Positions 1 to 64,000 of a stretch of 64,000 nucleotides of DNA are shown piece after piece. The position numbers were made by a program, and so were the translations under genes. The number at the start of each line of letters is the position of its first letter. Within the stretch, counting starts at the first letter, position 1. Source of the stretch: an uncultured Gemmatimonadales bacterium (GTDB lineage: Bacteria; Gemmatimonadota; Gemmatimonadetes; Longimicrobiales; RSA9); assembly GCA_963783305.1 (NCBI GenBank), contig CAWAMW010000016.1, positions 288,001 through 352,000 on the forward strand, written 5' to 3'. The notes beneath the pieces are model-generated. The model saw nothing but the letters and a program-made list of their open reading frames with translations, had not been told where the DNA came from and ran no database searches.

Positions 1-5
1 ATCGG

Positions 6-524
6 ATGAAGAACAAAGCGCGTGTCTTCTGGCCGCTCCTCCTCGGGCTTGTGCTCGCCGACTGCGGCTCCAAGCGGATCGTCGAGGACACGCTCCCGCT
101 CCACTCGCCGCGGGAGGTCGTGGGCGATGTCGTCCGGTTCACCCTCGCCTACAACCCGGGGGCCGCGTTCGGCGTCCACGTGGGGCCGTCCTCACGGATC
201 GTGTTCACCGTCCTCACCCTGGTGGCGCTCCTGGCGCTGCTCGCGATGTACCGCTCGACCCCTTCGAGTCACCGCGTGCAGATCGCAGCGCTGGCGCTGA
301 TCACCGGCGGCGCCCTCGGCAACCTCTTCGACCGGCTCCGCGGCTCCGCGGGGGTGGTGGACTTCATCGATGTGGGCGTGGGGGCTACCCGCTTCTGGAC
401 GTTCAACATCGCCGACGCGGGAATAACCGTCGGCGCGATCCTGCTGGCCATCTCGCTGTGGACCGAGCCCGAGTCGGAGCCCGTCGCGAGCGCCGGAGCC
501 CGGCACGACCCCACGCCGGACTGA
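6..524 (+). CDS. lspA: Lipoprotein signal peptidase II
   Basis: Motifs YNPGAAFG, GGALGNLFDR, GVVDFID and FNIADAGI; four hydrophobic segments. Confidence 0.95.
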   Translation: MKNKARVFWPLLLGLVLADCGSKRIVEDTLPLHSPREVVGDVVRFTLAYNPGAAFGVHVGPSSRIVFTVLTLVALLALLAMYRSTPSSHRVQIAALALITGGALGNLFDRLRGSAGVVDFIDVGVGATRFWTFNIADAGITVGAILLAISLWTEPESEPVASAGARHDPTPD

Positions 525-528
525 GCGC

Positions 529-1320
529 GTGTCGACAGCTCGCGGGCTACGGGCGCCCGACGTCATCGGAGCCGCGCAGAGCGGTCTCGACCGACTGGGT
601 CGCGGTGCGCTCATGGCCGCCGCCATCGTGCGCACCCTCGCCACGCCGCGGAAGTACCTCCACGCCTCGCTCACGCAGGCGTACCACATGGGGATCCGGT
701 CGCTGCCGCTGGTGCTCTTCATGGCCCTCATCGGGGGCGCCATCGCCTCGCAGCAGACGGGGGCACAGTTCGCCGGCGGGCTCCCCACGTGGGTGATCGG
801 CAGCGTGGTGGCGGCGGGCGTGCTCACCGAGATCGGACCGGTGCTGACGGCCATCGTTCTCATCGGCCGGCTGGGCGCCAGCATTGCCGCCGAGCTGGGG
901 ACCATGAAGGTGACGGAGCAGATCGACGCCCTCTACTCCATCGGTCGCGACCCGATCACGCTCCTCATCGTGCCACGGGTGGTGGGGGGCGCGCTCGTGG
1001 TCCCGCCGCTGGTGATCATGGCCGACGCCATGGGCATCTTCTCCGGCTGGCTGGTCGGGATGATGACGGTGGATGGGCTGACGACCTCGGAGTTCCTCTT
1101 CGGCGCACGCTTCTACTTCCGCCCCTGGGTGCTCTACTTCTCGCTCATCAAGGCCGCCGTGTTCGGCGTGACCATCACGTTCCTCGCCTGCTTCATAGGC
1201 CTGGAAGGGCGGGGCGGGGCCGAGGGCGTGGGCCGGACGACGACCGCCGCCGTAGTGACCACCACCGTGGTCGTCATGGTGCTCGACCTGATCCTGATCC
1301 CGCTGCTGAAGGTAGCGTGA
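529..1320 (+). CDS. mlaE: MlaE-family lipid ABC transporter permease
   Basis: EIGPVLTAIVLIGRLGASIAAELGTMKVTEQIDAL and GGAEGVGRTTT motifs; GTG start is approximate. Confidence 0.9.
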   Translation: MSTARGLRAPDVIGAAQSGLDRLGRGALMAAAIVRTLATPRKYLHASLTQAYHMGIRSLPLVLFMALIGGAIASQQTGAQFAGGLPTWVIGSVVAAGVLTEIGPVLTAIVLIGRLGASIAAELGTMKVTEQIDALYSIGRDPITLLIVPRVVGGALVVPPLVIMADAMGIFSGWLVGMMTVDGLTTSEFLFGARFYFRPWVLYFSLIKAAVFGVTITFLACFIGLEGRGGAEGVGRTTTAAVVTTTVVVMVLDLILIPLLKVA

Positions 1321-2063
1321 TGATCGAGTTCAACGGGATCTGGAAATCGTTTGGCGGTGAGGCGGTCCTGTCGGGTGTGGACCTCCTGGTCCGTGAGGGC
1401 GAGACGCTGGTTCTGCTCGGACCGTCGGGCACGGGCAAGAGCGTGTTGCTGAAGCACGCCATCGGCCTGCTCCGTCCGGACCGCGGCGATGTAAAGGTCG
1501 ACGGGGTATCCATCCCGGGGGCGGGGCCCGGTCAGCTCAAGCGGGTGCGCAAGAAGGTGGGGTACGTCTTCCAGCACGCGGCGCTGTTCGATTCCATGAC
1601 GGTGCTCGAGAACATGGCGCTGGCCATCCACGACGAGGACGAAGTCCGACCGGCGAGCCACGCACGAGCTGAGGCGATGGAGCTGCTCCGGCGCGTGAAC
1701 CTGGAGCCGATCGTACTGGATCAGTTCCCGGCCGAGCTGTCCGGGGGGATGCGGAAGCGGGTGGGCGTGGCGCGAGCGATCGCCAGCCGGCCGAGGTACG
1801 TGCTGTACGACGAGCCCACCACGGGTCTGGACCCCGTGAACGCCGAGATCATTGACGATCTCATCAGCGGTCTGGCCGACGACCTGGGCGTGACGAGCAT
1901 CGTGGTTACGCACGACCTGGAATCGGCGTTCCAGGTGGGTGACAGGATCGCGCTGCTCACCGAGGGACGGCTGCGTGCCGTGGGCACCCCGCAGGAGATA
2001 CTCGAGAGTGAAGATCCCGTGGTCCGGCGGTTCATGCATCGCCGCTTCGGAACCGCGGCTTGA
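1320..2063 (+). CDS. mlaF: MlaF-family ABC transporter ATP-binding protein
   Basis: Walker A GPSGTGKS, signature LSGGMRKR, YDEPTTGLDP, THD; the ATG at 1320 overlaps the mlaE stop (TGATG). Confidence 0.9.
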   Translation: MIEFNGIWKSFGGEAVLSGVDLLVREGETLVLLGPSGTGKSVLLKHAIGLLRPDRGDVKVDGVSIPGAGPGQLKRVRKKVGYVFQHAALFDSMTVLENMALAIHDEDEVRPASHARAEAMELLRRVNLEPIVLDQFPAELSGGMRKRVGVARAIASRPRYVLYDEPTTGLDPVNAEIIDDLISGLADDLGVTSIVVTHDLESAFQVGDRIALLTEGRLRAVGTPQEILESEDPVVRRFMHRRFGTAA

Positions 2064-2080
2064 GACGAGGGAGATAGAGA

Positions 2081-2950
2081 ATGGAATATCAGGTCAGGAA
2101 TCTGACGGCGCTCGGCCTGCTGGTCCTGGTGGCCGGCGGGGTCTTCGTGTGGGGGTTCTTCTTCCTGCTCGGCGATCCCATCGGCGTGGGCGGCGACGAG
2201 GTCGTGATGATGATGGGGGACGGTGCCGGGCTCAGCCGCGGGAACCCGGTCCAGCTGAACGGAGTGCAGATCGGAATGGTGCGGAGCGTTCAGCTGGATC
2301 CGCCCCATGGCGTCAGCGTGCGGCTCAAGGTCGACGACGATATTCGGCTGCCCGCCGACACGCGGGCTGTCGTCCGGACGGACGTCTTCGGGACCCACAG
2401 CATTCAGCTTCAGCCAGGCAGCGCACTGGTGGCGCTGGAGGGCGGGGATACCATCCAGGGCATGACGCAGGAGCCCCTCATGAGCCTGGCCACGGAGCTC
2501 GGCGGTCAGGCGCGGGGCATCATGGCCTCCGCCGACTCGCTCCTGTCCCCGAAGGCGGTGGGCGACCTGAGAGCCACAGCCGCCGAGCTGCCCAGCGCCG
2601 CGCAGCAGCTCCGGGCTGCGTTCGCGGAGCTCTCGCTCGCCGCCGCCTCCCTCCGGCGCACCGCCGAGGAGATGGAGCGCTCCGAGGCCGGAGCGGCCAC
2701 GGGCGCAACGTTGGCTGAGGTCCGCGAGAGCGCCCGCGCGGCCCGGGAGACGCTGGTCGTGATGGAGTCCTCCATGCAGTCGCTGGCGTCCGTTCTCGGC
2801 AAGGTGGATCGTGGAGAGGGGACGCTCGGGCGACTCGTCAACGACACGTCGCTCTACGCCGACATGGGCGCCACGCTCCGCGAGATCCGCTCCCTCACGG
2901 CCGATGTGCGGGAGAATCCTCGCAAGTACGTTACGGTACGGGTCTTCTGA
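2081..2950 (+). CDS. mlaD: MlaD/MCE-family substrate-binding protein
   Basis: N-terminal TM, MCE motif GLSRGNPVQLNGVQIG, helical tail with GEGTLGRLVND...LY; in an operon with mlaEF. Confidence 0.88.
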   Translation: MEYQVRNLTALGLLVLVAGGVFVWGFFFLLGDPIGVGGDEVVMMMGDGAGLSRGNPVQLNGVQIGMVRSVQLDPPHGVSVRLKVDDDIRLPADTRAVVRTDVFGTHSIQLQPGSALVALEGGDTIQGMTQEPLMSLATELGGQARGIMASADSLLSPKAVGDLRATAAELPSAAQQLRAAFAELSLAAASLRRTAEEMERSEAGAATGATLAEVRESARAARETLVVMESSMQSLASVLGKVDRGEGTLGRLVNDTSLYADMGATLREIRSLTADVRENPRKYVTVRVF

Positions 2951-3012
2951 CGGGAACGTCCCTTGCACTCCCTGCGCCTTGGGAGCGTACAGGCGAACCG
3001 GGAAGCGGGACG

Positions 3013-3348
3013 GTGAGAATGGTTGGCGTAGAAGGAATCCGACTCATGCTGCTGGTCTTCGCGTTCGTCGGATTCGCGGGTGCGGGGGCCGCCCTCGCCG
3101 TGGCCCGCGAGCGACTCCTCACCGACGGGGATCGGGACGCCGGTCTGGTGGCCATTACCTTCATGTTCACCCTCTTCGGAGCCCTCTGCACCCTCGCCGC
3201 CAGCGGGCCGTTCGGTGTGGTCGCCTTCGGGGGCGTCGTCGTCGGGGGCAGCTACCTCCTCATGGCGCGCCGTCTCGGGCTCCTGCGAATCGAGGTTCCG
3301 CCCACCGCCACCGCCGAGCGCGAAACCACGCACCACCACGGCACGTGA
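3013..3348 (+). CDS. Small hypothetical membrane protein
   Basis: Three hydrophobic helices; coding-like GC3; fills the gap between mlaD and the glycerate kinase gene. Confidence 0.55.
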   Translation: MRMVGVEGIRLMLLVFAFVGFAGAGAALAVARERLLTDGDRDAGLVAITFMFTLFGALCTLAASGPFGVVAFGGVVVGGSYLLMARRLGLLRIEVPPTATAERETTHHHGT

Positions 3349-3385
3349 ATCTCCGGCCGCACACGCTCCCCGAGACACACGCTCC

Positions 3386-4480
3386 ATGATCCTCATCTGC
3401 CCGACGGCGTTCAAGGGAACGCTCACCGCATCCGAAGCGACGGCGGCGATGGCGACGGGCGCCCGCGCCGCGGCGCCCACCGCCAAGCTGTGGCGCCAGC
3501 CGCTGTCGGACGGGGGGAACGGCCTCCTCAACGCGCTGGAGTCCATGGGGGGAGGTCGGGGCCGAGCAGCCCGCGTCGCCGGGCCGCTTGGCACGTCCGT
3601 GACCGCCCGCTACCTCGTGCAGGACCATCAGGCGGTGGTCGAGACCGCCGAAGCGTGCGGGGTGCACCTGGTCCCTGAGCCGCTCCGGGACCCGCTCCGG
3701 GCCGACACCCGGGGGGTGGGTGAGCTCCTGCTGGCCGCGGCCGAGTTCGCGCAGGACGACAGCCGTCTCGTCGTGGGGCTTGGCGGATCCGCCACCGTGG
3801 ACGCCGGGGCCGGTATGGCCACGGCACTCGGATGGCGCCTCCTCGACGAGGCCGGGGACCCCATCCGGCGGGGCGGCGGCGGGCTGCTCCGGCTCGCGCG
3901 CCTCGAGCGGCCCGCGGCGTCCGTGGTGCTCCCGGCGCTCACGGTCCTCGCCGACGTCACCAACCCGCTGGTAGGATCCGGAGGCGCCGCGCGCGTGTAC
4001 GCGCCGCAGAAGGGTGCGCGGCCAGTGGACGTGGACCGGCTGGAGCGGGCACTCGAGAACTGGGCGCGGGTGGTCGAGAATGCGCTCGGCATCGACGTGG
4101 CGGATGTCCCGGGCGGCGGGGCGGCGGGTGGGCTCGGGGCGGCGTTCGCGGCGCTGCTCGGATCGCCGCCGCAGCCGGGCGCCGACTGGGTGCTGGACGA
4201 AGTCGGGTTCGACCGGGCTCTCGCGGACGCGGCGGTGGTGGTAACGGGCGAGGGTGCCTGGGACGCGCAGTCGTCGATGGGGAAGGCCACGGGTGAGGTG
4301 GTCCGCCGGAGCCAGCGCGCCGGTGTGCCCGTGCTGCTGGTGACCGGCCGGTCGGAGGCCGCGGCGCCGGCGGGCGTAACCGTCGTAGCCGGGTCCTCCC
4401 GGACGATGACCACTGGCGATCTCTCCCGTCTGGTCTCGGAGTCGCTCCGCGGGTTGCTGCCTCCCACTCGCCGTCCCTAG
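3386..4480 (+). CDS. Glycerate kinase (class I, GlxK/GarK family)
   Basis: ICPTAFKGTL, PLSDGG, GLGGSATVDAG, GGGAAGGLG and TGEG..D.QS.MGK motifs; start placed at the ATG at 3386. Confidence 0.88.
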   Translation: MILICPTAFKGTLTASEATAAMATGARAAAPTAKLWRQPLSDGGNGLLNALESMGGGRGRAARVAGPLGTSVTARYLVQDHQAVVETAEACGVHLVPEPLRDPLRADTRGVGELLLAAAEFAQDDSRLVVGLGGSATVDAGAGMATALGWRLLDEAGDPIRRGGGGLLRLARLERPAASVVLPALTVLADVTNPLVGSGGAARVYAPQKGARPVDVDRLERALENWARVVENALGIDVADVPGGGAAGGLGAAFAALLGSPPQPGADWVLDEVGFDRALADAAVVVTGEGAWDAQSSMGKATGEVVRRSQRAGVPVLLVTGRSEAAAPAGVTVVAGSSRTMTTGDLSRLVSESLRGLLPPTRRP

Positions 4481-4492
4481 TTTCACCGACCT

Positions 4493-5812
4493 ATGACCAA
4501 AAACGATCTGATGGAAAAGCTCGTCTCGCTGTGCAAGCGGCGGGGCTACGTGTTTCAGTCTTCGGAGATCTACGGCGGGACCGGCTCGGTGTGGGATTAC
4601 GGTCCGCTCGGCGTGGAGCTGAAGAACAACATCAAGTCGCTCTGGTGGCGCTCCATGGTGCATCAGCGCGACGATATCGAGGGCCTCGACGCGGCGATCC
4701 TGATGAACCCGGAAGTGTGGGTCGCCAGCGGTCACGTGGAGGGCTTCACGGATCCACTCGTGGAGTGCAGGAACTGCCACCGGCGGTTCCGCGCGGACGT
4801 GCCCGACATCCAGGACGGGCAGTGCCCGGTGTGCGGCGCCAGCGAAGGCTTCACGGAGCCCCGCAACTTCAACCTCATGTTCAAGACGTTCATGGGGCCG
4901 GTGGAGGAGGACGCGAGCGTCGTATACCTCCGGCCGGAGACCGCCCAGGGCATCTTCGTGAACTTCCAGAACGTGGTGACCACGGCCCGGCAGCGGGTGC
5001 CGTTCGGGATCGCCCAGATCGGAAAGGCGTTCAGGAACGAGATCACCCCCGGGAACTTCATCTTCCGGACGCGGGAGTTCGAGCAGATGGAGATGCAGTT
5101 CTTCGTGGAGCCCGGCACCGACGATGAGTGGTTCGATCGGTGGAAGGAGATCCGCATGGAGTGGATGAAGTCGCTCGGGATCGACCCGGCGAAGCTGCGG
5201 TTCCACGAGCACGCCCCGGACGAGCTCGCCCACTACGCCAAGAAGGCTTTCGACATCGAGTACGAGCTGCCGTTCGGCTGGCAGGAGATCGAGGGGATCC
5301 ACAACCGCACGGACTTCGACCTGAGCCGGCACCAGCAGCACTCGGGGAAGCGGATGGAGTACATCGACCCCGCCGAGCAGGGGAAGCGCTACCTCCCCTA
5401 CATCATCGAGACATCCGCGGGCGCCGACCGCACCGCTCTCGTCGTGCTCGCCGACGCATACCGCGAGGAAGAGGTGGAGGGCGAGCAGCGCGTGGTCCTG
5501 GGCCTCCACCCCCGGCTCGCGCCCATCAAGGCGGCCATCTTCCCACTCGTGAAGAAGGACGGCCTGCCGGAGATCGCGATCCGGATCCACGATGATCTGA
5601 AGGCCGCCGGTATCAACTCGTTCTATGACGAGAGCGGCTCCATCGGGAAACGTTATCGACGGCAGGACGAGGCGGGCACACCGTTCGGCATTACCGTCGA
5701 CGGCCAGACGTCGGAAGACCAGACGGTCACCGTGCGGGATCGGGATACGCTCCAGCAGGAGCGGATCGCGGCGGACCGGGTCGTCGAGTACGTTCGCGAG
5801 CGGGTTACGTAG
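4493..5812 (+). CDS. glyQS: Glycine--tRNA ligase, alpha2 (eukaryote-like) type
   Basis: [51 protein letters not shown]. Confidence 0.97.
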
Positions 5813-5899
5813 AACGCTCGCTTCGCTCGCTATCGAACGCTCGCGGCTGCGCCGCTCGCTATGGAACGCGTTGCCGCTGACGCGGCTCGCTATCGGGGG
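5812..5899. repeat. Left arm of a long imperfect inverted repeat enclosing the four-helix-bundle gene
   Basis: GAACGCTCGCTTCGCTCGCTATCGAACGCTCGCGGCTGCGCCGCTCGCTA... is the near-exact reverse complement of 6647-6696; similarity continues inward. Confidence 0.85.
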
Positions 5900-5920
5900 C
5901 ATGGCGCTCGGGCTTCGCCC

Positions 5921-6022
5921 TCGCGGCACCTCGTTATTCGCGGCACCTTTACCTTCGCGGCACCTTTAGCTTCGCGGCACCCTTACCTTCGCGACACCCT
6001 TACCTTCGCGGCACTTTTCCGC
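5921..6022. repeat. Tandem array, 6 x 17 bp (consensus TCGCGGCACCYTTACCT)
   Basis: Units start at 5921, 5938, 5955, 5972, 5989 and 6006; the array overlaps the stop codon of the four-helix-bundle gene. Confidence 0.9.
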
Positions 6023-6415
6023 TTCCGGGCGGGGCGGTGTGTTTCTGCGGGCTCGGTAGCGGCGAGTGAGGCCGTGGAGCATGGCGGCGACGCGGGCGAG
6101 GTGGGTTTCGCGGGCGTTGTATTCGTCGTCGTCGATCAGGTCGAGGGCGGCCAGCGCGTCCAGGTGACTGGCGCACTCGGAGGTCGAGCCCTGGGCGTAG
6201 CGGACGTGCTGCTCGGCTTCTCCGGGCTGCTTGTCCCGGCCGGTGGCCTCCCCGATGTTCGACAGGATCGAAAGCGAGGCCCCCAGCATCTGGGCCGAGA
6301 CCTTGAACGGCAGCCGCGGCTCCCGCCCCACCACGCCGACCGTCCAGGCGAAATGCTCGACCGCCGCCTGATAAACCTCCAGCCGCTTGAAGCCGAACCG
6401 ATACCTTTTCGCCAT
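5966..6415 (-). CDS. Four-helix bundle protein (23S rRNA intervening-sequence protein family)
   Basis: FKRLEVYQ.A, Q..GASLSILSNIGEA.GR and AQGSTSEC family motifs; GGAGG RBS upstream. Confidence 0.85.
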   Translation of the reverse strand: MAKRYRFGFKRLEVYQAAVEHFAWTVGVVGREPRLPFKVSAQMLGASLSILSNIGEATGRDKQPGEAEQHVRYAQGSTSECASHLDALAALDLIDDDEYNARETHLARVAAMLHGLTRRYRARRNTPPRPEAEKCREGKGVAKVRVPRS

Positions 6416-6541
6416 TCCTCCCTCCGTAGCTGTGCCTCAATCCTCACCCTTCGGCCTCTCCCGTCCATGGCGGAACCGGACGCTCTGCCAATTTCAGCGG
6501 CGGCCTCGGCGAACGCCGGGAAGGTCGAAGGTGAAGAAGGT

Positions 6542-6577
6542 CGAAAGCCCGAGAAGCCCGAGAAGCCCGAGAAGCCC
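6542..6577. repeat. Tandem array, about 4 x 9 bp (GAGAAGCCC)
   Basis: cgaaagccc gagaagccc gagaagccc gagaagccc, read directly. Confidence 0.85.
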
Positions 6578-6578
6578 G

Positions 6579-6696
6579 CCCCGATAGCGGGCCGCGCCAG
6601 CGGCCACGCGTTCGATAGCAAGCCCGCGCAGCGGCGCCGCGTCCCCTAGCGAGCGGCGAAGCCGCGAGCGTTCGATAGCGAGCAGAGCGAGCGTTC
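6579..6696. repeat. Right arm of the long imperfect inverted repeat, with one extra internal unit
   Basis: Reverse complement matches 5812-5899; contains a GCGGC-GAA-GCCGC mini-hairpin. Confidence 0.85.
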
Positions 6697-6772
6697 CGCC
6701 TTGCCGCCGGCACCATACGTCCGTACCCTAGGCCCTTCCCGATCACAACCCACCTGAAACGACAACTCAAAC

Positions 6773-8230
6773 ATGTCCCGATTCTCCAGCCGCTGGGGTA
6801 TGATGCTGGCCATGCTCGGCATGGCGGTCGGCACGGGCAACATCTGGAGGTTCCCACGCATCGCGGCGTCGAACGGCGGCGGCTCCTTCCTGGTGGCGTG
6901 GGTCGTCTTCCTCCTCCTGTGGTCGATCCCGCTCATCCTGGTGGAGTTCGCCATGGGCCGGGAGACGCGCTACGGGGCCGTGGGCGCGTTCAGCCGGCTG
7001 GTGGGCCGGAAGTTCGCGTGGATGGGCGCGTGGATCGCGTGGACGGCCACGGCCATCATGTTCTACTACACCGTCGTGATGGCGTGGACGCTCCGCTACT
7101 TCTGGGGGGCGCTGAGTGGCGAGCTGAGCGGGGCGGAGCCCGGCGCGGTCTGGGAGAGCTTCGCGTGGGGGCCCCAGGTGCTCGGGTTCCACGCGGTCGC
7201 CATGGTGCTGGCGGCGTGGGTGGTGGCGCGCGGAGTCCGCGGGATCGAGCGTGCGGCGACCATCCTGATCCCCAGCCTGTTCGTGCTGATCGTGGTGCTC
7301 ACGATCCGGGCGGTGACGCTGCCGGGTGCGTCGGCGGGGCTGAACTTCCTGTTCACCCCGACGTGGGAGGGGCTGACCGACCACCGCGTGTGGCTGGCCG
7401 CCCTTACGCAGAACGCGTGGGACACGGGGGCCGGATGGGGTCTCATCCTCACCTACTCCATCTACATGCGGAAGCGCGAGGACTCCACGCTCAACGGCTT
7501 CATGCTCGGATTCGGCAACAACGCCGTGTCGCTCATGGCGGGGATCCTGGTCCTCTGCACGGTCTTCTCGGTCATGCCGGGTGCGGCGAGCGAGATCGTG
7601 GGGGCGGGGAACGAGGGGCTCACCTTCATCTGGGTGCCGCAGCTTTTCAACGCCATGCCCGGTGGGCGGTTCTTCATGACGCTCTTCTTCCTGGCGCTCA
7701 TGTTCGCGGCCTGGTCCAGCCTCATCTCCATGATCGAGCTGGCGACCCGCGTGCTGGTGGATGGCGGCATGTCGCGCGGTCGCGCCCTCATGGTGGTGGC
7801 TTCCGCCGGCTTTGTCCTCGGCGTGCCATCCGCGTTGAGCCAGGCGGTGTTCCAGAACCAGGACTGGGTGTGGGGCGTGGGGCTCATGGTCTCCGGCCTC
7901 TTCTTCGCCATCGCCGTGCTGCGGTACGGCGTGACGCGGTTCCGGGAAGAGCTGGTGAACACCCCCTATTCCGACATCCGGATTGGCGCCTGGTGGGATT
8001 GGGCCATGCGTCTGGTGGTGGTGCAGGCGGTGGTGCTCATCATCTGGTGGACCACGCAGGTCGGAACGGAGGCGCCCTGGGGCCGCTACGGGATCTGGAA
8101 CACTCTGGCGCAGTGGGCGGTGGCGCTCGGCTTCTTCCTGGCGCTGAACCGCTGGATGGTCCAGCGGACGCACCCGGAGGTGGCCCGGGAGGAAGCGCCC
8201 GAGGGGCGCATGCCTCCGTCGATCCCCTGA
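6773..8230 (+). CDS. Sodium-dependent transporter, NSS/SNF family
   Basis: GMAVGTGNIWRFP, NGGGSFLV and EFAMGR motifs; about 12 TM helices. Confidence 0.93.
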   Translation: MSRFSSRWGMMLAMLGMAVGTGNIWRFPRIAASNGGGSFLVAWVVFLLLWSIPLILVEFAMGRETRYGAVGAFSRLVGRKFAWMGAWIAWTATAIMFYYTVVMAWTLRYFWGALSGELSGAEPGAVWESFAWGPQVLGFHAVAMVLAAWVVARGVRGIERAATILIPSLFVLIVVLTIRAVTLPGASAGLNFLFTPTWEGLTDHRVWLAALTQNAWDTGAGWGLILTYSIYMRKREDSTLNGFMLGFGNNAVSLMAGILVLCTVFSVMPGAASEIVGAGNEGLTFIWVPQLFNAMPGGRFFMTLFFLALMFAAWSSLISMIELATRVLVDGGMSRGRALMVVASAGFVLGVPSALSQAVFQNQDWVWGVGLMVSGLFFAIAVLRYGVTRFREELVNTPYSDIRIGAWWDWAMRLVVVQAVVLIIWWTTQVGTEAPWGRYGIWNTLAQWAVALGFFLALNRWMVQRTHPEVAREEAPEGRMPPSIP

Positions 8231-8243
8231 GCTCCGGTCGCAC

Positions 8244-8975
8244 ATGCGGTACGCCGAGTTCCAGCGGCGGGCGTCGCTCGTATGGGAGGAGATCCCGGAC
8301 GTGTATCGGTCCGGCGTCGACGGCCTGGTCCTGGAGCGGGAGGCCCGGGCGCACCCCACGATGCCGGAGATCTACACCCTCGGGGAGTGCCTGACCGAGG
8401 CGTACCCGTCCGACTGGGCCGGCCCGGAGACCACCCGCTCCGTCCTGGTGCTCTACTACGGGTCGTTCCGGCGGCTCGCCGAGCTCGACCCGGACTTCGA
8501 CTGGCGCTACGAGATCTGGGAAACCGTCACCCACGAGCTGCGGCACCACCTGGAGTCACTGGCGGTGGAGGACACGCTCGAGGACGTCGATTACGCAGTC
8601 GACGAGAACTTCAAGCGACTCGCGGACGAGCCCTTCGACCCCTACTTCTTCCGCTCCGGTGAGACCGTCGCGCCCGGCGTCTACGAGGCGGATCGCGACA
8701 TTTTCATCGAGGTCCCGTACCGCGCCGAAACGCCTCCTGGACCGTGGGTGGAGTTCGAGTGGGATGGCGCCCGACATTCGGTGGGCGTTCCGGGCGAGCT
8801 GGGAGACGTGACCTTCCTGCAGGTCGTGGGTGGTGTGGACCTCGGCTCGAGGGAGCTCTGCCTGGTCCTCGTGCGGCACAGGGGCTGGCTGGAGCAGTTG
8901 AAGAGCGTGTTCCGCCCTCGTCCGCCCACCGTCGTGGAGGCGGGTGTGACCGCCGTGGACCGGAGAACGGACTGA
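8244..8975 (+). CDS. Zincin-like metallopeptidase family protein
   Basis: ETVTHELRHH (HExxH-type) preceded by LVLYYGSF, typical of minimal zincins. Confidence 0.7.
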   Translation: MRYAEFQRRASLVWEEIPDVYRSGVDGLVLEREARAHPTMPEIYTLGECLTEAYPSDWAGPETTRSVLVLYYGSFRRLAELDPDFDWRYEIWETVTHELRHHLESLAVEDTLEDVDYAVDENFKRLADEPFDPYFFRSGETVAPGVYEADRDIFIEVPYRAETPPGPWVEFEWDGARHSVGVPGELGDVTFLQVVGGVDLGSRELCLVLVRHRGWLEQLKSVFRPRPPTVVEAGVTAVDRRTD

Positions 8976-8996
8976 CGACGCACGGTCGAAGAGTCC

Positions 8997-10832
8997 TCAG
9001 GCCACCCACTCCTCGCCTAGCGTGCTCGCGAGGCGGTCCACCGCCCGCACCAGATCCCGCGGACGGAACGGCTTCGGCAGGAACGAGGCGGGGCCGGGCA
9101 GCGGCCGGTCACCGCGGGCGAAACGATCCGACCCGGAGAAGAAGAGCACGGGCAGCATCGGGTCCGCCTCCCGGATCCGCTGGGCCAACTCCGTGCCGGA
9201 GCCGGAGCCGAGCGACAGGTCGGTCGCCAGCAGCGTGAACGGGGGGCCCGCGCAGTGGAAGCGCTCCAGCGCTCGCTCGACATCGGCGTACTCCTCCACC
9301 TCGTGACCGGCGCCGGTGAGAACGCGCCGCATCAGCGACCGGATCGGCTCCTGGTCCTCCACCAGCAGGATCCGCTCGCGCGTCCGCTTCCGCTCCTCAT
9401 GCGGCGTGCGCGCGGCCGGCGTATCGACCGCGGTGGCAGAGTCGGCGGCAGGGAAGTGAAGGTGGAAGGTTGTCCCCCGCCCGGGCGCCGACTCGATCCG
9501 GATCCGGCCTCCGCTCCGCTCGACGATCCCGTAGACGGTGCTCAGGCCGAGTCCCGTCCCCTCCCCCTTCGCCTTGGTGGTGAAGAACGGCTCGAAGACG
9601 CGACCCAGGGTGTCCTCGTCCATTCCTGCCCCCGTGTCCCTGATGGCCAGACTCGCCTCGCGCCTGCCATCGTCCGGATTCACCGAGGCTGCGGAGGTGA
9701 TGGTGATCGTGCCGCCGTGCGGCATGGCGTCCCGTGCGTTCACCACCAGGTTCAGCACCACCTGCTCGAGCTGACCGGCGTCCATGAGGACGGCGCCGGA
9801 TTCCGGATGAAGGTCCAGGACGAACTCGATCTCCGAGCCGATCACGCGATGGAGCATCTTTTCCAACCCCTCCACCACCGGGTTCAGCGGGATCCTTTCC
9901 GGGCGGCCCACGTCGGACGCCCTGCTGAACGCCAGGAGCTGCCGCGTGACGTGCGTGGCGAGATCGGCCGCCCGCTCGATCTCGCCCAGGTCCTCTCGGA
10001 GCGGGTCCCCCGGCGAGAGGGCCCGCGAGATCAGGTCCGCATGGCCCCGGATGGTCGTGAGCAGGTTGTTGAAATCGTGGGATACGCCGGCGGCCAGCCG
10101 GCCCATGGCGTCCATCTTCTGCGACTGCCGAAGCTGTTCCTCGAGAGCGCGCCGTTCGGTCATGTCCCGCGCCACGCCGAGAATGGCGCGCTCGCCGAAG
10201 TACAGCGTGGGGCTCAGCGTGATGTCCAGCGGAATCGGTCGACCTTCCCGTGTGCGGCCCCACCACTCGAACCGCTGCGGGTCCCCGTCGAGAGCCTGGT
10301 GCAGCCTGTGCTCGCCCGAGGCCAGGTCCACCCGGTCGGGCGCCGTGAGGTCCCCGAGCGTGCATCCCACGAGCGCGTTTCGGCTCATACCGAAGAGCCC
10401 AGCGGCCGCGGGGTTCGCCTCCATCACCTCGGCGTTGGTAGCCACGATGAACAGGGGCTCGATGCTGTTGTCGAACAGGTCGCGATAGCTCGTTTCGCTC
10501 TCCACCAGCGCCTGCTCCCGTTCCGCGACTTTTCGGCGCGCGGTGCGGAGCAGATGGCTCAGGAGCGTGATCAGGAGCGCGAAGACGAGCAGGAGCGCGG
10601 CCCGGACGCGGTCCCCGGGGTGGGCAATGGCCAGTGAGGCGTGCGGCGCGAGGATGGCATACGCCGCTCCCAGGACGGACACCAGAGACGCCGTGAATCC
10701 CGCCGGTACGCCACCGAACAGCGCGCTCCCCAGCACCACCACGAGGTAGAGGAGGAAGATGTTCTGGTGCAGAAGTGGCTGCGCGGCCGTGATGAGGCTT
10801 GCCACCACCGCCGCCGCCGCCGCGAGCAGCAC
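8997..10832 (-). CDS. Hybrid sensor histidine kinase (KdpD/DUF4118-like TM, PAS, HisKA, HATPase, receiver)
   Basis: HDFNNLL H-box, [30 protein letters not shown]-terminal receiver with KPF; start uncertain. Confidence 0.92.
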
Positions 10833-11022
10833 GGGCAGTGTCAGGCTCGCGGCGCGCGCGAGCCACGCTCCGTTATCTTCACGGACCTGAATGAGCCTGC
10901 TCCGGCTGAAGTGTTGCTGCGCGTTGGACCGTCCACAGTATCGACAGCCGGATCCGCCCCTTTAGCAGGTCACTGAAGGAGTCTGTGGCCGGAGCGACCG
11001 GTCGCCTGCGCGCCCTGTCGAT

Positions 11023-11064
11023 TCGCGTCGCTGCGCTCCTGGTCGATCGCGGGTCCCGCAGGGA
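11023..11064. repeat. Dispersed intergenic repeat; other copies at 31086-31115 and 31330-31345
   Basis: TCGCGTCGCTGCGCTC(G)CTGGTCGATCGCG and GCGGGTCCCGCAGGGA both recur near 31.1-31.3 kb. Confidence 0.7.
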
Positions 11065-11125
11065 TCGGCCCTCGACTCCGGCGGGAGAAATGGACGTCGG
11101 CGTGGAGTGTGCCTATTCTCACTCC

Positions 11126-11863
11126 ATGAGCAGCGAACGACAGGACCCGTACGACCTGGCTTTTGGCGCGGAGTCGATGGACGAGCGGCTCTTCCCGCCC
11201 ATCGCGGAGGAGGCGGAGGCGCGGGATCAGCCGCTGGCGGACCCGGACCGTTTCGTATTCCTGAGCAGTGTGGGGAAGCTCCTCCAGGCCATCGCCGGGA
11301 GCGAGCCGTACGAGGGCGGGAAGAGCCCGACGGAGGAGGATCGCGAAGCTGTCCGGCAGTACGGCCGGCTGTTGTTCCACGCCTTCCACTTCTGGCGTGG
11401 CGGCAAGGTTCGCCGTGAGGTGGGCGAGGACCGGCTCCGCTGGCTCCTGGACGACGTCACCACCGTGGGCGACTGGGAGCTCCGCACGCCCGCGGGCTCC
11501 GGCTACCTCCGGCTGCCCCGCAACCTGGTCTGGGCGGCCCCCGCGCCGGGGCTTCCGCCCGAGCCCGTGGACGGACTCTTCTGGATGCTCGCGCGCCCTG
11601 ATGACGGGCGGGCGGTCCGGCTCCACATCCTCCTGACCCTGGGCGTCCGTTCCGACCGCGCCGGGTTCAGCGTGATCCCGGCCACCGGCGTGCTGGATGA
11701 CGAACGCCACTGGGCCGAGGTGCAGGGGCGTGCGGACGGGACCGACTTCGAGACGAACCTTCCCGGCGGTGAGATGGACGATCTCTACTCCATCGAGACG
11801 GCGGCGGAAGCGCTGAAGCTCGCATCGCTGGCCTTCTGGGAGCTGGACCCTGCGAGTGGATAA
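11126..11863 (+). CDS. Hypothetical protein
   Basis: Strong GC3 bias; ATG at 11126; overlaps the polX start by 8 nt. Confidence 0.75.
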   Translation: MSSERQDPYDLAFGAESMDERLFPPIAEEAEARDQPLADPDRFVFLSSVGKLLQAIAGSEPYEGGKSPTEEDREAVRQYGRLLFHAFHFWRGGKVRREVGEDRLRWLLDDVTTVGDWELRTPAGSGYLRLPRNLVWAAPAPGLPPEPVDGLFWMLARPDDGRAVRLHILLTLGVRSDRAGFSVIPATGVLDDERHWAEVQGRADGTDFETNLPGGEMDDLYSIETAAEALKLASLAFWELDPASG

Positions 11864-13575
11864 GGCGGTGGCGGCCCTCGTCCTCGAGGAGATCGCCGCA
11901 CTCCTCGCCCTTCAGGACGCCGAGCCGTTCCGGGTCCGCGCCTATCGCACCGCCGCGCGCGCCGTGGATGACGCACCCGGCGACCTCGACCGGCTCCTGG
12001 CCGACAACGAGCTGGCGGAGATCCCCGGGCTGGGCCCCGGCACCATCAGCGTTATCCGGGAGCTCGTGGAGACGGGCCGGTCCGGGCTGTACGACCGGCT
12101 CCGCGCCGAGACCCCGGCGGGAATCGTCCAGCTCCGCGGCGTCTCCGGGCTCGGGCCGAAGCGCGTCCGCACGCTCCACGAGGAGCTGGGGATCGAGACG
12201 CTGGAGGAGCTCCGCGCGGCCGCGGAGAGCGGCCGGGTCGCTCGCCTGAAGGGCTTCGGCCCCGCCACGCAGCGCCGGATCCTCGATGGGATCGACTTCG
12301 TCGCCGAGAGCTCCGGACGACGCCGCCAGCCCCAGGCCCACGGGACCGCCCACCGCCTGGTCGCCCACCTCCAGACGCTCGACGTGCGCGAGGTGAAGCT
12401 GGCGGGCGAGGTCCGGCGCGGCTGCGAGACCGTCGGCTCGATCGACCTGCTGGTGGTGTCCGAGGACGCCAATGCGGTGCTCGACGCCTTCATCGGGCTG
12501 CCGCACCTCACGCTGGCGGAGCGACAGGGCGCTGACCGGGCCCGCGCGGCCATGGCGGACGGCGCCACCATCCGCATCCGCTGCGTGGCGCCCGACGAGG
12601 CGCCCGCCGCGTGGGTGGCCCAGACCGGCTCGCCCGCCCACGTCGCGCGCCTCGAGGAGCGCGCCCGGACGCTGGGGTTCCGGCTCGACGACCGCGGGCT
12701 CTGGCGCCAGGAGGGCGGCGAGCGCATCCCCATCGCGGACGAGGAGGCGCTCTACGCCGCGCTGGAGCTGGAGTGGGTGCCGCCGGAGCTGCGGGAGGGG
12801 ACCGGCGAGGTGGAGTCTGGCGGCGGACGGTCGTCTGCCCCGGCTCGTCCGCTACGAGGACCTCCGGGGCACCTTCCACTGCCACACCACCTGGTCCGAC
12901 GGGCGCGGCACCGTGGCCGAGATGGCCGAGGGCGCGCTGGCCCGCGGGTGGCGCTACCTCGGCATCGCCGACCATTCCGCCAACGCCAGCTACGCCGGAG
13001 GCCTCACGGTGGAGGAGGTGCGGCAACAGCAGCGGGAGATCGACCGCTGGAACGCAGACCGCGGCGGAGAGCTGCGCCTCTTCAAGGGCGTGGAGGCCGA
13101 CATCCTGAACGATGGATCGCTCGACTACCCCGACGACGTGCTCGACTCCTTCGACTACGTCGTCGGGTCCGTCCACTCCGCCTTCCGGATGAAGGAGGCG
13201 GAGATGACCCGGCGCATCACGCGCGCGATCGCGGACCCGCGCCTCACCATCCTCGGCCACCCCACCGGCCGGCTGCTGCTGACCCGCGAGCCGTACGCGG
13301 TGGACATGAACGCCGTGATCGACGCGGCGGCCGGAGCGGGCGCCGCCATCGAGATCAACGCCGACCCCCACCGCATGGACATGGACTGGCGCTACTGGCC
13401 CGCGGCCCGGGAGAAGGGCGTCCGCTGCGCCATCGACCCCGACGCCCACTCCGTGGCCGGCCTCGGCGCTGTCGTGTACGGCGTGTCCATGGCCCGGAAG
13501 GGCGGGCTGGAGCCCGCGGACGTCATCAACACGTGGGAGCTGGAGCGGGTGGAGTCGTACCTGGGAGAGCGATGA
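11856..13575 (+). pseudogene. polX: DNA polymerase X / PHP-domain protein, frameshifted (+1 T at about 12816; real lesion or assembly error)
   Basis: 5' frame has PFRVRAY, HhH motifs (IPGLGP, GLGPKR, KGFG), TGS..H and WVPPELRE. 3' frame has HCHTTWSDG, DHS, GVEAD, GSVHS, GHPTGR, EIN and DPDAH. Removing T12816 (gag[t]ctggcg) joins them as GEVELAADGRLP. Confidence 0.85.
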
Positions 13576-14273
13576 GCGACGAGAGGCGCAGGACCCGAAG
13601 GACCGACGCCGGTCGGCGCTTCGTCGGCGAGAAGAAGGCGGAGCGGATGGAGCGGGTGGAGGAGATCATCCGTCGCCTGTGGGAAGAGTACCCCGACGCC
13701 GAGACCTCGCTCGAGTACCGGAACCCGTACGAGCTCCTCACCGCCACCATCCTCTCGGCGCAGTGCACCGACGAGCGCGTGAACATGGTCACTCCGGAGC
13801 TCTTCCGGCGCTACCCCACGCCCCGCGACCTGGCGGGCGCCCGCACGGAGGACGTGGAGGAGATCATCCGCTCCACCGGCTTCTTCCGCCAGAAGACGAA
13901 GAGCCTCCTCGGCATGGCCGAGGCGGTGAGCCAGGAGCACGCCGGGGAAGTGCCCCGGACCATGAAGGCGCTGGTGAAGCTGCCCGGCGTGGGTCGCAAG
14001 ACCGCCAACGTGGTGCTCGGCAACGCGTTCGGAAAGGACGAGGGCGTGGTGGTGGACACCCACGTGAAGCGGCTCTCCGGCCGGCTCGGGCTCACCAGCC
14101 AAACCACCCCCGAGAAGATCGAGAAGGACCTCGTGCGGCTCGTGCCGAAAGCGTCGTGGACCGACCTGCCGCACCTGTTCATCTTCCACGGCCGCGCGGT
14201 CTGCAAGGCCCCCACGCCGCTCTGCGGGGAATGCATCCTCGCCGACATCTGCCCCAGCGCCCGGATCGGTTAG
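13572..14273 (+). CDS. nth: Endonuclease III
   Basis: ILSAQCTD, HhH LPGVGRKTANVV, VDTHV, and 4Fe-4S motif C-x6-C-x2-C-x5-C; ATGA overlap with polX. Confidence 0.95.
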   Translation: MSDERRRTRRTDAGRRFVGEKKAERMERVEEIIRRLWEEYPDAETSLEYRNPYELLTATILSAQCTDERVNMVTPELFRRYPTPRDLAGARTEDVEEIIRSTGFFRQKTKSLLGMAEAVSQEHAGEVPRTMKALVKLPGVGRKTANVVLGNAFGKDEGVVVDTHVKRLSGRLGLTSQTTPEKIEKDLVRLVPKASWTDLPHLFIFHGRAVCKAPTPLCGECILADICPSARIG

Positions 14274-14381
14274 GCGACGGCTCTGGTCCGCCCATCAGCC
14301 TGCGGCCGGCCGGACCCTACGCACGCTCCTTGCACGTTTTCACTGCGCCCGAATCACGGAAACGATGCACGGAGGCATACC

Positions 14382-14948
14382 ATGCCCGAACACGATCTCA
14401 GCGGAAAGAAAGTCGCCATCCTCGTTGCCCACGGCTTCGAGCAGGTGGAACTCACCGAGCCGCGAAAGGCGCTCCGGGACGCCGGGGCTGAAACCCATAT
14501 CGTCTCGCCCGTGGACGGGAAGGTGAAGGGGTGGAAGCACGACCACTGGGGCGACGAGATGGACGTGGACGTGGCGCTTAGCGACGCGAGCCCCGACGAC
14601 TACGACGCCCTCATGCTCCCCGGCGGTCAGATGAACCCCGACAACCTCCGGGGCGACCCCGACGCCGTCGCGTTCGCGCGCGCCTTCTTCCAGGCCGGCA
14701 AGCCCGTGGCCGCCATCTGCCACGGCCCCTGGCTGCTGGTCGAGGCCGACGTCGTGCGAGATCGACGGATGACCTCCTACCACACCATTCAGACCGACCT
14801 CAAGAACGCCGGCGCCGACTGGGTGGACGAAGAGGTCGTCGTGGACCAGGGTCTGGTCACGAGCCGCAACCCCGACGACATTCCCGCCTTCAATCGGAAG
14901 ATGATCGAGGAGATCGCCGAGGGGAAACACGCCGGCCAGACGGTGTGA
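14382..14948 (+). CDS. PfpI/DJ-1 family protein (type 1 glutamine amidotransferase-like)
   Basis: GFEQVEL, LPGG..NPD.LR, AAICHGPW and TSRNPDD motifs; GGAGG RBS. Confidence 0.93.
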   Translation: MPEHDLSGKKVAILVAHGFEQVELTEPRKALRDAGAETHIVSPVDGKVKGWKHDHWGDEMDVDVALSDASPDDYDALMLPGGQMNPDNLRGDPDAVAFARAFFQAGKPVAAICHGPWLLVEADVVRDRRMTSYHTIQTDLKNAGADWVDEEVVVDQGLVTSRNPDDIPAFNRKMIEEIAEGKHAGQTV

Positions 14949-14989
14949 AGACCGGCCGGTGAGCTGGGCAGGGTTTTTCAAAACCTTGT

Positions 14990-15076
14990 CACGAAGGACT
15001 CGAAGGGGCCGAAGGATTCGAAGAAAAGCGATAAATATTGTTTCTTCGAGATCTTCGACCTTTCGAGCTCTTCGTG
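14990..15076. repeat. Intergenic hairpin built from 9-bp periodic CGAAG/CTTCG units, followed by a T-run
   Basis: cacgaagga ctcgaaggg gccgaagga ttcgaagaa, an AT-rich loop, then ttcttcgag atcttcgac ctttcgagc tcttcgtg; T8 at 15084-15091. Confidence 0.7.
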
Positions 15077-15125
15077 TCACGCCTTTTTTTTCCTGCCATG
15101 CCACAAACCTGAATGAGGAGCAGAA

Positions 15126-15683
15126 ATGCCGACGCGTGAAGATGCCGTTGCGCTGCTGGAGGAGTGGGTCGAGAACGAGGGCCTGCGCAAGCACATGTAC
15201 TCCGTCGAGGCCGCCGTCCGGAGCTACGCCCGGGACCAGGGCGAGGACGAGGAGCTGTGGGGGCTGGCCGGTCTCCTGCACGACCTCGACTGGGAGAAGT
15301 ACCCGGACCAGCACCCGCTCAAGGCGGTCGAAGCGCTCCGGGCTCGCGGCTACCCTGAGGAGGTCCTCCACGCCATCCTCGCCCACCGCAGCGACTTCAC
15401 CGGTGTGGAGCCCGAGACGCCGCTGGACCGGACGCTCGTGGCCTGCGACGAGATCACGGGGCTGGTCATGGCCACCGCACTCGTCCGCCCCAACGGGATC
15501 GATGACCTGAAGCCGAAGTCCGTCAAGAAGAAGATGCGCGACTCCGCTTTCGCTGCTGGCGTCGACCGCGAAAGTGTCCGGTACGGCGCCGAGCTCCTGG
15601 GCATCGATTTCAATGAGCACATCGCCAATGTCATAGCAGCCATGCGGGGGATCGGCGATGAGCTCGGGCTGAGCAGGGGGTAG
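15126..15683 (+). CDS. HD-superfamily (HDIG-type) metal-dependent hydrolase
   Basis: KHMYSVE, LLHDLD, AILAH and ACDE motifs; GAGGAG RBS. Confidence 0.88.
   Translation: MPTREDAVALLEEWVENEGLRKHMYSVEAAVRSYARDQGEDEELWGLAGLLHDLDWEKYPDQHPLKAVEALRARGYPEEVLHAILAHRSDFTGVEPETPLDRTLVACDEITGLVMATALVRPNGIDDLKPKSVKKKMRDSAFAAGVDRESVRYGAELLGIDFNEHIANVIAAMRGIGDELGLSRG
15513..15683 (+). repeat. Left copy of a 171-bp diverged direct repeat (3' end of the HD gene)
   Basis: Colinear, without indels, with 22664-22834; 42 of 56 encoded residues identical. Confidence 0.9.
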
Positions 15684-16000
15684 GATCCGGTGACGGTGCC
15701 GCGGACACCGACGAGTGCGCCGGAGTGTCCGCGACGGTGTCCGCGACACGCTCCTGTCGCGAGAACCGTCGCGGGCGGCGGACTCCGACTTTGGCTCGAA
15801 TCTCCGCGTACGCTGCCTCAAAAATGCACGCCAAGTCGAAGCGCCGAGGATCTAATGCGCACCAGTGTTGACTTGCTCGTTACTGAGAGATAGCGTCCAG
15901 TCAGGATCTGTGCGTGGCAGCTGGCATGCCCACCCCCTTGGGCACAGACCTCGAAGCGGAATCACTCCAGGTTCGTGGGTTCCTACCGCAAGGCAGAAAC

Positions 16001-16529
16001 ATGCCCACACTCCGCAAAGAATGGCTGACGCCGGGGATCGCACTGGTAGCAGTGCTACTGGTGGGCGCGCTGGCGTACCCGAACCGGCTGCTGATGGCGG
16101 ATCTGGCTGACCTGCAGTACCGGCCTGGCCCGCACCCTGGACGGTGATTCCCTCCAGATCGTGAGCGGTGTGAGATCGGACCGACAGGTCCTGGTCCTGT
16201 TTACCACCACCTGCCAGTATTGCGCGGCATCGGTGCCGACGTGGAACCAACTCGCACAACGCCTTGAACTCGACGGGACGAGTTTGGTCGGGATCTCGCT
16301 CGACTCCGTGCCCGAAACGGAATCGTACAGGCGCACGCACGGCCTACAGTACCCGGTCATTACGTTTCCCCTCGAGAGTCTTCGTCGGATGTATCGAGCC
16401 CATTCCGTCCCGATCACCATGGTAGTCGCTGGTGACGGCCGGATTATCTATTCACGAATGGGAGTGTTGAGTGACGGTCCTGCGGCGGACTCCGTAATCG
16501 CAGCGGTTCACTGGCGCCCGGCCGAGTGA
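16001..16529 (+). pseudogene. TlpA/peroxiredoxin-like membrane-anchored CxxC thiol-disulfide oxidoreductase, frameshifted near 16095-16147
   Basis: First frame: MPTLRKEW plus a TM helix. Second frame: ARTLDGDS...VLFTTTCQYC...W...VGISLD...SVPITMVV..DGRI, i.e. a thioredoxin fold with CxxC and cis-Pro. Confidence 0.7.
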
Positions 16530-16624
16530 GGCGGGATTCTGCCGGAGCAGTAGTCACGAGCTGCCATGCTCCGGTCGGGGGGACGTACTTCGGCGTCCCC
16601 GGAACACACCACGCGGAGGTTCTC

Positions 16625-16873
16625 ATGACACAATGGTTGAAGCGAGTTGCAAAGAGCGCAGCAGTTGGCGCCGCGGCGTTAGTGCTCACTTTTGGGGCCC
16701 ACACTCTCTATGCATCCAGCGCTCCGATCTCGGCCTGCTCACCACAGGATCCCGGCTATCTGGGAACGTGTCCTACATACACGCCCGAGACGTGCGAAAT
16801 GGACTGTGAATTCTATTTCCAGACCGATGGCAATCAGTGCGTCGGCGGATGCTGTATCTGCCAGACGCGATGA
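16625..16873 (+). CDS. Secreted 82-aa cysteine-rich peptide with defensin-like (CS-alpha/beta) Cys spacing
   Basis: GGAGGT RBS, ATG at 16625, Sec-type signal (KR, hydrophobic core, LYA|S), 8 Cys spaced C-x10-C-x7-C-x3-C-x10-C-x3-CC-x-C; stop overlaps the next ATG. Confidence 0.8.
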   Translation: MTQWLKRVAKSAAVGAAALVLTFGAHTLYASSAPISACSPQDPGYLGTCPTYTPETCEMDCEFYFQTDGNQCVGGCCICQTR

Positions 16874-18114
16874 CTGATCCAACCGGGATCGCACGCGGCG
16901 CGAGTCACCTGGGGTTCGCGCTCCTGTTGGCCCTGGTGGCCGCGTGCGATCCCGGCGAAGTATCTGTGGTGGATGTGGATCGTCGCACCACGCCGCCGGG
17001 CGACACGCTGTACGTCACCGTCCTCCGCCCCGACGGAACGCCTGCCGCCGATGCGGACGTGGGCTATCTCACGGGCATGGGCAGCACGAACTTCGTCTGG
17101 GGAGAGGCTCGCACCGATGCCGAGGGCCGGGTTGCCCTCACCAACCTCGCCTCTGGCGGCATGTACTGGCTCGGGGCCGAACAGGAGGACGCGGAGCTGG
17201 GCGTGTTGGGAGGGGGGGAGAAGGCTCAAGGGCCGTCCGGCGGATCCGCGGAGCTCCTGATCGAACTGTCACCGCCGCGCACGTCTGGCGTGGTGATCAG
17301 CGAGGTGTACATGGACGCCCCTAACCCGTGGGAGACGGGGGACACCTACTACTACTACAGCAAGTACATCGAGCTGGCCAACAACTCGCCCGCGCCGCTC
17401 TACCTGGATGGAATGCTGATATTTACCGCGTACGCGTGGTGGTATGATGCCGGCGTGGCCGGTCACCACCGGTGCGAGGACACGGCCACCATGCGGAACG
17501 ATTCGCTGGGCGTGTGGTCGGAGGTGATCTGGCAGATCCCGGGCTCGGGCTCGGAGCATCCGCTGGGGCCGGGCGAAGCCGCCGTTCTGGCGGTTTCGGC
17601 CGCGGACCACACCGCCATCCATCCGACGTTGCTGGACCTCTCCGGCGCAAGGTTCGAATTCGGCGTCTCCGGTGTGGCTGACAACCCGGCAGCGCCCGAC
17701 CTGATCTGGCACGGGCCCAAGCCGCCGACATCCAGTGATTTCTCTCTGATCCATATGTACTGGGGAGTGGCTTCACCCGGTGACGTAGACTCGTTCGTCA
17801 GCAGGCCTGATCCGGGCGCTACCGGCCGCGTGGACGAGTACCGGCGGATTCCAGCGGACCTGGTCGAAGATGTGTCGTTCGTCTTCTGGGATCGGACCGG
17901 GTCGTACTCGCAGGCTCCGCCGCGGCCCGCGTGCGACCACCCGGTCCACCCGACGTTCGACCGACTACCGGGGGGGTTCCTCCTCGAGAGCGAGATCGAG
18001 TTCTCCGGCCAGCGCCGGTCCGTCACGGTGAACGGTCGCTCGCTCCTGCTGGACACGAACACGAGCTGGGTCGACTTCATGAAGGCGGAGCGGACGCCGG
18101 GGTGGCTGCCGTGA
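16870..18114 (+). CDS. DUF4876-like outer-membrane lipoprotein
   Basis: Lipobox LVAAC; VISEVY, KYIELANNS..PLYLDG and LDTNTS.VDF match my recollection of DUF4876 motifs. Confidence 0.7.
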   Translation: MTDPTGIARGASHLGFALLLALVAACDPGEVSVVDVDRRTTPPGDTLYVTVLRPDGTPAADADVGYLTGMGSTNFVWGEARTDAEGRVALTNLASGGMYWLGAEQEDAELGVLGGGEKAQGPSGGSAELLIELSPPRTSGVVISEVYMDAPNPWETGDTYYYYSKYIELANNSPAPLYLDGMLIFTAYAWWYDAGVAGHHRCEDTATMRNDSLGVWSEVIWQIPGSGSEHPLGPGEAAVLAVSAADHTAIHPTLLDLSGARFEFGVSGVADNPAAPDLIWHGPKPPTSSDFSLIHMYWGVASPGDVDSFVSRPDPGATGRVDEYRRIPADLVEDVSFVFWDRTGSYSQAPPRPACDHPVHPTFDRLPGGFLLESEIEFSGQRRSVTVNGRSLLLDTNTSWVDFMKAERTPGWLP

Positions 18115-20912
18115 GGCGGCGGGCGGCGGGCGTTCGAGGGCGACTCCTATTGCTGGCCCTGCTGGGCGCGCTGCCTGCCGGAGCTGCGGCCCAGTCCGTG
18201 ATCGTGGGGCACGTACTGGAGGCGCAGACGGAGGCGCCGATCGCGGGGGCGGCCGTGCAGGTCGAGGGGGTGCAGGGAGTGGTGCTGACGGACAGCGCGG
18301 GCCGGTACGTGCTGGCCCGCGTCCCGGCGGGTCCCCAGATGCTGCGGGTCGACCGGCTGGGTTATGCGACGGCGCGGGTGGCGGTGGTTGTCCCCGCCCG
18401 CGGCACGCTGCAGCAGGACGTGCGCATGGCCGAGACGGCGCTGGACATCGAGGGGATCGTGGTCACGGCCGACGTCGCGAGCCGCGCCCGGGGCGAGCTG
18501 GGCACCGCGAGCGTGGTGGGCGAGGACGCGATCCGTCAACAGACCGCGGTGAGCCTGGCGGGCGTGCTTGAGCTGGTGCCCGGGGCGCAGCTCGAGTCGC
18601 CCGGGCTCGAGTCGGTCTCGCAGGTGTCGCTCCGGGCCATTCCCACGTACGGGGCGGCGTCCACCACGAGCGGCACCAGCACCTCGGACCTGGCCAGCTT
18701 CGGGACGCTGATCGTGCTGGACGGCGTGCCGCAGACGAACAACGCGAACCTCCAGACGCTGGGATCCCGGGGCGAGCTGTCGTTCACGACCTCGGCGGGC
18801 GGCGGGATCGACCTGCGACGCATCCCCGCCGCGGCCATCGAGCGCGTCGAGGTGATCCGGGGCGTGCCCTCGGCCCGCTACGGCGACCTCACCCAGGGCG
18901 CCATCGTGGTGGACACGCGCACCGCGGCCATCCCGCCGGAGGTGATGGCCCGCTACGACGCCCGCAGCCTCGAGGTCTCGACGGTGGCGGGGCGGACGTT
19001 CGGCCGGGACGACCACGCCGGGTCGTTCACCATGGACATGGCGCGCACGCGGAGCCAGCCGGGTGTCTCCGACGATGAGACGCTCCGCGTGGCCGGCCAG
19101 CTCGCGCACCGCATCGCCGTCGGACCGTCCGGCGGCCTGGTGCTCGACACGCGGGTGGACGCGTTCCAGCTCGTGGACGACCGTCCGGAGGACCCGAACG
19201 TCCGGCCGGAGCGCTCCTCCTGGAGCCGGGACCGGGGGCTGCGCCTATCGGAACGGGCGCGACTCCGGCTGCCGTTCGACGCGCGCCTCACCTGGACGGC
19301 CTCCTACTCCCGACTCGAGCAGCGCTCGGTGGCCGCGTCGCCCCGGGTGCGCGGGCCGCAGCCGTTCACGGACCGGCTGACGCCGGGGCGGAGCGAGGGA
19401 CGGTTCGTCATCGGCCGCTACGAGTCGGAGCTCGCCATCGACGGGACGCCACATTTGCTGTTCTCGCGTCTCGAGCTCGCCGGCGAGCGGGACTGGCTGG
19501 GTCTGGCCCACGAGATCCGGATCGGGAACGAGCTGCGCCGGGAGTGGAACAGCGGGGCCGGGTACCAGTTCGACATGGAGTTCCCACCCCAGGTCACCTT
19601 CAACAGCGTTCAGGGCTACGACCGCCCCAGGTCGTACCACGATATTTCACCGCTCGTCCACACCGCGCTCTACATCGACGACCGCATGAGCCGCACGCTG
19701 CCGGGTGACGTGGTGATGAACCTGCAGGCGGGCTTCCGGGCGGACATGCTGCACGAGGGCGGCTGGTGGGCGTCGGGTGTGAGGGACGCGATCGTGCAGC
19801 CGCGCGTGAACCTGGAGCTGATCCCATGGCCGTGGCTGCGGCTCCGGGCGGGATGGGGTCGCACCGCGAAGACGCCCTCCCTCGCCCAGCTCTCTCCCTC
19901 GCCGCAGTACCACGACGTGGTGAACGTGAACTACTTCGCCAACGACCCGGCGGAGCGGCTGGCCGTGCTCACCACCAGCATCAAGGACCCCACCAACCCG
20001 GAGCTGGGTTTCTCCCGGGCGACGAAGCGGGAGGCGGGGCTCGAGCTCGCGCTGGGCGGGACGACCGTACAGATCGTGGGGTTCTCCGATCGGATCGATG
20101 GCGGCATCGGACAGCGCCAGGATCTCGACACGGTGCTGAGGGACCGATACGAGCTCACCGACAGCATCCTCGGCAACGGGATCCCCCCGACCATCATCGA
20201 GCCGCCCTACCGGACGGACACCATTCCGGTGCTCGTAGGACGCCCCGACCACATCCTGACCCTCGAGAGCCGGGGCCTGGAGCTCACGGCGCTCCTGCCG
20301 GAGTTCCGGCCGCTGCGCACCCGCCTGCAGGTGCAGGGCGCGGTGATCCGGACACGCCAGACCACCACCGGCGTCTATTATGGCCGTGGCGAGAGGTTCT
20401 CCGACTTCCAGCTGCTGGAAGGGATCCAGCGGATCCCGTACTGGGAGGGCGGCGCGGAAGAGAGCGAGCGGGCCCTCGTGACATACCGCCTCATCCACCA
20501 TCAGCCGGAGCTGGGTTTCGTGATCACCGGTGTCATCCAGCACAACATCCACGACTGGAGCGGTGCGGCCACGGCGACCGACACCCTCGCCTTCGATGGG
20601 TACGTGAACCGCCGGGGCGAGCGCGTGCCCGTGCCCCGGGAGGATCGGGCCGCGCCCGAGTATGCCGACCTCCGGGTCCCCCGGAGCGGGGTCCTCACGG
20701 AGCTCCGGGCGACGCCGGGGGACTGGATGCTGGGGCTCCAGGCCAGCAAGACGCTCCCCCTCGACGGCCGCCTCAGCTTCTGGGTCTACAACCTCTTCGA
20801 CAAACGGGGGATCTTCGGCGAGCTGGATGTGCAGCCCCGAACGTATGGCGCCATGCGGTTCGGGCTCGAGCTCAAGCTCGCCACCAGCGGGCTGACGGAG
20901 CTGCTCCAGTGA
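18111..20912 (+). CDS. TonB-dependent receptor with N-terminal carboxypeptidase-regulatory-like domain
   Basis: Signal peptide, TonB-box-like GIVVTA, plug motifs LELVPG and DLRRIP..IERVEVIRG..SARYG, NPEL, C-terminal FGLELKL; GTGA overlap with the upstream gene. Confidence 0.88.
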   Translation: MRRRAAGVRGRLLLLALLGALPAGAAAQSVIVGHVLEAQTEAPIAGAAVQVEGVQGVVLTDSAGRYVLARVPAGPQMLRVDRLGYATARVAVVVPARGTLQQDVRMAETALDIEGIVVTADVASRARGELGTASVVGEDAIRQQTAVSLAGVLELVPGAQLESPGLESVSQVSLRAIPTYGAASTTSGTSTSDLASFGTLIVLDGVPQTNNANLQTLGSRGELSFTTSAGGGIDLRRIPAAAIERVEVIRGVPSARYGDLTQGAIVVDTRTAAIPPEVMARYDARSLEVSTVAGRTFGRDDHAGSFTMDMARTRSQPGVSDDETLRVAGQLAHRIAVGPSGGLVLDTRVDAFQLVDDRPEDPNVRPERSSWSRDRGLRLSERARLRLPFDARLTWTASYSRLEQRSVAASPRVRGPQPFTDRLTPGRSEGRFVIGRYESELAIDGTPHLLFSRLELAGERDWLGLAHEIRIGNELRREWNSGAGYQFDMEFPPQVTFNSVQGYDRPRSYHDISPLVHTALYIDDRMSRTLPGDVVMNLQAGFRADMLHEGGWWASGVRDAIVQPRVNLELIPWPWLRLRAGWGRTAKTPSLAQLSPSPQYHDVVNVNYFANDPAERLAVLTTSIKDPTNPELGFSRATKREAGLELALGGTTVQIVGFSDRIDGGIGQRQDLDTVLRDRYELTDSILGNGIPPTIIEPPYRTDTIPVLVGRPDHILTLESRGLELTALLPEFRPLRTRLQVQGAVIRTRQTTTGVYYGRGERFSDFQLLEGIQRIPYWEGGAEESERALVTYRLIHHQPELGFVITGVIQHNIHDWSGAATATDTLAFDGYVNRRGERVPVPREDRAAPEYADLRVPRSGVLTELRATPGDWMLGLQASKTLPLDGRLSFWVYNLFDKRGIFGELDVQPRTYGAMRFGLELKLATSGLTELLQ

Positions 20913-22579
20913 TGCCTCGGAGCCGGGTCCGGGCGCGGCGCCCCGACGCTCTGCGGAGCGTGCTGGCGGCCGGCTGCGTCGTCGGCTGGCTTCTGAGCCC
21001 TGTCGGTGAGGCGGCGGCCCAGATGGTCCCGGCTACCGGGAGCGGGCCGGGGCCCGAGTCGTGGATGACCCGGTGGAGCCCCCTGACGCCGCTGGGCGAT
21101 CTCCCCCGCGGCATGCCCGGCGCCGCTCCCGGCACGCCGGGCCTGCTGCTCACGCCGGCGCCCCGAGCCAGCCTGTTCTGGAGCCTGGGCAACCCCGCGG
21201 CCCTCGCCACGGAGCCACTGGACGGGTGGAGCACCTATCGGGTGGGGGGCAGCAAGAGCGAGGGCGAGTACCGTCGGCCGCTGGATCCCGCCCGGGAGGA
21301 CCGGCTCCGGATCTCCGCGGAGGGCTGGAGCGAGGCGGGGAGCCGCAGCGCGGCGGCGGGGCGCGTCGTCCTCGACCGCGTTACGCACGGGGCGCCCGCC
21401 CTGGCCAACGTGGCCGCGCCCTACGGCAGCAGCCCCCTCGTTGTGCTGGACACCGCCCACTCCGACCTGGGCAGCACGGCCGCGCGCCTCGAGGGTGCGC
21501 TGGCCGTGGAGCTCGGCGCCTTCGGACTCGGCGTGGCCCTCGGCTTCGACGCACTGGAGACCCGGACGGTAGCCGCTCCCGTCCCGCAGGCCATCCGCGC
21601 CGCGGTGCCCGGCGCGACGGCAGGCGCGACCTGGAAGCCCCTCGGCTCGGACCGCTTCCAGGTCGGCGTCCACGGCCGCTGGCAGCACTCCATGCAGCGC
21701 ATCAACCTCTACTCCCTGGCCGCGCCGACCCGCGTGTATCACCTGGCGGGGTACGGGGAGATCCCGCCCGTCAACGTCGTCTCCACCTTCTATCGCCGCG
21801 AGATGGAGCGGACCAGCCGGGGCGCCGGAGCCGGGCTCCAGGCCCGACTGGCGGGCGCGCGCCTCATCGCCTTCGCGGAGCTTTCCGACGCCGAGGAAGA
21901 GCAGTCCACCATCGAGGTCAACGACCCGCCGCTGGACGTGTGGGCCGCCGACCAGCTACGGTTCGGAGCGGTCATGCAGCGGCGGTTCCTGGCCGATCAG
22001 CTCCTGATCCACGCCTCCGCCACACAGGCGGAGGTGACCGGACGGGCACGGCTCCACGAGCAGGACGACCGGGTCGTCTTCACCACCGACGAGAGCGCCC
22101 TCCACCTCTCCCTCGACACCCGGTTGGACCTCGACTCCTGGAGCTTCGGCGCCCGGCTGACCGGAGCCCGGCACTCCCGGACCGCCGTCGACTCCACCGT
22201 GAGCGCCCGGTCCGAGATCCGGAGCTGGACCACCGGCGGCTCACTGGAAGGAGCGCGGCGGCTCGGCCACGGCTTCTCCGCCGCCGCCGGGGCCGCCCTG
22301 AACCTCTACCGCGCCGCGGGCGCCATCCCGAACCCCCTCCATCTCGGCGAGTCCTACAACGCCTACGTGGGTCCCGAGCTCGCCCTCTACGGAAGCGACG
22401 CAACCGCCCGCGCCGGCACGTTCACGCTGCGCTGGGACCGGCCCGCCGGCGGACCCGGCGTCTTCCTTCACGCCCGCGCCGCCTCCGCGGTACCCGGGGA
22501 CGAGGCGGGGTTGCCCCTGGCACGGCGCGACGCTCGACGATCGGGGTGGAGCATCACGTTCGGGGCGATCGTGAGGTGA
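20912..22579 (+). CDS. DUF6850-like outer-membrane beta-barrel protein
   Basis: Signal peptide, GNPAAL motif, alternating amphipathic strands, terminal WSITFGAIV strand; position after DUF4876/TBDR genes; TGATG overlap. Confidence 0.6.
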   Translation: MPRSRVRARRPDALRSVLAAGCVVGWLLSPVGEAAAQMVPATGSGPGPESWMTRWSPLTPLGDLPRGMPGAAPGTPGLLLTPAPRASLFWSLGNPAALATEPLDGWSTYRVGGSKSEGEYRRPLDPAREDRLRISAEGWSEAGSRSAAAGRVVLDRVTHGAPALANVAAPYGSSPLVVLDTAHSDLGSTAARLEGALAVELGAFGLGVALGFDALETRTVAAPVPQAIRAAVPGATAGATWKPLGSDRFQVGVHGRWQHSMQRINLYSLAAPTRVYHLAGYGEIPPVNVVSTFYRREMERTSRGAGAGLQARLAGARLIAFAELSDAEEEQSTIEVNDPPLDVWAADQLRFGAVMQRRFLADQLLIHASATQAEVTGRARLHEQDDRVVFTTDESALHLSLDTRLDLDSWSFGARLTGARHSRTAVDSTVSARSEIRSWTTGGSLEGARRLGHGFSAAAGAALNLYRAAGAIPNPLHLGESYNAYVGPELALYGSDATARAGTFTLRWDRPAGGPGVFLHARAASAVPGDEAGLPLARRDARRSGWSITFGAIVR

Positions 22580-22663
22580 GGGTACGGCTCCCCTCCAGAA
22601 ACACGACCCCACTCGAATTGCGATCACCCTTGTCGCGCCTTGTGTTCCGCACTGCGCTCGACT

Positions 22664-22834
22664 CCGAAGTCGTTTATGAAGAAGATGAAGGACGCCTCGT
22701 TCGCCGCCGGTGTGGACCGCGACGACGTCCGCCATGGCGCCGAGCTCATCGGCATCGATTTCGACGACCACGTCGCCAATGTCATTGCCGCCATGCATGA
22801 CATTGGCGATGAGCTCGGGCTGAGCCGGGGGTAG
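22664..22834 (+). pseudogene. Displaced 3' fragment of the HD-domain gene (right copy of the direct repeat)
   Basis: Encodes PKSFMKKMKDASFAAGVDRDDVRHGAELIGIDFDDHVANVIAAMHDIGDELGLSRG*, homologous to the HD protein C-terminus; the 5' part is absent. Confidence 0.88.
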
Positions 22835-22843
22835 GAGCGCCGG

Positions 22844-25042
22844 CTACTCCAGGATCTCCGAAAACCGCAGGTCCTGCGCGGCCAGGGTGAAGACCACCGC
22901 CGGGAGCTCGCCGGCCAGCTTCTGGAGCCCGGCATAATAGTCGGTGAAGTTCGCAGACCCCGACGGCTCGGCGATGCCGAGGAAGACGAGGTCCGCGTCC
23001 GCCGAGGACTCGAGGAGGATCTCCCGGAAAGGTCGGCCGCCGGAGACCAGGACCTCCGGCCGGGCGCTCATTCGCAGCTGCCCGACCGTCGCCTCCAGGT
23101 TGCGCTTCGCGGCCTCCGCCGCCTGCTCGCTCGGCACCACCAGCTTCACGTGGATCTCGGCCGTCCCCCAGTGCGAGCTGCTCCGGAGCAGGTGGGCCAG
23201 GATGATCATCAGACCACCGTTCTGCTGGAGCCCGCCCCACCAGACGTCGATCCGCTCCCGCTCCCCGAAGCCACGCTCCGGGTCTGTCCGGAGGATGAGG
23301 ATGTTGCGGCGGGCACTGTGGAAGGACTGGAGCATCTCGCAGTAGCGGGTCCGGTTCTTCTCGTCCACGCTCGCCCCCAGGACGACGGTGTTCGGCACCA
23401 GCGGACCGAGCCCGTACGTCTCCACCAGCCGTTCGGCGCCCTCGAACACGTCCCGTGCCGTGGTCAGCCGGACCATGGCCTGCACCCCTCGTCGGCCCAG
23501 GTACTCGTGGATCGTGGACTCCAGCTTCTCCTGCTGCGCCGCATCACGGGAGCCCGTCGGAAGCACACTGGATACCGTGATGAGCCCGCGGCTGTGGGTC
23601 AGCGACGTCGAGAGGTCGATCAGGTGCCACCGGCGGCTGGGCGCGCCGGAGAGCACGAGGACGTGCGGCCGCCAGTTCTTCGTGTCCTCCGCCCGGGTCA
23701 TGCGGAAGAGCCCGGCCCGGATCATGGCCATCCAGACGCCCCGGCGAACATCGCCCCACGCCGATTCGAGCTCCCGGCGCTCGAGCCATATGAAGACGGT
23801 CAGGATGATGAGCGCCGCGGCCGCCGTCGCCCACGGGTTGATCAGGAACATGACCACGAGACAGCCGAGCGCTCCCAGGAGTGAGAGCGACCAGTGGACC
23901 CTGAACCCGGGCCGGAACGAGGGGCTGTTCAGGAGCCGCTCCACACCGGCCGCCACGTTCAGCACCATGTAGGTCGTGAGGAAGAACATGGTGAGGATCG
24001 GTGCGATGACGTTCAGGTCGCCCAGCATGACAGCGGCGAGGGCCACCACCAGGGTGACCGCCGTGCCCGTCCGGGGCTCGTCCTGCGGTCCGCTCCCCGC
24101 GCCCAGGAAGCCCAGCGAGCGGGGAAGCACCCGGTCGCGGGCGAGGGCCTGGAGGACCCGGGGCGCCGCCAGGATGCTGCCCACGGCGCTGGACAGCGTC
24201 GCACCCCAGACGCCCAGGAGGATGGCGTCGCCCCAGAAGGAGATGCGGCGCATGATGAGCGGGTCCTCGATCAGCGTGATCGCGTCCGCCCGGCTCGCCA
24301 GCAGGATGGGCAGGAGCATGTAGATCACGTAGCCGACCCCGATGGCCGCCAGCGTACCCCTCGGGATCGAGCGACCCGGATCCTTCAGGTCGCCGGACAT
24401 GTTCACCCCCGCCATGATCCCCGTTACGGCGGGGAAGAACACGGCGAAGACGACCCAGAACGACTCCGAGCGCGCGGCCGACGCGCCGTACATCTCGATC
24501 TCCGTCGCCTCCAGCGGCTTGCCGAAGACCAGCGACACGAGGGAAAGGACGATGGCGGCCATGATCACGTACTGGGCCTTGATGGCCACGGCCGCCGACT
24601 TGATGGCCAGGAGCGCCACACCGACCGTTACGATCAGGGCCACCCACTGCTGATCGACGTGCGGGAACGCTCGGGTCACGCTCTCGGCGAACCCCACCGT
24701 GTACAGCGCCACGCTCAGCGCCTGCGCGAAGTAGAGCGGGATCCCCACCGCCCCGCCCGTCTCGATCCCAAGCGACCGGCTGATCATGTAGTAGGCGCCG
24801 CCGATCCGGACGCGGCGGTCCGTGGCGATCATGCTGATGCTGAGGCCGGTCAGGAAGGTGATGCCCGTGGCCAGCGTGACGATGGCCAGCGCGCCGATGA
24901 GACCCACGTTTCCCACCACCCACCCGAACCGCAGGTACATGATGACGCCCAGGATGGTGAGGATCGACGGGGTGAAGACCCCACCGAACGTCCCGAGCCC
25001 CGTCTCGCTGCTGCCGACTACCCGCTCATCAGACTTCGACAT
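22844..25042 (-). CDS. Cation-chloride cotransporter (SLC12)-like APC-family transporter
   Basis: GVFTPSILTILGVIMYLRFGWVVG, GGAYYMISRSLG, FFPAVTGIMAG, KNWRPHVL and IDVWW..GGL motifs; start at the ATG at 25042. Confidence 0.88.
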   Translation of the reverse strand: MSKSDERVVGSSETGLGTFGGVFTPSILTILGVIMYLRFGWVVGNVGLIGALAIVTLATGITFLTGLSISMIATDRRVRIGGAYYMISRSLGIETGGAVGIPLYFAQALSVALYTVGFAESVTRAFPHVDQQWVALIVTVGVALLAIKSAAVAIKAQYVIMAAIVLSLVSLVFGKPLEATEIEMYGASAARSESFWVVFAVFFPAVTGIMAGVNMSGDLKDPGRSIPRGTLAAIGVGYVIYMLLPILLASRADAITLIEDPLIMRRISFWGDAILLGVWGATLSSAVGSILAAPRVLQALARDRVLPRSLGFLGAGSGPQDEPRTGTAVTLVVALAAVMLGDLNVIAPILTMFFLTTYMVLNVAAGVERLLNSPSFRPGFRVHWSLSLLGALGCLVVMFLINPWATAAAALIILTVFIWLERRELESAWGDVRRGVWMAMIRAGLFRMTRAEDTKNWRPHVLVLSGAPSRRWHLIDLSTSLTHSRGLITVSSVLPTGSRDAAQQEKLESTIHEYLGRRGVQAMVRLTTARDVFEGAERLVETYGLGPLVPNTVVLGASVDEKNRTRYCEMLQSFHSARRNILILRTDPERGFGERERIDVWWGGLQQNGGLMIILAHLLRSSSHWGTAEIHVKLVVPSEQAAEAAKRNLEATVGQLRMSARPEVLVSGGRPFREILLESSADADLVFLGIAEPSGSANFTDYYAGLQKLAGELPAVVFTLAAQDLRFSEILE

Positions 25043-25324
25043 AGGCGGATGAAGGTGCGGGTGCAGTTGAGTGAGGGGAAGGGGTCGCACGCCGCTCAGG
25101 CTCGCGATCACCCTCTCCGGCGGCGCCTGCCCCGGTGCGCACGAGGCGGGCGACATGGCGGCGCCGCTCGTCGCCATCCAGAAAATGGTCGAGCGCGGCG
25201 ACGACCGAGTGCGGCTGGAGGTGGTGGGCGGGCGTCGGATCCGCTCCACCCGCCGTGACGTTGCGGTCGACGGCGTGACCTGCGCCGCCTGGGGCCGGTT
25301 CGTGTTCGAGACCGGCGACGCGAT

Positions 25325-25390
25325 GCCAGAACCCGAACGCCAGGACCCGAACGCCAGGACCCGAACGCCAGGACCCGAACGCCAGGACCC
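25325..25390. repeat. Tandem array, about 4.7 x 14 bp (GCCAGGACCCGAAC)
   Basis: Units at 25325, 25339, 25353 and 25367, partial unit at 25381. Confidence 0.92.
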
Positions 25391-25692
25391 TGACCGGGGT
25401 CCATCAGGAGCGCATTGAAGGCCGCGCCCGGCGTGGCGGCTGATCTCGCGCGGTTGAGCGTTCCAGTCTTCAGCCGCCACGCCGCTCAGCGACGTCTGCG
25501 TTGCCGGGGAGCGGGCTGCGGCTGGGGGCGTTCAGCGGCGACGGCGCTAGGCGGCGTGAACGCTGAAATCGGGCCGGGCCGTCGCCGTACAATCAGCGCC
25601 GCCACCGCCGAGCGGACCGCCACCGCCGGGCGCCGCGACCTTGTCGCGAATCCGCGGCCCGGTCAGGCGGAGGGCTCCGTACCCGCGCATCC

Positions 25693-27881
<2,189 letters not shown>

Positions 27882-27885
<4 letters not shown>

Positions 27886-29255
27886 TCGCCCTCCGCTGCC
27901 TGGTCCGCGTCACCCTCGAGCCACCCGCCGCCGCCGGTCGGCGCACGCGGCGTCCCGATCACGTCCTCCTCCGGCGCCAGCTCCGGCCCCACCGGCCCGG
28001 TGATGAGCCGGGCCCCTCGCTGCCAGGTGAGATACGACCACCCCCACTGCAGCAGCACCGCCGCGCGGTTTCGGAAGCCGGCGAGGTACATGAGGTGGAT
28101 GAACAGCCAGATGAACCAGGCGAGTACGCCGTGGATGCTGACGTTCCAGACGCGTCCCACCGCCGCACCCCGACCGATGGTCGCTAGGCTCCCGCGGTCG
28201 CTGTAGACGAACGGCTTCCGCGGCTGACCGTCCAGATCGCGCCGGATGTTCCCCGCCGCCGCCTTCCCCTGCTGGATCGCTACGGGCGCGATCCCAGGCA
28301 GTGGCTCGCCGGTCTGGTGCGAGAAGCTCGCCATGTCGCCAATCACGAAGACGTCGGGATGGCCGGGCACCGTCAGGTCCGGCTCCACCGCGACGCGGCC
28401 GATCCGGTCCCTTCGCTCCGCCACGTCCCCCCCCAGCGGCGACGCCGCCACACCGGCCGACCAGACCACGTTCCGGGTGGGGATCCGCTCCTCGCCCACA
28501 TGGACGGCCGTGGGGGCGATGTCCGTCACCAGGGAGTCGAGTCGCACTTCCACACCCAGATCTTCCAGTTTCTTCTTCGCCTTCTCCGAGAGCGAAGGAG
28601 GATAGGTGGCGAGCAGACGCGGCCCGCCCTCCAGCAGGATCACCCGCGCGCTCGCCGGGTCCACCCGCTTGAAATCGCCCCCGGTCAGCGTATGCCGCGC
28701 GACCTCTGCGAACGCCCCCGCCATCTCCACACCTGTGGGGCCACCGCCCACCACCACGAACGTGAGGAGCGCCGTCCGCCGAGTCGCGTCCGGCTCCTGC
28801 TCCGCCGCCTCGAAACCCAGCAGGAACCGCCGCCGGATCTCCACCGCGTCCTCCAGCTTCTTCAGCCCCGGGGCCGACGCGGCCCACTCATCGTGGCCGA
28901 AGTACTGGTCCACCGCACCGGTCGCCAGGATCAGGTAGTCGTACCCGATCCGGTCGCCGTTCCCCATCACGACCGCGCGCGCCTCCACCTCCACCCCCGT
29001 CACCTCACCCAGTCGCACCTGCGCGTTCCCCTGCTTCCTCAGCACATGACGGATCGGTGCGGCGATCTCCGCCGGCGAAAGCGCCGCGGTCGCCACCTGG
29101 TAGAGGAGCGGCTGGAACAGGTGATGGTTCCTGCGGTCGATCACCGTCACCCGCACGGCGACGTCCCTCAGAGCTCGGGCTGCGTAGAGGCCGCCGAACC
29201 CCGCGCCAACGATCACCACGTGCGGCTCGGCGGGGGTCCTGCTGGAGTCGGGCAT
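27882..29255 (-). CDS. ndh: Type II NADH dehydrogenase (NDH-2)
   Basis: [48 protein letters not shown]. Confidence 0.9.
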
Positions 29256-29447
29256 GGGCGCGGTTCGGTTCGGGTACGGAGGACTTGCAATCCAGACGGC
29301 GATCTGGAACTGCATCCCGCACGGGCTCCGCGCCCGTGTCGGGCGGACACCCGCGGCTCGCAAACCCTGCGCCGGAGGCGCTTCGGCGCTGTCCGGCGCG
29401 GGGTATCCAGCGCGGCGGGATAGAATGGTCCAACGCGTCTCCGAGGC

Positions 29448-29696
29448 CACCGGCGTCACCGGCGTCACCGGCGCCTCCCGGGTCACCGACACCCCCGCGT
29501 TCACCGGCACCCCCGAGTTCACCGGCGCCCCCGGGTCACCGACACCCCCGGGTCACCGACACCCCCGAGTCACCGACACCCCCGCGTCCACCGGCGCCCC
29601 CGAGGTCACCGGCACCATCGAGGTCACCGGCACCCCCGAGTTCACCGGCACCATCGCGGTCACCGGCACCCCCGAGGTCACCGGCACCATCGCGGG
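29448..29696. repeat. Degenerate tandem array: 2 x 9 bp plus 13 x 17-18 bp (consensus CACCGGCACCCCCGAGGT)
   Basis: Parsed directly; no unique spacers. Confidence 0.9.
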
Positions 29697-29959
29697 CGAC
29701 CGCTGAAGGATTGACCTCGGTATTCGGGGGATAGGCTCAGTGCAGGGCGAACGCCGGTGGCGAGAGTGGAATATGCCTCGGATTCCGGGGGAATACCGGA
29801 AATCGGAGTTCAGGGGGACTACGGATGTCGAAATCGCCTCGGCGACCTCGCGCGCGGCCGCTGCTCAACGCCCGTTTCGGCCGCCAAGACTGGACTGTCT
29901 CCTGCGCGACTCCCGGTGCCGAACGACGTCGCGGTCCCGTCCGCTGCGTTGTTGCCGCC

Positions 29960-30222
29960 GGCGTTGAGGCCCACTCCACCGCAGCATGGATGCCGTGTAC
30001 GACAAGGCCAAGAAGCTCCTCATGATGGAGACGGCCGCGCTCACATCCCCCGCGCATGCCCCGCTACCTCGAGCCGGTCCTGAAGCGGGGGAGGACGGCG
30101 ACATCGACCTGTGGTCCGTGATCACCCACACCGAGCCGATGGAAAAAGGGCCGGATCTCTACCACACCTCCCGGGAGAAGGAGGACGGCTGCCTCGAGGT
30201 CGTCCTGAAGCCCGGCGGCTGA
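29960..30222 (+). pseudogene. Remnant of a zinc-dependent (YbdR/formaldehyde dehydrogenase-like) alcohol dehydrogenase
   Basis: Fragments GVEAHST, MDAVYDKAK..MMET and GDID...ITHT.PME.GPDLY....KEDGCL.VVLKP resemble the family's C-terminal half, with a frameshift and an internal deletion. Confidence 0.6.
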
Positions 30223-30350
30223 CCTCCGCACCGGGCTTCCGGGAGTCCCTTCGGGCCGATCTGTGGGCCCCCGCCGCCCGACCTTTCACGCCCAGTGGGG
30301 GTAGGACAAGGCCGCAGAACGAGGAACGCGCGGAAGCAATGGAGGATGGG

Positions 30351-31037
30351 ATGGCCGAAGAGATGAGCGCGGGCGGCACGCAGCTGCCGGTGGTGGGGGG
30401 TGGGAAGGATGGGAGCCCCGGGTTCGTGACCACGCAGCTGGATTTCGTGGTGAACTGGGCACGGCGCAACTCGTTGTGGCCCATGCCGTTCGGGACGGCG
30501 TGCTGCGCCATCGAGATGATGGCGAGCTACGCGTCGCGCTTCAATGTGGCGCGCTTCGGGATGGAGCGCATGAGCTTCAGCCCGCGGCAGGCGGACCTGC
30601 TGATCTGCGCGGGTCGGGTGACGTACAAGATGGCGCCGGTGCTGCGGAAGATCTGGGACCAGATGCCGCAGCCGAAGTGGTCGATCAGCATGGGGGCGTG
30701 CGCGTCGAGCGGCGGTGTGTTCGACGCCTACTCCATGGTGCAGGGGATCGACACGATCATCCCGGTGGACGTGTACGTGCCGGGGTGCCCGCCGCGGCCG
30801 GAGGGTCTGATCTACGGGATCCTGATGCTGCAGGAGAAGATCAAGGGGGAGTCGCTGAGCGCGGCGATCCACGAGCAGACGCGGAGCGAGGACCCCGAGC
30901 GCTCGGGCCGGCCGAACCTGCCGGCGGACGTGATCGAGCAGATCGCGGGGCCGTTCGGCAACTCGACGAAGCAGAACAAGATGAGCGGGCTCGTCAGCAC
31001 GCGGGCCCTGTCGCGGCCCAGGGACCGGAGGCCGTAG
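30351..31037 (+). CDS. nuoB: NADH-quinone oxidoreductase subunit B (stand-alone)
   Basis: [45 protein letters not shown] before the ATG at 30351. Confidence 0.93.
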
Positions 31038-31085
31038 CCGAGCTCTGGCGGGTCGCTGAAGATGGCGGTGGCAGGGAGCGAACGG

Positions 31086-31385
31086 TCGCGTCGCTGCGCT
31101 CGCTGGTCGATCGCGTCGCCTGCGGCTCGCTGGTCGATCTCCGCTGCGCTCCGTTCTCTCCGGTATCCCCGCCCGACAGGCGCAACGGGAAGGGCATAGG
31201 AGCGTGCCCCTGTCCCCTCGACCCCGCGCGCAGCGCGGTCGCCTCGCGCGAAGCGCGGGCGATCGACCCCCCGCGCCAGCGGGGTCCTCGGGAAGCGAAG
31301 CGACCCACGAGGATCGACCCCCCGCGCCAGCGGGTCCCGCAGGGAGCGGAGCGACCGCAGGGAATCGACCCTCGACCCCCTCGAC
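31086..31385. repeat. Intergenic cluster of REP-like repeats between convergent genes
   Basis: GCTCGCTGGTCGATC twice (31098-31139); GATCGACCCCCCGCGCCAGCGGG twice (31261, 31312); shares words with 11023-11064. Confidence 0.7.
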
Positions 31386-31400
31386 TTCTTCAGCCGCCTG

Positions 31401-33482
31401 CTAGGACCGCCCGGGCTCCCGCGGCGGGCCGGGCTCCCACAGATCCTCCCGCAGCGCAGCGGGCTCGGTCACCGGCCGACGGCACGTAAAGCGTCGACAC
31501 ACATACGCCGCGGCTCGACCGTCCACGGGAGTGCGACCCTCCAGGAGCGGGATGACCTCCTCCGCGTCCGGCCCCTGGTCGGGAGAGCGAAGCGCCACAA
31601 TGGTGTTCGGCCGATAGCGTTCCCGGACCACGTCCAGGAGCGCGCGCGTGTCGGCTTCCGCCGCGTCGCCGGCGATGGCCACCTCCTCCGGCGTGGCCAG
31701 GTGGAAATCCAACGCCGCCAGCAGGTGGCCGAAGGCGAGGGGCGCCCGCTCCAGCAGACCGCCCATGCTCCGAAGAACGCGTCCGGCCACCCGCTCGTAC
31801 CGGGGCTCGCCGGTGAAAACCGCCAGCCGAAGCAGCATGAGGGTGGTGGCGGAGTTACCGGAGGGTGTTGCGTTGTCGTCCACATCGCGGGGCCGCACGA
31901 CCAGCTCCGCGTCTCCTTCGGCGGTGTCGTAGAAGGTGCCCGCCTCCTCGTCCCAGAACCGCTCCAGGATCTCATCGCCCAGCTCACGGGCCACCTCCAC
32001 CCACCGGGGGTCGAACGTGGCCTCGTAGAGCGAGAGCAGCGCGTCGGCCAGAAGCGCGTGATCCTCCAGAAAGGCGTCGATCTTGGCGACGCCGTCCCGC
32101 CACGTCCTCTTCAGCCGACCCTCGGGGCGCAGCTCACGGAGCAGGAACTCCGCGTTCCGCACGGCCGCCTCCAGGTCCTCGCCGCGGCCGATCACGCTGG
32201 CGGCGACGGCGTAGGCCTGCAGCATCATGGCGTTCCACGATGTGAGCACCTTCTCGTCCCGTCCTGGCCATTCCCGCTCGGCGCGCTCCCGGTACAGCGC
32301 CTCCCGCCCACGCTCCAGGACTTCCTCCAGCCGCTCGGCGGTCACGTTCGCCCGCTCCGCCACCGCCGCCAGGTCGTGATCCACGTGCGGGATACTCCTG
32401 CCCTCGAAGTTCCCGGACGCCGCGATGTCGTAATACCCGCGGAAGAGCGGGCCATCGTCGGGGCCCAGGATCCGGTCCACCTCTCCGGGCGTCCAGACGT
32501 AGAATCGGCCTTCCTCTCCCTCACTGTCCGCATCCTGCGCGGAGTAGAACCCGCCCTCTCCCGAGGTCATCTCGCGGCGGACGTAATCGAGGATCTCCAG
32601 CGCGACCCTTCGCAGCTCGGGGTTTCTGGTTGCCTGATATCCGTGGAGGTAGAGCTGGGCGAGGAGCCCATTGTCGTAGAGCATCTTCTCGAAGTGGGGC
32701 ACAAGCCAACGGGCGTCCACGCTGTAGCGGTGGAAGCCGCCGCCCACCTGGTCATAGATGCCGCCGCGCGCCATCCGGAGCAGCGTGTGCTCCGCCATGG
32801 TCAGCGCTTCCGCCTGGCCCGTCCGGTGGTGATGGCGCAGGAGGAAGTCCACCGTCATGGGCTGCGGGAACTTGGGCGCGCTGCCGAAGCCGCCGTGCCG
32901 GCGATCGTACTGCTCGGCGAGCCGCCGCCACGCCTGGTCCAGGAGGGCCGCATCGAGCTGCTCCCTGGGCGCCGTGAGTCGGGTACTTTCCTCCAGCGCC
33001 GACCGGAGCCGCGTCGCGCTCCCTTCCACCTCGCCGCGCCGCTCACGGTACGCCTCTTCGATCCCTCGCAGGAGGTCCTGGAAGGAGGGGAGCCCGTGCC
33101 GCGGCTCGGGAGGGAAATAGGTGCCGCCGTAAAACGGCTCGCCGTCGGGCGTGAGGAACACCGTCATGGGCCAGCCGCCGTGGCCGGTCATGGTCTGCAC
33201 GGCCGTCATGTACAGGGAGTCCACGTCCGGCCGCTCCTCACGGTCCACCTTCACGTTGATGAAGTGCCGGTTCATGAGCCGCGCAGTGTCCTCGTCTTCG
33301 AACGACTCGTGCGCCATCACGTGACACCAGTGGCACGCCGAGTAGCCGATGGAGAGAAGGACCGGCCGGTCCTCCGACCGCGCTCGCTCGAACGCTTCTT
33401 CACCCCAGGGATACCAGTCCACCGGGTTGTGGGCGTGCTGGCGCAGGTACGGACTGCTCTCTGCGGAGAGGCGGTTCGGCAT
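31401..33482 (-). CDS. Thioredoxin-domain protein YyaL/SSP411 (DUF255 plus alpha/alpha barrel)
   Basis: [49 protein letters not shown]. Confidence 0.92.
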
Positions 33483-33511
33483 GCCGGTCCTTCTGGTCTC
33501 GTGACGGTCTG

Positions 33512-33925
33512 CTAGCGCGCGACGACCCGGTCCACGTAGCGGTCGATACCGGCCACGACATCCACGACGTCGGCCTTGGCGTCAGCACTGGCGATGTCCT
33601 TCGCCAGCTCCAGCAGCACCAACCGTACCCGGTCCCGCTCGTCCCCCCCACCGGCGCCCCCACGACCACCGGCGCTCGACCGGCCCCCCCGCTTCGGGCC
33701 GGGCGCCTGGCTCGGCTTCGCTTTCTTCTTCTTCCGCGGCTTCCGCGGCTTCAGCGCCCTCTTCACCTGCAGCGGGTACATGGCGTTGAACTGCCGCGGC
33801 GACAGCGAGGCCACGTTCTCGTCCATTTTGGAGGCCTTCTCGAGCAGCGCCTTGTTGGAAATGTCCGGATCCTTCTTGAGCTCCGATTCTATCATTTCCA
33901 TCACTCTGGGATTCGCGTCAGCCAT
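33512..33925 (-). CDS. Small basic hypothetical protein with a Lys/Arg-rich linker
   Basis: AGGAG RBS, ATG at 33925; [12 protein letters not shown] tract between two helical domains. Confidence 0.75.
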
Positions 33926-33954
33926 TGTGTCTCCTGAGGAGAAGGGGGTTTGAT

Positions 33955-34016
33955 CGCTGTACGGGTGAATATTGACAATACGACCGTATATGGGCGCAAA
34001 AGTCAAGATATATTCG
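33955..34016. promoter_or_regulatory. AT-rich divergent promoter region
   Basis: TTGACA on + (33973) and TTGACT on - (about 34007) in an AT-rich patch between divergent genes; -10 boxes not cleanly spaced. Confidence 0.35.
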
Positions 34017-34120
34017 ACCCGGGCGACCGGGGCGCGGCGTCGCGCGCCATGGCTGGCGTCCGTACCGCACCTCTTCTATCTTCCCGGCCTTCCACCGCAC
34101 GGATCAGAGGAGATGAAAGC

Positions 34121-34672
34121 ATGAAGAGCAGGGTACTGGTGGCGGCACTGGCGCTGGGCGTCCTCGCGTGCGGCGACCCCGAAACCGACGATGACCGCGG
34201 CTACACCAAGGCGCCGCTGGAGAACCCGGGGCTGCTGATCGATGGCGAGGATGCCACCGCGATGGCGGCTGTCAACGGTACCAACCTGCCACGCCCGAGC
34301 ACCGAGTTCGATCAGGCGGGTGAGGCCACGGCCGAGGCCGGAGGGGGCGCGGCGCAGGCGGAAGTGACGCTGGCGCAGGGTGTCTCACAGGAGCAGTACG
34401 ACCAGGGACAGGAGATCTTTTCGGGGCAGGGGGGCTGCCAGGCGTGTCACGGACCCAACGGCTCCGGCTCGACCCTCGCTCCCAACCTCTCCGACGACCA
34501 GTGGCTGCACGTCTCCGGACCGAACCCGGAGGAGATCGCCGGGGTGATCCGCAGCGGCGTGCCCCAGCCCCTCGAGTTTCCGGCGCCCATGCCGCCCATG
34601 GGAGGGGCGAATCTCGACGATCAGCAGATCGAGGCGCTGGCCGGCTACGTGGCCTCACTGAGCCAGGGCTGA
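34121..34672 (+). CDS. Lipoprotein c-type cytochrome (monoheme)
   Basis: Lipobox VLAC, heme motif CQACH, APNLSD, Met ligand region PMPPMGG. Confidence 0.88.
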   Translation: MKSRVLVAALALGVLACGDPETDDDRGYTKAPLENPGLLIDGEDATAMAAVNGTNLPRPSTEFDQAGEATAEAGGGAAQAEVTLAQGVSQEQYDQGQEIFSGQGGCQACHGPNGSGSTLAPNLSDDQWLHVSGPNPEEIAGVIRSGVPQPLEFPAPMPPMGGANLDDQQIEALAGYVASLSQG

Positions 34673-34681
34673 CCCGACACC

Positions 34682-34966
34682 TCAGAAGAGCGGCGGCTTC
34701 GGTCGCTGCGCTCGCTGGAAGAGCTGGATCTGCTCCCGCTCTTCCAGCTTTTGCGCTCTCTGCAGCGCGATCCCCGGTGGGACGTGCCAGTCCACACCCG
34801 CGGAGATCGCCACCGGTGCCGACAGCTTCCCGTCCCGGCGGAACAGAAGGGCGTTGTGCCACGTTCCGTCCGTATCGGGGGTCGATCGTACAAAGACTTC
34901 CTGTCTCTGGCCCTCTATGATCAGGGACCCGAGTCGTTCTTCGACGGCCGGATAGGCGCCTCGCAC
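34682..34966 (-). CDS. Hypothetical protein
   Basis: GGAGG RBS before a GTG start; protein-like composition. Confidence 0.6.
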   Translation of the reverse strand: MRGAYPAVEERLGSLIIEGQRQEVFVRSTPDTDGTWHNALLFRRDGKLSAPVAISAGVDWHVPPGIALQRAQKLEEREQIQLFQRAQRPKPPLF

Positions 34967-35247
34967 CGTGTTCCTCCACAGCTTGATCGTCGTTCGTTCA
35001 TCTCATCTATCGATACGACGCCGCCCTTCCGGGCACGTCGACGAATACGCCGCTCCGGTCTCATGCCGGCCCGGTTCGCAGGGCCGACCACACGTGCGGC
35101 AAACGCAAGAGGCAGACCGGCCGCGCCGTCCACCCGCGGCCGTCCCGGCGCGACGGAACCTGTCCTGAACGGGTTGCGCGCGAGCGACTCCGCCGGCCAT
35201 GTTCCGCCCCGACCCCTTCACCACCCGGAACGACCGAGAACGAGCGC

Positions 35248-35364
35248 ATGAACCCCGCCGCCACCGTCACCTTCGTCCTGATCGCCGGCTTCGTATGGGG
35301 CGGCCTGATCCTGATTCTTACGCTCGCTGTCCGCAAGGAGCAGGGGAAGGCCGGGGAGGAGTAG
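35248..35364 (+). CDS. 38-aa single-TM peptide resembling the MetS-like NSS transporter small subunit
   Basis: Translated by hand: MNPAATVTFVLIAGFVWGGLILILTLAVRKEQGKAGEE*; WGG motif and RKE tail; ends 3 nt before carB. Below the ORF-track length cutoff. Confidence 0.65.
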   Translation: MNPAATVTFVLIAGFVWGGLILILTLAVRKEQGKAGEE

Positions 35365-35367
35365 GCG

Positions 35368-38300
35368 GTGCCCAAGCGCGAAGACCTGAAGACGATCCTC
35401 CTGCTCGGTTCCGGTCCCATCGTCATCGGACAGGGGTGTGAGTTCGACTACTCCGGGACCCAGGCGGTGCGGGCGCTCCGCGAGGAGGGGTACCGCGTCG
35501 TCCTGGTGAACAGCAACCCGGCGACGATCATGACGGACCCCGACCTGGCGGACCGGACCTACATCGAGCCGATCACCCCGGAGTGGGTAGAGCGAATCAT
35601 CGAGCTCGAGCGGCCGGAGGCGCTCCTCCCCACCATGGGCGGCCAGACCGCGCTGAACGTCGCGCTCGAGCTCTACGACCAGGGCGTGCTCGAACGGCAC
35701 GGTGTCGAGCTCATCGGCGCGGACGCCCGCGCCATCCGCATGGCCGAGGACCGGGAGGAGTTCGCCGACGCCATGGCCCGGATCGGGCTCGCGGTCCCTC
35801 ACGGCGGATTCGCCCGCAGCATCGAGGAGGCCTTCGCGATCGTCGAGGATACCGGCTACCCCGCCATCATCCGGCCGTCCTTCACCATGGGCGGCACCGG
35901 CGGGGGCATCGCGTACAATCGCGAGGAGTTCCGGGAGGCGGTGCAGCGCGGCCTCGACCTTTCGCCCGTCCACGAGGTGCTCATCGACCGGAGCGTCATC
36001 GGCTGGAAGGAATACGAGCTCGAGATGATGCGCGACGCCGCCGACAACGTGGTGGTGGTCTGCTCCATCGAGAACATCGATCCCATGGGCGTGCATACCG
36101 GCGACAGCGTCACGGTCGCACCGGCTCTGACCCTCTCCGACGTCGAGTACCAGGCGATGCGGGACGCCGCCATCGCCATCATCCGCGAGATCGGCGTGGA
36201 CGCGGGCGGCTGCAACATCCAGTTCGCCGTGAACCCCGCAGACGGTGAGCTTCTCGTGGTGGAGATGAACCCCCGCGTCAGCCGGTCCTCCGCGCTGGCC
36301 TCCAAGGCCACCGGCTTCCCCATCGCCCGGATCGGCGCGAAGCTCGCCGTGGGATATCGTCTCGACGAGCTGCCGAACGACATCACTCGTCAAACACCCG
36401 CCTCCTTCGAGCCGGTGCTCGATTACGTCGTCGTCAAGTTCCCCCGCTTCGCCTTCGAGAAGTTTCCGGCCGCCGACAACACCCTGACCGTGCAGATGAA
36501 GGCGGTGGGGGAGACCATGGCCATCGGCCGCACCTTCAAGCAGGCGTGGCAGAAGGGGCTCCGCGGGCTGGAGATCGGCCGCGACGGCTGGACCACCGCC
36601 GAGCGCCTCCAGGACGACGGTCTCTCCGACGACTCCCTCGATACGCTCCGCGCCGCGCTCCGCCGCCCCACGCCAGAGCGGCCGTTCCAGCTCAAGCGGG
36701 CGCTCCAGGCGGGTGTCACCCTCACCGAAGTCCACGAGCTGACCGGCATCGACCCCTGGTTCCTCTCCCAGCTCGCCCAGCTCGTACAGGCCGAGCGCGC
36801 GTGGGCGGATTCGGAGTCGGTCGGCCTCGAGGGCGTCGACCAGGCCCGGCTCCGCCGCATGAAGAGACTCGGCTTCAGCGACTCTCAGCTCGCCACCCTC
36901 CGCGGCGTGACCGAGCAGGAGGTCCGCGAGCTGCGCTGGTCGCTCGGCGTACGCCCCACCTACCAGATGGTGGACACCTGCGCCGGCGAGTTTCCGGCGG
37001 CGACGCCCTACCTGTACAGCGCCTACGAGGACGAGACCGAGGCGCCGCCGAGTGATCGGCGGAAGATCATGATCCTCGGGAGCGGGCCGAACCGTATCGG
37101 CCAGGGCATCGAGTTCGACTATTGCTGCGTCCAGGCCGCGCTGGCGCTCCGTGACGATGGCTTCGAGACCATCATGGTCAACTCCAACCCGGAGACGGTA
37201 TCCACCGACTTCGACGTGAGCGACCGCCTCTACTTCGAGCCGCTCACACTCGAGGACGTGCTGGAGATCGTGGAGCGGGAGAAGCCGGAGGGGGTGATCG
37301 TGCAGCTGGGCGGACAGACCCCCCTCAAGCTCGCCGAGCCGCTGGACGCGCTGGGCGTCCCCATCCTCGGCACCACCGTCGATGCCATCGACCGCGCGGA
37401 GGACCGCGACCGCTTCGCCTCCCTCTGCCGTACCATCAATGCGGCCGTCCCGCCCAACGGGATGGCGACCAACGTCGAGGAGGCGGTGTCGGTCGCCGAC
37501 CAAGTGGGCTACCCGGTCCTCGTGCGGCCTTCCTACGTGCTCGGCGGACGGGCCATGGAGATCGTGTACGATGAGCCGTCGCTCAGGAGCTACTTCGAGC
37601 GGACGACGCGGGCCAGCACCGACCGCCCCGTCCTCATCGACCGCTTCCTCGAGGACGCCTTCGAAGCCGACGTGGACGCCGTCTCCGATGGCGAGACCGT
37701 CGTGATCGCCGGCGTCATGCAGCACATCGAGGACGCCGGCGTCCACTCCGGCGACTCCGCCTGCGTCCTTCCCCCCTACATGCTCAAGGACCAGGAAGTG
37801 GACGAGATGAAGAACCTCGCCCGCCGGTTCGCCCGGGAGCTCGGCGTCGTGGGGCTCATGAACGTCCAGTTCGCCATCCGCGACGGAACCGTCTATGTCC
37901 TCGAGGTGAACCCGCGAGGGTCGCGCACCGTCCCCTTCGTGGCGAAGGCGACCGGGATCCCCTTCGCCCGTATCGCTTCACGCGCCATGGCCGGCAGGAC
38001 CCTCGCCGAGGCCGGGCTCGATCCCGACACCGAGCCCGTCCCCGCGGCGGTGGCCGTCAAGGAAGCGGTCTTCCCCTTCGACAAGTTCAACGTCGATGTC
38101 ATCCTGGGGCCGGAGATGCGATCCACGGGCGAGGTGATGGGCTTCGACCCGTCGTTCGGAATGGCCTTCGCCAAGGCCCAGATTTCCGCGGGTGGGTCCC
38201 TGCCCACGACCGGAACCGTGGTCGTCACCGTGAACGACCGGGACAAGCCCACCGTCACGCCCATCGTCCGACGCTTCCACGACCTCGGGTTCCACATCCG

Positions 38301-38640
38301 GGCGACGGGCGGCACCGCCCGCTACCTCCAGGCCCGAGGCATCCCGGCGGAGCCGATCTTCAAGGTGGGCGAAGCCAGGCCCAACATCGGCGATGGCATC
38401 ATCAGCGGCGAGGTCCAGCTGCTGATCAACACACCGCTCGGGAAGAAGTCGCAGTACGACGACTACGCCATGCGCCGCACGGCCATCGCCTACAAGGTGC
38501 CGTACTGCACGACCATGTCGGCGGCCAGCGCGGCCGCGGATGCGGTGACGGCCCTCGCCCGGCGGAAGCGGGAGGTCATGTGCCTCCAGGAGCGCTTCGC
38601 CCTCCAGGCGGATCGCGCCGCGCGGACGGCCGCGAAGTAG
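35368..38640 (+). CDS. carB: Carbamoyl-phosphate synthase large subunit
   Basis: [70 protein letters not shown]. Confidence 0.97.
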
Positions 38641-38647
38641 CCGAAAC

Positions 38648-38671
38648 GTGGGGGGGCGGCAGGCCCCCCGC
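38648..38671. terminator. GC-rich hairpin just after the carB stop
   Basis: GTGGGGGGGC-GGCAG-GCCCCCCGC stem-loop between convergent genes; no U-tract. Confidence 0.35.
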
Positions 38672-38931
38672 ACGCTCTCCACACGAAGTGGCGCGCCGCT
38701 CCCGCGCCCGGCGCCGCCCGAGTAGCGCCGGGCATCCTCGGGCGCTGTTCGCGGGAACTGTTGGCGGACGCAATGGGACGCGCGCATGCCAGGGCGGGAC
38801 CAACACTTCCCGCGAACAGCATCAGAGGGTCCGCCCCCGGGCCCACTCCACGGGCCACGCCTGCTCCCATCCGCCGCCGAGTCGAGCCACCACCGGAGCG
38901 CCGCCCGGGGCAGGACGCGTGCTGCGACCAG

Positions 38932-41625
38932 CTAGTCGGCTCGCAAGCTCTCGTTCGGATCCACGTTGGCGGCCCTCCACGCTGGCACTCCGCTGGCCAC
39001 GGCCGCTACCATGAGCATGGTCCCGGCGGCGACAAGGAGGGCCGTCGGAGCGTAGGGGGGCGTTCCGAAGAGCAGGTCGCGGGCGGCCCACGCGCCGTAG
39101 ACTCCGGCGGCGAGACCCAGGACGATGCCGAGTGCCGCCAGACGGACGCCACTGGCGAGTACGGAGCCGACCAACCGGTTCCGGGTGGCGCCCAGGGCGG
39201 CGCGTATGCCCATCTCCGGGCGCCGCTCCGCCACCTCGAAGGCGAGCGCGCTGTACAGGCCCACGGACGCGACGAGGAGCGCCAGGAGCCCGAATGCGGA
39301 GAACAGCGTGGCCCCCAGCCGCCAGGATCGGTAGGACGGGTCGACCACGTCCCTGAATGGCTCGACGGAGACCAGCCTCATGCCCATGGAGCCGAGCTGG
39401 CGCCGGACGGCGGGTGCGAGCGCCTTGGGCGCGGCCGTTCGGACCATGAGCCGGCTGGGCGGCCAGGGGTAGGGCGCGTGAGCCAGCGGGAGGTAGTAGT
39501 GCATGCTCTCGTCCTCCGTGAGGTCGAACCGGTGGTGGTCCTCGACGATCCCCACCACCGTGGCGCACGGCTCCTCCTGGATGATGAGGCAGCCGCCCAG
39601 CGCGTCGCCGCCGGGCCAGACCAGTCCGGCCATGGTTTCGTTCACCACCGCGACCCGGGGTGCGGACTCCGAGTCGTCCGCGTCGCTGAGCCCACGACCC
39701 TGAAGCAGATCGAGGCCCAGCGTCTCGAAGTATTCGCCGGTGACCGCGTGGATATAGGCCCCGCCGGCGCGGGTCCGGGGAAGCGAGTCGAGCCCGGGCA
39801 CACGGAGCTCGTCGCCGATGCTCCGGGCGTTCCGGAAGGGGGTGACCGTGGAAATGGCTGTTCCCTCCACCCCGGCCATGGACCGGATGGATTCCCGGGC
39901 CTCCCGGTACAGCGTGGTCATGGTCTCACCGCCCGGGTACCCGCCCTCAGGCTCCACCCGAACCAGGAGGACGGGGGCGGGGTTGAACCCGAGGTCGACG
40001 TTCTTCGCGGCGTTGAGACTCAGGACGAAGAGCGACGTTCCCACGAGCAGCACCACGGAGATCGCCGCTTGCACGACCAGCAGTCCCGATCGCAGCCCCG
40101 ACCGACCTCGCACCACGCCGCGACCGGACCCCTTCAGCGCCTCCGTCGTCTGGGGCTGACTCGAGCGGAACGCCGGGATGATCCCCGCGAACAGACCCGC
40201 CACGAGTGCGAGGGCACCACTGAAGGCCGCCACCCTCCAAAGGTCGACGCCGCTCTCCCATTCCGCCCCCGGGACCAGCACGCCGCGGACGATGCCCCCG
40301 CCCCAGATCGACACCGCCACCGCCGCCGCCCCGCCGAGGAGCGCCAGCACGACCCCTTCCGTCACCATGGTGCCCACGAGTCGCGCTCGACTCACTCCCA
40401 GCGCCAGCCGAACCGCCGTTTCTCGCCGCTGCCGCATGGAGCGCGCAAGAAGCAGGTTCGCCACGTTCGCGCAGGCGAGGAGCAGGACCATCAGCGCCAC
40501 GCCCATGAGCCACGGCACGATCCGCGCTTCCCGACTCGCCTCGGTCGTCCGGGCCAGGAGCAGCGGCGCCAGCTCGACCGTGGCCTCCGGGTCGTACCGC
40601 TCGTCATCCGCACGCGCCGCCCGATGAACCGTCGTGGCCGCAACGGCCGCGGCCTCCGGCGAAACGTTTGCCGCGAGTCGCGCCACTCCCTCCAGCCAGT
40701 ACCAGCTCCGGCTGTCCACCCATTCGGTCCCCCCCTCCTCCACACTGCCCGCGGGGTACAGCGGAAGCCAGATGTCCACCCGGTCCAGGTCCACCCCCGT
40801 GAACCCTTCCGGTGCCACACCCACGATCGTATACGACGCGTCTCCGGCCGCTACCGTCCGACCGATCGCCCCCGGATCGCCGCCGTACTTCCGCTGCCAG
40901 TAGCCATGCCCGAGCACCGCCACCGGGTCCGCCCCCACTACGTCATCGTCGGGGCCGAAGAAACGCCCCAGGGCGGGCCGCACCCCAAGCGTGGGAAAGA
41001 GACTCGCCGAGGCCAGCGTGACCGGAACCCGCTCTGCCTCCTCGCCCCGTCCCACCACCAGCTCTCGCGACGAGAACACCGCCGTCGACTCGAACACCTC
41101 CAGATCCCGCCAGTCCGCATAATCCGGGTACGGCAGGGTACGTTGAGTGGCGATCTCGCCCGTGGTGCTCCGGCGGATGTTCACGAAGAACCGCTTCACC
41201 GCGTCGGGTTCCTGGATATGCGCGGGCGGCGTCAGGAAGAGGCGGTCCAGAACCCCGAACATGGTGGCGTTGACTCCCACGCCGAGCGCCATCACCGTTA
41301 CCACGGCCGCGGCCAGCAGCGGCGCACGACGCAGGCTGCGAACGGCGTCCCGGACCACACGGCCTGACCCCAGGACGGCGTCCAGGAGCCAGGCCCGGCG
41401 CTCCCGCCCCTTCGCCAGCCGACGCAGCTCTCGACGATACGACGCCTCGTCGCCGAACCGCCGCGCCGCTTCCGCACGCGCCTCTTCTTCACCGAACCCT
41501 TCCGCCACCAGCCGGTGCACCGTCTCCTCCCGATGGAACGCCAGCTCCAGCTCCACCTCACGCTCACTGTCCCCGCCCGCCACACCCAGCCTGAACACCC
41601 GACGAACACTCTCGAACCCGCTCAT
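38932..41625 (-). CDS. ADOP-type duplicated MacB/FtsX-like ABC permease
   Basis: N-terminal ELAFHREE...A.RRFG prefix, ALGVGVN, LLACANVANLLLAR, VRLALG, EMGIRAALGA, PAWRAA.VDP..SLR. Confidence 0.88.
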   Translation of the reverse strand: MSGFESVRRVFRLGVAGGDSEREVELELAFHREETVHRLVAEGFGEEEARAEAARRFGDEASYRRELRRLAKGRERRAWLLDAVLGSGRVVRDAVRSLRRAPLLAAAVVTVMALGVGVNATMFGVLDRLFLTPPAHIQEPDAVKRFFVNIRRSTTGEIATQRTLPYPDYADWRDLEVFESTAVFSSRELVVGRGEEAERVPVTLASASLFPTLGVRPALGRFFGPDDDVVGADPVAVLGHGYWQRKYGGDPGAIGRTVAAGDASYTIVGVAPEGFTGVDLDRVDIWLPLYPAGSVEEGGTEWVDSRSWYWLEGVARLAANVSPEAAAVAATTVHRAARADDERYDPEATVELAPLLLARTTEASREARIVPWLMGVALMVLLLACANVANLLLARSMRQRRETAVRLALGVSRARLVGTMVTEGVVLALLGGAAAVAVSIWGGGIVRGVLVPGAEWESGVDLWRVAAFSGALALVAGLFAGIIPAFRSSQPQTTEALKGSGRGVVRGRSGLRSGLLVVQAAISVVLLVGTSLFVLSLNAAKNVDLGFNPAPVLLVRVEPEGGYPGGETMTTLYREARESIRSMAGVEGTAISTVTPFRNARSIGDELRVPGLDSLPRTRAGGAYIHAVTGEYFETLGLDLLQGRGLSDADDSESAPRVAVVNETMAGLVWPGGDALGGCLIIQEEPCATVVGIVEDHHRFDLTEDESMHYYLPLAHAPYPWPPSRLMVRTAAPKALAPAVRRQLGSMGMRLVSVEPFRDVVDPSYRSWRLGATLFSAFGLLALLVASVGLYSALAFEVAERRPEMGIRAALGATRNRLVGSVLASGVRLAALGIVLGLAAGVYGAWAARDLLFGTPPYAPTALLVAAGTMLMVAAVASGVPAWRAANVDPNESLRAD

Positions 41626-41960
41626 GCCTTGGCCTCCGCATCCTGAGCCTCCGCACGCAGCACCTTGAACACCGCCTCCGCGTAGGCCGTCCAGTCCGTC
41701 GCCCCCCGCCGCAACTGCTTCCGGCCAGGCTCCGTCAACCGGTAGAACTTCGCTCGGCGGTTGTTCTCGCTGAGACCCCAGTCACTCTCGAGCCATTTCC
41801 GCTTCTCCATCCGGTGCAGGGCCGTGTAGAGCGCCCCGTCCTCCACATGGAGCGCATCGTCCGTGGTCTTCCGGATCCACTCCGCCACCGCATAGCCGTG
41901 GCGCGGCCCCCAGACGAGCGCCTTGAGCACCAGCACATCCAGCGTCCCCTGCAGCAGCAT
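41622..41960 (-). CDS. PadR-family transcriptional regulator (ADOP-associated type)
   Basis: LLQGTLDVLVLKAL, HGYAV, GALYTALHR, SENNRRAKFY.LT..GR; ATGA-type overlap with the permease gene. Confidence 0.92.
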   Translation of the reverse strand: MLLQGTLDVLVLKALVWGPRHGYAVAEWIRKTTDDALHVEDGALYTALHRMEKRKWLESDWGLSENNRRAKFYRLTEPGRKQLRRGATDWTAYAEAVFKVLRAEAQDAEAKA

Positions 41961-42125
41961 GGATCTCCGTCCGTGTTCCCAGTGGTCGTCCCCTCAAGCG
42001 TTCAGGGGTAGGACGACCGCAATACGGATAGGGTTGCACGGCGGCGCCGAGGCCACCGGTCCGGTTGCAGTCTCCCCGTACCGCGGTGTAGTCTCCCCTG
42101 GACTCAAATCATCGGGAGACCGTCC

Positions 42126-43724
<1,599 letters not shown>

Positions 43725-43737
43725 CGCAGGAGAAGCC

Positions 43738-44718
43738 ATGGGGACCGCAACCGCCACCGCGCTGATCTCACATCCGGCCTGTGCGCTTCACGATACGGGC
43801 TGGAGCCATCCGGAGCACCAGGGTCGACTGCCGGCCATCACGAAGGGCCTGTACCAGGAGACGCCGGCGCTTCTCGGACGTGCGCTCCAGGAGGAGGCGC
43901 CGCTGGCGACCGAGGCCGACCTGCTGCGTGTGCACACCGACCAGCACATCGCCGGTATCCGGGAGGCGGCGGAGCGGGCGGAGGCGGCCGGGTACCCCCT
44001 CGACCTTACCCACGACACGCGTCTTTCCGGCGCCTCGTGGGAGGCCGCGCTCGGAGCGGCGGGGGCGGCCATCCACGCCGCGCGGCTGGTCCTGGACGGT
44101 CGGGCGGAGACCGCGTTCGCGCTGTCCCGTCCGCCCGGCCACCACGCCACGGCGGACCGCGCCATGGGCTTCTGCCTGTTCAACAGCGCGGCGGTGGCGT
44201 CTCGGTGGGCGCAGGCCGAACGCGGCCTCGAGCGTGTGCTGATCCTGGACTGGGACGTCCACCACGGCAACGGCACCCAGGACATCTTCTACGACGACGG
44301 AAGCGTCTATTACATGTCCTTTCATCTCCACCCCCACTACCCCGGCACCGGTCGCGCGGACGAGACGGGCGGAGGTGCGGGGGCCGGCACGACGCGCAAT
44401 GTGCCGCTGGCGCGGGGGACGGAGCCGGAGCGTTACCGTGAGCTGTTCGATCAGGAGGTGCGGGAAGCGATTGCGTCGTTCCAGCCGGGGCTCGTGATCA
44501 TGTCGGCCGGGTTCGACTGCCTCGCGGGGGATCCGCTCGGGGGGCTGCTGCTGGAGCCGGAGGACCTGCACGGAATGACGCGGCTCGTCATGGAGCAGGC
44601 GGCGGCGGTCGGGGCCGGTGTGGTGTCGTTGCTGGAAGGTGGCTATGTCCCGAATCGCGCGGCGGACGGTGCGGTCCAGGTGGTCCGTGCGTTCGCCGGG
44701 CTGCCGTCGTCCGATTGA
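43738..44718 (+). CDS. Histone deacetylase-family protein
   Basis: HPE...RL, RPPGHHA, GFCLFN, DWDVHHGNGTQ, SAGFD...DPLG, LEGGY. Confidence 0.93.
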   Translation: MGTATATALISHPACALHDTGWSHPEHQGRLPAITKGLYQETPALLGRALQEEAPLATEADLLRVHTDQHIAGIREAAERAEAAGYPLDLTHDTRLSGASWEAALGAAGAAIHAARLVLDGRAETAFALSRPPGHHATADRAMGFCLFNSAAVASRWAQAERGLERVLILDWDVHHGNGTQDIFYDDGSVYYMSFHLHPHYPGTGRADETGGGAGAGTTRNVPLARGTEPERYRELFDQEVREAIASFQPGLVIMSAGFDCLAGDPLGGLLLEPEDLHGMTRLVMEQAAAVGAGVVSLLEGGYVPNRAADGAVQVVRAFAGLPSSD

Positions 44719-44749
44719 CCCGACCGATCGGTTCCGGCACATTCCCGCC

Positions 44750-45601
44750 ATGCTCCGGTCCAGCAAAGATGCGCTCCAAGCCCACACGCCCTCGGCGGTG
44801 GGCCTGACCCGTCTCAGTACCCGACTTTCCTTTCCTCCGGGCGGGGAGCTCCTGTACCGCTCCATCCTGCGAGACGTCCAGCTCTCGGATTCGTCGGAAT
44901 TCGTCATGGTTCCCTGCGGCCGGGGTCGGAGCGCGCTCTTCATCGCCGAGTCCACGGGTGCGGCGGGCGCCGGGGCGGATCCGGACGCGGTGATGGTGGA
45001 GGTCGCAACGCGACGGGTGCGCAGGGCGGGCCTCGCCGCGCGTCTCCATTTCGAGACCGCGCCGGTGGAGGAGCTGCCGTACCAGGATGCTGTGTTCGAC
45101 CTGGCGCTGGGCGAGATAGAGCTGGGCGCAGCGCGGGACCCGAAGGCGGCGGTCAGGGAGCTCGTGCGGGTGACGCGGCCGGGGGGAACCGTGATCCTCG
45201 TGCAGCTCGTGTGGACGCGTGCGCTGGAAGAGGAGCGTCAGGCCGAGCTGGTGGGGCGTCTGGGCATTCAGCCGCTGGTGGTAGTGGAATGGAAGCAGCT
45301 GCTGCGGGACGCGGGGGTGCAGAATGTGACGGTGGAGGACTGGTCGGACGCGGCCTCGTCGCACAGCCAGCCCTCCGTCCTCGGTGGTCTCGCGGAGCTG
45401 TTCACGCTGCGCGGCAAGCTCCGGCTGCTGCCGCGGGCGTGGAAGCGCTGGGGCTGGCGCGGTGTCCGGGTCGTTCTCTCCCGCGAACGGGAGCTGCGGC
45501 ACCTGGTGGAAGAGGAACGAGTGCTGGGTGTGAGCCTGATCAGGGGCACGCTCCCGGCAGAACCTATGGTGGAGGTGGAGGATGAAGAGCACGGCGAGTG
45601 A
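44750..45601 (+). CDS. Class I SAM-dependent methyltransferase-like protein
   Basis: VPCGRG motif-I variant, EELPYQDAVFD, RELVRVTRPGG. Confidence 0.7.
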   Translation: MLRSSKDALQAHTPSAVGLTRLSTRLSFPPGGELLYRSILRDVQLSDSSEFVMVPCGRGRSALFIAESTGAAGAGADPDAVMVEVATRRVRRAGLAARLHFETAPVEELPYQDAVFDLALGEIELGAARDPKAAVRELVRVTRPGGTVILVQLVWTRALEEERQAELVGRLGIQPLVVVEWKQLLRDAGVQNVTVEDWSDAASSHSQPSVLGGLAELFTLRGKLRLLPRAWKRWGWRGVRVVLSRERELRHLVEEERVLGVSLIRGTLPAEPMVEVEDEEHGE

Positions 45602-46781
45602 TTTCGGGGGTCTCAAGGCCCGGCTCGAGGAGATCCAGGCGGGGCTCCGGGAGCAGGGGCTGGACGGCTGGCTCCTCTACGACCTGCACGCGCGGAACCC
45701 GGTGGCGGGAAAGCTCACCGGGGTGGGCGACCTTACCCGCCGCTATTTCGTGCTCGTGCCCGCCAGCGGCGACCCCACCGTTCTCATGCACGGCATCGAG
45801 ACCACGCCGTGGGAGCCGTGGCCCTGGCAGAAGCAGACCTACGTCTCCTGGAAGAGTCTGGACGAGCGTCTGGCGGAGCTCATCGGGGGCAGGAAGGTGG
45901 CCGTCGAGATCATGGAGAACGACGCGGTGCCGGCGGTCGACATGATCCCCGCCGGCGTGGCCGACCTGCTGAGGAAGGCCGGGGCCGAGCTGCGGCCTTC
46001 CGCCGACCTCATCACCCGTTTCTACGCCCGCTGGACCGCGGATGGACTGGCCTCCCACGAGCGCGCTGCGAAGATCCTGGCCGAGGTGGCCCGGGCCACC
46101 TTCGAGCGCGCGGCCGAGGCCGTTGGCGCCGGCCGCGAGGTCACGGAGGGAGAGCTCCACCAGTGGCTCCTGGGGCAGCTCTCCGACCGCGGCGCGGGAG
46201 TCGGGCCCGACGCCATCGTCGCCAACGGCGTCAACGCCGCCAACCCGCACTACGAGAACGGCCCCGGGGGCGCCGTTCTCGAGAAGGGCGACGTCCTCCT
46301 GATCGACCTGTGGGCGCGGGAGTCCGACAGCGCCGTCTACGCCGACCAGACGTGGATGGGCTATCTCGGCGCCACCGTCCCCGACGAGGTGCAGGGCTAC
46401 TGGGAAGCCATCCGGGACGGCCGGGACGCCGCGGTCGAGTTCCTGCATGAGGAGTGGTCAGCCGGGCGCGTCATCCAGGGGTGGCAGGTGGACGACGTCA
46501 CCCGGGCCGTGATCCGGGACCGCGGCTGGGACCGCTACTTCATCCACCGGACCGGTCATTCCATCGACCAGGACGTGCACGGAATGGGGCCGAACATCGA
46601 CAATCTGGAGACCCACGAGACGCGCAAGCTGATCCCCGGGGTGGGCTTCAGCATCGAGCCGGGTATCTACGTTCCCGGGACGGTCGGCCTCCGTACGGAG
46701 ATCGACGTGTTCATGTCGGAGCACGGGCCGCGGGTGACTACGCCGGAGCCGCAGGCGCAGATCTTCACGCTGCTGCCCTGA
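45582..46781 (+). CDS. M24-family (Xaa-Pro) aminopeptidase
   Basis: ANPHY, LIDLW, YADQTW, HRTGHSI, FSIEPGIY, RTE. Confidence 0.9.
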   Translation: MKSTASDFGGLKARLEEIQAGLREQGLDGWLLYDLHARNPVAGKLTGVGDLTRRYFVLVPASGDPTVLMHGIETTPWEPWPWQKQTYVSWKSLDERLAELIGGRKVAVEIMENDAVPAVDMIPAGVADLLRKAGAELRPSADLITRFYARWTADGLASHERAAKILAEVARATFERAAEAVGAGREVTEGELHQWLLGQLSDRGAGVGPDAIVANGVNAANPHYENGPGGAVLEKGDVLLIDLWARESDSAVYADQTWMGYLGATVPDEVQGYWEAIRDGRDAAVEFLHEEWSAGRVIQGWQVDDVTRAVIRDRGWDRYFIHRTGHSIDQDVHGMGPNIDNLETHETRKLIPGVGFSIEPGIYVPGTVGLRTEIDVFMSEHGPRVTTPEPQAQIFTLLP

Positions 46782-46794
46782 GGAGAACGCGCGG

Positions 46795-47445
46795 ATGGCG
46801 AATGAGGGGCACGAGAAGGAGGCGGGCACCGGCGATCGCGACCGGACGGGCGTGGCGCCCGGGGGGCTCTACCTGTACGGTGTGGCCCGCACGCGCTCCT
46901 GGCGCTCGGCGGGCGCGGAAGCGGAAGGGCTGGTCAAGGTCCGCTACCGCGACCTCGAAGCGCTGGTCCGGCCCGTTCCCTACGCGATCCCGCGCCTCGA
47001 CGACCAGGGCGTTCGGGAGCACCAGCGGTTCGTCGAGTCGGCCATGCGCCGTGGCACCATTCTCCCCGCCCCGTTCGGGATCGTCTTTCGCGGCCGCCGG
47101 GCCGCCATCCGGTTCCTGGAGGACCAGTACATCTCGCTGGACGAGGGGCTGGCGTTCCTCGATGGCCACTGGGAGCTGCGGCTCCACGTGGCCGGCGACG
47201 AGGACGACAGCGAGCTCCGGGAGGTCACTACCCACCTGTATTCCGAGCTCCGGCGCTTCGCCCGCGCCGCCATCCCGCTGGAGGCCGGCGAGGGCCGGCT
47301 CATGAGTGCGGCGTTCCTGGTGGAGCGGGGCTCGTGGATCGAGTTCGTCGAGCGCAGCGACGACCTCGATCTGGCCCACCCCGGCCTCGTGTTCGACGTC
47401 ACCGGCCCCTGGCCCGCCTACGATTTCGTCAGGATCCAGGTCTAG
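46795..47445 (+). CDS. GvpL/GvpF-family protein
   Basis: YLYGV, H.RFVE..M...TILPAPFG, AAFLV and VTGPWPAYDFV motifs. Confidence 0.78.
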   Translation: MANEGHEKEAGTGDRDRTGVAPGGLYLYGVARTRSWRSAGAEAEGLVKVRYRDLEALVRPVPYAIPRLDDQGVREHQRFVESAMRRGTILPAPFGIVFRGRRAAIRFLEDQYISLDEGLAFLDGHWELRLHVAGDEDDSELREVTTHLYSELRRFARAAIPLEAGEGRLMSAAFLVERGSWIEFVERSDDLDLAHPGLVFDVTGPWPAYDFVRIQV

Positions 47446-47451
47446 CGCCCC

Positions 47452-49725
47452 ATGCTCGTAGAGGTGGCGCTCCCGCTCCCGATGCCGCGGACCTTCACCT
47501 ACCGGAGCGACGGCCCGGTAGCGCCCGGCACGCGCGTCGAAGTGCCATTCGGCCCACGCCGGCTCGTGGGCTGGGTCATGGGACCGGCACAGGACGGGCC
47601 CGAGGTCGCCCGGGTCCGCGACGTCCGGCGTGTGCTGGAAGATCGGCCCAGTGCCGACGACCATCTACGACGCCTCGCCCACTGGGTTGCCGACTACTAC
47701 ATATCCTCCGTGGGGCTGGTGCTGCGCGCCGCGCTCCCCAATCCCATGACCGACGCCGGCGCCGACCCGGTCAAGACCCGCCGCGTCCTGCACCTCACCC
47801 GTGAGCTGCCGAGCCTCACTCTCCGCGATGAGGTCTTCGGCCGCGCCCAGCGCCAGCGCGAGTGCTTCGAGTTCGTCGAAGCGGCCGGCGCCACCGCGCC
47901 CGTGACCCAGCTCACCGCACAGGGCTTCTCCTACGCCGTGATCAACGGCCTCGTGGAGCGCGAGGTGGCGGAGATCAGAGAGGAGGTGGTGGAGCGGGAT
48001 CCGTTCTCAGACCTTCCCACGAGCGAGGCGCCGCTTCCAACTCTCACCGCCGCGCAGGCCGCCGCACTGACACCGCTCCTCGATGCCGCCACGGCCGACG
48101 GCGGCACCTTCCTCCTTCGCGGCGTGACCGGCTCCGGCAAGACCCGGGTCTACATCGAGCTCCTCCGCGAGGTCGTCGGCCGCCAGGGGAAGGGGGCGAT
48201 CGTGCTGGTCCCCGAGATCGCCCTCACCCCCCAGACCGTGGGGCGGTTTCGGTCCCAGTTCGGCGAGGACGTCGCCGTGCTCCACTCCGCGCTCTCGGAG
48301 GGTGAGCGCTATGACGCCTGGCGCATGCTGCGCTCCGGGGAGCGCCGAATCGCCGTGGGCGCGCGTTCCGCCGTGTTCGCCCCCGTACGCGACCTCGGCG
48401 CCATTGTGGTGGACGAGGAGCACGAGGGCAGCTACAAGCAGGGTGAAGCGCCCCGATACCACGCCCGCGAGATCGCCATTGTCCGCGCCCGCATGACCCG
48501 TGGCGTGTGCCTCCTGGGCAGCGCGACGCCCGCCCTCGAGAGCTGGGCCAATGTGCGGAAGGGTAAGTTCTCGCTCCTCGAGCTGCCCGACCGTGTGGAG
48601 GGGCGGCCGCTGCCCACCGTGGAGGTAGTGGACCTCCGCGCGGGGAAGGACGCGGGCGGCGCTCGGGCCGGCGGGCGGTCCGGTGGCTCCAGGGCGGGTG
48701 CGGACGGCGGCGCAGCGGTGGCCCGCGTGCTCTCACCTCCGCTCGTGGCGGGGATCCGGGATCGGCTCGCGCTGGAGGAGCAGACGATCCTGCTCCTGAA
48801 CCGCCGCGGGTACGCGAGCTTCGTGCAGTGTCGCGACTGCGGCCACGTCTGGCAGTGCCAGCGGTGCAACGTGTCGCTCACCTACCACCGCACTCGCCGC
48901 CGACTGATCTGCCACTACTGCTTCCATGAGCAGGCGCCCCCCTCCCGCTGCGAGGAGTGCGGCTCCGAGAGCCTCTCGTTCCGGGGCCTCGGCACCGAAC
49001 AGGTCGAGCGCATCGTCGCGGAGACGTTTCCCACCGCGCGGGTGGCTCGCATGGACGTCGATACGACCTCCGGCAAGTGGTCGCACCACGAGATCCTCGG
49101 CAGGGTCGAGCGGCGCGAGATCGACATCCTCCTCGGCACGCAGATGATCGCCAAGGGCCTCGATTTCCCCCACGTCACGCTCGTGGGCGTCATCAACGCC
49201 GACGTCGGCATGAACCTGCCCGACTTCCGCGCGGGCGAGAGGACCTTCCAGCTGCTCACTCAGGTGGCCGGACGCGCCGGACGCGGCACGCGACCCGGCC
49301 AGGTCCTGGTCCAGACCGCGCTCCCCGGACACTACGCCGTCCGCCGCGCCCTCGAGCACGATTATCTGGGGTTCGCCGAGCGGGAGCTGGAGGAACGGAA
49401 GGAGCCCGAATACCCCCCCCACACCCGCCTCGCCAATGTCGTGATCAGCGGCACCGACGAGGTCCGCGTGCAGGAGGCGGCGGAATCGCTGGCCAGGTGG
49501 ACCGCCGACGCCGTACGCCAGCTCCGCGCCGGCACCGTGGGGCTCCTCGGGCCCGCACCGTGCGCCATCGATCGGATCCGCGACCGCTGGCGCTGGCACT
49601 TCCTGCTGCGCAGCCACAGTGCCCGCAGACTGGGCGCGGTCTGTCGGGCCCTCTACGAGACCCATGGCACGGGCAGCGGCGCAATTCGCGTCACTGTAGA
49701 CCGCGACCCCGTGGCGCTTCTATGA
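47452..49725 (+). CDS. priA: Primosomal protein N'
   Basis: GVTGSGKT, VPEIALTPQ, DEEHE, SATP, four CxxC pairs, GTQMIAKGLDFP, QVAGRAGR. Confidence 0.96.
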   Translation: MLVEVALPLPMPRTFTYRSDGPVAPGTRVEVPFGPRRLVGWVMGPAQDGPEVARVRDVRRVLEDRPSADDHLRRLAHWVADYYISSVGLVLRAALPNPMTDAGADPVKTRRVLHLTRELPSLTLRDEVFGRAQRQRECFEFVEAAGATAPVTQLTAQGFSYAVINGLVEREVAEIREEVVERDPFSDLPTSEAPLPTLTAAQAAALTPLLDAATADGGTFLLRGVTGSGKTRVYIELLREVVGRQGKGAIVLVPEIALTPQTVGRFRSQFGEDVAVLHSALSEGERYDAWRMLRSGERRIAVGARSAVFAPVRDLGAIVVDEEHEGSYKQGEAPRYHAREIAIVRARMTRGVCLLGSATPALESWANVRKGKFSLLELPDRVEGRPLPTVEVVDLRAGKDAGGARAGGRSGGSRAGADGGAAVARVLSPPLVAGIRDRLALEEQTILLLNRRGYASFVQCRDCGHVWQCQRCNVSLTYHRTRRRLICHYCFHEQAPPSRCEECGSESLSFRGLGTEQVERIVAETFPTARVARMDVDTTSGKWSHHEILGRVERREIDILLGTQMIAKGLDFPHVTLVGVINADVGMNLPDFRAGERTFQLLTQVAGRAGRGTRPGQVLVQTALPGHYAVRRALEHDYLGFAERELEERKEPEYPPHTRLANVVISGTDEVRVQEAAESLARWTADAVRQLRAGTVGLLGPAPCAIDRIRDRWRWHFLLRSHSARRLGAVCRALYETHGTGSGAIRVTVDRDPVALL

Positions 49726-49791
49726 CCGATGGAGTAAACTAGAGAGCCGGAATCCGCAGGGTCCTCGTGGGAAGGAGACTGAATCACGAGC

Positions 49792-50385
49792 ATGGGTTGT
49801 CTGGCTCTCAACGCTTCGTTCGAGCCGCTCACGATCCTCTCCGTTCGTCGGGCGCTTCGCCTCGTGATCGACCGCAAGGCCGAGATCCTCGAGGTGGACG
49901 AGTCCCGGCTCTATCGCTCGGAGCGGCGGGAGATGCCCTGTCCCGTGGTTATCCGGCTGGTCCGGTATGTCCACGTGCCCCGCAAGTTCCGCAGGCAGGT
50001 CACCAACACCTTCCTCTTCGCTCGGGACGGCTACCGGTGCCAGTACTGCGGTCGTCACCGCTCCGAGCTCAAGGGTCGGGAGTTCCTCACCCGCGACCAT
50101 GTCGTTCCGGTCTCCCGCGGCGGTGCCAATGACTGGGGCAACGTCGTGGCCGCCTGCTCGCCCTGCAACAACCGCAAGGGCCACCGCCTGCCCAGGGAAG
50201 TGGGCATGAAGCTCCAGACGGTACCGACGGAGCCGAACCACGTCGAGCTGGTCTGGGCGGTGCGGCGGATCACGGCGGTGCAGGCGAAGTACATCAGCAT
50301 GTTCTACGGCGAGGAGGTGCTGCGTGCGTTGAAGCCGCACCTTACGGACGCCGAGGAGCAGGATCGCGCCCCTTCCGCAGCCTAG
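49792..50385 (+). CDS. HNH endonuclease (McrA-like)
   Basis: LNASFEPL, RDGYRCQYCG, TRDHVVP.SRGG...W.NVV.AC..CN.RKG. Confidence 0.9.
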   Translation: MGCLALNASFEPLTILSVRRALRLVIDRKAEILEVDESRLYRSERREMPCPVVIRLVRYVHVPRKFRRQVTNTFLFARDGYRCQYCGRHRSELKGREFLTRDHVVPVSRGGANDWGNVVAACSPCNNRKGHRLPREVGMKLQTVPTEPNHVELVWAVRRITAVQAKYISMFYGEEVLRALKPHLTDAEEQDRAPSAA

Positions 50386-50425
50386 TTCCCTGTCTCCCGC
50401 CGCGCCTCGCTGACTCCTCCGGGTT

Positions 50426-51103
50426 CTATCCCCAGCCCCCCATCACCGCCGCGCCCGCCGCCACGAGCATCAGGAAGGCGAACATCATGAGGCCGATGAG
50501 GAGGGCGAATGGGAGCAGGATCGCCACCGCCGGCTTCCAGCCCTCGGTCCCATGGGCTTCGCGGAGCCCGATGATGAGCAGCACGACCATCCAGATCGAT
50601 CCGACGGGCCCGCCGATGAGCGGGACGACAGCGAAGAGGCCGGGGCTGTAGGCATAGCAGAACGTACGCACGGTGGTGCCGAAGCCGTGCTGCCCGTCGC
50701 CCAGGACGCGCAGGAGCGCGTGCGCCATCCCGGCGGCCACGAACAGTATCGCCAGGAGGAGGGCGGGAGTGAGGAGGAAGGTGGTGATCGGACTGATGGC
50801 CTCGATCCCGAGCCGGCTCGCGAGCTCCCCTCCCTGACCCGCGCCGGCGAAGAGGGAGAGCGATTCCCAGAATAGGTTGGCGCCGGCTACCAGGAAGACG
50901 ATGGAGAGGTAGTAGACGAGCGCGGCCCCGGTCCCGCGGTCGCGGGGCAGGAGCCGGAAAAAGGCCGCGGGCTCGAACGTGGCCCGCTTCCACGTCAGGC
51001 CGAACGCTGGCAGTACCGGTTCCTCTTCCGCCGGCGGCCATGGAAACGGCGCCGCGCCGGCTGCCAGCACAGTCGCTTCGCCGTACTCCCAGCTGTCACT
51101 CAT
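50426..51103 (-). CDS. YIP1-family membrane protein
   Basis: P..FF motif, five TM helices, T.R..CYA.SP....VP.IG pattern. Confidence 0.7.
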   Translation of the reverse strand: MSDSWEYGEATVLAAGAAPFPWPPAEEEPVLPAFGLTWKRATFEPAAFFRLLPRDRGTGAALVYYLSIVFLVAGANLFWESLSLFAGAGQGGELASRLGIEAISPITTFLLTPALLLAILFVAAGMAHALLRVLGDGQHGFGTTVRTFCYAYSPGLFAVVPLIGGPVGSIWMVVLLIIGLREAHGTEGWKPAVAILLPFALLIGLMMFAFLMLVAAGAAVMGGWG

Positions 51104-51105
51104 TT

Positions 51106-51507
51106 TTACCCGTTCAGCCAGCTGCGCACTTTCTCCAGGAGTGTCCCGGAGTTGATGGGCTTGGGCAGAAAGTCGTTGGCCCCGGCATCCAGCGCCAGCG
51201 ACCGGGCCCCGTCCATCGCCGTCAGGGTGATGATGGGGATCTCACGCGTCTCGGGAAAGCCGCGGAGCTGGCGGGTGGCCTCGAACCCGTCGAGCTCCGG
51301 CATCATGATGTCCATGAGGATGAGGTCCGGTGCCGACTGCCGCGCGAGGGTCACGGCCTCCCGACCATTCACGGCGGGGATCACGTGGAATCCGAAGGCC
51401 TCGAGGAGCGCGCTCAGGGCTTCACGACTGTCCATGTGATCCTCGGCGATGAGGATCTTCGGCTTCGGGTCCTTGCCGTTCTTTGAGTCGCGGCTGATCT
51501 GCGCCAT
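51106..51507 (-). CDS. Single-domain response regulator
   Basis: ILIAED, DLILMDIMMPELDG, LTA, KP. Confidence 0.9.
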   Translation of the reverse strand: MAQISRDSKNGKDPKPKILIAEDHMDSREALSALLEAFGFHVIPAVNGREAVTLARQSAPDLILMDIMMPELDGFEATRQLRGFPETREIPIITLTAMDGARSLALDAGANDFLPKPINSGTLLEKVRSWLNG

Positions 51508-51658
51508 CGAGTGGAACCGGATTGAGTCTGGTAGGCCGCAGCACGAGGTGGGACGGCCCTGTTGGGAATGAGCCGAGGCAAAAATTGCGCCGACACCTGC
51601 CGTTTCGGACACCTCGATCCCTTTACGCCCGTAGCCCGGTAGCCTAGCTTCTCCACTC

Positions 51659-52081
51659 ATGAGCGTGGCTTATCTGACGCGGCGGGTCACCTTCTCCGCG
51701 GCCCATCGGTACTGGCGGAACGACTGGACCGAAGAGCGCAATCGTTCGGTTTTCGGCGCGTGCGCCAACCCGCACGGCCACGGGCACAACTACGACCTCG
51801 AGGCCACGGTGGAGGGAGAGATCGACGCCGACACGGGCTTCGCCGTGGATCTGGGCGCGCTCGACCGCGCGCTCCACGACGCCGTCGTCGCGCCGCTCGA
51901 CCATCAGCACATCAACCACGCCGTGCCCGGGTTCGGCGCCGAGGGGCGCGTGCCGACCACGGAGAACCTGGCCGCCTGGGCCTGGACCCGGATCCAGGCG
52001 CGGCTTCCGGGCGGCACGCGACTCCACCGCGTGCGGTTGCGTGAGGACGAGGACCTCTACGTCGATTTCTTCGGCGGTTGA
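51659..52081 (+). CDS. queD: 6-carboxytetrahydropterin / 6-pyruvoyltetrahydropterin synthase
   Basis: FSAAHR, CANPHGHGHNY, LDH, TTENLA. Confidence 0.85.
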   Translation: MSVAYLTRRVTFSAAHRYWRNDWTEERNRSVFGACANPHGHGHNYDLEATVEGEIDADTGFAVDLGALDRALHDAVVAPLDHQHINHAVPGFGAEGRVPTTENLAAWAWTRIQARLPGGTRLHRVRLREDEDLYVDFFGG

Positions 52082-52443
52082 GCCGGGAGGGCGATCTGAG
52101 CAACGACGAATCGGAAGAAGGGAAGGGGCCGGTCCCCGTCCGTGACCTGATGCGGGGCACGACCGCCCACGAGGAGCCGGCGGGAGACCCCCGGTGGGAT
52201 GGCGCCGACCGGGAGTTCGAGATGGACGGCGAGACCTGGACCGCTCGACCCGCGGGCGCCGGTGCGTACGGAACCGGACGGATGGGATCCGCCAGACTCC
52301 TCGCGATCCACTTCGTTCGGACCCGTCAGCCAGAGCGGCCGGTGCGGGAGGCGCTGCTCCCCGCGGGCGAGTTTCCAACCTTGCGCGAACCGGAGCTCCG
52401 CACCCTCTTCCACCGGGCGACGGTCATCGACCTGGAGTCGTGA
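52078..52443 (+). CDS. Hypothetical protein
   Basis: TTGA overlap with queD; coding-like GC3. Confidence 0.6.
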   Translation: MSREGDLSNDESEEGKGPVPVRDLMRGTTAHEEPAGDPRWDGADREFEMDGETWTARPAGAGAYGTGRMGSARLLAIHFVRTRQPERPVREALLPAGEFPTLREPELRTLFHRATVIDLES

Positions 52444-52522
52444 CACTGAGCTCGATCCGGCGAACCGCCCCCGACGGTGCGTCCAGCAAAACCTGTCCAT
52501 TAACCCAAGAGCTGAAGTCTAG

Positions 52523-53533
52523 ATGCCGGAGAACAAGCGAGTACTGACGGGCGACCGACCCACGGGCCGGCTGCACCTGGGTCACTGGGTAGGCAGCATC
52601 CAGAACCGGGTGCGCCTCCAGGCGGAGATGGAGTGCTACTTCATCATCGCAGACCTGCATACCCTGACCACAAAACCGGAGAAGGAGCACCTCGCCCAGG
52701 TCCCCGGGATGATCCGCGAGATGGTCCTCGACTATCTCGCACTCGGGATCGACCCCGATGCAAGCACCATCTTCGTCCAGTCCGCTGTGCCGGAGACCGC
52801 CGAGCTCAACCTGATCTTCGAGATGCTGGTGACGCTCCCGCGCCTCGAGCGCCTCCCCACCATCAAGGACATGGCCCAGGCCGCCGACCTCGACGTGCTC
52901 CCGTTCGGCCTCGTCGGCTACCCCGTGCTGCAGGCGGCTGATATCCTCCTGCCCCGCGCCCACGTCGTGCCCGTGGGCAGGGATAATCTCTCGCACGTAG
53001 AGATCACCCGCGAGATCGCCCGCCGCTTCAATTACCTCTACGGCGACGTGTTTCCCGAGCCTGAGCCTCTCATCGCCGGGGAGGCCGTCCTGCCCGGGAT
53101 CGATGGCCAGAGCAAGATGTCGAAGTCCCTCGGAAACGCCATTCTGCTGAGCGACGATGAGAAGACCGTGACCCAGCAGGTCATGAAGATGTTCACGGAT
53201 CCGAACCGGGTGCGGGCTGACATCCCCGGTCGGGTGGAGGGGAACCCGGTCTTCATCTTCCACGACCTGTTCAATCCGGACGTGGCGGAGGTGGACGACC
53301 TGAAGGAGCGTTACCGCACCGGCACGGTGGGGGACGTGGAGGTGAAGCGAAAGCTGGCGAGTGCCCTGAACGACTTCCTGGCCCCCGTCCGGGAGCGGCG
53401 AGCGGAGTTCGCGGAGCGCGAGGGGCTGGTGGAGGAGATACTCCACGCCGGCAACGAGGCGATGCGGGCTGTGGCAAGGGAGACGATGGAGAAAGTTCGC
53501 GAGGCCATGGGCCTCACCTACTACCGGGATTGA
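52523..53533 (+). CDS. trpS: Tryptophan--tRNA ligase
   Basis: [32 protein letters not shown]. Confidence 0.96.
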
Positions 53534-53544
53534 AGGAGGTTCGG

Positions 53545-54258
53545 ATGCGACGCTCGATTCGTTTGACGGGGATGGTGCTGGCGCTCGTGGGAGCCGGGTG
53601 TGACACCGGGCCCGAGGCGGGATCTGCGGAGATGGCGGCGGCGGAGGCGGGTGTGACGCTGCCGGAGGTCTCGTGTGAGCCGTCGGAGCGGATGGATTTG
53701 GTCGGTCGCGCGAGCCCGTACGATTCGGCGACGATCGAGCTGGGCGAGGGGGTCGCGAAGGTCTGCTACGGGCGTCCGTCGCTGAAGGGCCGCACGATGA
53801 TCGGAGGCGAGGCGGTGCCGTACGACACGCTGTGGCGGACGGGCGCGAACGAGCCTACCACGATCCACCTCAACGTGCCGGCGAGCATCGCGGGGCTGGA
53901 GGTGGAGCCGGGCTCCTACTCGCTCTACACGATCCCGCGGGACGGAACCGAGTGGACGCTGATCGTGAACCGCTCCACCTCCCAGTGGGGGCACGAGTCC
54001 ACGTACACCGAAGAGGTGAGGGCCCAGGAGGTGGGCCGCGTGCCGGTGGAGGCGGAGCGCCTCGACTCGTCGGTCGAGCAGCTGACCATCCGGCCGGTGG
54101 AAGCGAATGCCGGAACCGCGCGCGCCGGCCAGGAGGCTGCCGGGGATGAAGTCGCGGAGAGGCCTGCCGCGGCCGACGCCGGCGCTGCTCCCCGGAACGG
54201 CCTCCTGCTGGAGTGGCAGAACACCCGGGTTCACATTCCCATCGCCCCGGTCGGATGA
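53545..54258 (+). CDS. DUF2911-domain lipoprotein
   Basis: AAGGAGG RBS, lipobox GAGC, YGRPSLKGR, WRTGANE.T, YSLYTIP, QWG. Confidence 0.8.
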   Translation: MRRSIRLTGMVLALVGAGCDTGPEAGSAEMAAAEAGVTLPEVSCEPSERMDLVGRASPYDSATIELGEGVAKVCYGRPSLKGRTMIGGEAVPYDTLWRTGANEPTTIHLNVPASIAGLEVEPGSYSLYTIPRDGTEWTLIVNRSTSQWGHESTYTEEVRAQEVGRVPVEAERLDSSVEQLTIRPVEANAGTARAGQEAAGDEVAERPAAADAGAAPRNGLLLEWQNTRVHIPIAPVG

Positions 54259-55793
54259 CCGGGGGCCGGAAGCCGTCGCTGGAGGTTCGTGCTCCGGCCG
54301 ATGGCTCCGTCCTGGGCTCCGTGCCCAACCTGGGCCCGGACGCGGTCCGCGCCCTCCTGGAGCGCGCCCGCCGGGCGCAGCCGGAGTGGGCGGGGCGCGG
54401 CGTAGCCGAGCGCGCCCGTCTGCTCAACGCCTTTCGTCGTCGTCTGGCGGAGCGGGCTGACGAGGTGGCGGAGCTGAGCAGCCGCGAGTCGGGAAAGCTC
54501 GTCTTCGAGGCGCTGGTGGGCGACGTGCTGCCCACCCTGGACCTCGCCCGCTATTACGCCGCCCGGGCCCCCGTGGTGATGAAGGGCCGGACCGTCCGCT
54601 CATGGATGGTCTCCAAGAAGGGGAGGGTGGAGCGGGAGCCGTTCGGGGTGGTGGCGGTGATCGCCCCGTGGAACTTCCCGGTCGTGAACCCGATGCGGGC
54701 CGTGATGGCGGCGCTGGTGACCGGGAACGCCGTGGTGCTCAAGCCCTCGGAGCTGTCTCCGCTTTCGGCGCTGCTGATGCGGGAGATCGCTACGGAGGCC
54801 GGGGTCCCCGAGGACGTGTTCATGATCGCCACTGGAGACGGGGTTACGGGCGCGGCGCTCGTCGATCCGGCGGTCCACAAGATCAGCTTCACGGGATCCG
54901 AGGCTGTCGGTCGCAGCGTGGCCGAGGCGGCGGCGCGACAGCTGATCCCGGTGGTGCTCGAGCTGGGCGGGAAGAACGCCATGGTGGTGCTCGCGGACGC
55001 CGATCTCGACCGCGCGGTGAACCTCGGTGTTCAGGGCGCCTTCTGGAATGCCGGCCAGATCTGCATTTCCGTGGAGCGTGTGTACGTGGAGGCGCCCGTG
55101 TACGATCGCTTCGTGGAGCGCGTCGTGGCGGCGACGGAGGCTTTGGTGGTGGGGAGCGGGCGTGAGCTTGATGCCGATGTGGGTGCGGTCACCACCGCCG
55201 CGCAGATGGACCGACTGGACCGGCAGATCGCGGATGCCCGCTCTCGCGGCGCACGGATCCTCACCGGCGGACAGCGGCTGGAAGGCCCCGGGCGCCACTA
55301 CGCCCCCACGATCGTGGCCGATGCGGATCACACCATGACCATCATGCGGGAGGAGAGTTTCGGTCCCGTCATGCCGATCATGAAGGTGGCCGACGCCGAG
55401 GAGGCGATCCGGAGGGCCAACGATTCCCCGTACGCCCTGGCGGCGAGCCTGTGGACGCGTCGACGACGCGGCGAGCGGCTGGTGCGCCGCCTCCGGGGGG
55501 GCATGGTGTCCGTCAACGATGTCCTCTACCACGGCGCCATGGCCGGGCTGCCGTTCGGCGGAATGGGGGCCAGCGGCTACGGCCGGGTTCACGGAGAGGA
55601 GGGGCTGATGGGGATGACCCAGGCCCGCGCCCTGCTCGTGGACCGCAGCGGCTTCGCCCGCGAGCCCATCGGCGGCTTCCCCTTCCGCCGGTTCGGCGTC
55701 GGCCGGGCGCGGGCCCTCGTCCAGCTGATCCACGGCCGTGGGGCCGCATCCCGTGTCCGCGGCCTCATCGGCCTGATCCGGGGTGGGCGGTGA
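54255..55793 (+). CDS. Aldehyde dehydrogenase family protein
   Basis: PWNFP, KPSE, FTGS, ELGGK, GQIC, EESFGP. Confidence 0.93.
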   Translation: MTGGRKPSLEVRAPADGSVLGSVPNLGPDAVRALLERARRAQPEWAGRGVAERARLLNAFRRRLAERADEVAELSSRESGKLVFEALVGDVLPTLDLARYYAARAPVVMKGRTVRSWMVSKKGRVEREPFGVVAVIAPWNFPVVNPMRAVMAALVTGNAVVLKPSELSPLSALLMREIATEAGVPEDVFMIATGDGVTGAALVDPAVHKISFTGSEAVGRSVAEAAARQLIPVVLELGGKNAMVVLADADLDRAVNLGVQGAFWNAGQICISVERVYVEAPVYDRFVERVVAATEALVVGSGRELDADVGAVTTAAQMDRLDRQIADARSRGARILTGGQRLEGPGRHYAPTIVADADHTMTIMREESFGPVMPIMKVADAEEAIRRANDSPYALAASLWTRRRRGERLVRRLRGGMVSVNDVLYHGAMAGLPFGGMGASGYGRVHGEEGLMGMTQARALLVDRSGFAREPIGGFPFRRFGVGRARALVQLIHGRGAASRVRGLIGLIRGGR

Positions 55794-55863
55794 CCATGTC
55801 ACACCCGAGCTGCACGAGGCGTTGTATGGTCGAAACCTCGCGATGGGTCAGCGGTTCGGTCCG

Positions 55864-56364
55864 ATGAACTACGACCGTCTGTTCGACCGGCTGTATCCGG
55901 CGTTGTTCCGGTATCTCCGGCGACTCACAGGGGACGCGGACGCCGCGGAGGATGCGGCGCAAGAGGCGTTCGTGCGCCTGACCGAGCATTCACTGCCGGA
56001 GGAGGAGGTGCGGCCGTGGCTGTTCACCGTGGCCACGAACCTCATTCGGGACCGGGCACGAAAGTCGGAGCGTCACCGGCGGCTCCAGCCGCACGTGCCG
56101 GACGCCCAGACGCCGGACCCGCCGGATGTGTCGGCGGCGAGATCGGAGCGAATCGCCATGGTGCGGAGGGCGCTGGAAGAGCTGTCGGAGCGTGACCGGA
56201 CCATGCTCCTCATGCGTGAAGAAGGCTTCAAGTACGCTGAGATCGCCACGGCCGTCGGCGTAGCCTCCGGGTCGGTAGGGACCCTGCTGGCGCGAGCCGC
56301 GCGACGCTTTGCCGAAACATACACCGCCATGAGGGCGGAAGAGACAATACATGACGCATCTTGA
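55864..56364 (+). CDS. ECF sigma-70 factor
   Basis: AEDAAQEAF, WLFTVATN, LSERDR, YAEIA...GSVGTLL.RA; start approximate. Confidence 0.9.
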   Translation: MNYDRLFDRLYPALFRYLRRLTGDADAAEDAAQEAFVRLTEHSLPEEEVRPWLFTVATNLIRDRARKSERHRRLQPHVPDAQTPDPPDVSAARSERIAMVRRALEELSERDRTMLLMREEGFKYAEIATAVGVASGSVGTLLARAARRFAETYTAMRAEETIHDAS

Positions 56365-57082
56365 AGACGGGACGCTCCAGGCTTTTCTGGACGACGAGCT
56401 CCCCGCCTGTACGCGCGCCGAGGTCGCCGAGCACCTGCTGGGCTGCGAGCGGTGCCACGAGAGCTACGAGCGGCTCGCACAGGCGAATGCCATGTTCACC
56501 CAGTCGGTCTCCGTCCTCGATGTGGAGCCGCCGGCGCGGAAGCCGGCGTCGGGCGCCCTCGGCGGGCGTACACGACGCAGCACCGCCACCTTCGTGAGGG
56601 CCGCCGGGCTCGTGCTGGCGCTGGCCGCCGCGGCCTCGGCGGCCGTTCCCGGCTCTCCGGTCCGCGAGTGGATCGAACGGGCCGTCGAGCCCGAGCCACC
56701 GCCCGCCCCACCGGCCGTTGTCGACGCGGAGGAGCCCGCGGCCACCGCGCCCACCGGCGTGGCCATCCGTCCTTCGAGCAGCGGTCGCCTTCTGGTGGCG
56801 CTGATCGGTCTCGAGGACATGGAGATCCGCGTGGAGTCCACGGACGGTGAGGTGGCGAGCGTCAGCGTTCTCGGCGCCGACCGGGACCCGACCTTCAGCA
56901 CCGGCTCGGGCCGCGTGGACGTGCGCGACGGCGCGGGCGGGATGGTCCGGGTGCGGCTCCCCGCCGGCGTGGACGGAGCCCGCGTCGAGGTCGATGGGAA
57001 CCTGTACGCGGAGAACCGCGACGGCACGCTCCAGTTGCGCGTCGAGGCCGACACCGTGGACGGAACCTTCATCTGGCGATGA
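56351..57082 (+). CDS. Zinc-finger (zf-HC2) anti-sigma factor
   Basis: H...LQAFLD.EL, HLLGCERC (HxxxCxxC), TM helix, periplasmic beta domain. Confidence 0.85.
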   Translation: MTHLEDGTLQAFLDDELPACTRAEVAEHLLGCERCHESYERLAQANAMFTQSVSVLDVEPPARKPASGALGGRTRRSTATFVRAAGLVLALAAAASAAVPGSPVREWIERAVEPEPPPAPPAVVDAEEPAATAPTGVAIRPSSSGRLLVALIGLEDMEIRVESTDGEVASVSVLGADRDPTFSTGSGRVDVRDGAGGMVRVRLPAGVDGARVEVDGNLYAENRDGTLQLRVEADTVDGTFIWR

Positions 57083-57753
57083 CGACCCTGGTCGCGTCCG
57101 CGCTGCTGGCCGTAGCGGGCGGACTGCCGCTCCAGGCGGTGGCCGTGGAGGGCGTGGTCCGGAGCTCGGAGAGTGGCTCTCCGCTGGCCTACGCCCATGT
57201 CCAGATCCTGGGCGACTCCGCGGCCGACTGGAGTGACGAACGCGGCGCATATCGGCTCGAGGGGCTCCCCCGCGGGGAATGGCAGCTGCGCGTGGTGCAC
57301 CCCGGGCACGACACGCTGGAGCTCGCCCTCTTCATCCCAGGCGACCGCCCCGTGCATCTCGACCTCACCCTCGATGCGCGGCCGGGTCCGGCCGTAGACG
57401 CTCTCGCCGATTTCGAGCCGTTCCAGATGGACTACACGCTGCCCGCCCTCCTGAATACGACCCGGATCGCGATGCTGCTCCAGCGTCTGTACCCGCCGAA
57501 CCTCACGCGGGAGCGGCGGGGTGGTGAAGCGGTCCTGTGGCTCTGGCTGGACGAGAGCGGCCGCGTGGTGCGCGGCCGGGTCTCATCCTCTTCCGGCTAC
57601 CCGGCACTCGACTCGATCGCGCTGATCGTCTCCGACAGCATGCGGTTCAGGCCGGCGCGCAACCGTCAGGCGGGCGTGCGGGTGATCGTACGGATCCCGG
57701 TGGTGTTCACGGTCCCGGACTCCACCGGCCGGGGCGCGGTGTCGTTGAACTAG
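57079..57753 (+). CDS. TonB C-terminal domain protein with carboxypeptidase-regulatory-like domain
   Basis: GVVRS..SG.PL..A.V and D.RG.Y.L.GL; YPP...G...L...LDE.G.V, SSGYPALD, FRPA, IPVVF. Confidence 0.78.
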   Translation: MTTLVASALLAVAGGLPLQAVAVEGVVRSSESGSPLAYAHVQILGDSAADWSDERGAYRLEGLPRGEWQLRVVHPGHDTLELALFIPGDRPVHLDLTLDARPGPAVDALADFEPFQMDYTLPALLNTTRIAMLLQRLYPPNLTRERRGGEAVLWLWLDESGRVVRGRVSSSSGYPALDSIALIVSDSMRFRPARNRQAGVRVIVRIPVVFTVPDSTGRGAVSLN

Positions 57754-58070
57754 AAGCGGCTGCGCAGCGAATTCCGCGGGGATCCGGTCGCCTGGGCGAC
57801 CGTCGGGGCGGCGTCTGTCGCCATTCGGGTCGGAGCCTCCACGCGGGCGCCCCACACGCATTCCGGGCGAAGACAGATCCCGTGCCCTCGCTCGTCCTCC
57901 AGGAAGATCGCATGGCCCTGGCGGATGAGGAACAGGATTCGGCGCTGGAGGTCGATGGGGCGGTGGTTCCAGCGCGCGGTCAGGCTGACCTCGCCGTCGT
58001 CGGTGGCGAGCGTCACGCGCACGGTGGGAATCCGCGTATGGAGTGAGACCTGGCGTCGTGGGTAGATCAT
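57750..58070 (-). CDS. Hypothetical protein
   Basis: Protein-like ORF from the ATG at 58070 with coding-like GC3. Confidence 0.55.
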   Translation of the reverse strand: MIYPRRQVSLHTRIPTVRVTLATDDGEVSLTARWNHRPIDLQRRILFLIRQGHAIFLEDERGHGICLRPECVWGARVEAPTRMATDAAPTVAQATGSPRNSLRSRF

Positions 58071-58110
58071 GGCCACAAGGGTAAAGCCCGTGGCCGTGAC
58101 TGGCAACGGG

Positions 58111-59043
58111 TCAGACCCCTTTTTCCCGCCACAGCCGGTCCAGCTCGTTGTGCCGGGGCCCCACGGATTCCCGCCATTCGGGCAGCGCGTAGATCCCGCC
58201 GGACGGCGCCGCCGGACGGGGATCGGGCGTTTCTCGCCCGAGCACTTCACGCATTGCCCGCTGGAGCGCGCGGGATGTCTCCAGCATCCGCTCGTGGAAG
58301 ACGGTGTCCACGCCCGCGTGAGGGCTCATGTTCTGGGCGCTGGGGTGCAGCAGCCAGAGCACGTGCGGCAGCGGCGCCCCGGCCCGGACGGAGCTCCACG
58401 CCTCCTCGAAGACGGCGTCCGGGGCAAAGGAGCCGGGCCAGGGGACGGCGCGGCCCCGCTCCAGGCCGGCACCCTCCAGTCGTTTCAGGCCGGGCAGCGT
58501 GAGCGTCGGTTTCGAGTCCAGGCGGGTCGCCGCGATGGTGGACCGGAGCGCGACGTTTCCCAGTGCCACCACCACGCGCGGAGCCGTGGCCAGGAGAGTC
58601 TCACGTAGAAGGTGCAGACTCGAGGGCAGCTCCCCCACCGGCTGCCTCAGCTCGGCCACCCGAGGCTCGCCGCCCCCCCGCTCGGGGAGCTGGTTCAGCG
58701 CGGCCACGATGAACGTCTGATTGCGGTCCAGCCCCACGCCCGAGAGGAGCGCGTCCAGGTTCGCACCGGCGATATCGCCGCCGAAGGGGATGCGTGTGGC
58801 GTGCGCCCCCATGCTTCCGCTTCCCATGCCACCGGCGTTCCCCGGAGCGGCCCCGACCCACAATGTGTCGTGTTGTTGCCATGGCCCATTCCGACGCGAC
58901 CACACCAGGGACCGCCCGGCCTCGGCCCCTGTTGAAAGCCGGCAGGGCTCCGTCAGCCAGGGGTCCTCCAGGCACCCGGGATGCCCTGCGTGCGCCCGCA
59001 CGAAGATCCGGTGGTAGCGTGCTTCCGTGTCCGGTTGGCTCAT
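58111..59043 (-). CDS. Uracil-DNA glycosylase superfamily protein (atypical)
   Basis: WVGAAPG (motif 1 variant), PFGGDIAGANL, P...EL, VVALGNVA, LHPS (motif 2). Confidence 0.7.
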   Translation of the reverse strand: MSQPDTEARYHRIFVRAHAGHPGCLEDPWLTEPCRLSTGAEAGRSLVWSRRNGPWQQHDTLWVGAAPGNAGGMGSGSMGAHATRIPFGGDIAGANLDALLSGVGLDRNQTFIVAALNQLPERGGGEPRVAELRQPVGELPSSLHLLRETLLATAPRVVVALGNVALRSTIAATRLDSKPTLTLPGLKRLEGAGLERGRAVPWPGSFAPDAVFEEAWSSVRAGAPLPHVLWLLHPSAQNMSPHAGVDTVFHERMLETSRALQRAMREVLGRETPDPRPAAPSGGIYALPEWRESVGPRHNELDRLWREKGV

Positions 59044-59137
59044 GGCCGGCAAGCTGGTAGCGGCTGCGATCCCTCGCAACCCGTGCGGGAAGATGCTAGG
59101 CTGTGTGGGCGAAGCATCACGTACCGATGGAGCAGCG

Positions 59138-60421
59138 ATGAACGAGAAACGGGAAATCAGGCACCGCCGGATCGGAGACCGCGAGCTCCGGCCGGAGACG
59201 CTGATGATGGGATACGCCTACGATCCGCAGCTGTCGGAGGGGTCGGTGAAGTGTCCCATCTTCCAGACATCCACCTTCGTCTTCAAGAGCGCCGAAGAGG
59301 GCAAGGCGTTCTTCGAGCTCGCGTACGGACTCCGCGAGCGTGCCCCGGCCGAGGAGCCGGGGCTGATCTACTCCCGCATCAACAACCCGGACCTGGAGAT
59401 CCTCGAGGAGCGCCTGGCGCTCTGGGACCGCGCTGAGGCGGCCCTCGTCTTCTCCAGCGGTATGGCGGCCATCGCCACCACACTGCTGACGTTCCTGCGA
59501 CCCGGCGATACCATCGTGCACAGTGAGCCTGTGTACGGCGGGACGGAATTCCTCCTCTTCAACATCCTGCCGCAGTTCGGGATCCGCCGGTTCGGCTTCA
59601 GGGCGGGACGGGAGGGCGCGCTGGAGGAGGCGATCGAGAAGGCGGGGAAGGAGGGGCCGGTGAAGGTCATTCTCGCCGAGACCCCGGCCAACCCCACCAA
59701 CGCGCTCGTGGACATCGCCCGCTGCGCCGAGCTGGCCGATGAGATCGAGAAGAAGAATGGCGAGCGGCCGGTCGTGGCCGTGGACAACACCTTTCTGGGC
59801 CCGCTGTGGCAGCGACCGCTGGAGCATGGCGCCGACCTCGTCCTCTATTCCCTGACGAAGTACGTGGGTGGGCACAGCGACCTGATCGCCGGCGCCGTGC
59901 TGGGCGACCGGGGGCGGGTGGGGGCGGTGGCGGGAATGCGCACGATCCTCGGAACCATGGCCGATCCGTGGACGGGCTGGATGCTCATGCGCTCCCTCGA
60001 AACGCTCAAGCTCCGCATGACGGGCCAGATGAAGAACGCCCGCTATGTCGCCGAGTTCCTGCGGGATCACCCTCGGGTGAAGAAGGTTCACTACCTCGAC
60101 TTCCTTACCGAGGACGACCCGGAGTACCCGGTCTACAAGCGGCAGTGCCTCTCCGCGGGCAGCACGTTCTCCTTCGAGGTGAACGGCGGCGAGGCCGAGG
60201 CGTTCCGGCTCCTGAACGCCCTCAAGCTGGCCAAGCTCGCCGTCAGTCTCGGCGGCACTGAGACTCTCATGGAGCATCCAGGGACCATGACTCATGCCGA
60301 TGTCGAGGCCGAGCACCAGCTCGCCATCGGGATCACCCCCGCCATGGTCCGGATCTCCGTCGGCGTCGAGCACCCGGAAGACCTCATCGCGGACCTCGAA
60401 CAGGCCCTCAACCAGGTCTGA
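59138..60421 (+). CDS. Cystathionine gamma-synthase / methionine gamma-lyase family PLP enzyme
   Basis: YSRINNP, SSGMAAI, YGGT, ETPANP, DNTF, SLTKYVGGHSD, SLGGTE, RISVG.E. Confidence 0.92.
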   Translation: MNEKREIRHRRIGDRELRPETLMMGYAYDPQLSEGSVKCPIFQTSTFVFKSAEEGKAFFELAYGLRERAPAEEPGLIYSRINNPDLEILEERLALWDRAEAALVFSSGMAAIATTLLTFLRPGDTIVHSEPVYGGTEFLLFNILPQFGIRRFGFRAGREGALEEAIEKAGKEGPVKVILAETPANPTNALVDIARCAELADEIEKKNGERPVVAVDNTFLGPLWQRPLEHGADLVLYSLTKYVGGHSDLIAGAVLGDRGRVGAVAGMRTILGTMADPWTGWMLMRSLETLKLRMTGQMKNARYVAEFLRDHPRVKKVHYLDFLTEDDPEYPVYKRQCLSAGSTFSFEVNGGEAEAFRLLNALKLAKLAVSLGGTETLMEHPGTMTHADVEAEHQLAIGITPAMVRISVGVEHPEDLIADLEQALNQV

Positions 60422-60434
60422 AGGCCTCGGGCGG

Positions 60435-60998
60435 TTAGATGCTGTTCAGAAGGTCGTCGATGGCCTTCTGGACAGCGTCCCGACTCGCCCCCAGCAGCAG
60501 GTTGTCCAGCATCTCTTTCGCGTCGTGCGCCACATCATCCGGATGATGGCGGTCGTCCGCCGATCGCACCACGTTGCCGATCGGGAGGAGCGCGAACTTC
60601 GGACCGTTCTCCTCACCCTCACCCTCCGGGTCCCCGCTCCCGCTGTAGCCTCCCTCCACCTCCGGAGGGGGGGCCGGGATGCTCGACTTCCACGGCTCCG
60701 ACTCCATGTCCGCGCCGTCCCCATCCGAATCGTCCGGCTCCACCGGCAGCACCAGACAGATCCGGCCATCAATGTTCCCCTCACCGTCCTCGCGCGCAGC
60801 CAGCGCCACCGACACCGGCGCCGCAAGCAGCGACCGGATGGTCTCCAGTGCGCTCGCCGCCACTACGCTCCGGGCGATCAGACGATCATCGTAGTAGTAG
60901 CCTAGCCCCACCGCACCTTCGGGCACGGCGTTGTGCTTGATCGAACGCGCCTCCAGAGCAATCGGGCTCGGGTGCGGTACCACAACGAGATGATCCAT
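60435..60998 (-). CDS. Acidic hypothetical protein
   Basis: GGAGG RBS before the ATG at 60998; coding-like composition. Confidence 0.7.
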   Translation of the reverse strand: MDHLVVVPHPSPIALEARSIKHNAVPEGAVGLGYYYDDRLIARSVVAASALETIRSLLAAPVSVALAAREDGEGNIDGRICLVLPVEPDDSDGDGADMESEPWKSSIPAPPPEVEGGYSGSGDPEGEGEENGPKFALLPIGNVVRSADDRHHPDDVAHDAKEMLDNLLLGASRDAVQKAIDDLLNSI

Positions 60999-61383
60999 GG
61001 GCCTCCGGGATCGGGTGCATCCGCTTGTTCTTCGGACGACCACGCCTCGTTCCCGTGACCGTCGTGCCCTCTTACCCTCCTTTCTCCCCTGGGTTCTATC
61101 GCGTCCCCCGCACCGCCGGTCTGAACGCCTCGCCCCCGCACCGGCCGCAGGGGGCTTCCCCCCGGCAGTGTGTGCCGGCCTGCACGGAAAAACGTGCCGG
61201 TCCGGCAATATGTGCCGCCCTGATTTCGGACGCCCGACGCGCGTCTCTTCTTGGCGTATTGTCGCATAAAGTACTGTGGGACAACGACTTACGTGTAATA
61301 TTGCAGTTCGCTGACGCGAGGGAACACTGTATGCTTTATGGACAGCCGGGTGGCAATCACAGGCAACAGCGAACGGGATCCTC

Positions 61384-62142
61384 ATGACGGAGACGGAACG
61401 TAGAGACTGGAGCCAGTACCGCACCACGGGGGACGTGGAGGTACGCAACCGTCTCGTGGAGCGGCATCTGGCGCTGGTGCATCATTTCGCCGGCCGGATG
61501 GAGCCTCGCACGGGCGGCGCGTTCGAGCGCGGCGATCTGGTGAGCGCGGGCGTGCTGGGGCTGATGAAGGCGGTGTCGTCGTTCGACCCGGAGCGGGGCT
61601 ACCGGTTCAGCACGTTCGCGGCGCAGCGGATCCGTGGGGCGATCCTGGACGAGATGCGGCGGCGTGACGTGGCGCCCCGGTCGGTGCGTCGTCGTCAGCG
61701 GCGGCTGGCGGACGCCCGCGCGTCCCTCACGATGGACCTGAACCGGCCGCCGCGGCATTCGGAGCTGGCGGAGGTGCTGGGTGTGGATCCTCAGACGCTC
61801 TGGCGCTGGAAGTGGGACATGGATCGGAGCCGGCGAGTGTCGCTGACGGAGGTGGTGAACGAAGAGGGTGGGGAGGAGGGATCCCGGGAGTTGTGGGCGT
61901 CGCAGTCTGGCAGCGTCGAGGACCGGCTTGCCCGTGAGCAGGAGGTGTCGCGGCTGGTGCGCGAAATGGAATCGCTGTCGGCGCGGGACCAGCTGATCCT
62001 GCGGCGCTACGATCTGGAAGCGAAGACGCTGCGGGAGATTGCCGCTGAGCTGGGTGTGACGGAGTCGCGGATATCGCAGCTGCGGACGCGCGCGTTGAAG
62101 CGTCTGCGAGCGCGCATGACGGACATGAGGGAGGCGGCGTGA
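61384..62142 (+). CDS. FliA/WhiG-family (sigma-28) RNA polymerase sigma factor
   Basis: DLVSAGVLGL, FDPERG.RFSTFA..RIRGAILDE.R, PRSVR, TLREIA..LGVTESRISQ. Confidence 0.9.
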   Translation: MTETERRDWSQYRTTGDVEVRNRLVERHLALVHHFAGRMEPRTGGAFERGDLVSAGVLGLMKAVSSFDPERGYRFSTFAAQRIRGAILDEMRRRDVAPRSVRRRQRRLADARASLTMDLNRPPRHSELAEVLGVDPQTLWRWKWDMDRSRRVSLTEVVNEEGGEEGSRELWASQSGSVEDRLAREQEVSRLVREMESLSARDQLILRRYDLEAKTLREIAAELGVTESRISQLRTRALKRLRARMTDMREAA

Positions 62143-63125
62143 CCGAGCGGGGCAGGCGTCATCGTGTGCTCGTGGTCGAGGATGACCCGGGTGTGCGCCA
62201 GATCATGGAGTCGCATCTTACGAAGCGGCGGTTCGACGTGCGGAGCGTCGGGTCGGGGGAGTCGCTTCTCAGCGCGTTGCGGGATCGGAAGCTGGACTAC
62301 GACCTGGCCCTGGTGGACGTGCATCTGCCGGGGATGTCAGGCGTGGCTCTGACGCGTCTCCTGCTGGCGGCCCGTCCGCTTTCGGCCGTGATCGTGATCA
62401 CCGGGGATGACGACGCGGTGCTGGGCCGGGAGGCGCTGAGCGCAGGTGCGACGGGCTACCTTCTCAAGCCGTTCCAGCTCTTCGAACTCGACGCCGCGGT
62501 GTCTCAGGCGATCTCCATGGGCGAGCTGGTGGAGGCCACCCAGACGCTGGCGCGGGCGCAGTCGGCCGGTCTGAATGACTGGGGCGAGTCGGGAGGCTCG
62601 CTGCCGCGCTCCTGGCTCCATGTGGGCGATGAGCAGTCCGGCGCCGGCGCCGGCCACGGTGCGCGTGTCGTGAGCGTGGCCGGGCTCCTGGCCAAGAAGG
62701 CGGGCGAGGACGCGCTGGACGCGAAGGGGCGGGACCTGCTGCGGACGGCGGCCCGGACGCACGAGATCGGTCGGCTGACGGGCGCGGGCGGGCGTCAGCA
62801 GGTGGCGCAGCGTTCGGCCAGGCTGCTGGAGGATCTCGGGTTCGATCGGGGCGTGTGCGAGATCGTCCGGCAGTCGGCCGAGGACTGGTCGCCGGGCCTC
62901 CCACTCACCGCGCGCGTCCTGGCGCTCGCAGACGGGCTGGATCACGAAGCGAGCCGCCGCGCGGCGGAGGGGCAGGAGGCCGACGACGCCATCCGCGAGT
63001 CCGTGGACGCCATCATTGGAGCTTCGGGCGACGGCTACGATCCGGGGCTGGCCGAGCTGCTGTCGGCGCAGCGCGAGCAGGTCGAATCCATGTGGGTCCT
63101 GCAGCGGCAGGTGGTGCCGGCCTGA
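62139..63125 (+). CDS. Response regulator with a degenerate HD/HD-GYP-like output domain
   Basis: VEDD, DVHLPGMSG and KPF in the receiver; output has THEIG and ARVLALAD, with no GYP motif; GTGA overlap with the sigma gene. Confidence 0.78.
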   Translation: MTERGRRHRVLVVEDDPGVRQIMESHLTKRRFDVRSVGSGESLLSALRDRKLDYDLALVDVHLPGMSGVALTRLLLAARPLSAVIVITGDDDAVLGREALSAGATGYLLKPFQLFELDAAVSQAISMGELVEATQTLARAQSAGLNDWGESGGSLPRSWLHVGDEQSGAGAGHGARVVSVAGLLAKKAGEDALDAKGRDLLRTAARTHEIGRLTGAGGRQQVAQRSARLLEDLGFDRGVCEIVRQSAEDWSPGLPLTARVLALADGLDHEASRRAAEGQEADDAIRESVDAIIGASGDGYDPGLAELLSAQREQVESMWVLQRQVVPA

Positions 63126-63132
63126 GCCCGGC

Positions 63133-64000
63133 TCAGCTGCCGGGCGCCGTGCTGCTCGACTCCTTCATGGTCACGCTGGCGCGCGGGATCCGGGCCGGTT
63201 CCGTCACCAGGAACGCCTCGCGTACGATCCGGGCCTGCTGCGCGTCGTGGGCCTTCTTGTAGCCCTCCGCGGGACTGGCTCGCTCCGGCCGCCCCACGTA
63301 GCCCACCGTCTGAGCGTCCGTCGCAATGTGCTGGAGCCACGGCCGCACGTACGTCCAGGCGCCCATGTTCGCCGGCTCCTCCTGCGTCCAGACCAGCTCA
63401 CGCGCCTCCGGGTACTCCTCCAGGATGGAGCGTAGCCTGTCCTCGGGGAAAGGATAGAGCTGCTCCACCCGCACCACCGCCACCCCTTCCGACGACGCGC
63501 GCGCCTCACTCCCCACCAGGTCGTAGTAGACCTTACCGGAGCAGAGCACGACCCTTCGGACGCGGTCGGCTCGTTCCCGGGCCTCCGTGTCGTCGAGAGC
63601 GAGACGGAACCTGCCCTCGGTCAGATCGTCGGCCGTGGAAGTGGCCCGCGGGTGTCGGAGCAGGCTCTTCGGGGTCATCAGGACGAGCGGCCGGATCTCC
63701 TCCAGGAGCGCCTGCCGCCGGAGCATGTGGAAGTACTGTGCGGGGGTCGAGCAGTTGGCCACGCGCATGTTGTCCTCGGCCGACAGCTGCAGGAACCGCT
63801 CGAGCCGCGCACTGGAGTGTTCAGGCCCCTGACCTTCGTAGCCGTGGGGAAGGAGAAGGACGAGCCGGCTCTCCTGTCCCCACTTCGCGCGTCCGGAAGC
63901 GAGGAACTGGTCGAGGATGACTTCCGCACCGTTGACAAAGTCACCGAACTGGGCTTCCCAGAGGACGAGGGAATCCCGCGCGGCGGTGCTGTAGCCGTAC
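63133..64000 (-). CDS. sucA: 2-oxoglutarate dehydrogenase E1 component, 3' part (runs off the window)
   Basis: WEAQFGDFVN, PHGYEGQGPEHSSARLER, TPKSLLR, SGKVYYDL, QEEPANMGAW. Confidence 0.95.
   Translation of the reverse strand, partial: YGYSTAARDSLVLWEAQFGDFVNGAEVILDQFLASGRAKWGQESRLVLLLPHGYEGQGPEHSSARLERFLQLSAEDNMRVANCSTPAQYFHMLRRQALLEEIRPLVLMTPKSLLRHPRATSTADDLTEGRFRLALDDTEARERADRVRRVVLCSGKVYYDLVGSEARASSEGVAVVRVEQLYPFPEDRLRSILEEYPEARELVWTQEEPANMGAWTYVRPWLQHIATDAQTVGYVGRPERASPAEGYKKAHDAQQARIVREAFLVTEPARIPRASVTMKESSSTAPGS

Follow-up and report, generated by a model that had tools for sequence, protein, structure and literature searches.

Acidic, predicted defensin-like peptides encoded with a candidate disulfide oxidase and a DUF4876-lidded importer in Gemmatimonadota

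In this work we have followed up a small open reading frame in a 64,000-nucleotide stretch of DNA (the window) from an uncultured Gemmatimonadales bacterium, and we have found that it belongs to a gene set of candidate oxidase, peptide, lid, transporter and barrel which recurs in related loci. The peptides share a negative charge and a pattern of cysteines that come and go in pairs, and, judged from their sequences, they make up a large family of Gemmatimonadota peptides, so far unannotated, which are acidic and predicted to take a defensin shape. A literature search, with most subscription papers outside its coverage, found no description of the gene set; what appears to be new is thus a family of cis-defensin-like peptides with four predicted disulfides, encoded together with an oxidase and an importer covered by a DUF4876 lid. 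As an explanation we tentatively propose, at a little under even confidence, that the peptide is exported by Sec, folded by its own oxidase and serves as the polymorphic lock-and-key partner of its cognate lid in uptake.

The peptide gene (16625..16873, forward strand) encodes 82 amino acids, namely a predicted Sec signal of approximately residues 1-30 and an acidic eight-cysteine core with a predicted CS-alpha-beta fold. The mature part, residues 31-82, comprises 52 amino acids (5.58 kDa reduced, pI 4.05), among them eight Cys, three Asp, three Glu and a single Arg, with Lys and His absent. Read from the sequence, the cysteines are spaced C2-x7-C3-x3-C4-x10-C5-x4-C7-x-C8, with C1 and C6 as extras. 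A first-pass annotation had described this reading frame, spacing and charge (six acidic residues, one basic), and translation reproduced all three; the good ribosome-binding site which it mentioned is a Shine-Dalgarno-like GGAGG at 16615..16619 (forward strand), 5 nt before the ATG. The CS-alpha-beta-type pattern is matched by five of the 45,644 six-frame open reading frames of the genome, one being the peptide and the remaining four low-complexity runs of Cys, Arg, Val and Ser, and within-frame shuffling gave 0-1 matches per round in five rounds. In the leader, a basic n-region and a hydrophobic stretch occur together with the sequence L-Y-A/S and the LxFG motif of the family. Among 225 parsed family leaders, AxA is present in 146, the n-region charge has a median of +3, and a Tat-like motif occurs in 14, the window peptide not being one of them. 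Export through a Sec signal is likely from these features. A single-sequence search with the peptide gave four candidates, of which only the peptide itself matched; no Pfam or NCBIfam family matched it, and an ESM Atlas search yielded no family, its best score of 0.84 being a lead only. A scan of the locus for promoters and terminators gave nothing convincing, and DNA run X1 covers the peptide gene with no listed difference. Contigs from the RNA runs X9 and X12 do not cover the gene usefully, which speaks neither for nor against its expression, and the related strain in X2 shows no cover there. As a separate observation, FG is conserved within the hydrophobic stretch of the signal peptide in 197 of 246 family sequences (alignment A2), and leaders of the FxLG/SF type in myxobacterial class II defensins, as given in the available supplement of PMC11561630, resemble these FG leaders.

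The family was missed by plain homology search and its relatives were recovered through synteny. The cysteine pattern alone gave 19 peptides from 17 of the first 33 loci, and profile iteration over loci fetched via the lid and the barrel raised the number of distinct intact peptides to 108; 101 of these were kept and seven with doubtful starts or truncation were left out. The iterative small-ORF search suggested by the first-pass annotation produced 101 relatives with conserved cysteines: four (C3, C4, C7 and C8) are invariant in the 102 aligned members, and at least 90% of them have C1. This conservation is the decisive evidence that the cysteine pattern is real. At 50% identity the family profile matches 1,075 clusters with E up to 1e-3 and 229 at 1e-10, in a cluster library that gives neither taxonomy nor gene context. 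It also matches 23 of 401 genomes of the phylum and 7 of 73 of the family. DUF6850 was found in 24 of the 401, and 17 genomes have both DUF6850 and peptide, to which G185 and G255 add an intact and a frameshifted peptide; this overlap is partly built in, since the profile was made from lid-adjacent peptides, and related genomes are not independent. Among the six peptide-positive genomes without DUF6850, G432 appears spurious and the cysteine pattern of G261 is different.

What do these cysteines say about the fold? Their number is even in 244 of the 246 family sequences. The layout of the window peptide is found in 184; C2 and C5 are jointly absent from 24, mostly of one clade, and C1 and C6 from two; in 32 the sixth cysteine is shifted from the last strand into the helix, C6 and the helix cysteine being mutually exclusive; and three carry an extra pair. 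Because cysteines are lost in pairs, as such bonds would give, disulfides C2-C5 and C1-C6 are suggested. The connectivity C2-C5, C3-C7, C4-C8 would fit the loss of C2 and C5, and the possible fourth disulfide of the first-pass annotation finds indirect support as C1-C6. The window peptide and 244 of the 246 sequences have CxxxC in the helix and CxC in the last strand, the other two having a helix insertion, and a gamma-core GxC precedes the first hairpin cysteine in 162 of the 184 sequences of the window's subtype; the window peptide itself has G-N-Q-C. An AlphaFold2 model built with 72 sequences (pLDDT 73.8) predicts beta-alpha-beta-beta, with strands at residues 15-18, 40-43 and 46-49 and a helix at 24-35. 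In the structure search the top 12 VIA rows were defensins, defensin-like toxins or cystine-dense peptides, the best being a weak match to the plant defensin PDFL2.1 (2MZ0; Z 4.2, rmsd 2.5 over 41 residues). Foldseek matches were also weak (E 1.8 at best), and the best PDB sequence match of the family profile was the tomato defensin TPP3 (4UJ0, E 0.0041). The structure prediction and fold search proposed at first pass thus returned a predicted helix with beta strands and defensins at the top, and model, fold and profile matches agree, weakly, with the secreted CS-alpha-beta peptide then suggested; the peptide is probably a member of the cis-defensin superfamily. Net charge is negative in 237 of the 246 sequences, zero in seven and positive in two, with a median of -4. 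The only conserved columns other than cysteines are glycines and one proline, Asp and Glu together never exceed 36% of a column, and the family alignment columns hold no conserved metal ligand other than Cys. In one ten-cysteine member (L066:396-713) a long poly-Asp run is inserted into the hairpin loop, and the net charge is -19; two further ten-cysteine members occur in L066 and L067.

One survey of bacterial cis-defensins (Cardoso et al. 2024, PMC11561630) counts 74 database sequences, and Dash et al. 2019, as cited there, reported CS-alpha-beta peptides in many bacterial phyla. According to the available text of this survey, its class II and III members (xanthusin-1, cellulosin-1) likewise combine a signal peptide with a CS-alpha-beta cysteine framework, and acidic N-terminal tails are described there; for class III a further disulfide is predicted which starts from C1 and, depending on the passage, ends at C6 or C5. 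The survey's defensins come from Proteobacteria (myxobacteria included), Acidobacteria and Actinobacteria, and the strings "Gemmatimon", "TonB" and "thioredoxin" occur zero times in its main text. By eye, the class III pattern in its Table S4, C-x2-C...C-x2-C-x-C with a tail of about 15 residues, is not matched by the window peptide, which has C-x10-C...CC-x-C and a tail of seven. Plant defensins or gamma-thionins (PDFL2.1, TPP3), the best but weak matches, have the same beta-alpha-beta-beta order and four disulfides, but their fourth bond joins the first to the last cysteine (class V description), whereas the candidate here is C1-C6. Actifensin, or actinodefensin (NF038042), shares the bacterial C6 cis-defensin core and a variable sequence; in the available text of PMC6989792 it has a GA-type leader, ABC transporters and three disulfides, and is basic and antibacterial, while the window family has a predicted Sec-type leader and four predicted disulfides, is acidic and has no ABC exporter among its recurring neighbours. 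The NF038042 profile does not match the window peptide and matches seven of 102 members weakly (best E 0.0043).

The first-pass annotation overlooked the gene directly upstream, which encodes a thioredoxin-fold protein and is likely the maturase. At 16001..16529 (forward strand) Pfam recognizes a membrane-anchored protein of this fold (AhpC-TSA/Redoxin, motif CQYC), whose gene is frameshifted in this assembly. In the contig of a related strain the gene is 38 bases longer at 16123/16124, enough to explain the frame change; at the break two motifs, both of which homologs conserve, overlap each other in different frames, and run X1 has a hole at 16104-16200 which spans it. As the gene is frameshifted, this copy of the system may need housekeeping Dsb enzymes or be decaying. 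A thioredoxin gene lies directly upstream on the same strand of 71 of the 106 peptides with room for one, and a peptide directly downstream of 81 of the 105 thioredoxin matches; loci found via the peptide alone (L221-L224, L228, L232) have thioredoxin-peptide pairs without an adjacent lid. A transmembrane helix lies at the N-terminus of these proteins, and their motif is mostly CPYC or CPFC, with CPYC the commonest (30 of 108 matches). CxxC motifs with Pro in second place resemble those of DsbA and DsbG rather than those of TlpA and ResA. Similarity to MauD, ResA and StoA is weak and below all cut-offs, ResA and StoA giving the best NCBIfam scores; the MauD model (TIGR02661, cut-off 188.6 bits) gave 26.7-32.7 bits for two of three intact homologs scanned (E 5e-8 for one) and left the third homolog and the window fragment unmatched. 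This protein is likely a dedicated disulfide oxidase or isomerase which matures the peptide. In the MauD-MauA pair, too, a CxxC thioredoxin is dedicated to a small protein rich in disulfides, which docks on a larger partner, MauD serving the dedicated folding of a six-disulfide small subunit (available text of 10.64898/2026.03.05.709764 and PMC7794033). The pair differs in that the family thioredoxin is far below the MauD cut-off, that no mauE or mauG neighbour recurs, and in fold and context.

Downstream, the ATG of the lid gene overlaps the peptide stop (ATGA). The predicted lid of the transporter (16870..18114, forward strand) is a DUF4876 lipoprotein with the lipobox LVAA-C26, a transthyretin-like N-domain and a BT_1938-like C-domain. 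It is followed by a non-SusC TonB-dependent transporter with CarboxypepD_reg, Plug and barrel (18111..20912, forward strand), whose start, from translation, is probably a GTG overlapping the lid stop, and by an outer-membrane beta-barrel protein assigned to DUF6850 by Pfam (20909..22579, forward strand). Over the Pfam cut-off the block has DUF4876, Plug, barrel and DUF6850. The transporter scores 50 bits against TIGR04056 (cut-off 368), has CarboxypepD_reg at its N-terminus with no Pfam match to an STN signalling domain, and has eight PDB sequence matches, no FusA or YddB chain among them. DUF6850 had no PDB sequence match, and a first scan of genome contigs with the lid sequence alone gave no match. 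The lid model has a pLDDT of 94, and its C-domain aligns with BT_1938 at Z 25.6 (4Q1Z; rmsd 2.7 over 255 residues). This domain, like the peptide, is acidic (median net -13), so direct docking would need cations or hydrophobic contacts. A lid lies directly downstream of 91 of 111 peptides, 47 in tandem and 44 convergent, a biased count as the loci were fetched via lid or barrel. Tandem copies of the whole unit occur in L087, L230, L163, L123 and L146, and lids outnumber peptides in L038, L120 and L039. Other arrangements were also seen. Five loci (L039, L047, L055, L058, L063) have one to three lids with transporter and barrel, without peptide or thioredoxin, and G438, a single contig, carries five lids, divided between two loci, with no peptide match genome-wide. 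In L221 (6132-8601) and L222 (3974-7731) the thioredoxin-peptide module lies beside a six-bladed propeller lipoprotein instead of a lid, a CarboxypepD_reg-Plug protein without barrel also adjoining it, and L038 and L003 carry a related propeller-like gene. In the Bacteroidota loci L106, L108, L110, L111, L114 and L115 (around 8400-9700) the trio of lid, transporter and barrel is followed by a gene of about 380 amino acids which we take to resemble a di-haem cytochrome c peroxidase.

Lidded TonB-dependent transporters (TBDTs) are known from Bacteroidota. The available text of bioRxiv 10.1101/2023.03.17.533168 describes DUF4876 proteins as predicted TBDT lids which leave an opening of about 20 A and have no known phenotype, and according to that of PMC10434189, B. 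thetaiotaomicron and P. gingivalis induce the loci BT3625-33, BT1933-39 and PG1019-22 when depleted of iron. These iron-induced systems (BT1939/BT1938, BT3633/BT3632, PG1019-22) have the same combination of TBDT, DUF4876 and DUF6850; the Gemmatimonadota loci differ by the added peptide and thioredoxin and by their multiplied lids. No peptide or thioredoxin match was found in 21 Bacteroidota or Ignavibacteria loci with the trio, 12 of them itemized gene by gene, and the peptide module has thus been added to an older importer. Import by Fus/YddB-PqqL is a precedent for a TBDT that takes in a whole small protein for its metal, but in that case the protein taken up comes from the host, and the cluster includes a gene for a periplasmic M16 protease (available text of PMC6793856); no protease recurs beside the loci of the peptide family, and no M16 protease was found in the window block or in 11 recurring-neighbour representatives.

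The five genes occupy a block of about 7.15 kb, bracketed by a duplicated end of an HD-domain gene. The left copy of the 173-nt direct repeat (15513..15685, forward strand) is the 3' end of the intact HD gene (15126-15683); the right copy (22664..22836, forward strand) is 80% identical and is a displaced 3' end. These diverged flanking repeats make it likely that the block is an old insertion. Three genomes of the same genus retain PfpI-HD and differ in the genes downstream. As the first-pass annotation had noted, there is no radical SAM or other RiPP enzyme, either in a Pfam scan of the locus or among the recurring neighbours of related loci, and no dedicated exporter or inner-membrane uptake gene recurs among these neighbours, which were scanned in 11 representatives from the 22 largest clusters. 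Some clades have regulators beside their loci: a divergent zf-HC2 anti-sigma-like gene at eight (L239:12359-13300 and seven related) and an AraC-type gene at seven (among them L092 and L150), the AraC-type genes falling into clusters of four and three. IS elements adjoin some loci. Upstream in the window, at 11856-14273, a PolX/PHP-like gene (named by eye) is apparently frameshifted, with its C-terminal part in the frame 12472-13575; its first frame reads on into an endonuclease III-like gene, which hints at more indels in the assembly. Outside the window, DUF6850 occurs a second time at G000:C15:25449-26308, as a frameshifted fragment which shares 50-58% identity with the C-terminal half and has neither a lid nor a transporter nor a peptide match next to it.

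Is a peptide paired specifically with its own lid? From the sequence comparisons this is plausible. Mapped on the lid tree, the disulfide subtype of the peptides changes six times against a shuffled mean of 39.6 (n=94), but it tracks the thioredoxin tree almost as well (5 changes vs 3 on the lid tree, n=45), so the tree signal shows co-inheritance; the "T6" subtype labels of L153 and L162 and the L087_2909 core values stem from frameshifted peptide genes. A partial Mantel test which favoured lid over thioredoxin (0.19 vs 0.035) was discounted, since the leader behaved similarly (0.13) and the pairs are not independent. Units 1 and 3 of array L087 are 95% identical upstream, 100% in the leader and 93% in the lid N-domain, whereas their cores share only 70% and their lid C-domains 62% identity; between distant lids the C-domain is the more conserved one (0.38 vs 0.30 for the N-domain). 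Core and C-domain have thus diverged amid near-identical flanks, which suggests that they were exchanged together, a pattern not seen in five other arrays tested. In 41 close lid pairs core identity correlates with the lid C-domain (rho 0.66) and less with the N-domain (0.19); the variable loops of the lid lie at approximately mature residues 120-139, 160-179, 260-269, 290-299 and 310-329. The correlation comes mainly from convergent loci, where core and C-domain are neighbours, and in tandem loci at the 0.6 threshold the effect vanishes (0.42 vs 0.45, 16 pairs). In 17 independent pairs, chosen at at least 80% leader identity, pS and pN are 0.21 and 0.04 for the leader and 0.51 and 0.28 for the core. 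The core diverges faster than the leader even at synonymous sites, which points to cassette exchange, and its dN/dS of 0.40 gives no sign of positive selection at the depth sampled.

How might such a system work? The acidic, eight-cysteine, defensin-fold peptide would be exported by Sec, the upstream CxxC thioredoxin would lock its disulfides by the logic of MauD or DsbA, and the peptide would then dock on the C-terminal domain of the DUF4876 lid. It would in this way be a strain-variable partner of a TonB-dependent importer in nutrient uptake. We favour the variant in which it is a self-made carrier, which is released, binds its cargo and is recaptured only by the matching lid, so that the cargo remains private; this cargo would be a cation, most plausibly iron, held by the carboxylate-rich surface. 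Alternatively, the peptide could be a small exchangeable subunit which stays on the lid and alters what the lid binds. That a defensin fold has been turned into a self-made, strain-private protein cargo of an outer-membrane importer in Gemmatimonadota is in itself a doubtful proposition, although one worth stating. The first-pass annotation had proposed a receptor ligand, signal or metal carrier: gene context now supplies a candidate receptor, while the metal carrier lacks a conserved metal site. Against a partnership with the importer stand the trios without peptide and the thioredoxin-peptide pairs without adjacent lid, the lack of any conserved non-Cys metal ligand, and the lack of a recurring exporter for crossing the outer membrane.

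The same loci could be read in terms of conflict. The peptide may be a narrow-spectrum, polymorphic toxin that attacks kin via lid, TBDT or DUF6850, with the cognate lid neutralizing it or being the resistant allele and extra lids giving orphan protection. A conserved leader with a hypervariable, apparently swapped core would suit such a weapon, as would the overlap of the peptide and lipoprotein genes, the surplus of lids in three loci, the patchy distribution in the family's genomes, the inserted block with IS elements near some loci, and the replacement of the partner lipoprotein by a propeller in L221 and L222; actifensin, moreover, is a cis-defensin that acts as a bacteriocin (PMC6989792, available text). 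Yet the lid is homologous to a transporter component found without peptides across Bacteroidota, the core dN/dS gives no sign of positive selection at the depth sampled, no bacteriocin exporter recurs, and the myxobacterial xanthusin-1 was expressed and had no antimicrobial activity (PMC11561630, available text). We consider a toxin unlikely, if still a serious prospect, and a peptide of negative charge could still be one. A classical broad-spectrum defensin, active on membranes or lipid II and linked to the transporter merely by co-transfer on an island, appears very unlikely: the fold matches include antimicrobial defensins of plants, insects and fungi, some members match actinodefensin weakly and co-inheritance explains part of the tree signal, but net-positive cores are confined to two sequences, and the adjacency of peptide and lid outlasts inversion, reordering (tandem and convergent loci alike) and duplication as a unit.

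Could the peptide instead be a signal of kin identity or quorum, imported by the cognate lid and TBDT and read by a regulator, in the manner of plant defensin-fold ligands? The lock-and-key style of variation and the anti-sigma-like and AraC-type genes beside some loci fit this idea, and three family members weakly match SLR1-BP. The regulators are clade-specific and absent at the window locus, however, and the transporter begins with CarboxypepD_reg in place of a matching STN domain, so that we hold a signalling role to be improbable. The slimmest chance, in our judgement, belongs to a Cys-thiolate metal binder, similar to metallothionein or ferredoxin and kept reduced by a reductase of the ResA/TlpA type. 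Eight cysteines in an acidic peptide, the ResA and StoA scores of the thioredoxin and the iron induction of homologous importers speak for it; the even cysteine counts, losses and shifts that follow CS-alpha-beta pairs, and the defensin fold of the model speak against it.

The family interconverts between three disulfide frameworks, its gene context is fixed and names both a candidate folding enzyme and a candidate receptor, and two questions thereby become testable, namely the role of acidic bacterial defensins and the cargo of the DUF4876-lidded, iron-induced TonB transporters. The family also amounts to a natural collection of scaffolds rich in disulfides, together with a matching candidate oxidase. 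If the peptide is indeed a strain-private cargo, it would be the first ligand for DUF4876-lidded transporters and would give bacterial defensins a role outside defence. The system would then be a ribosomal counterpart of the lock-and-key diversity of siderophores and their receptors, in which the peptide core and the lid domain are swapped as a cassette.
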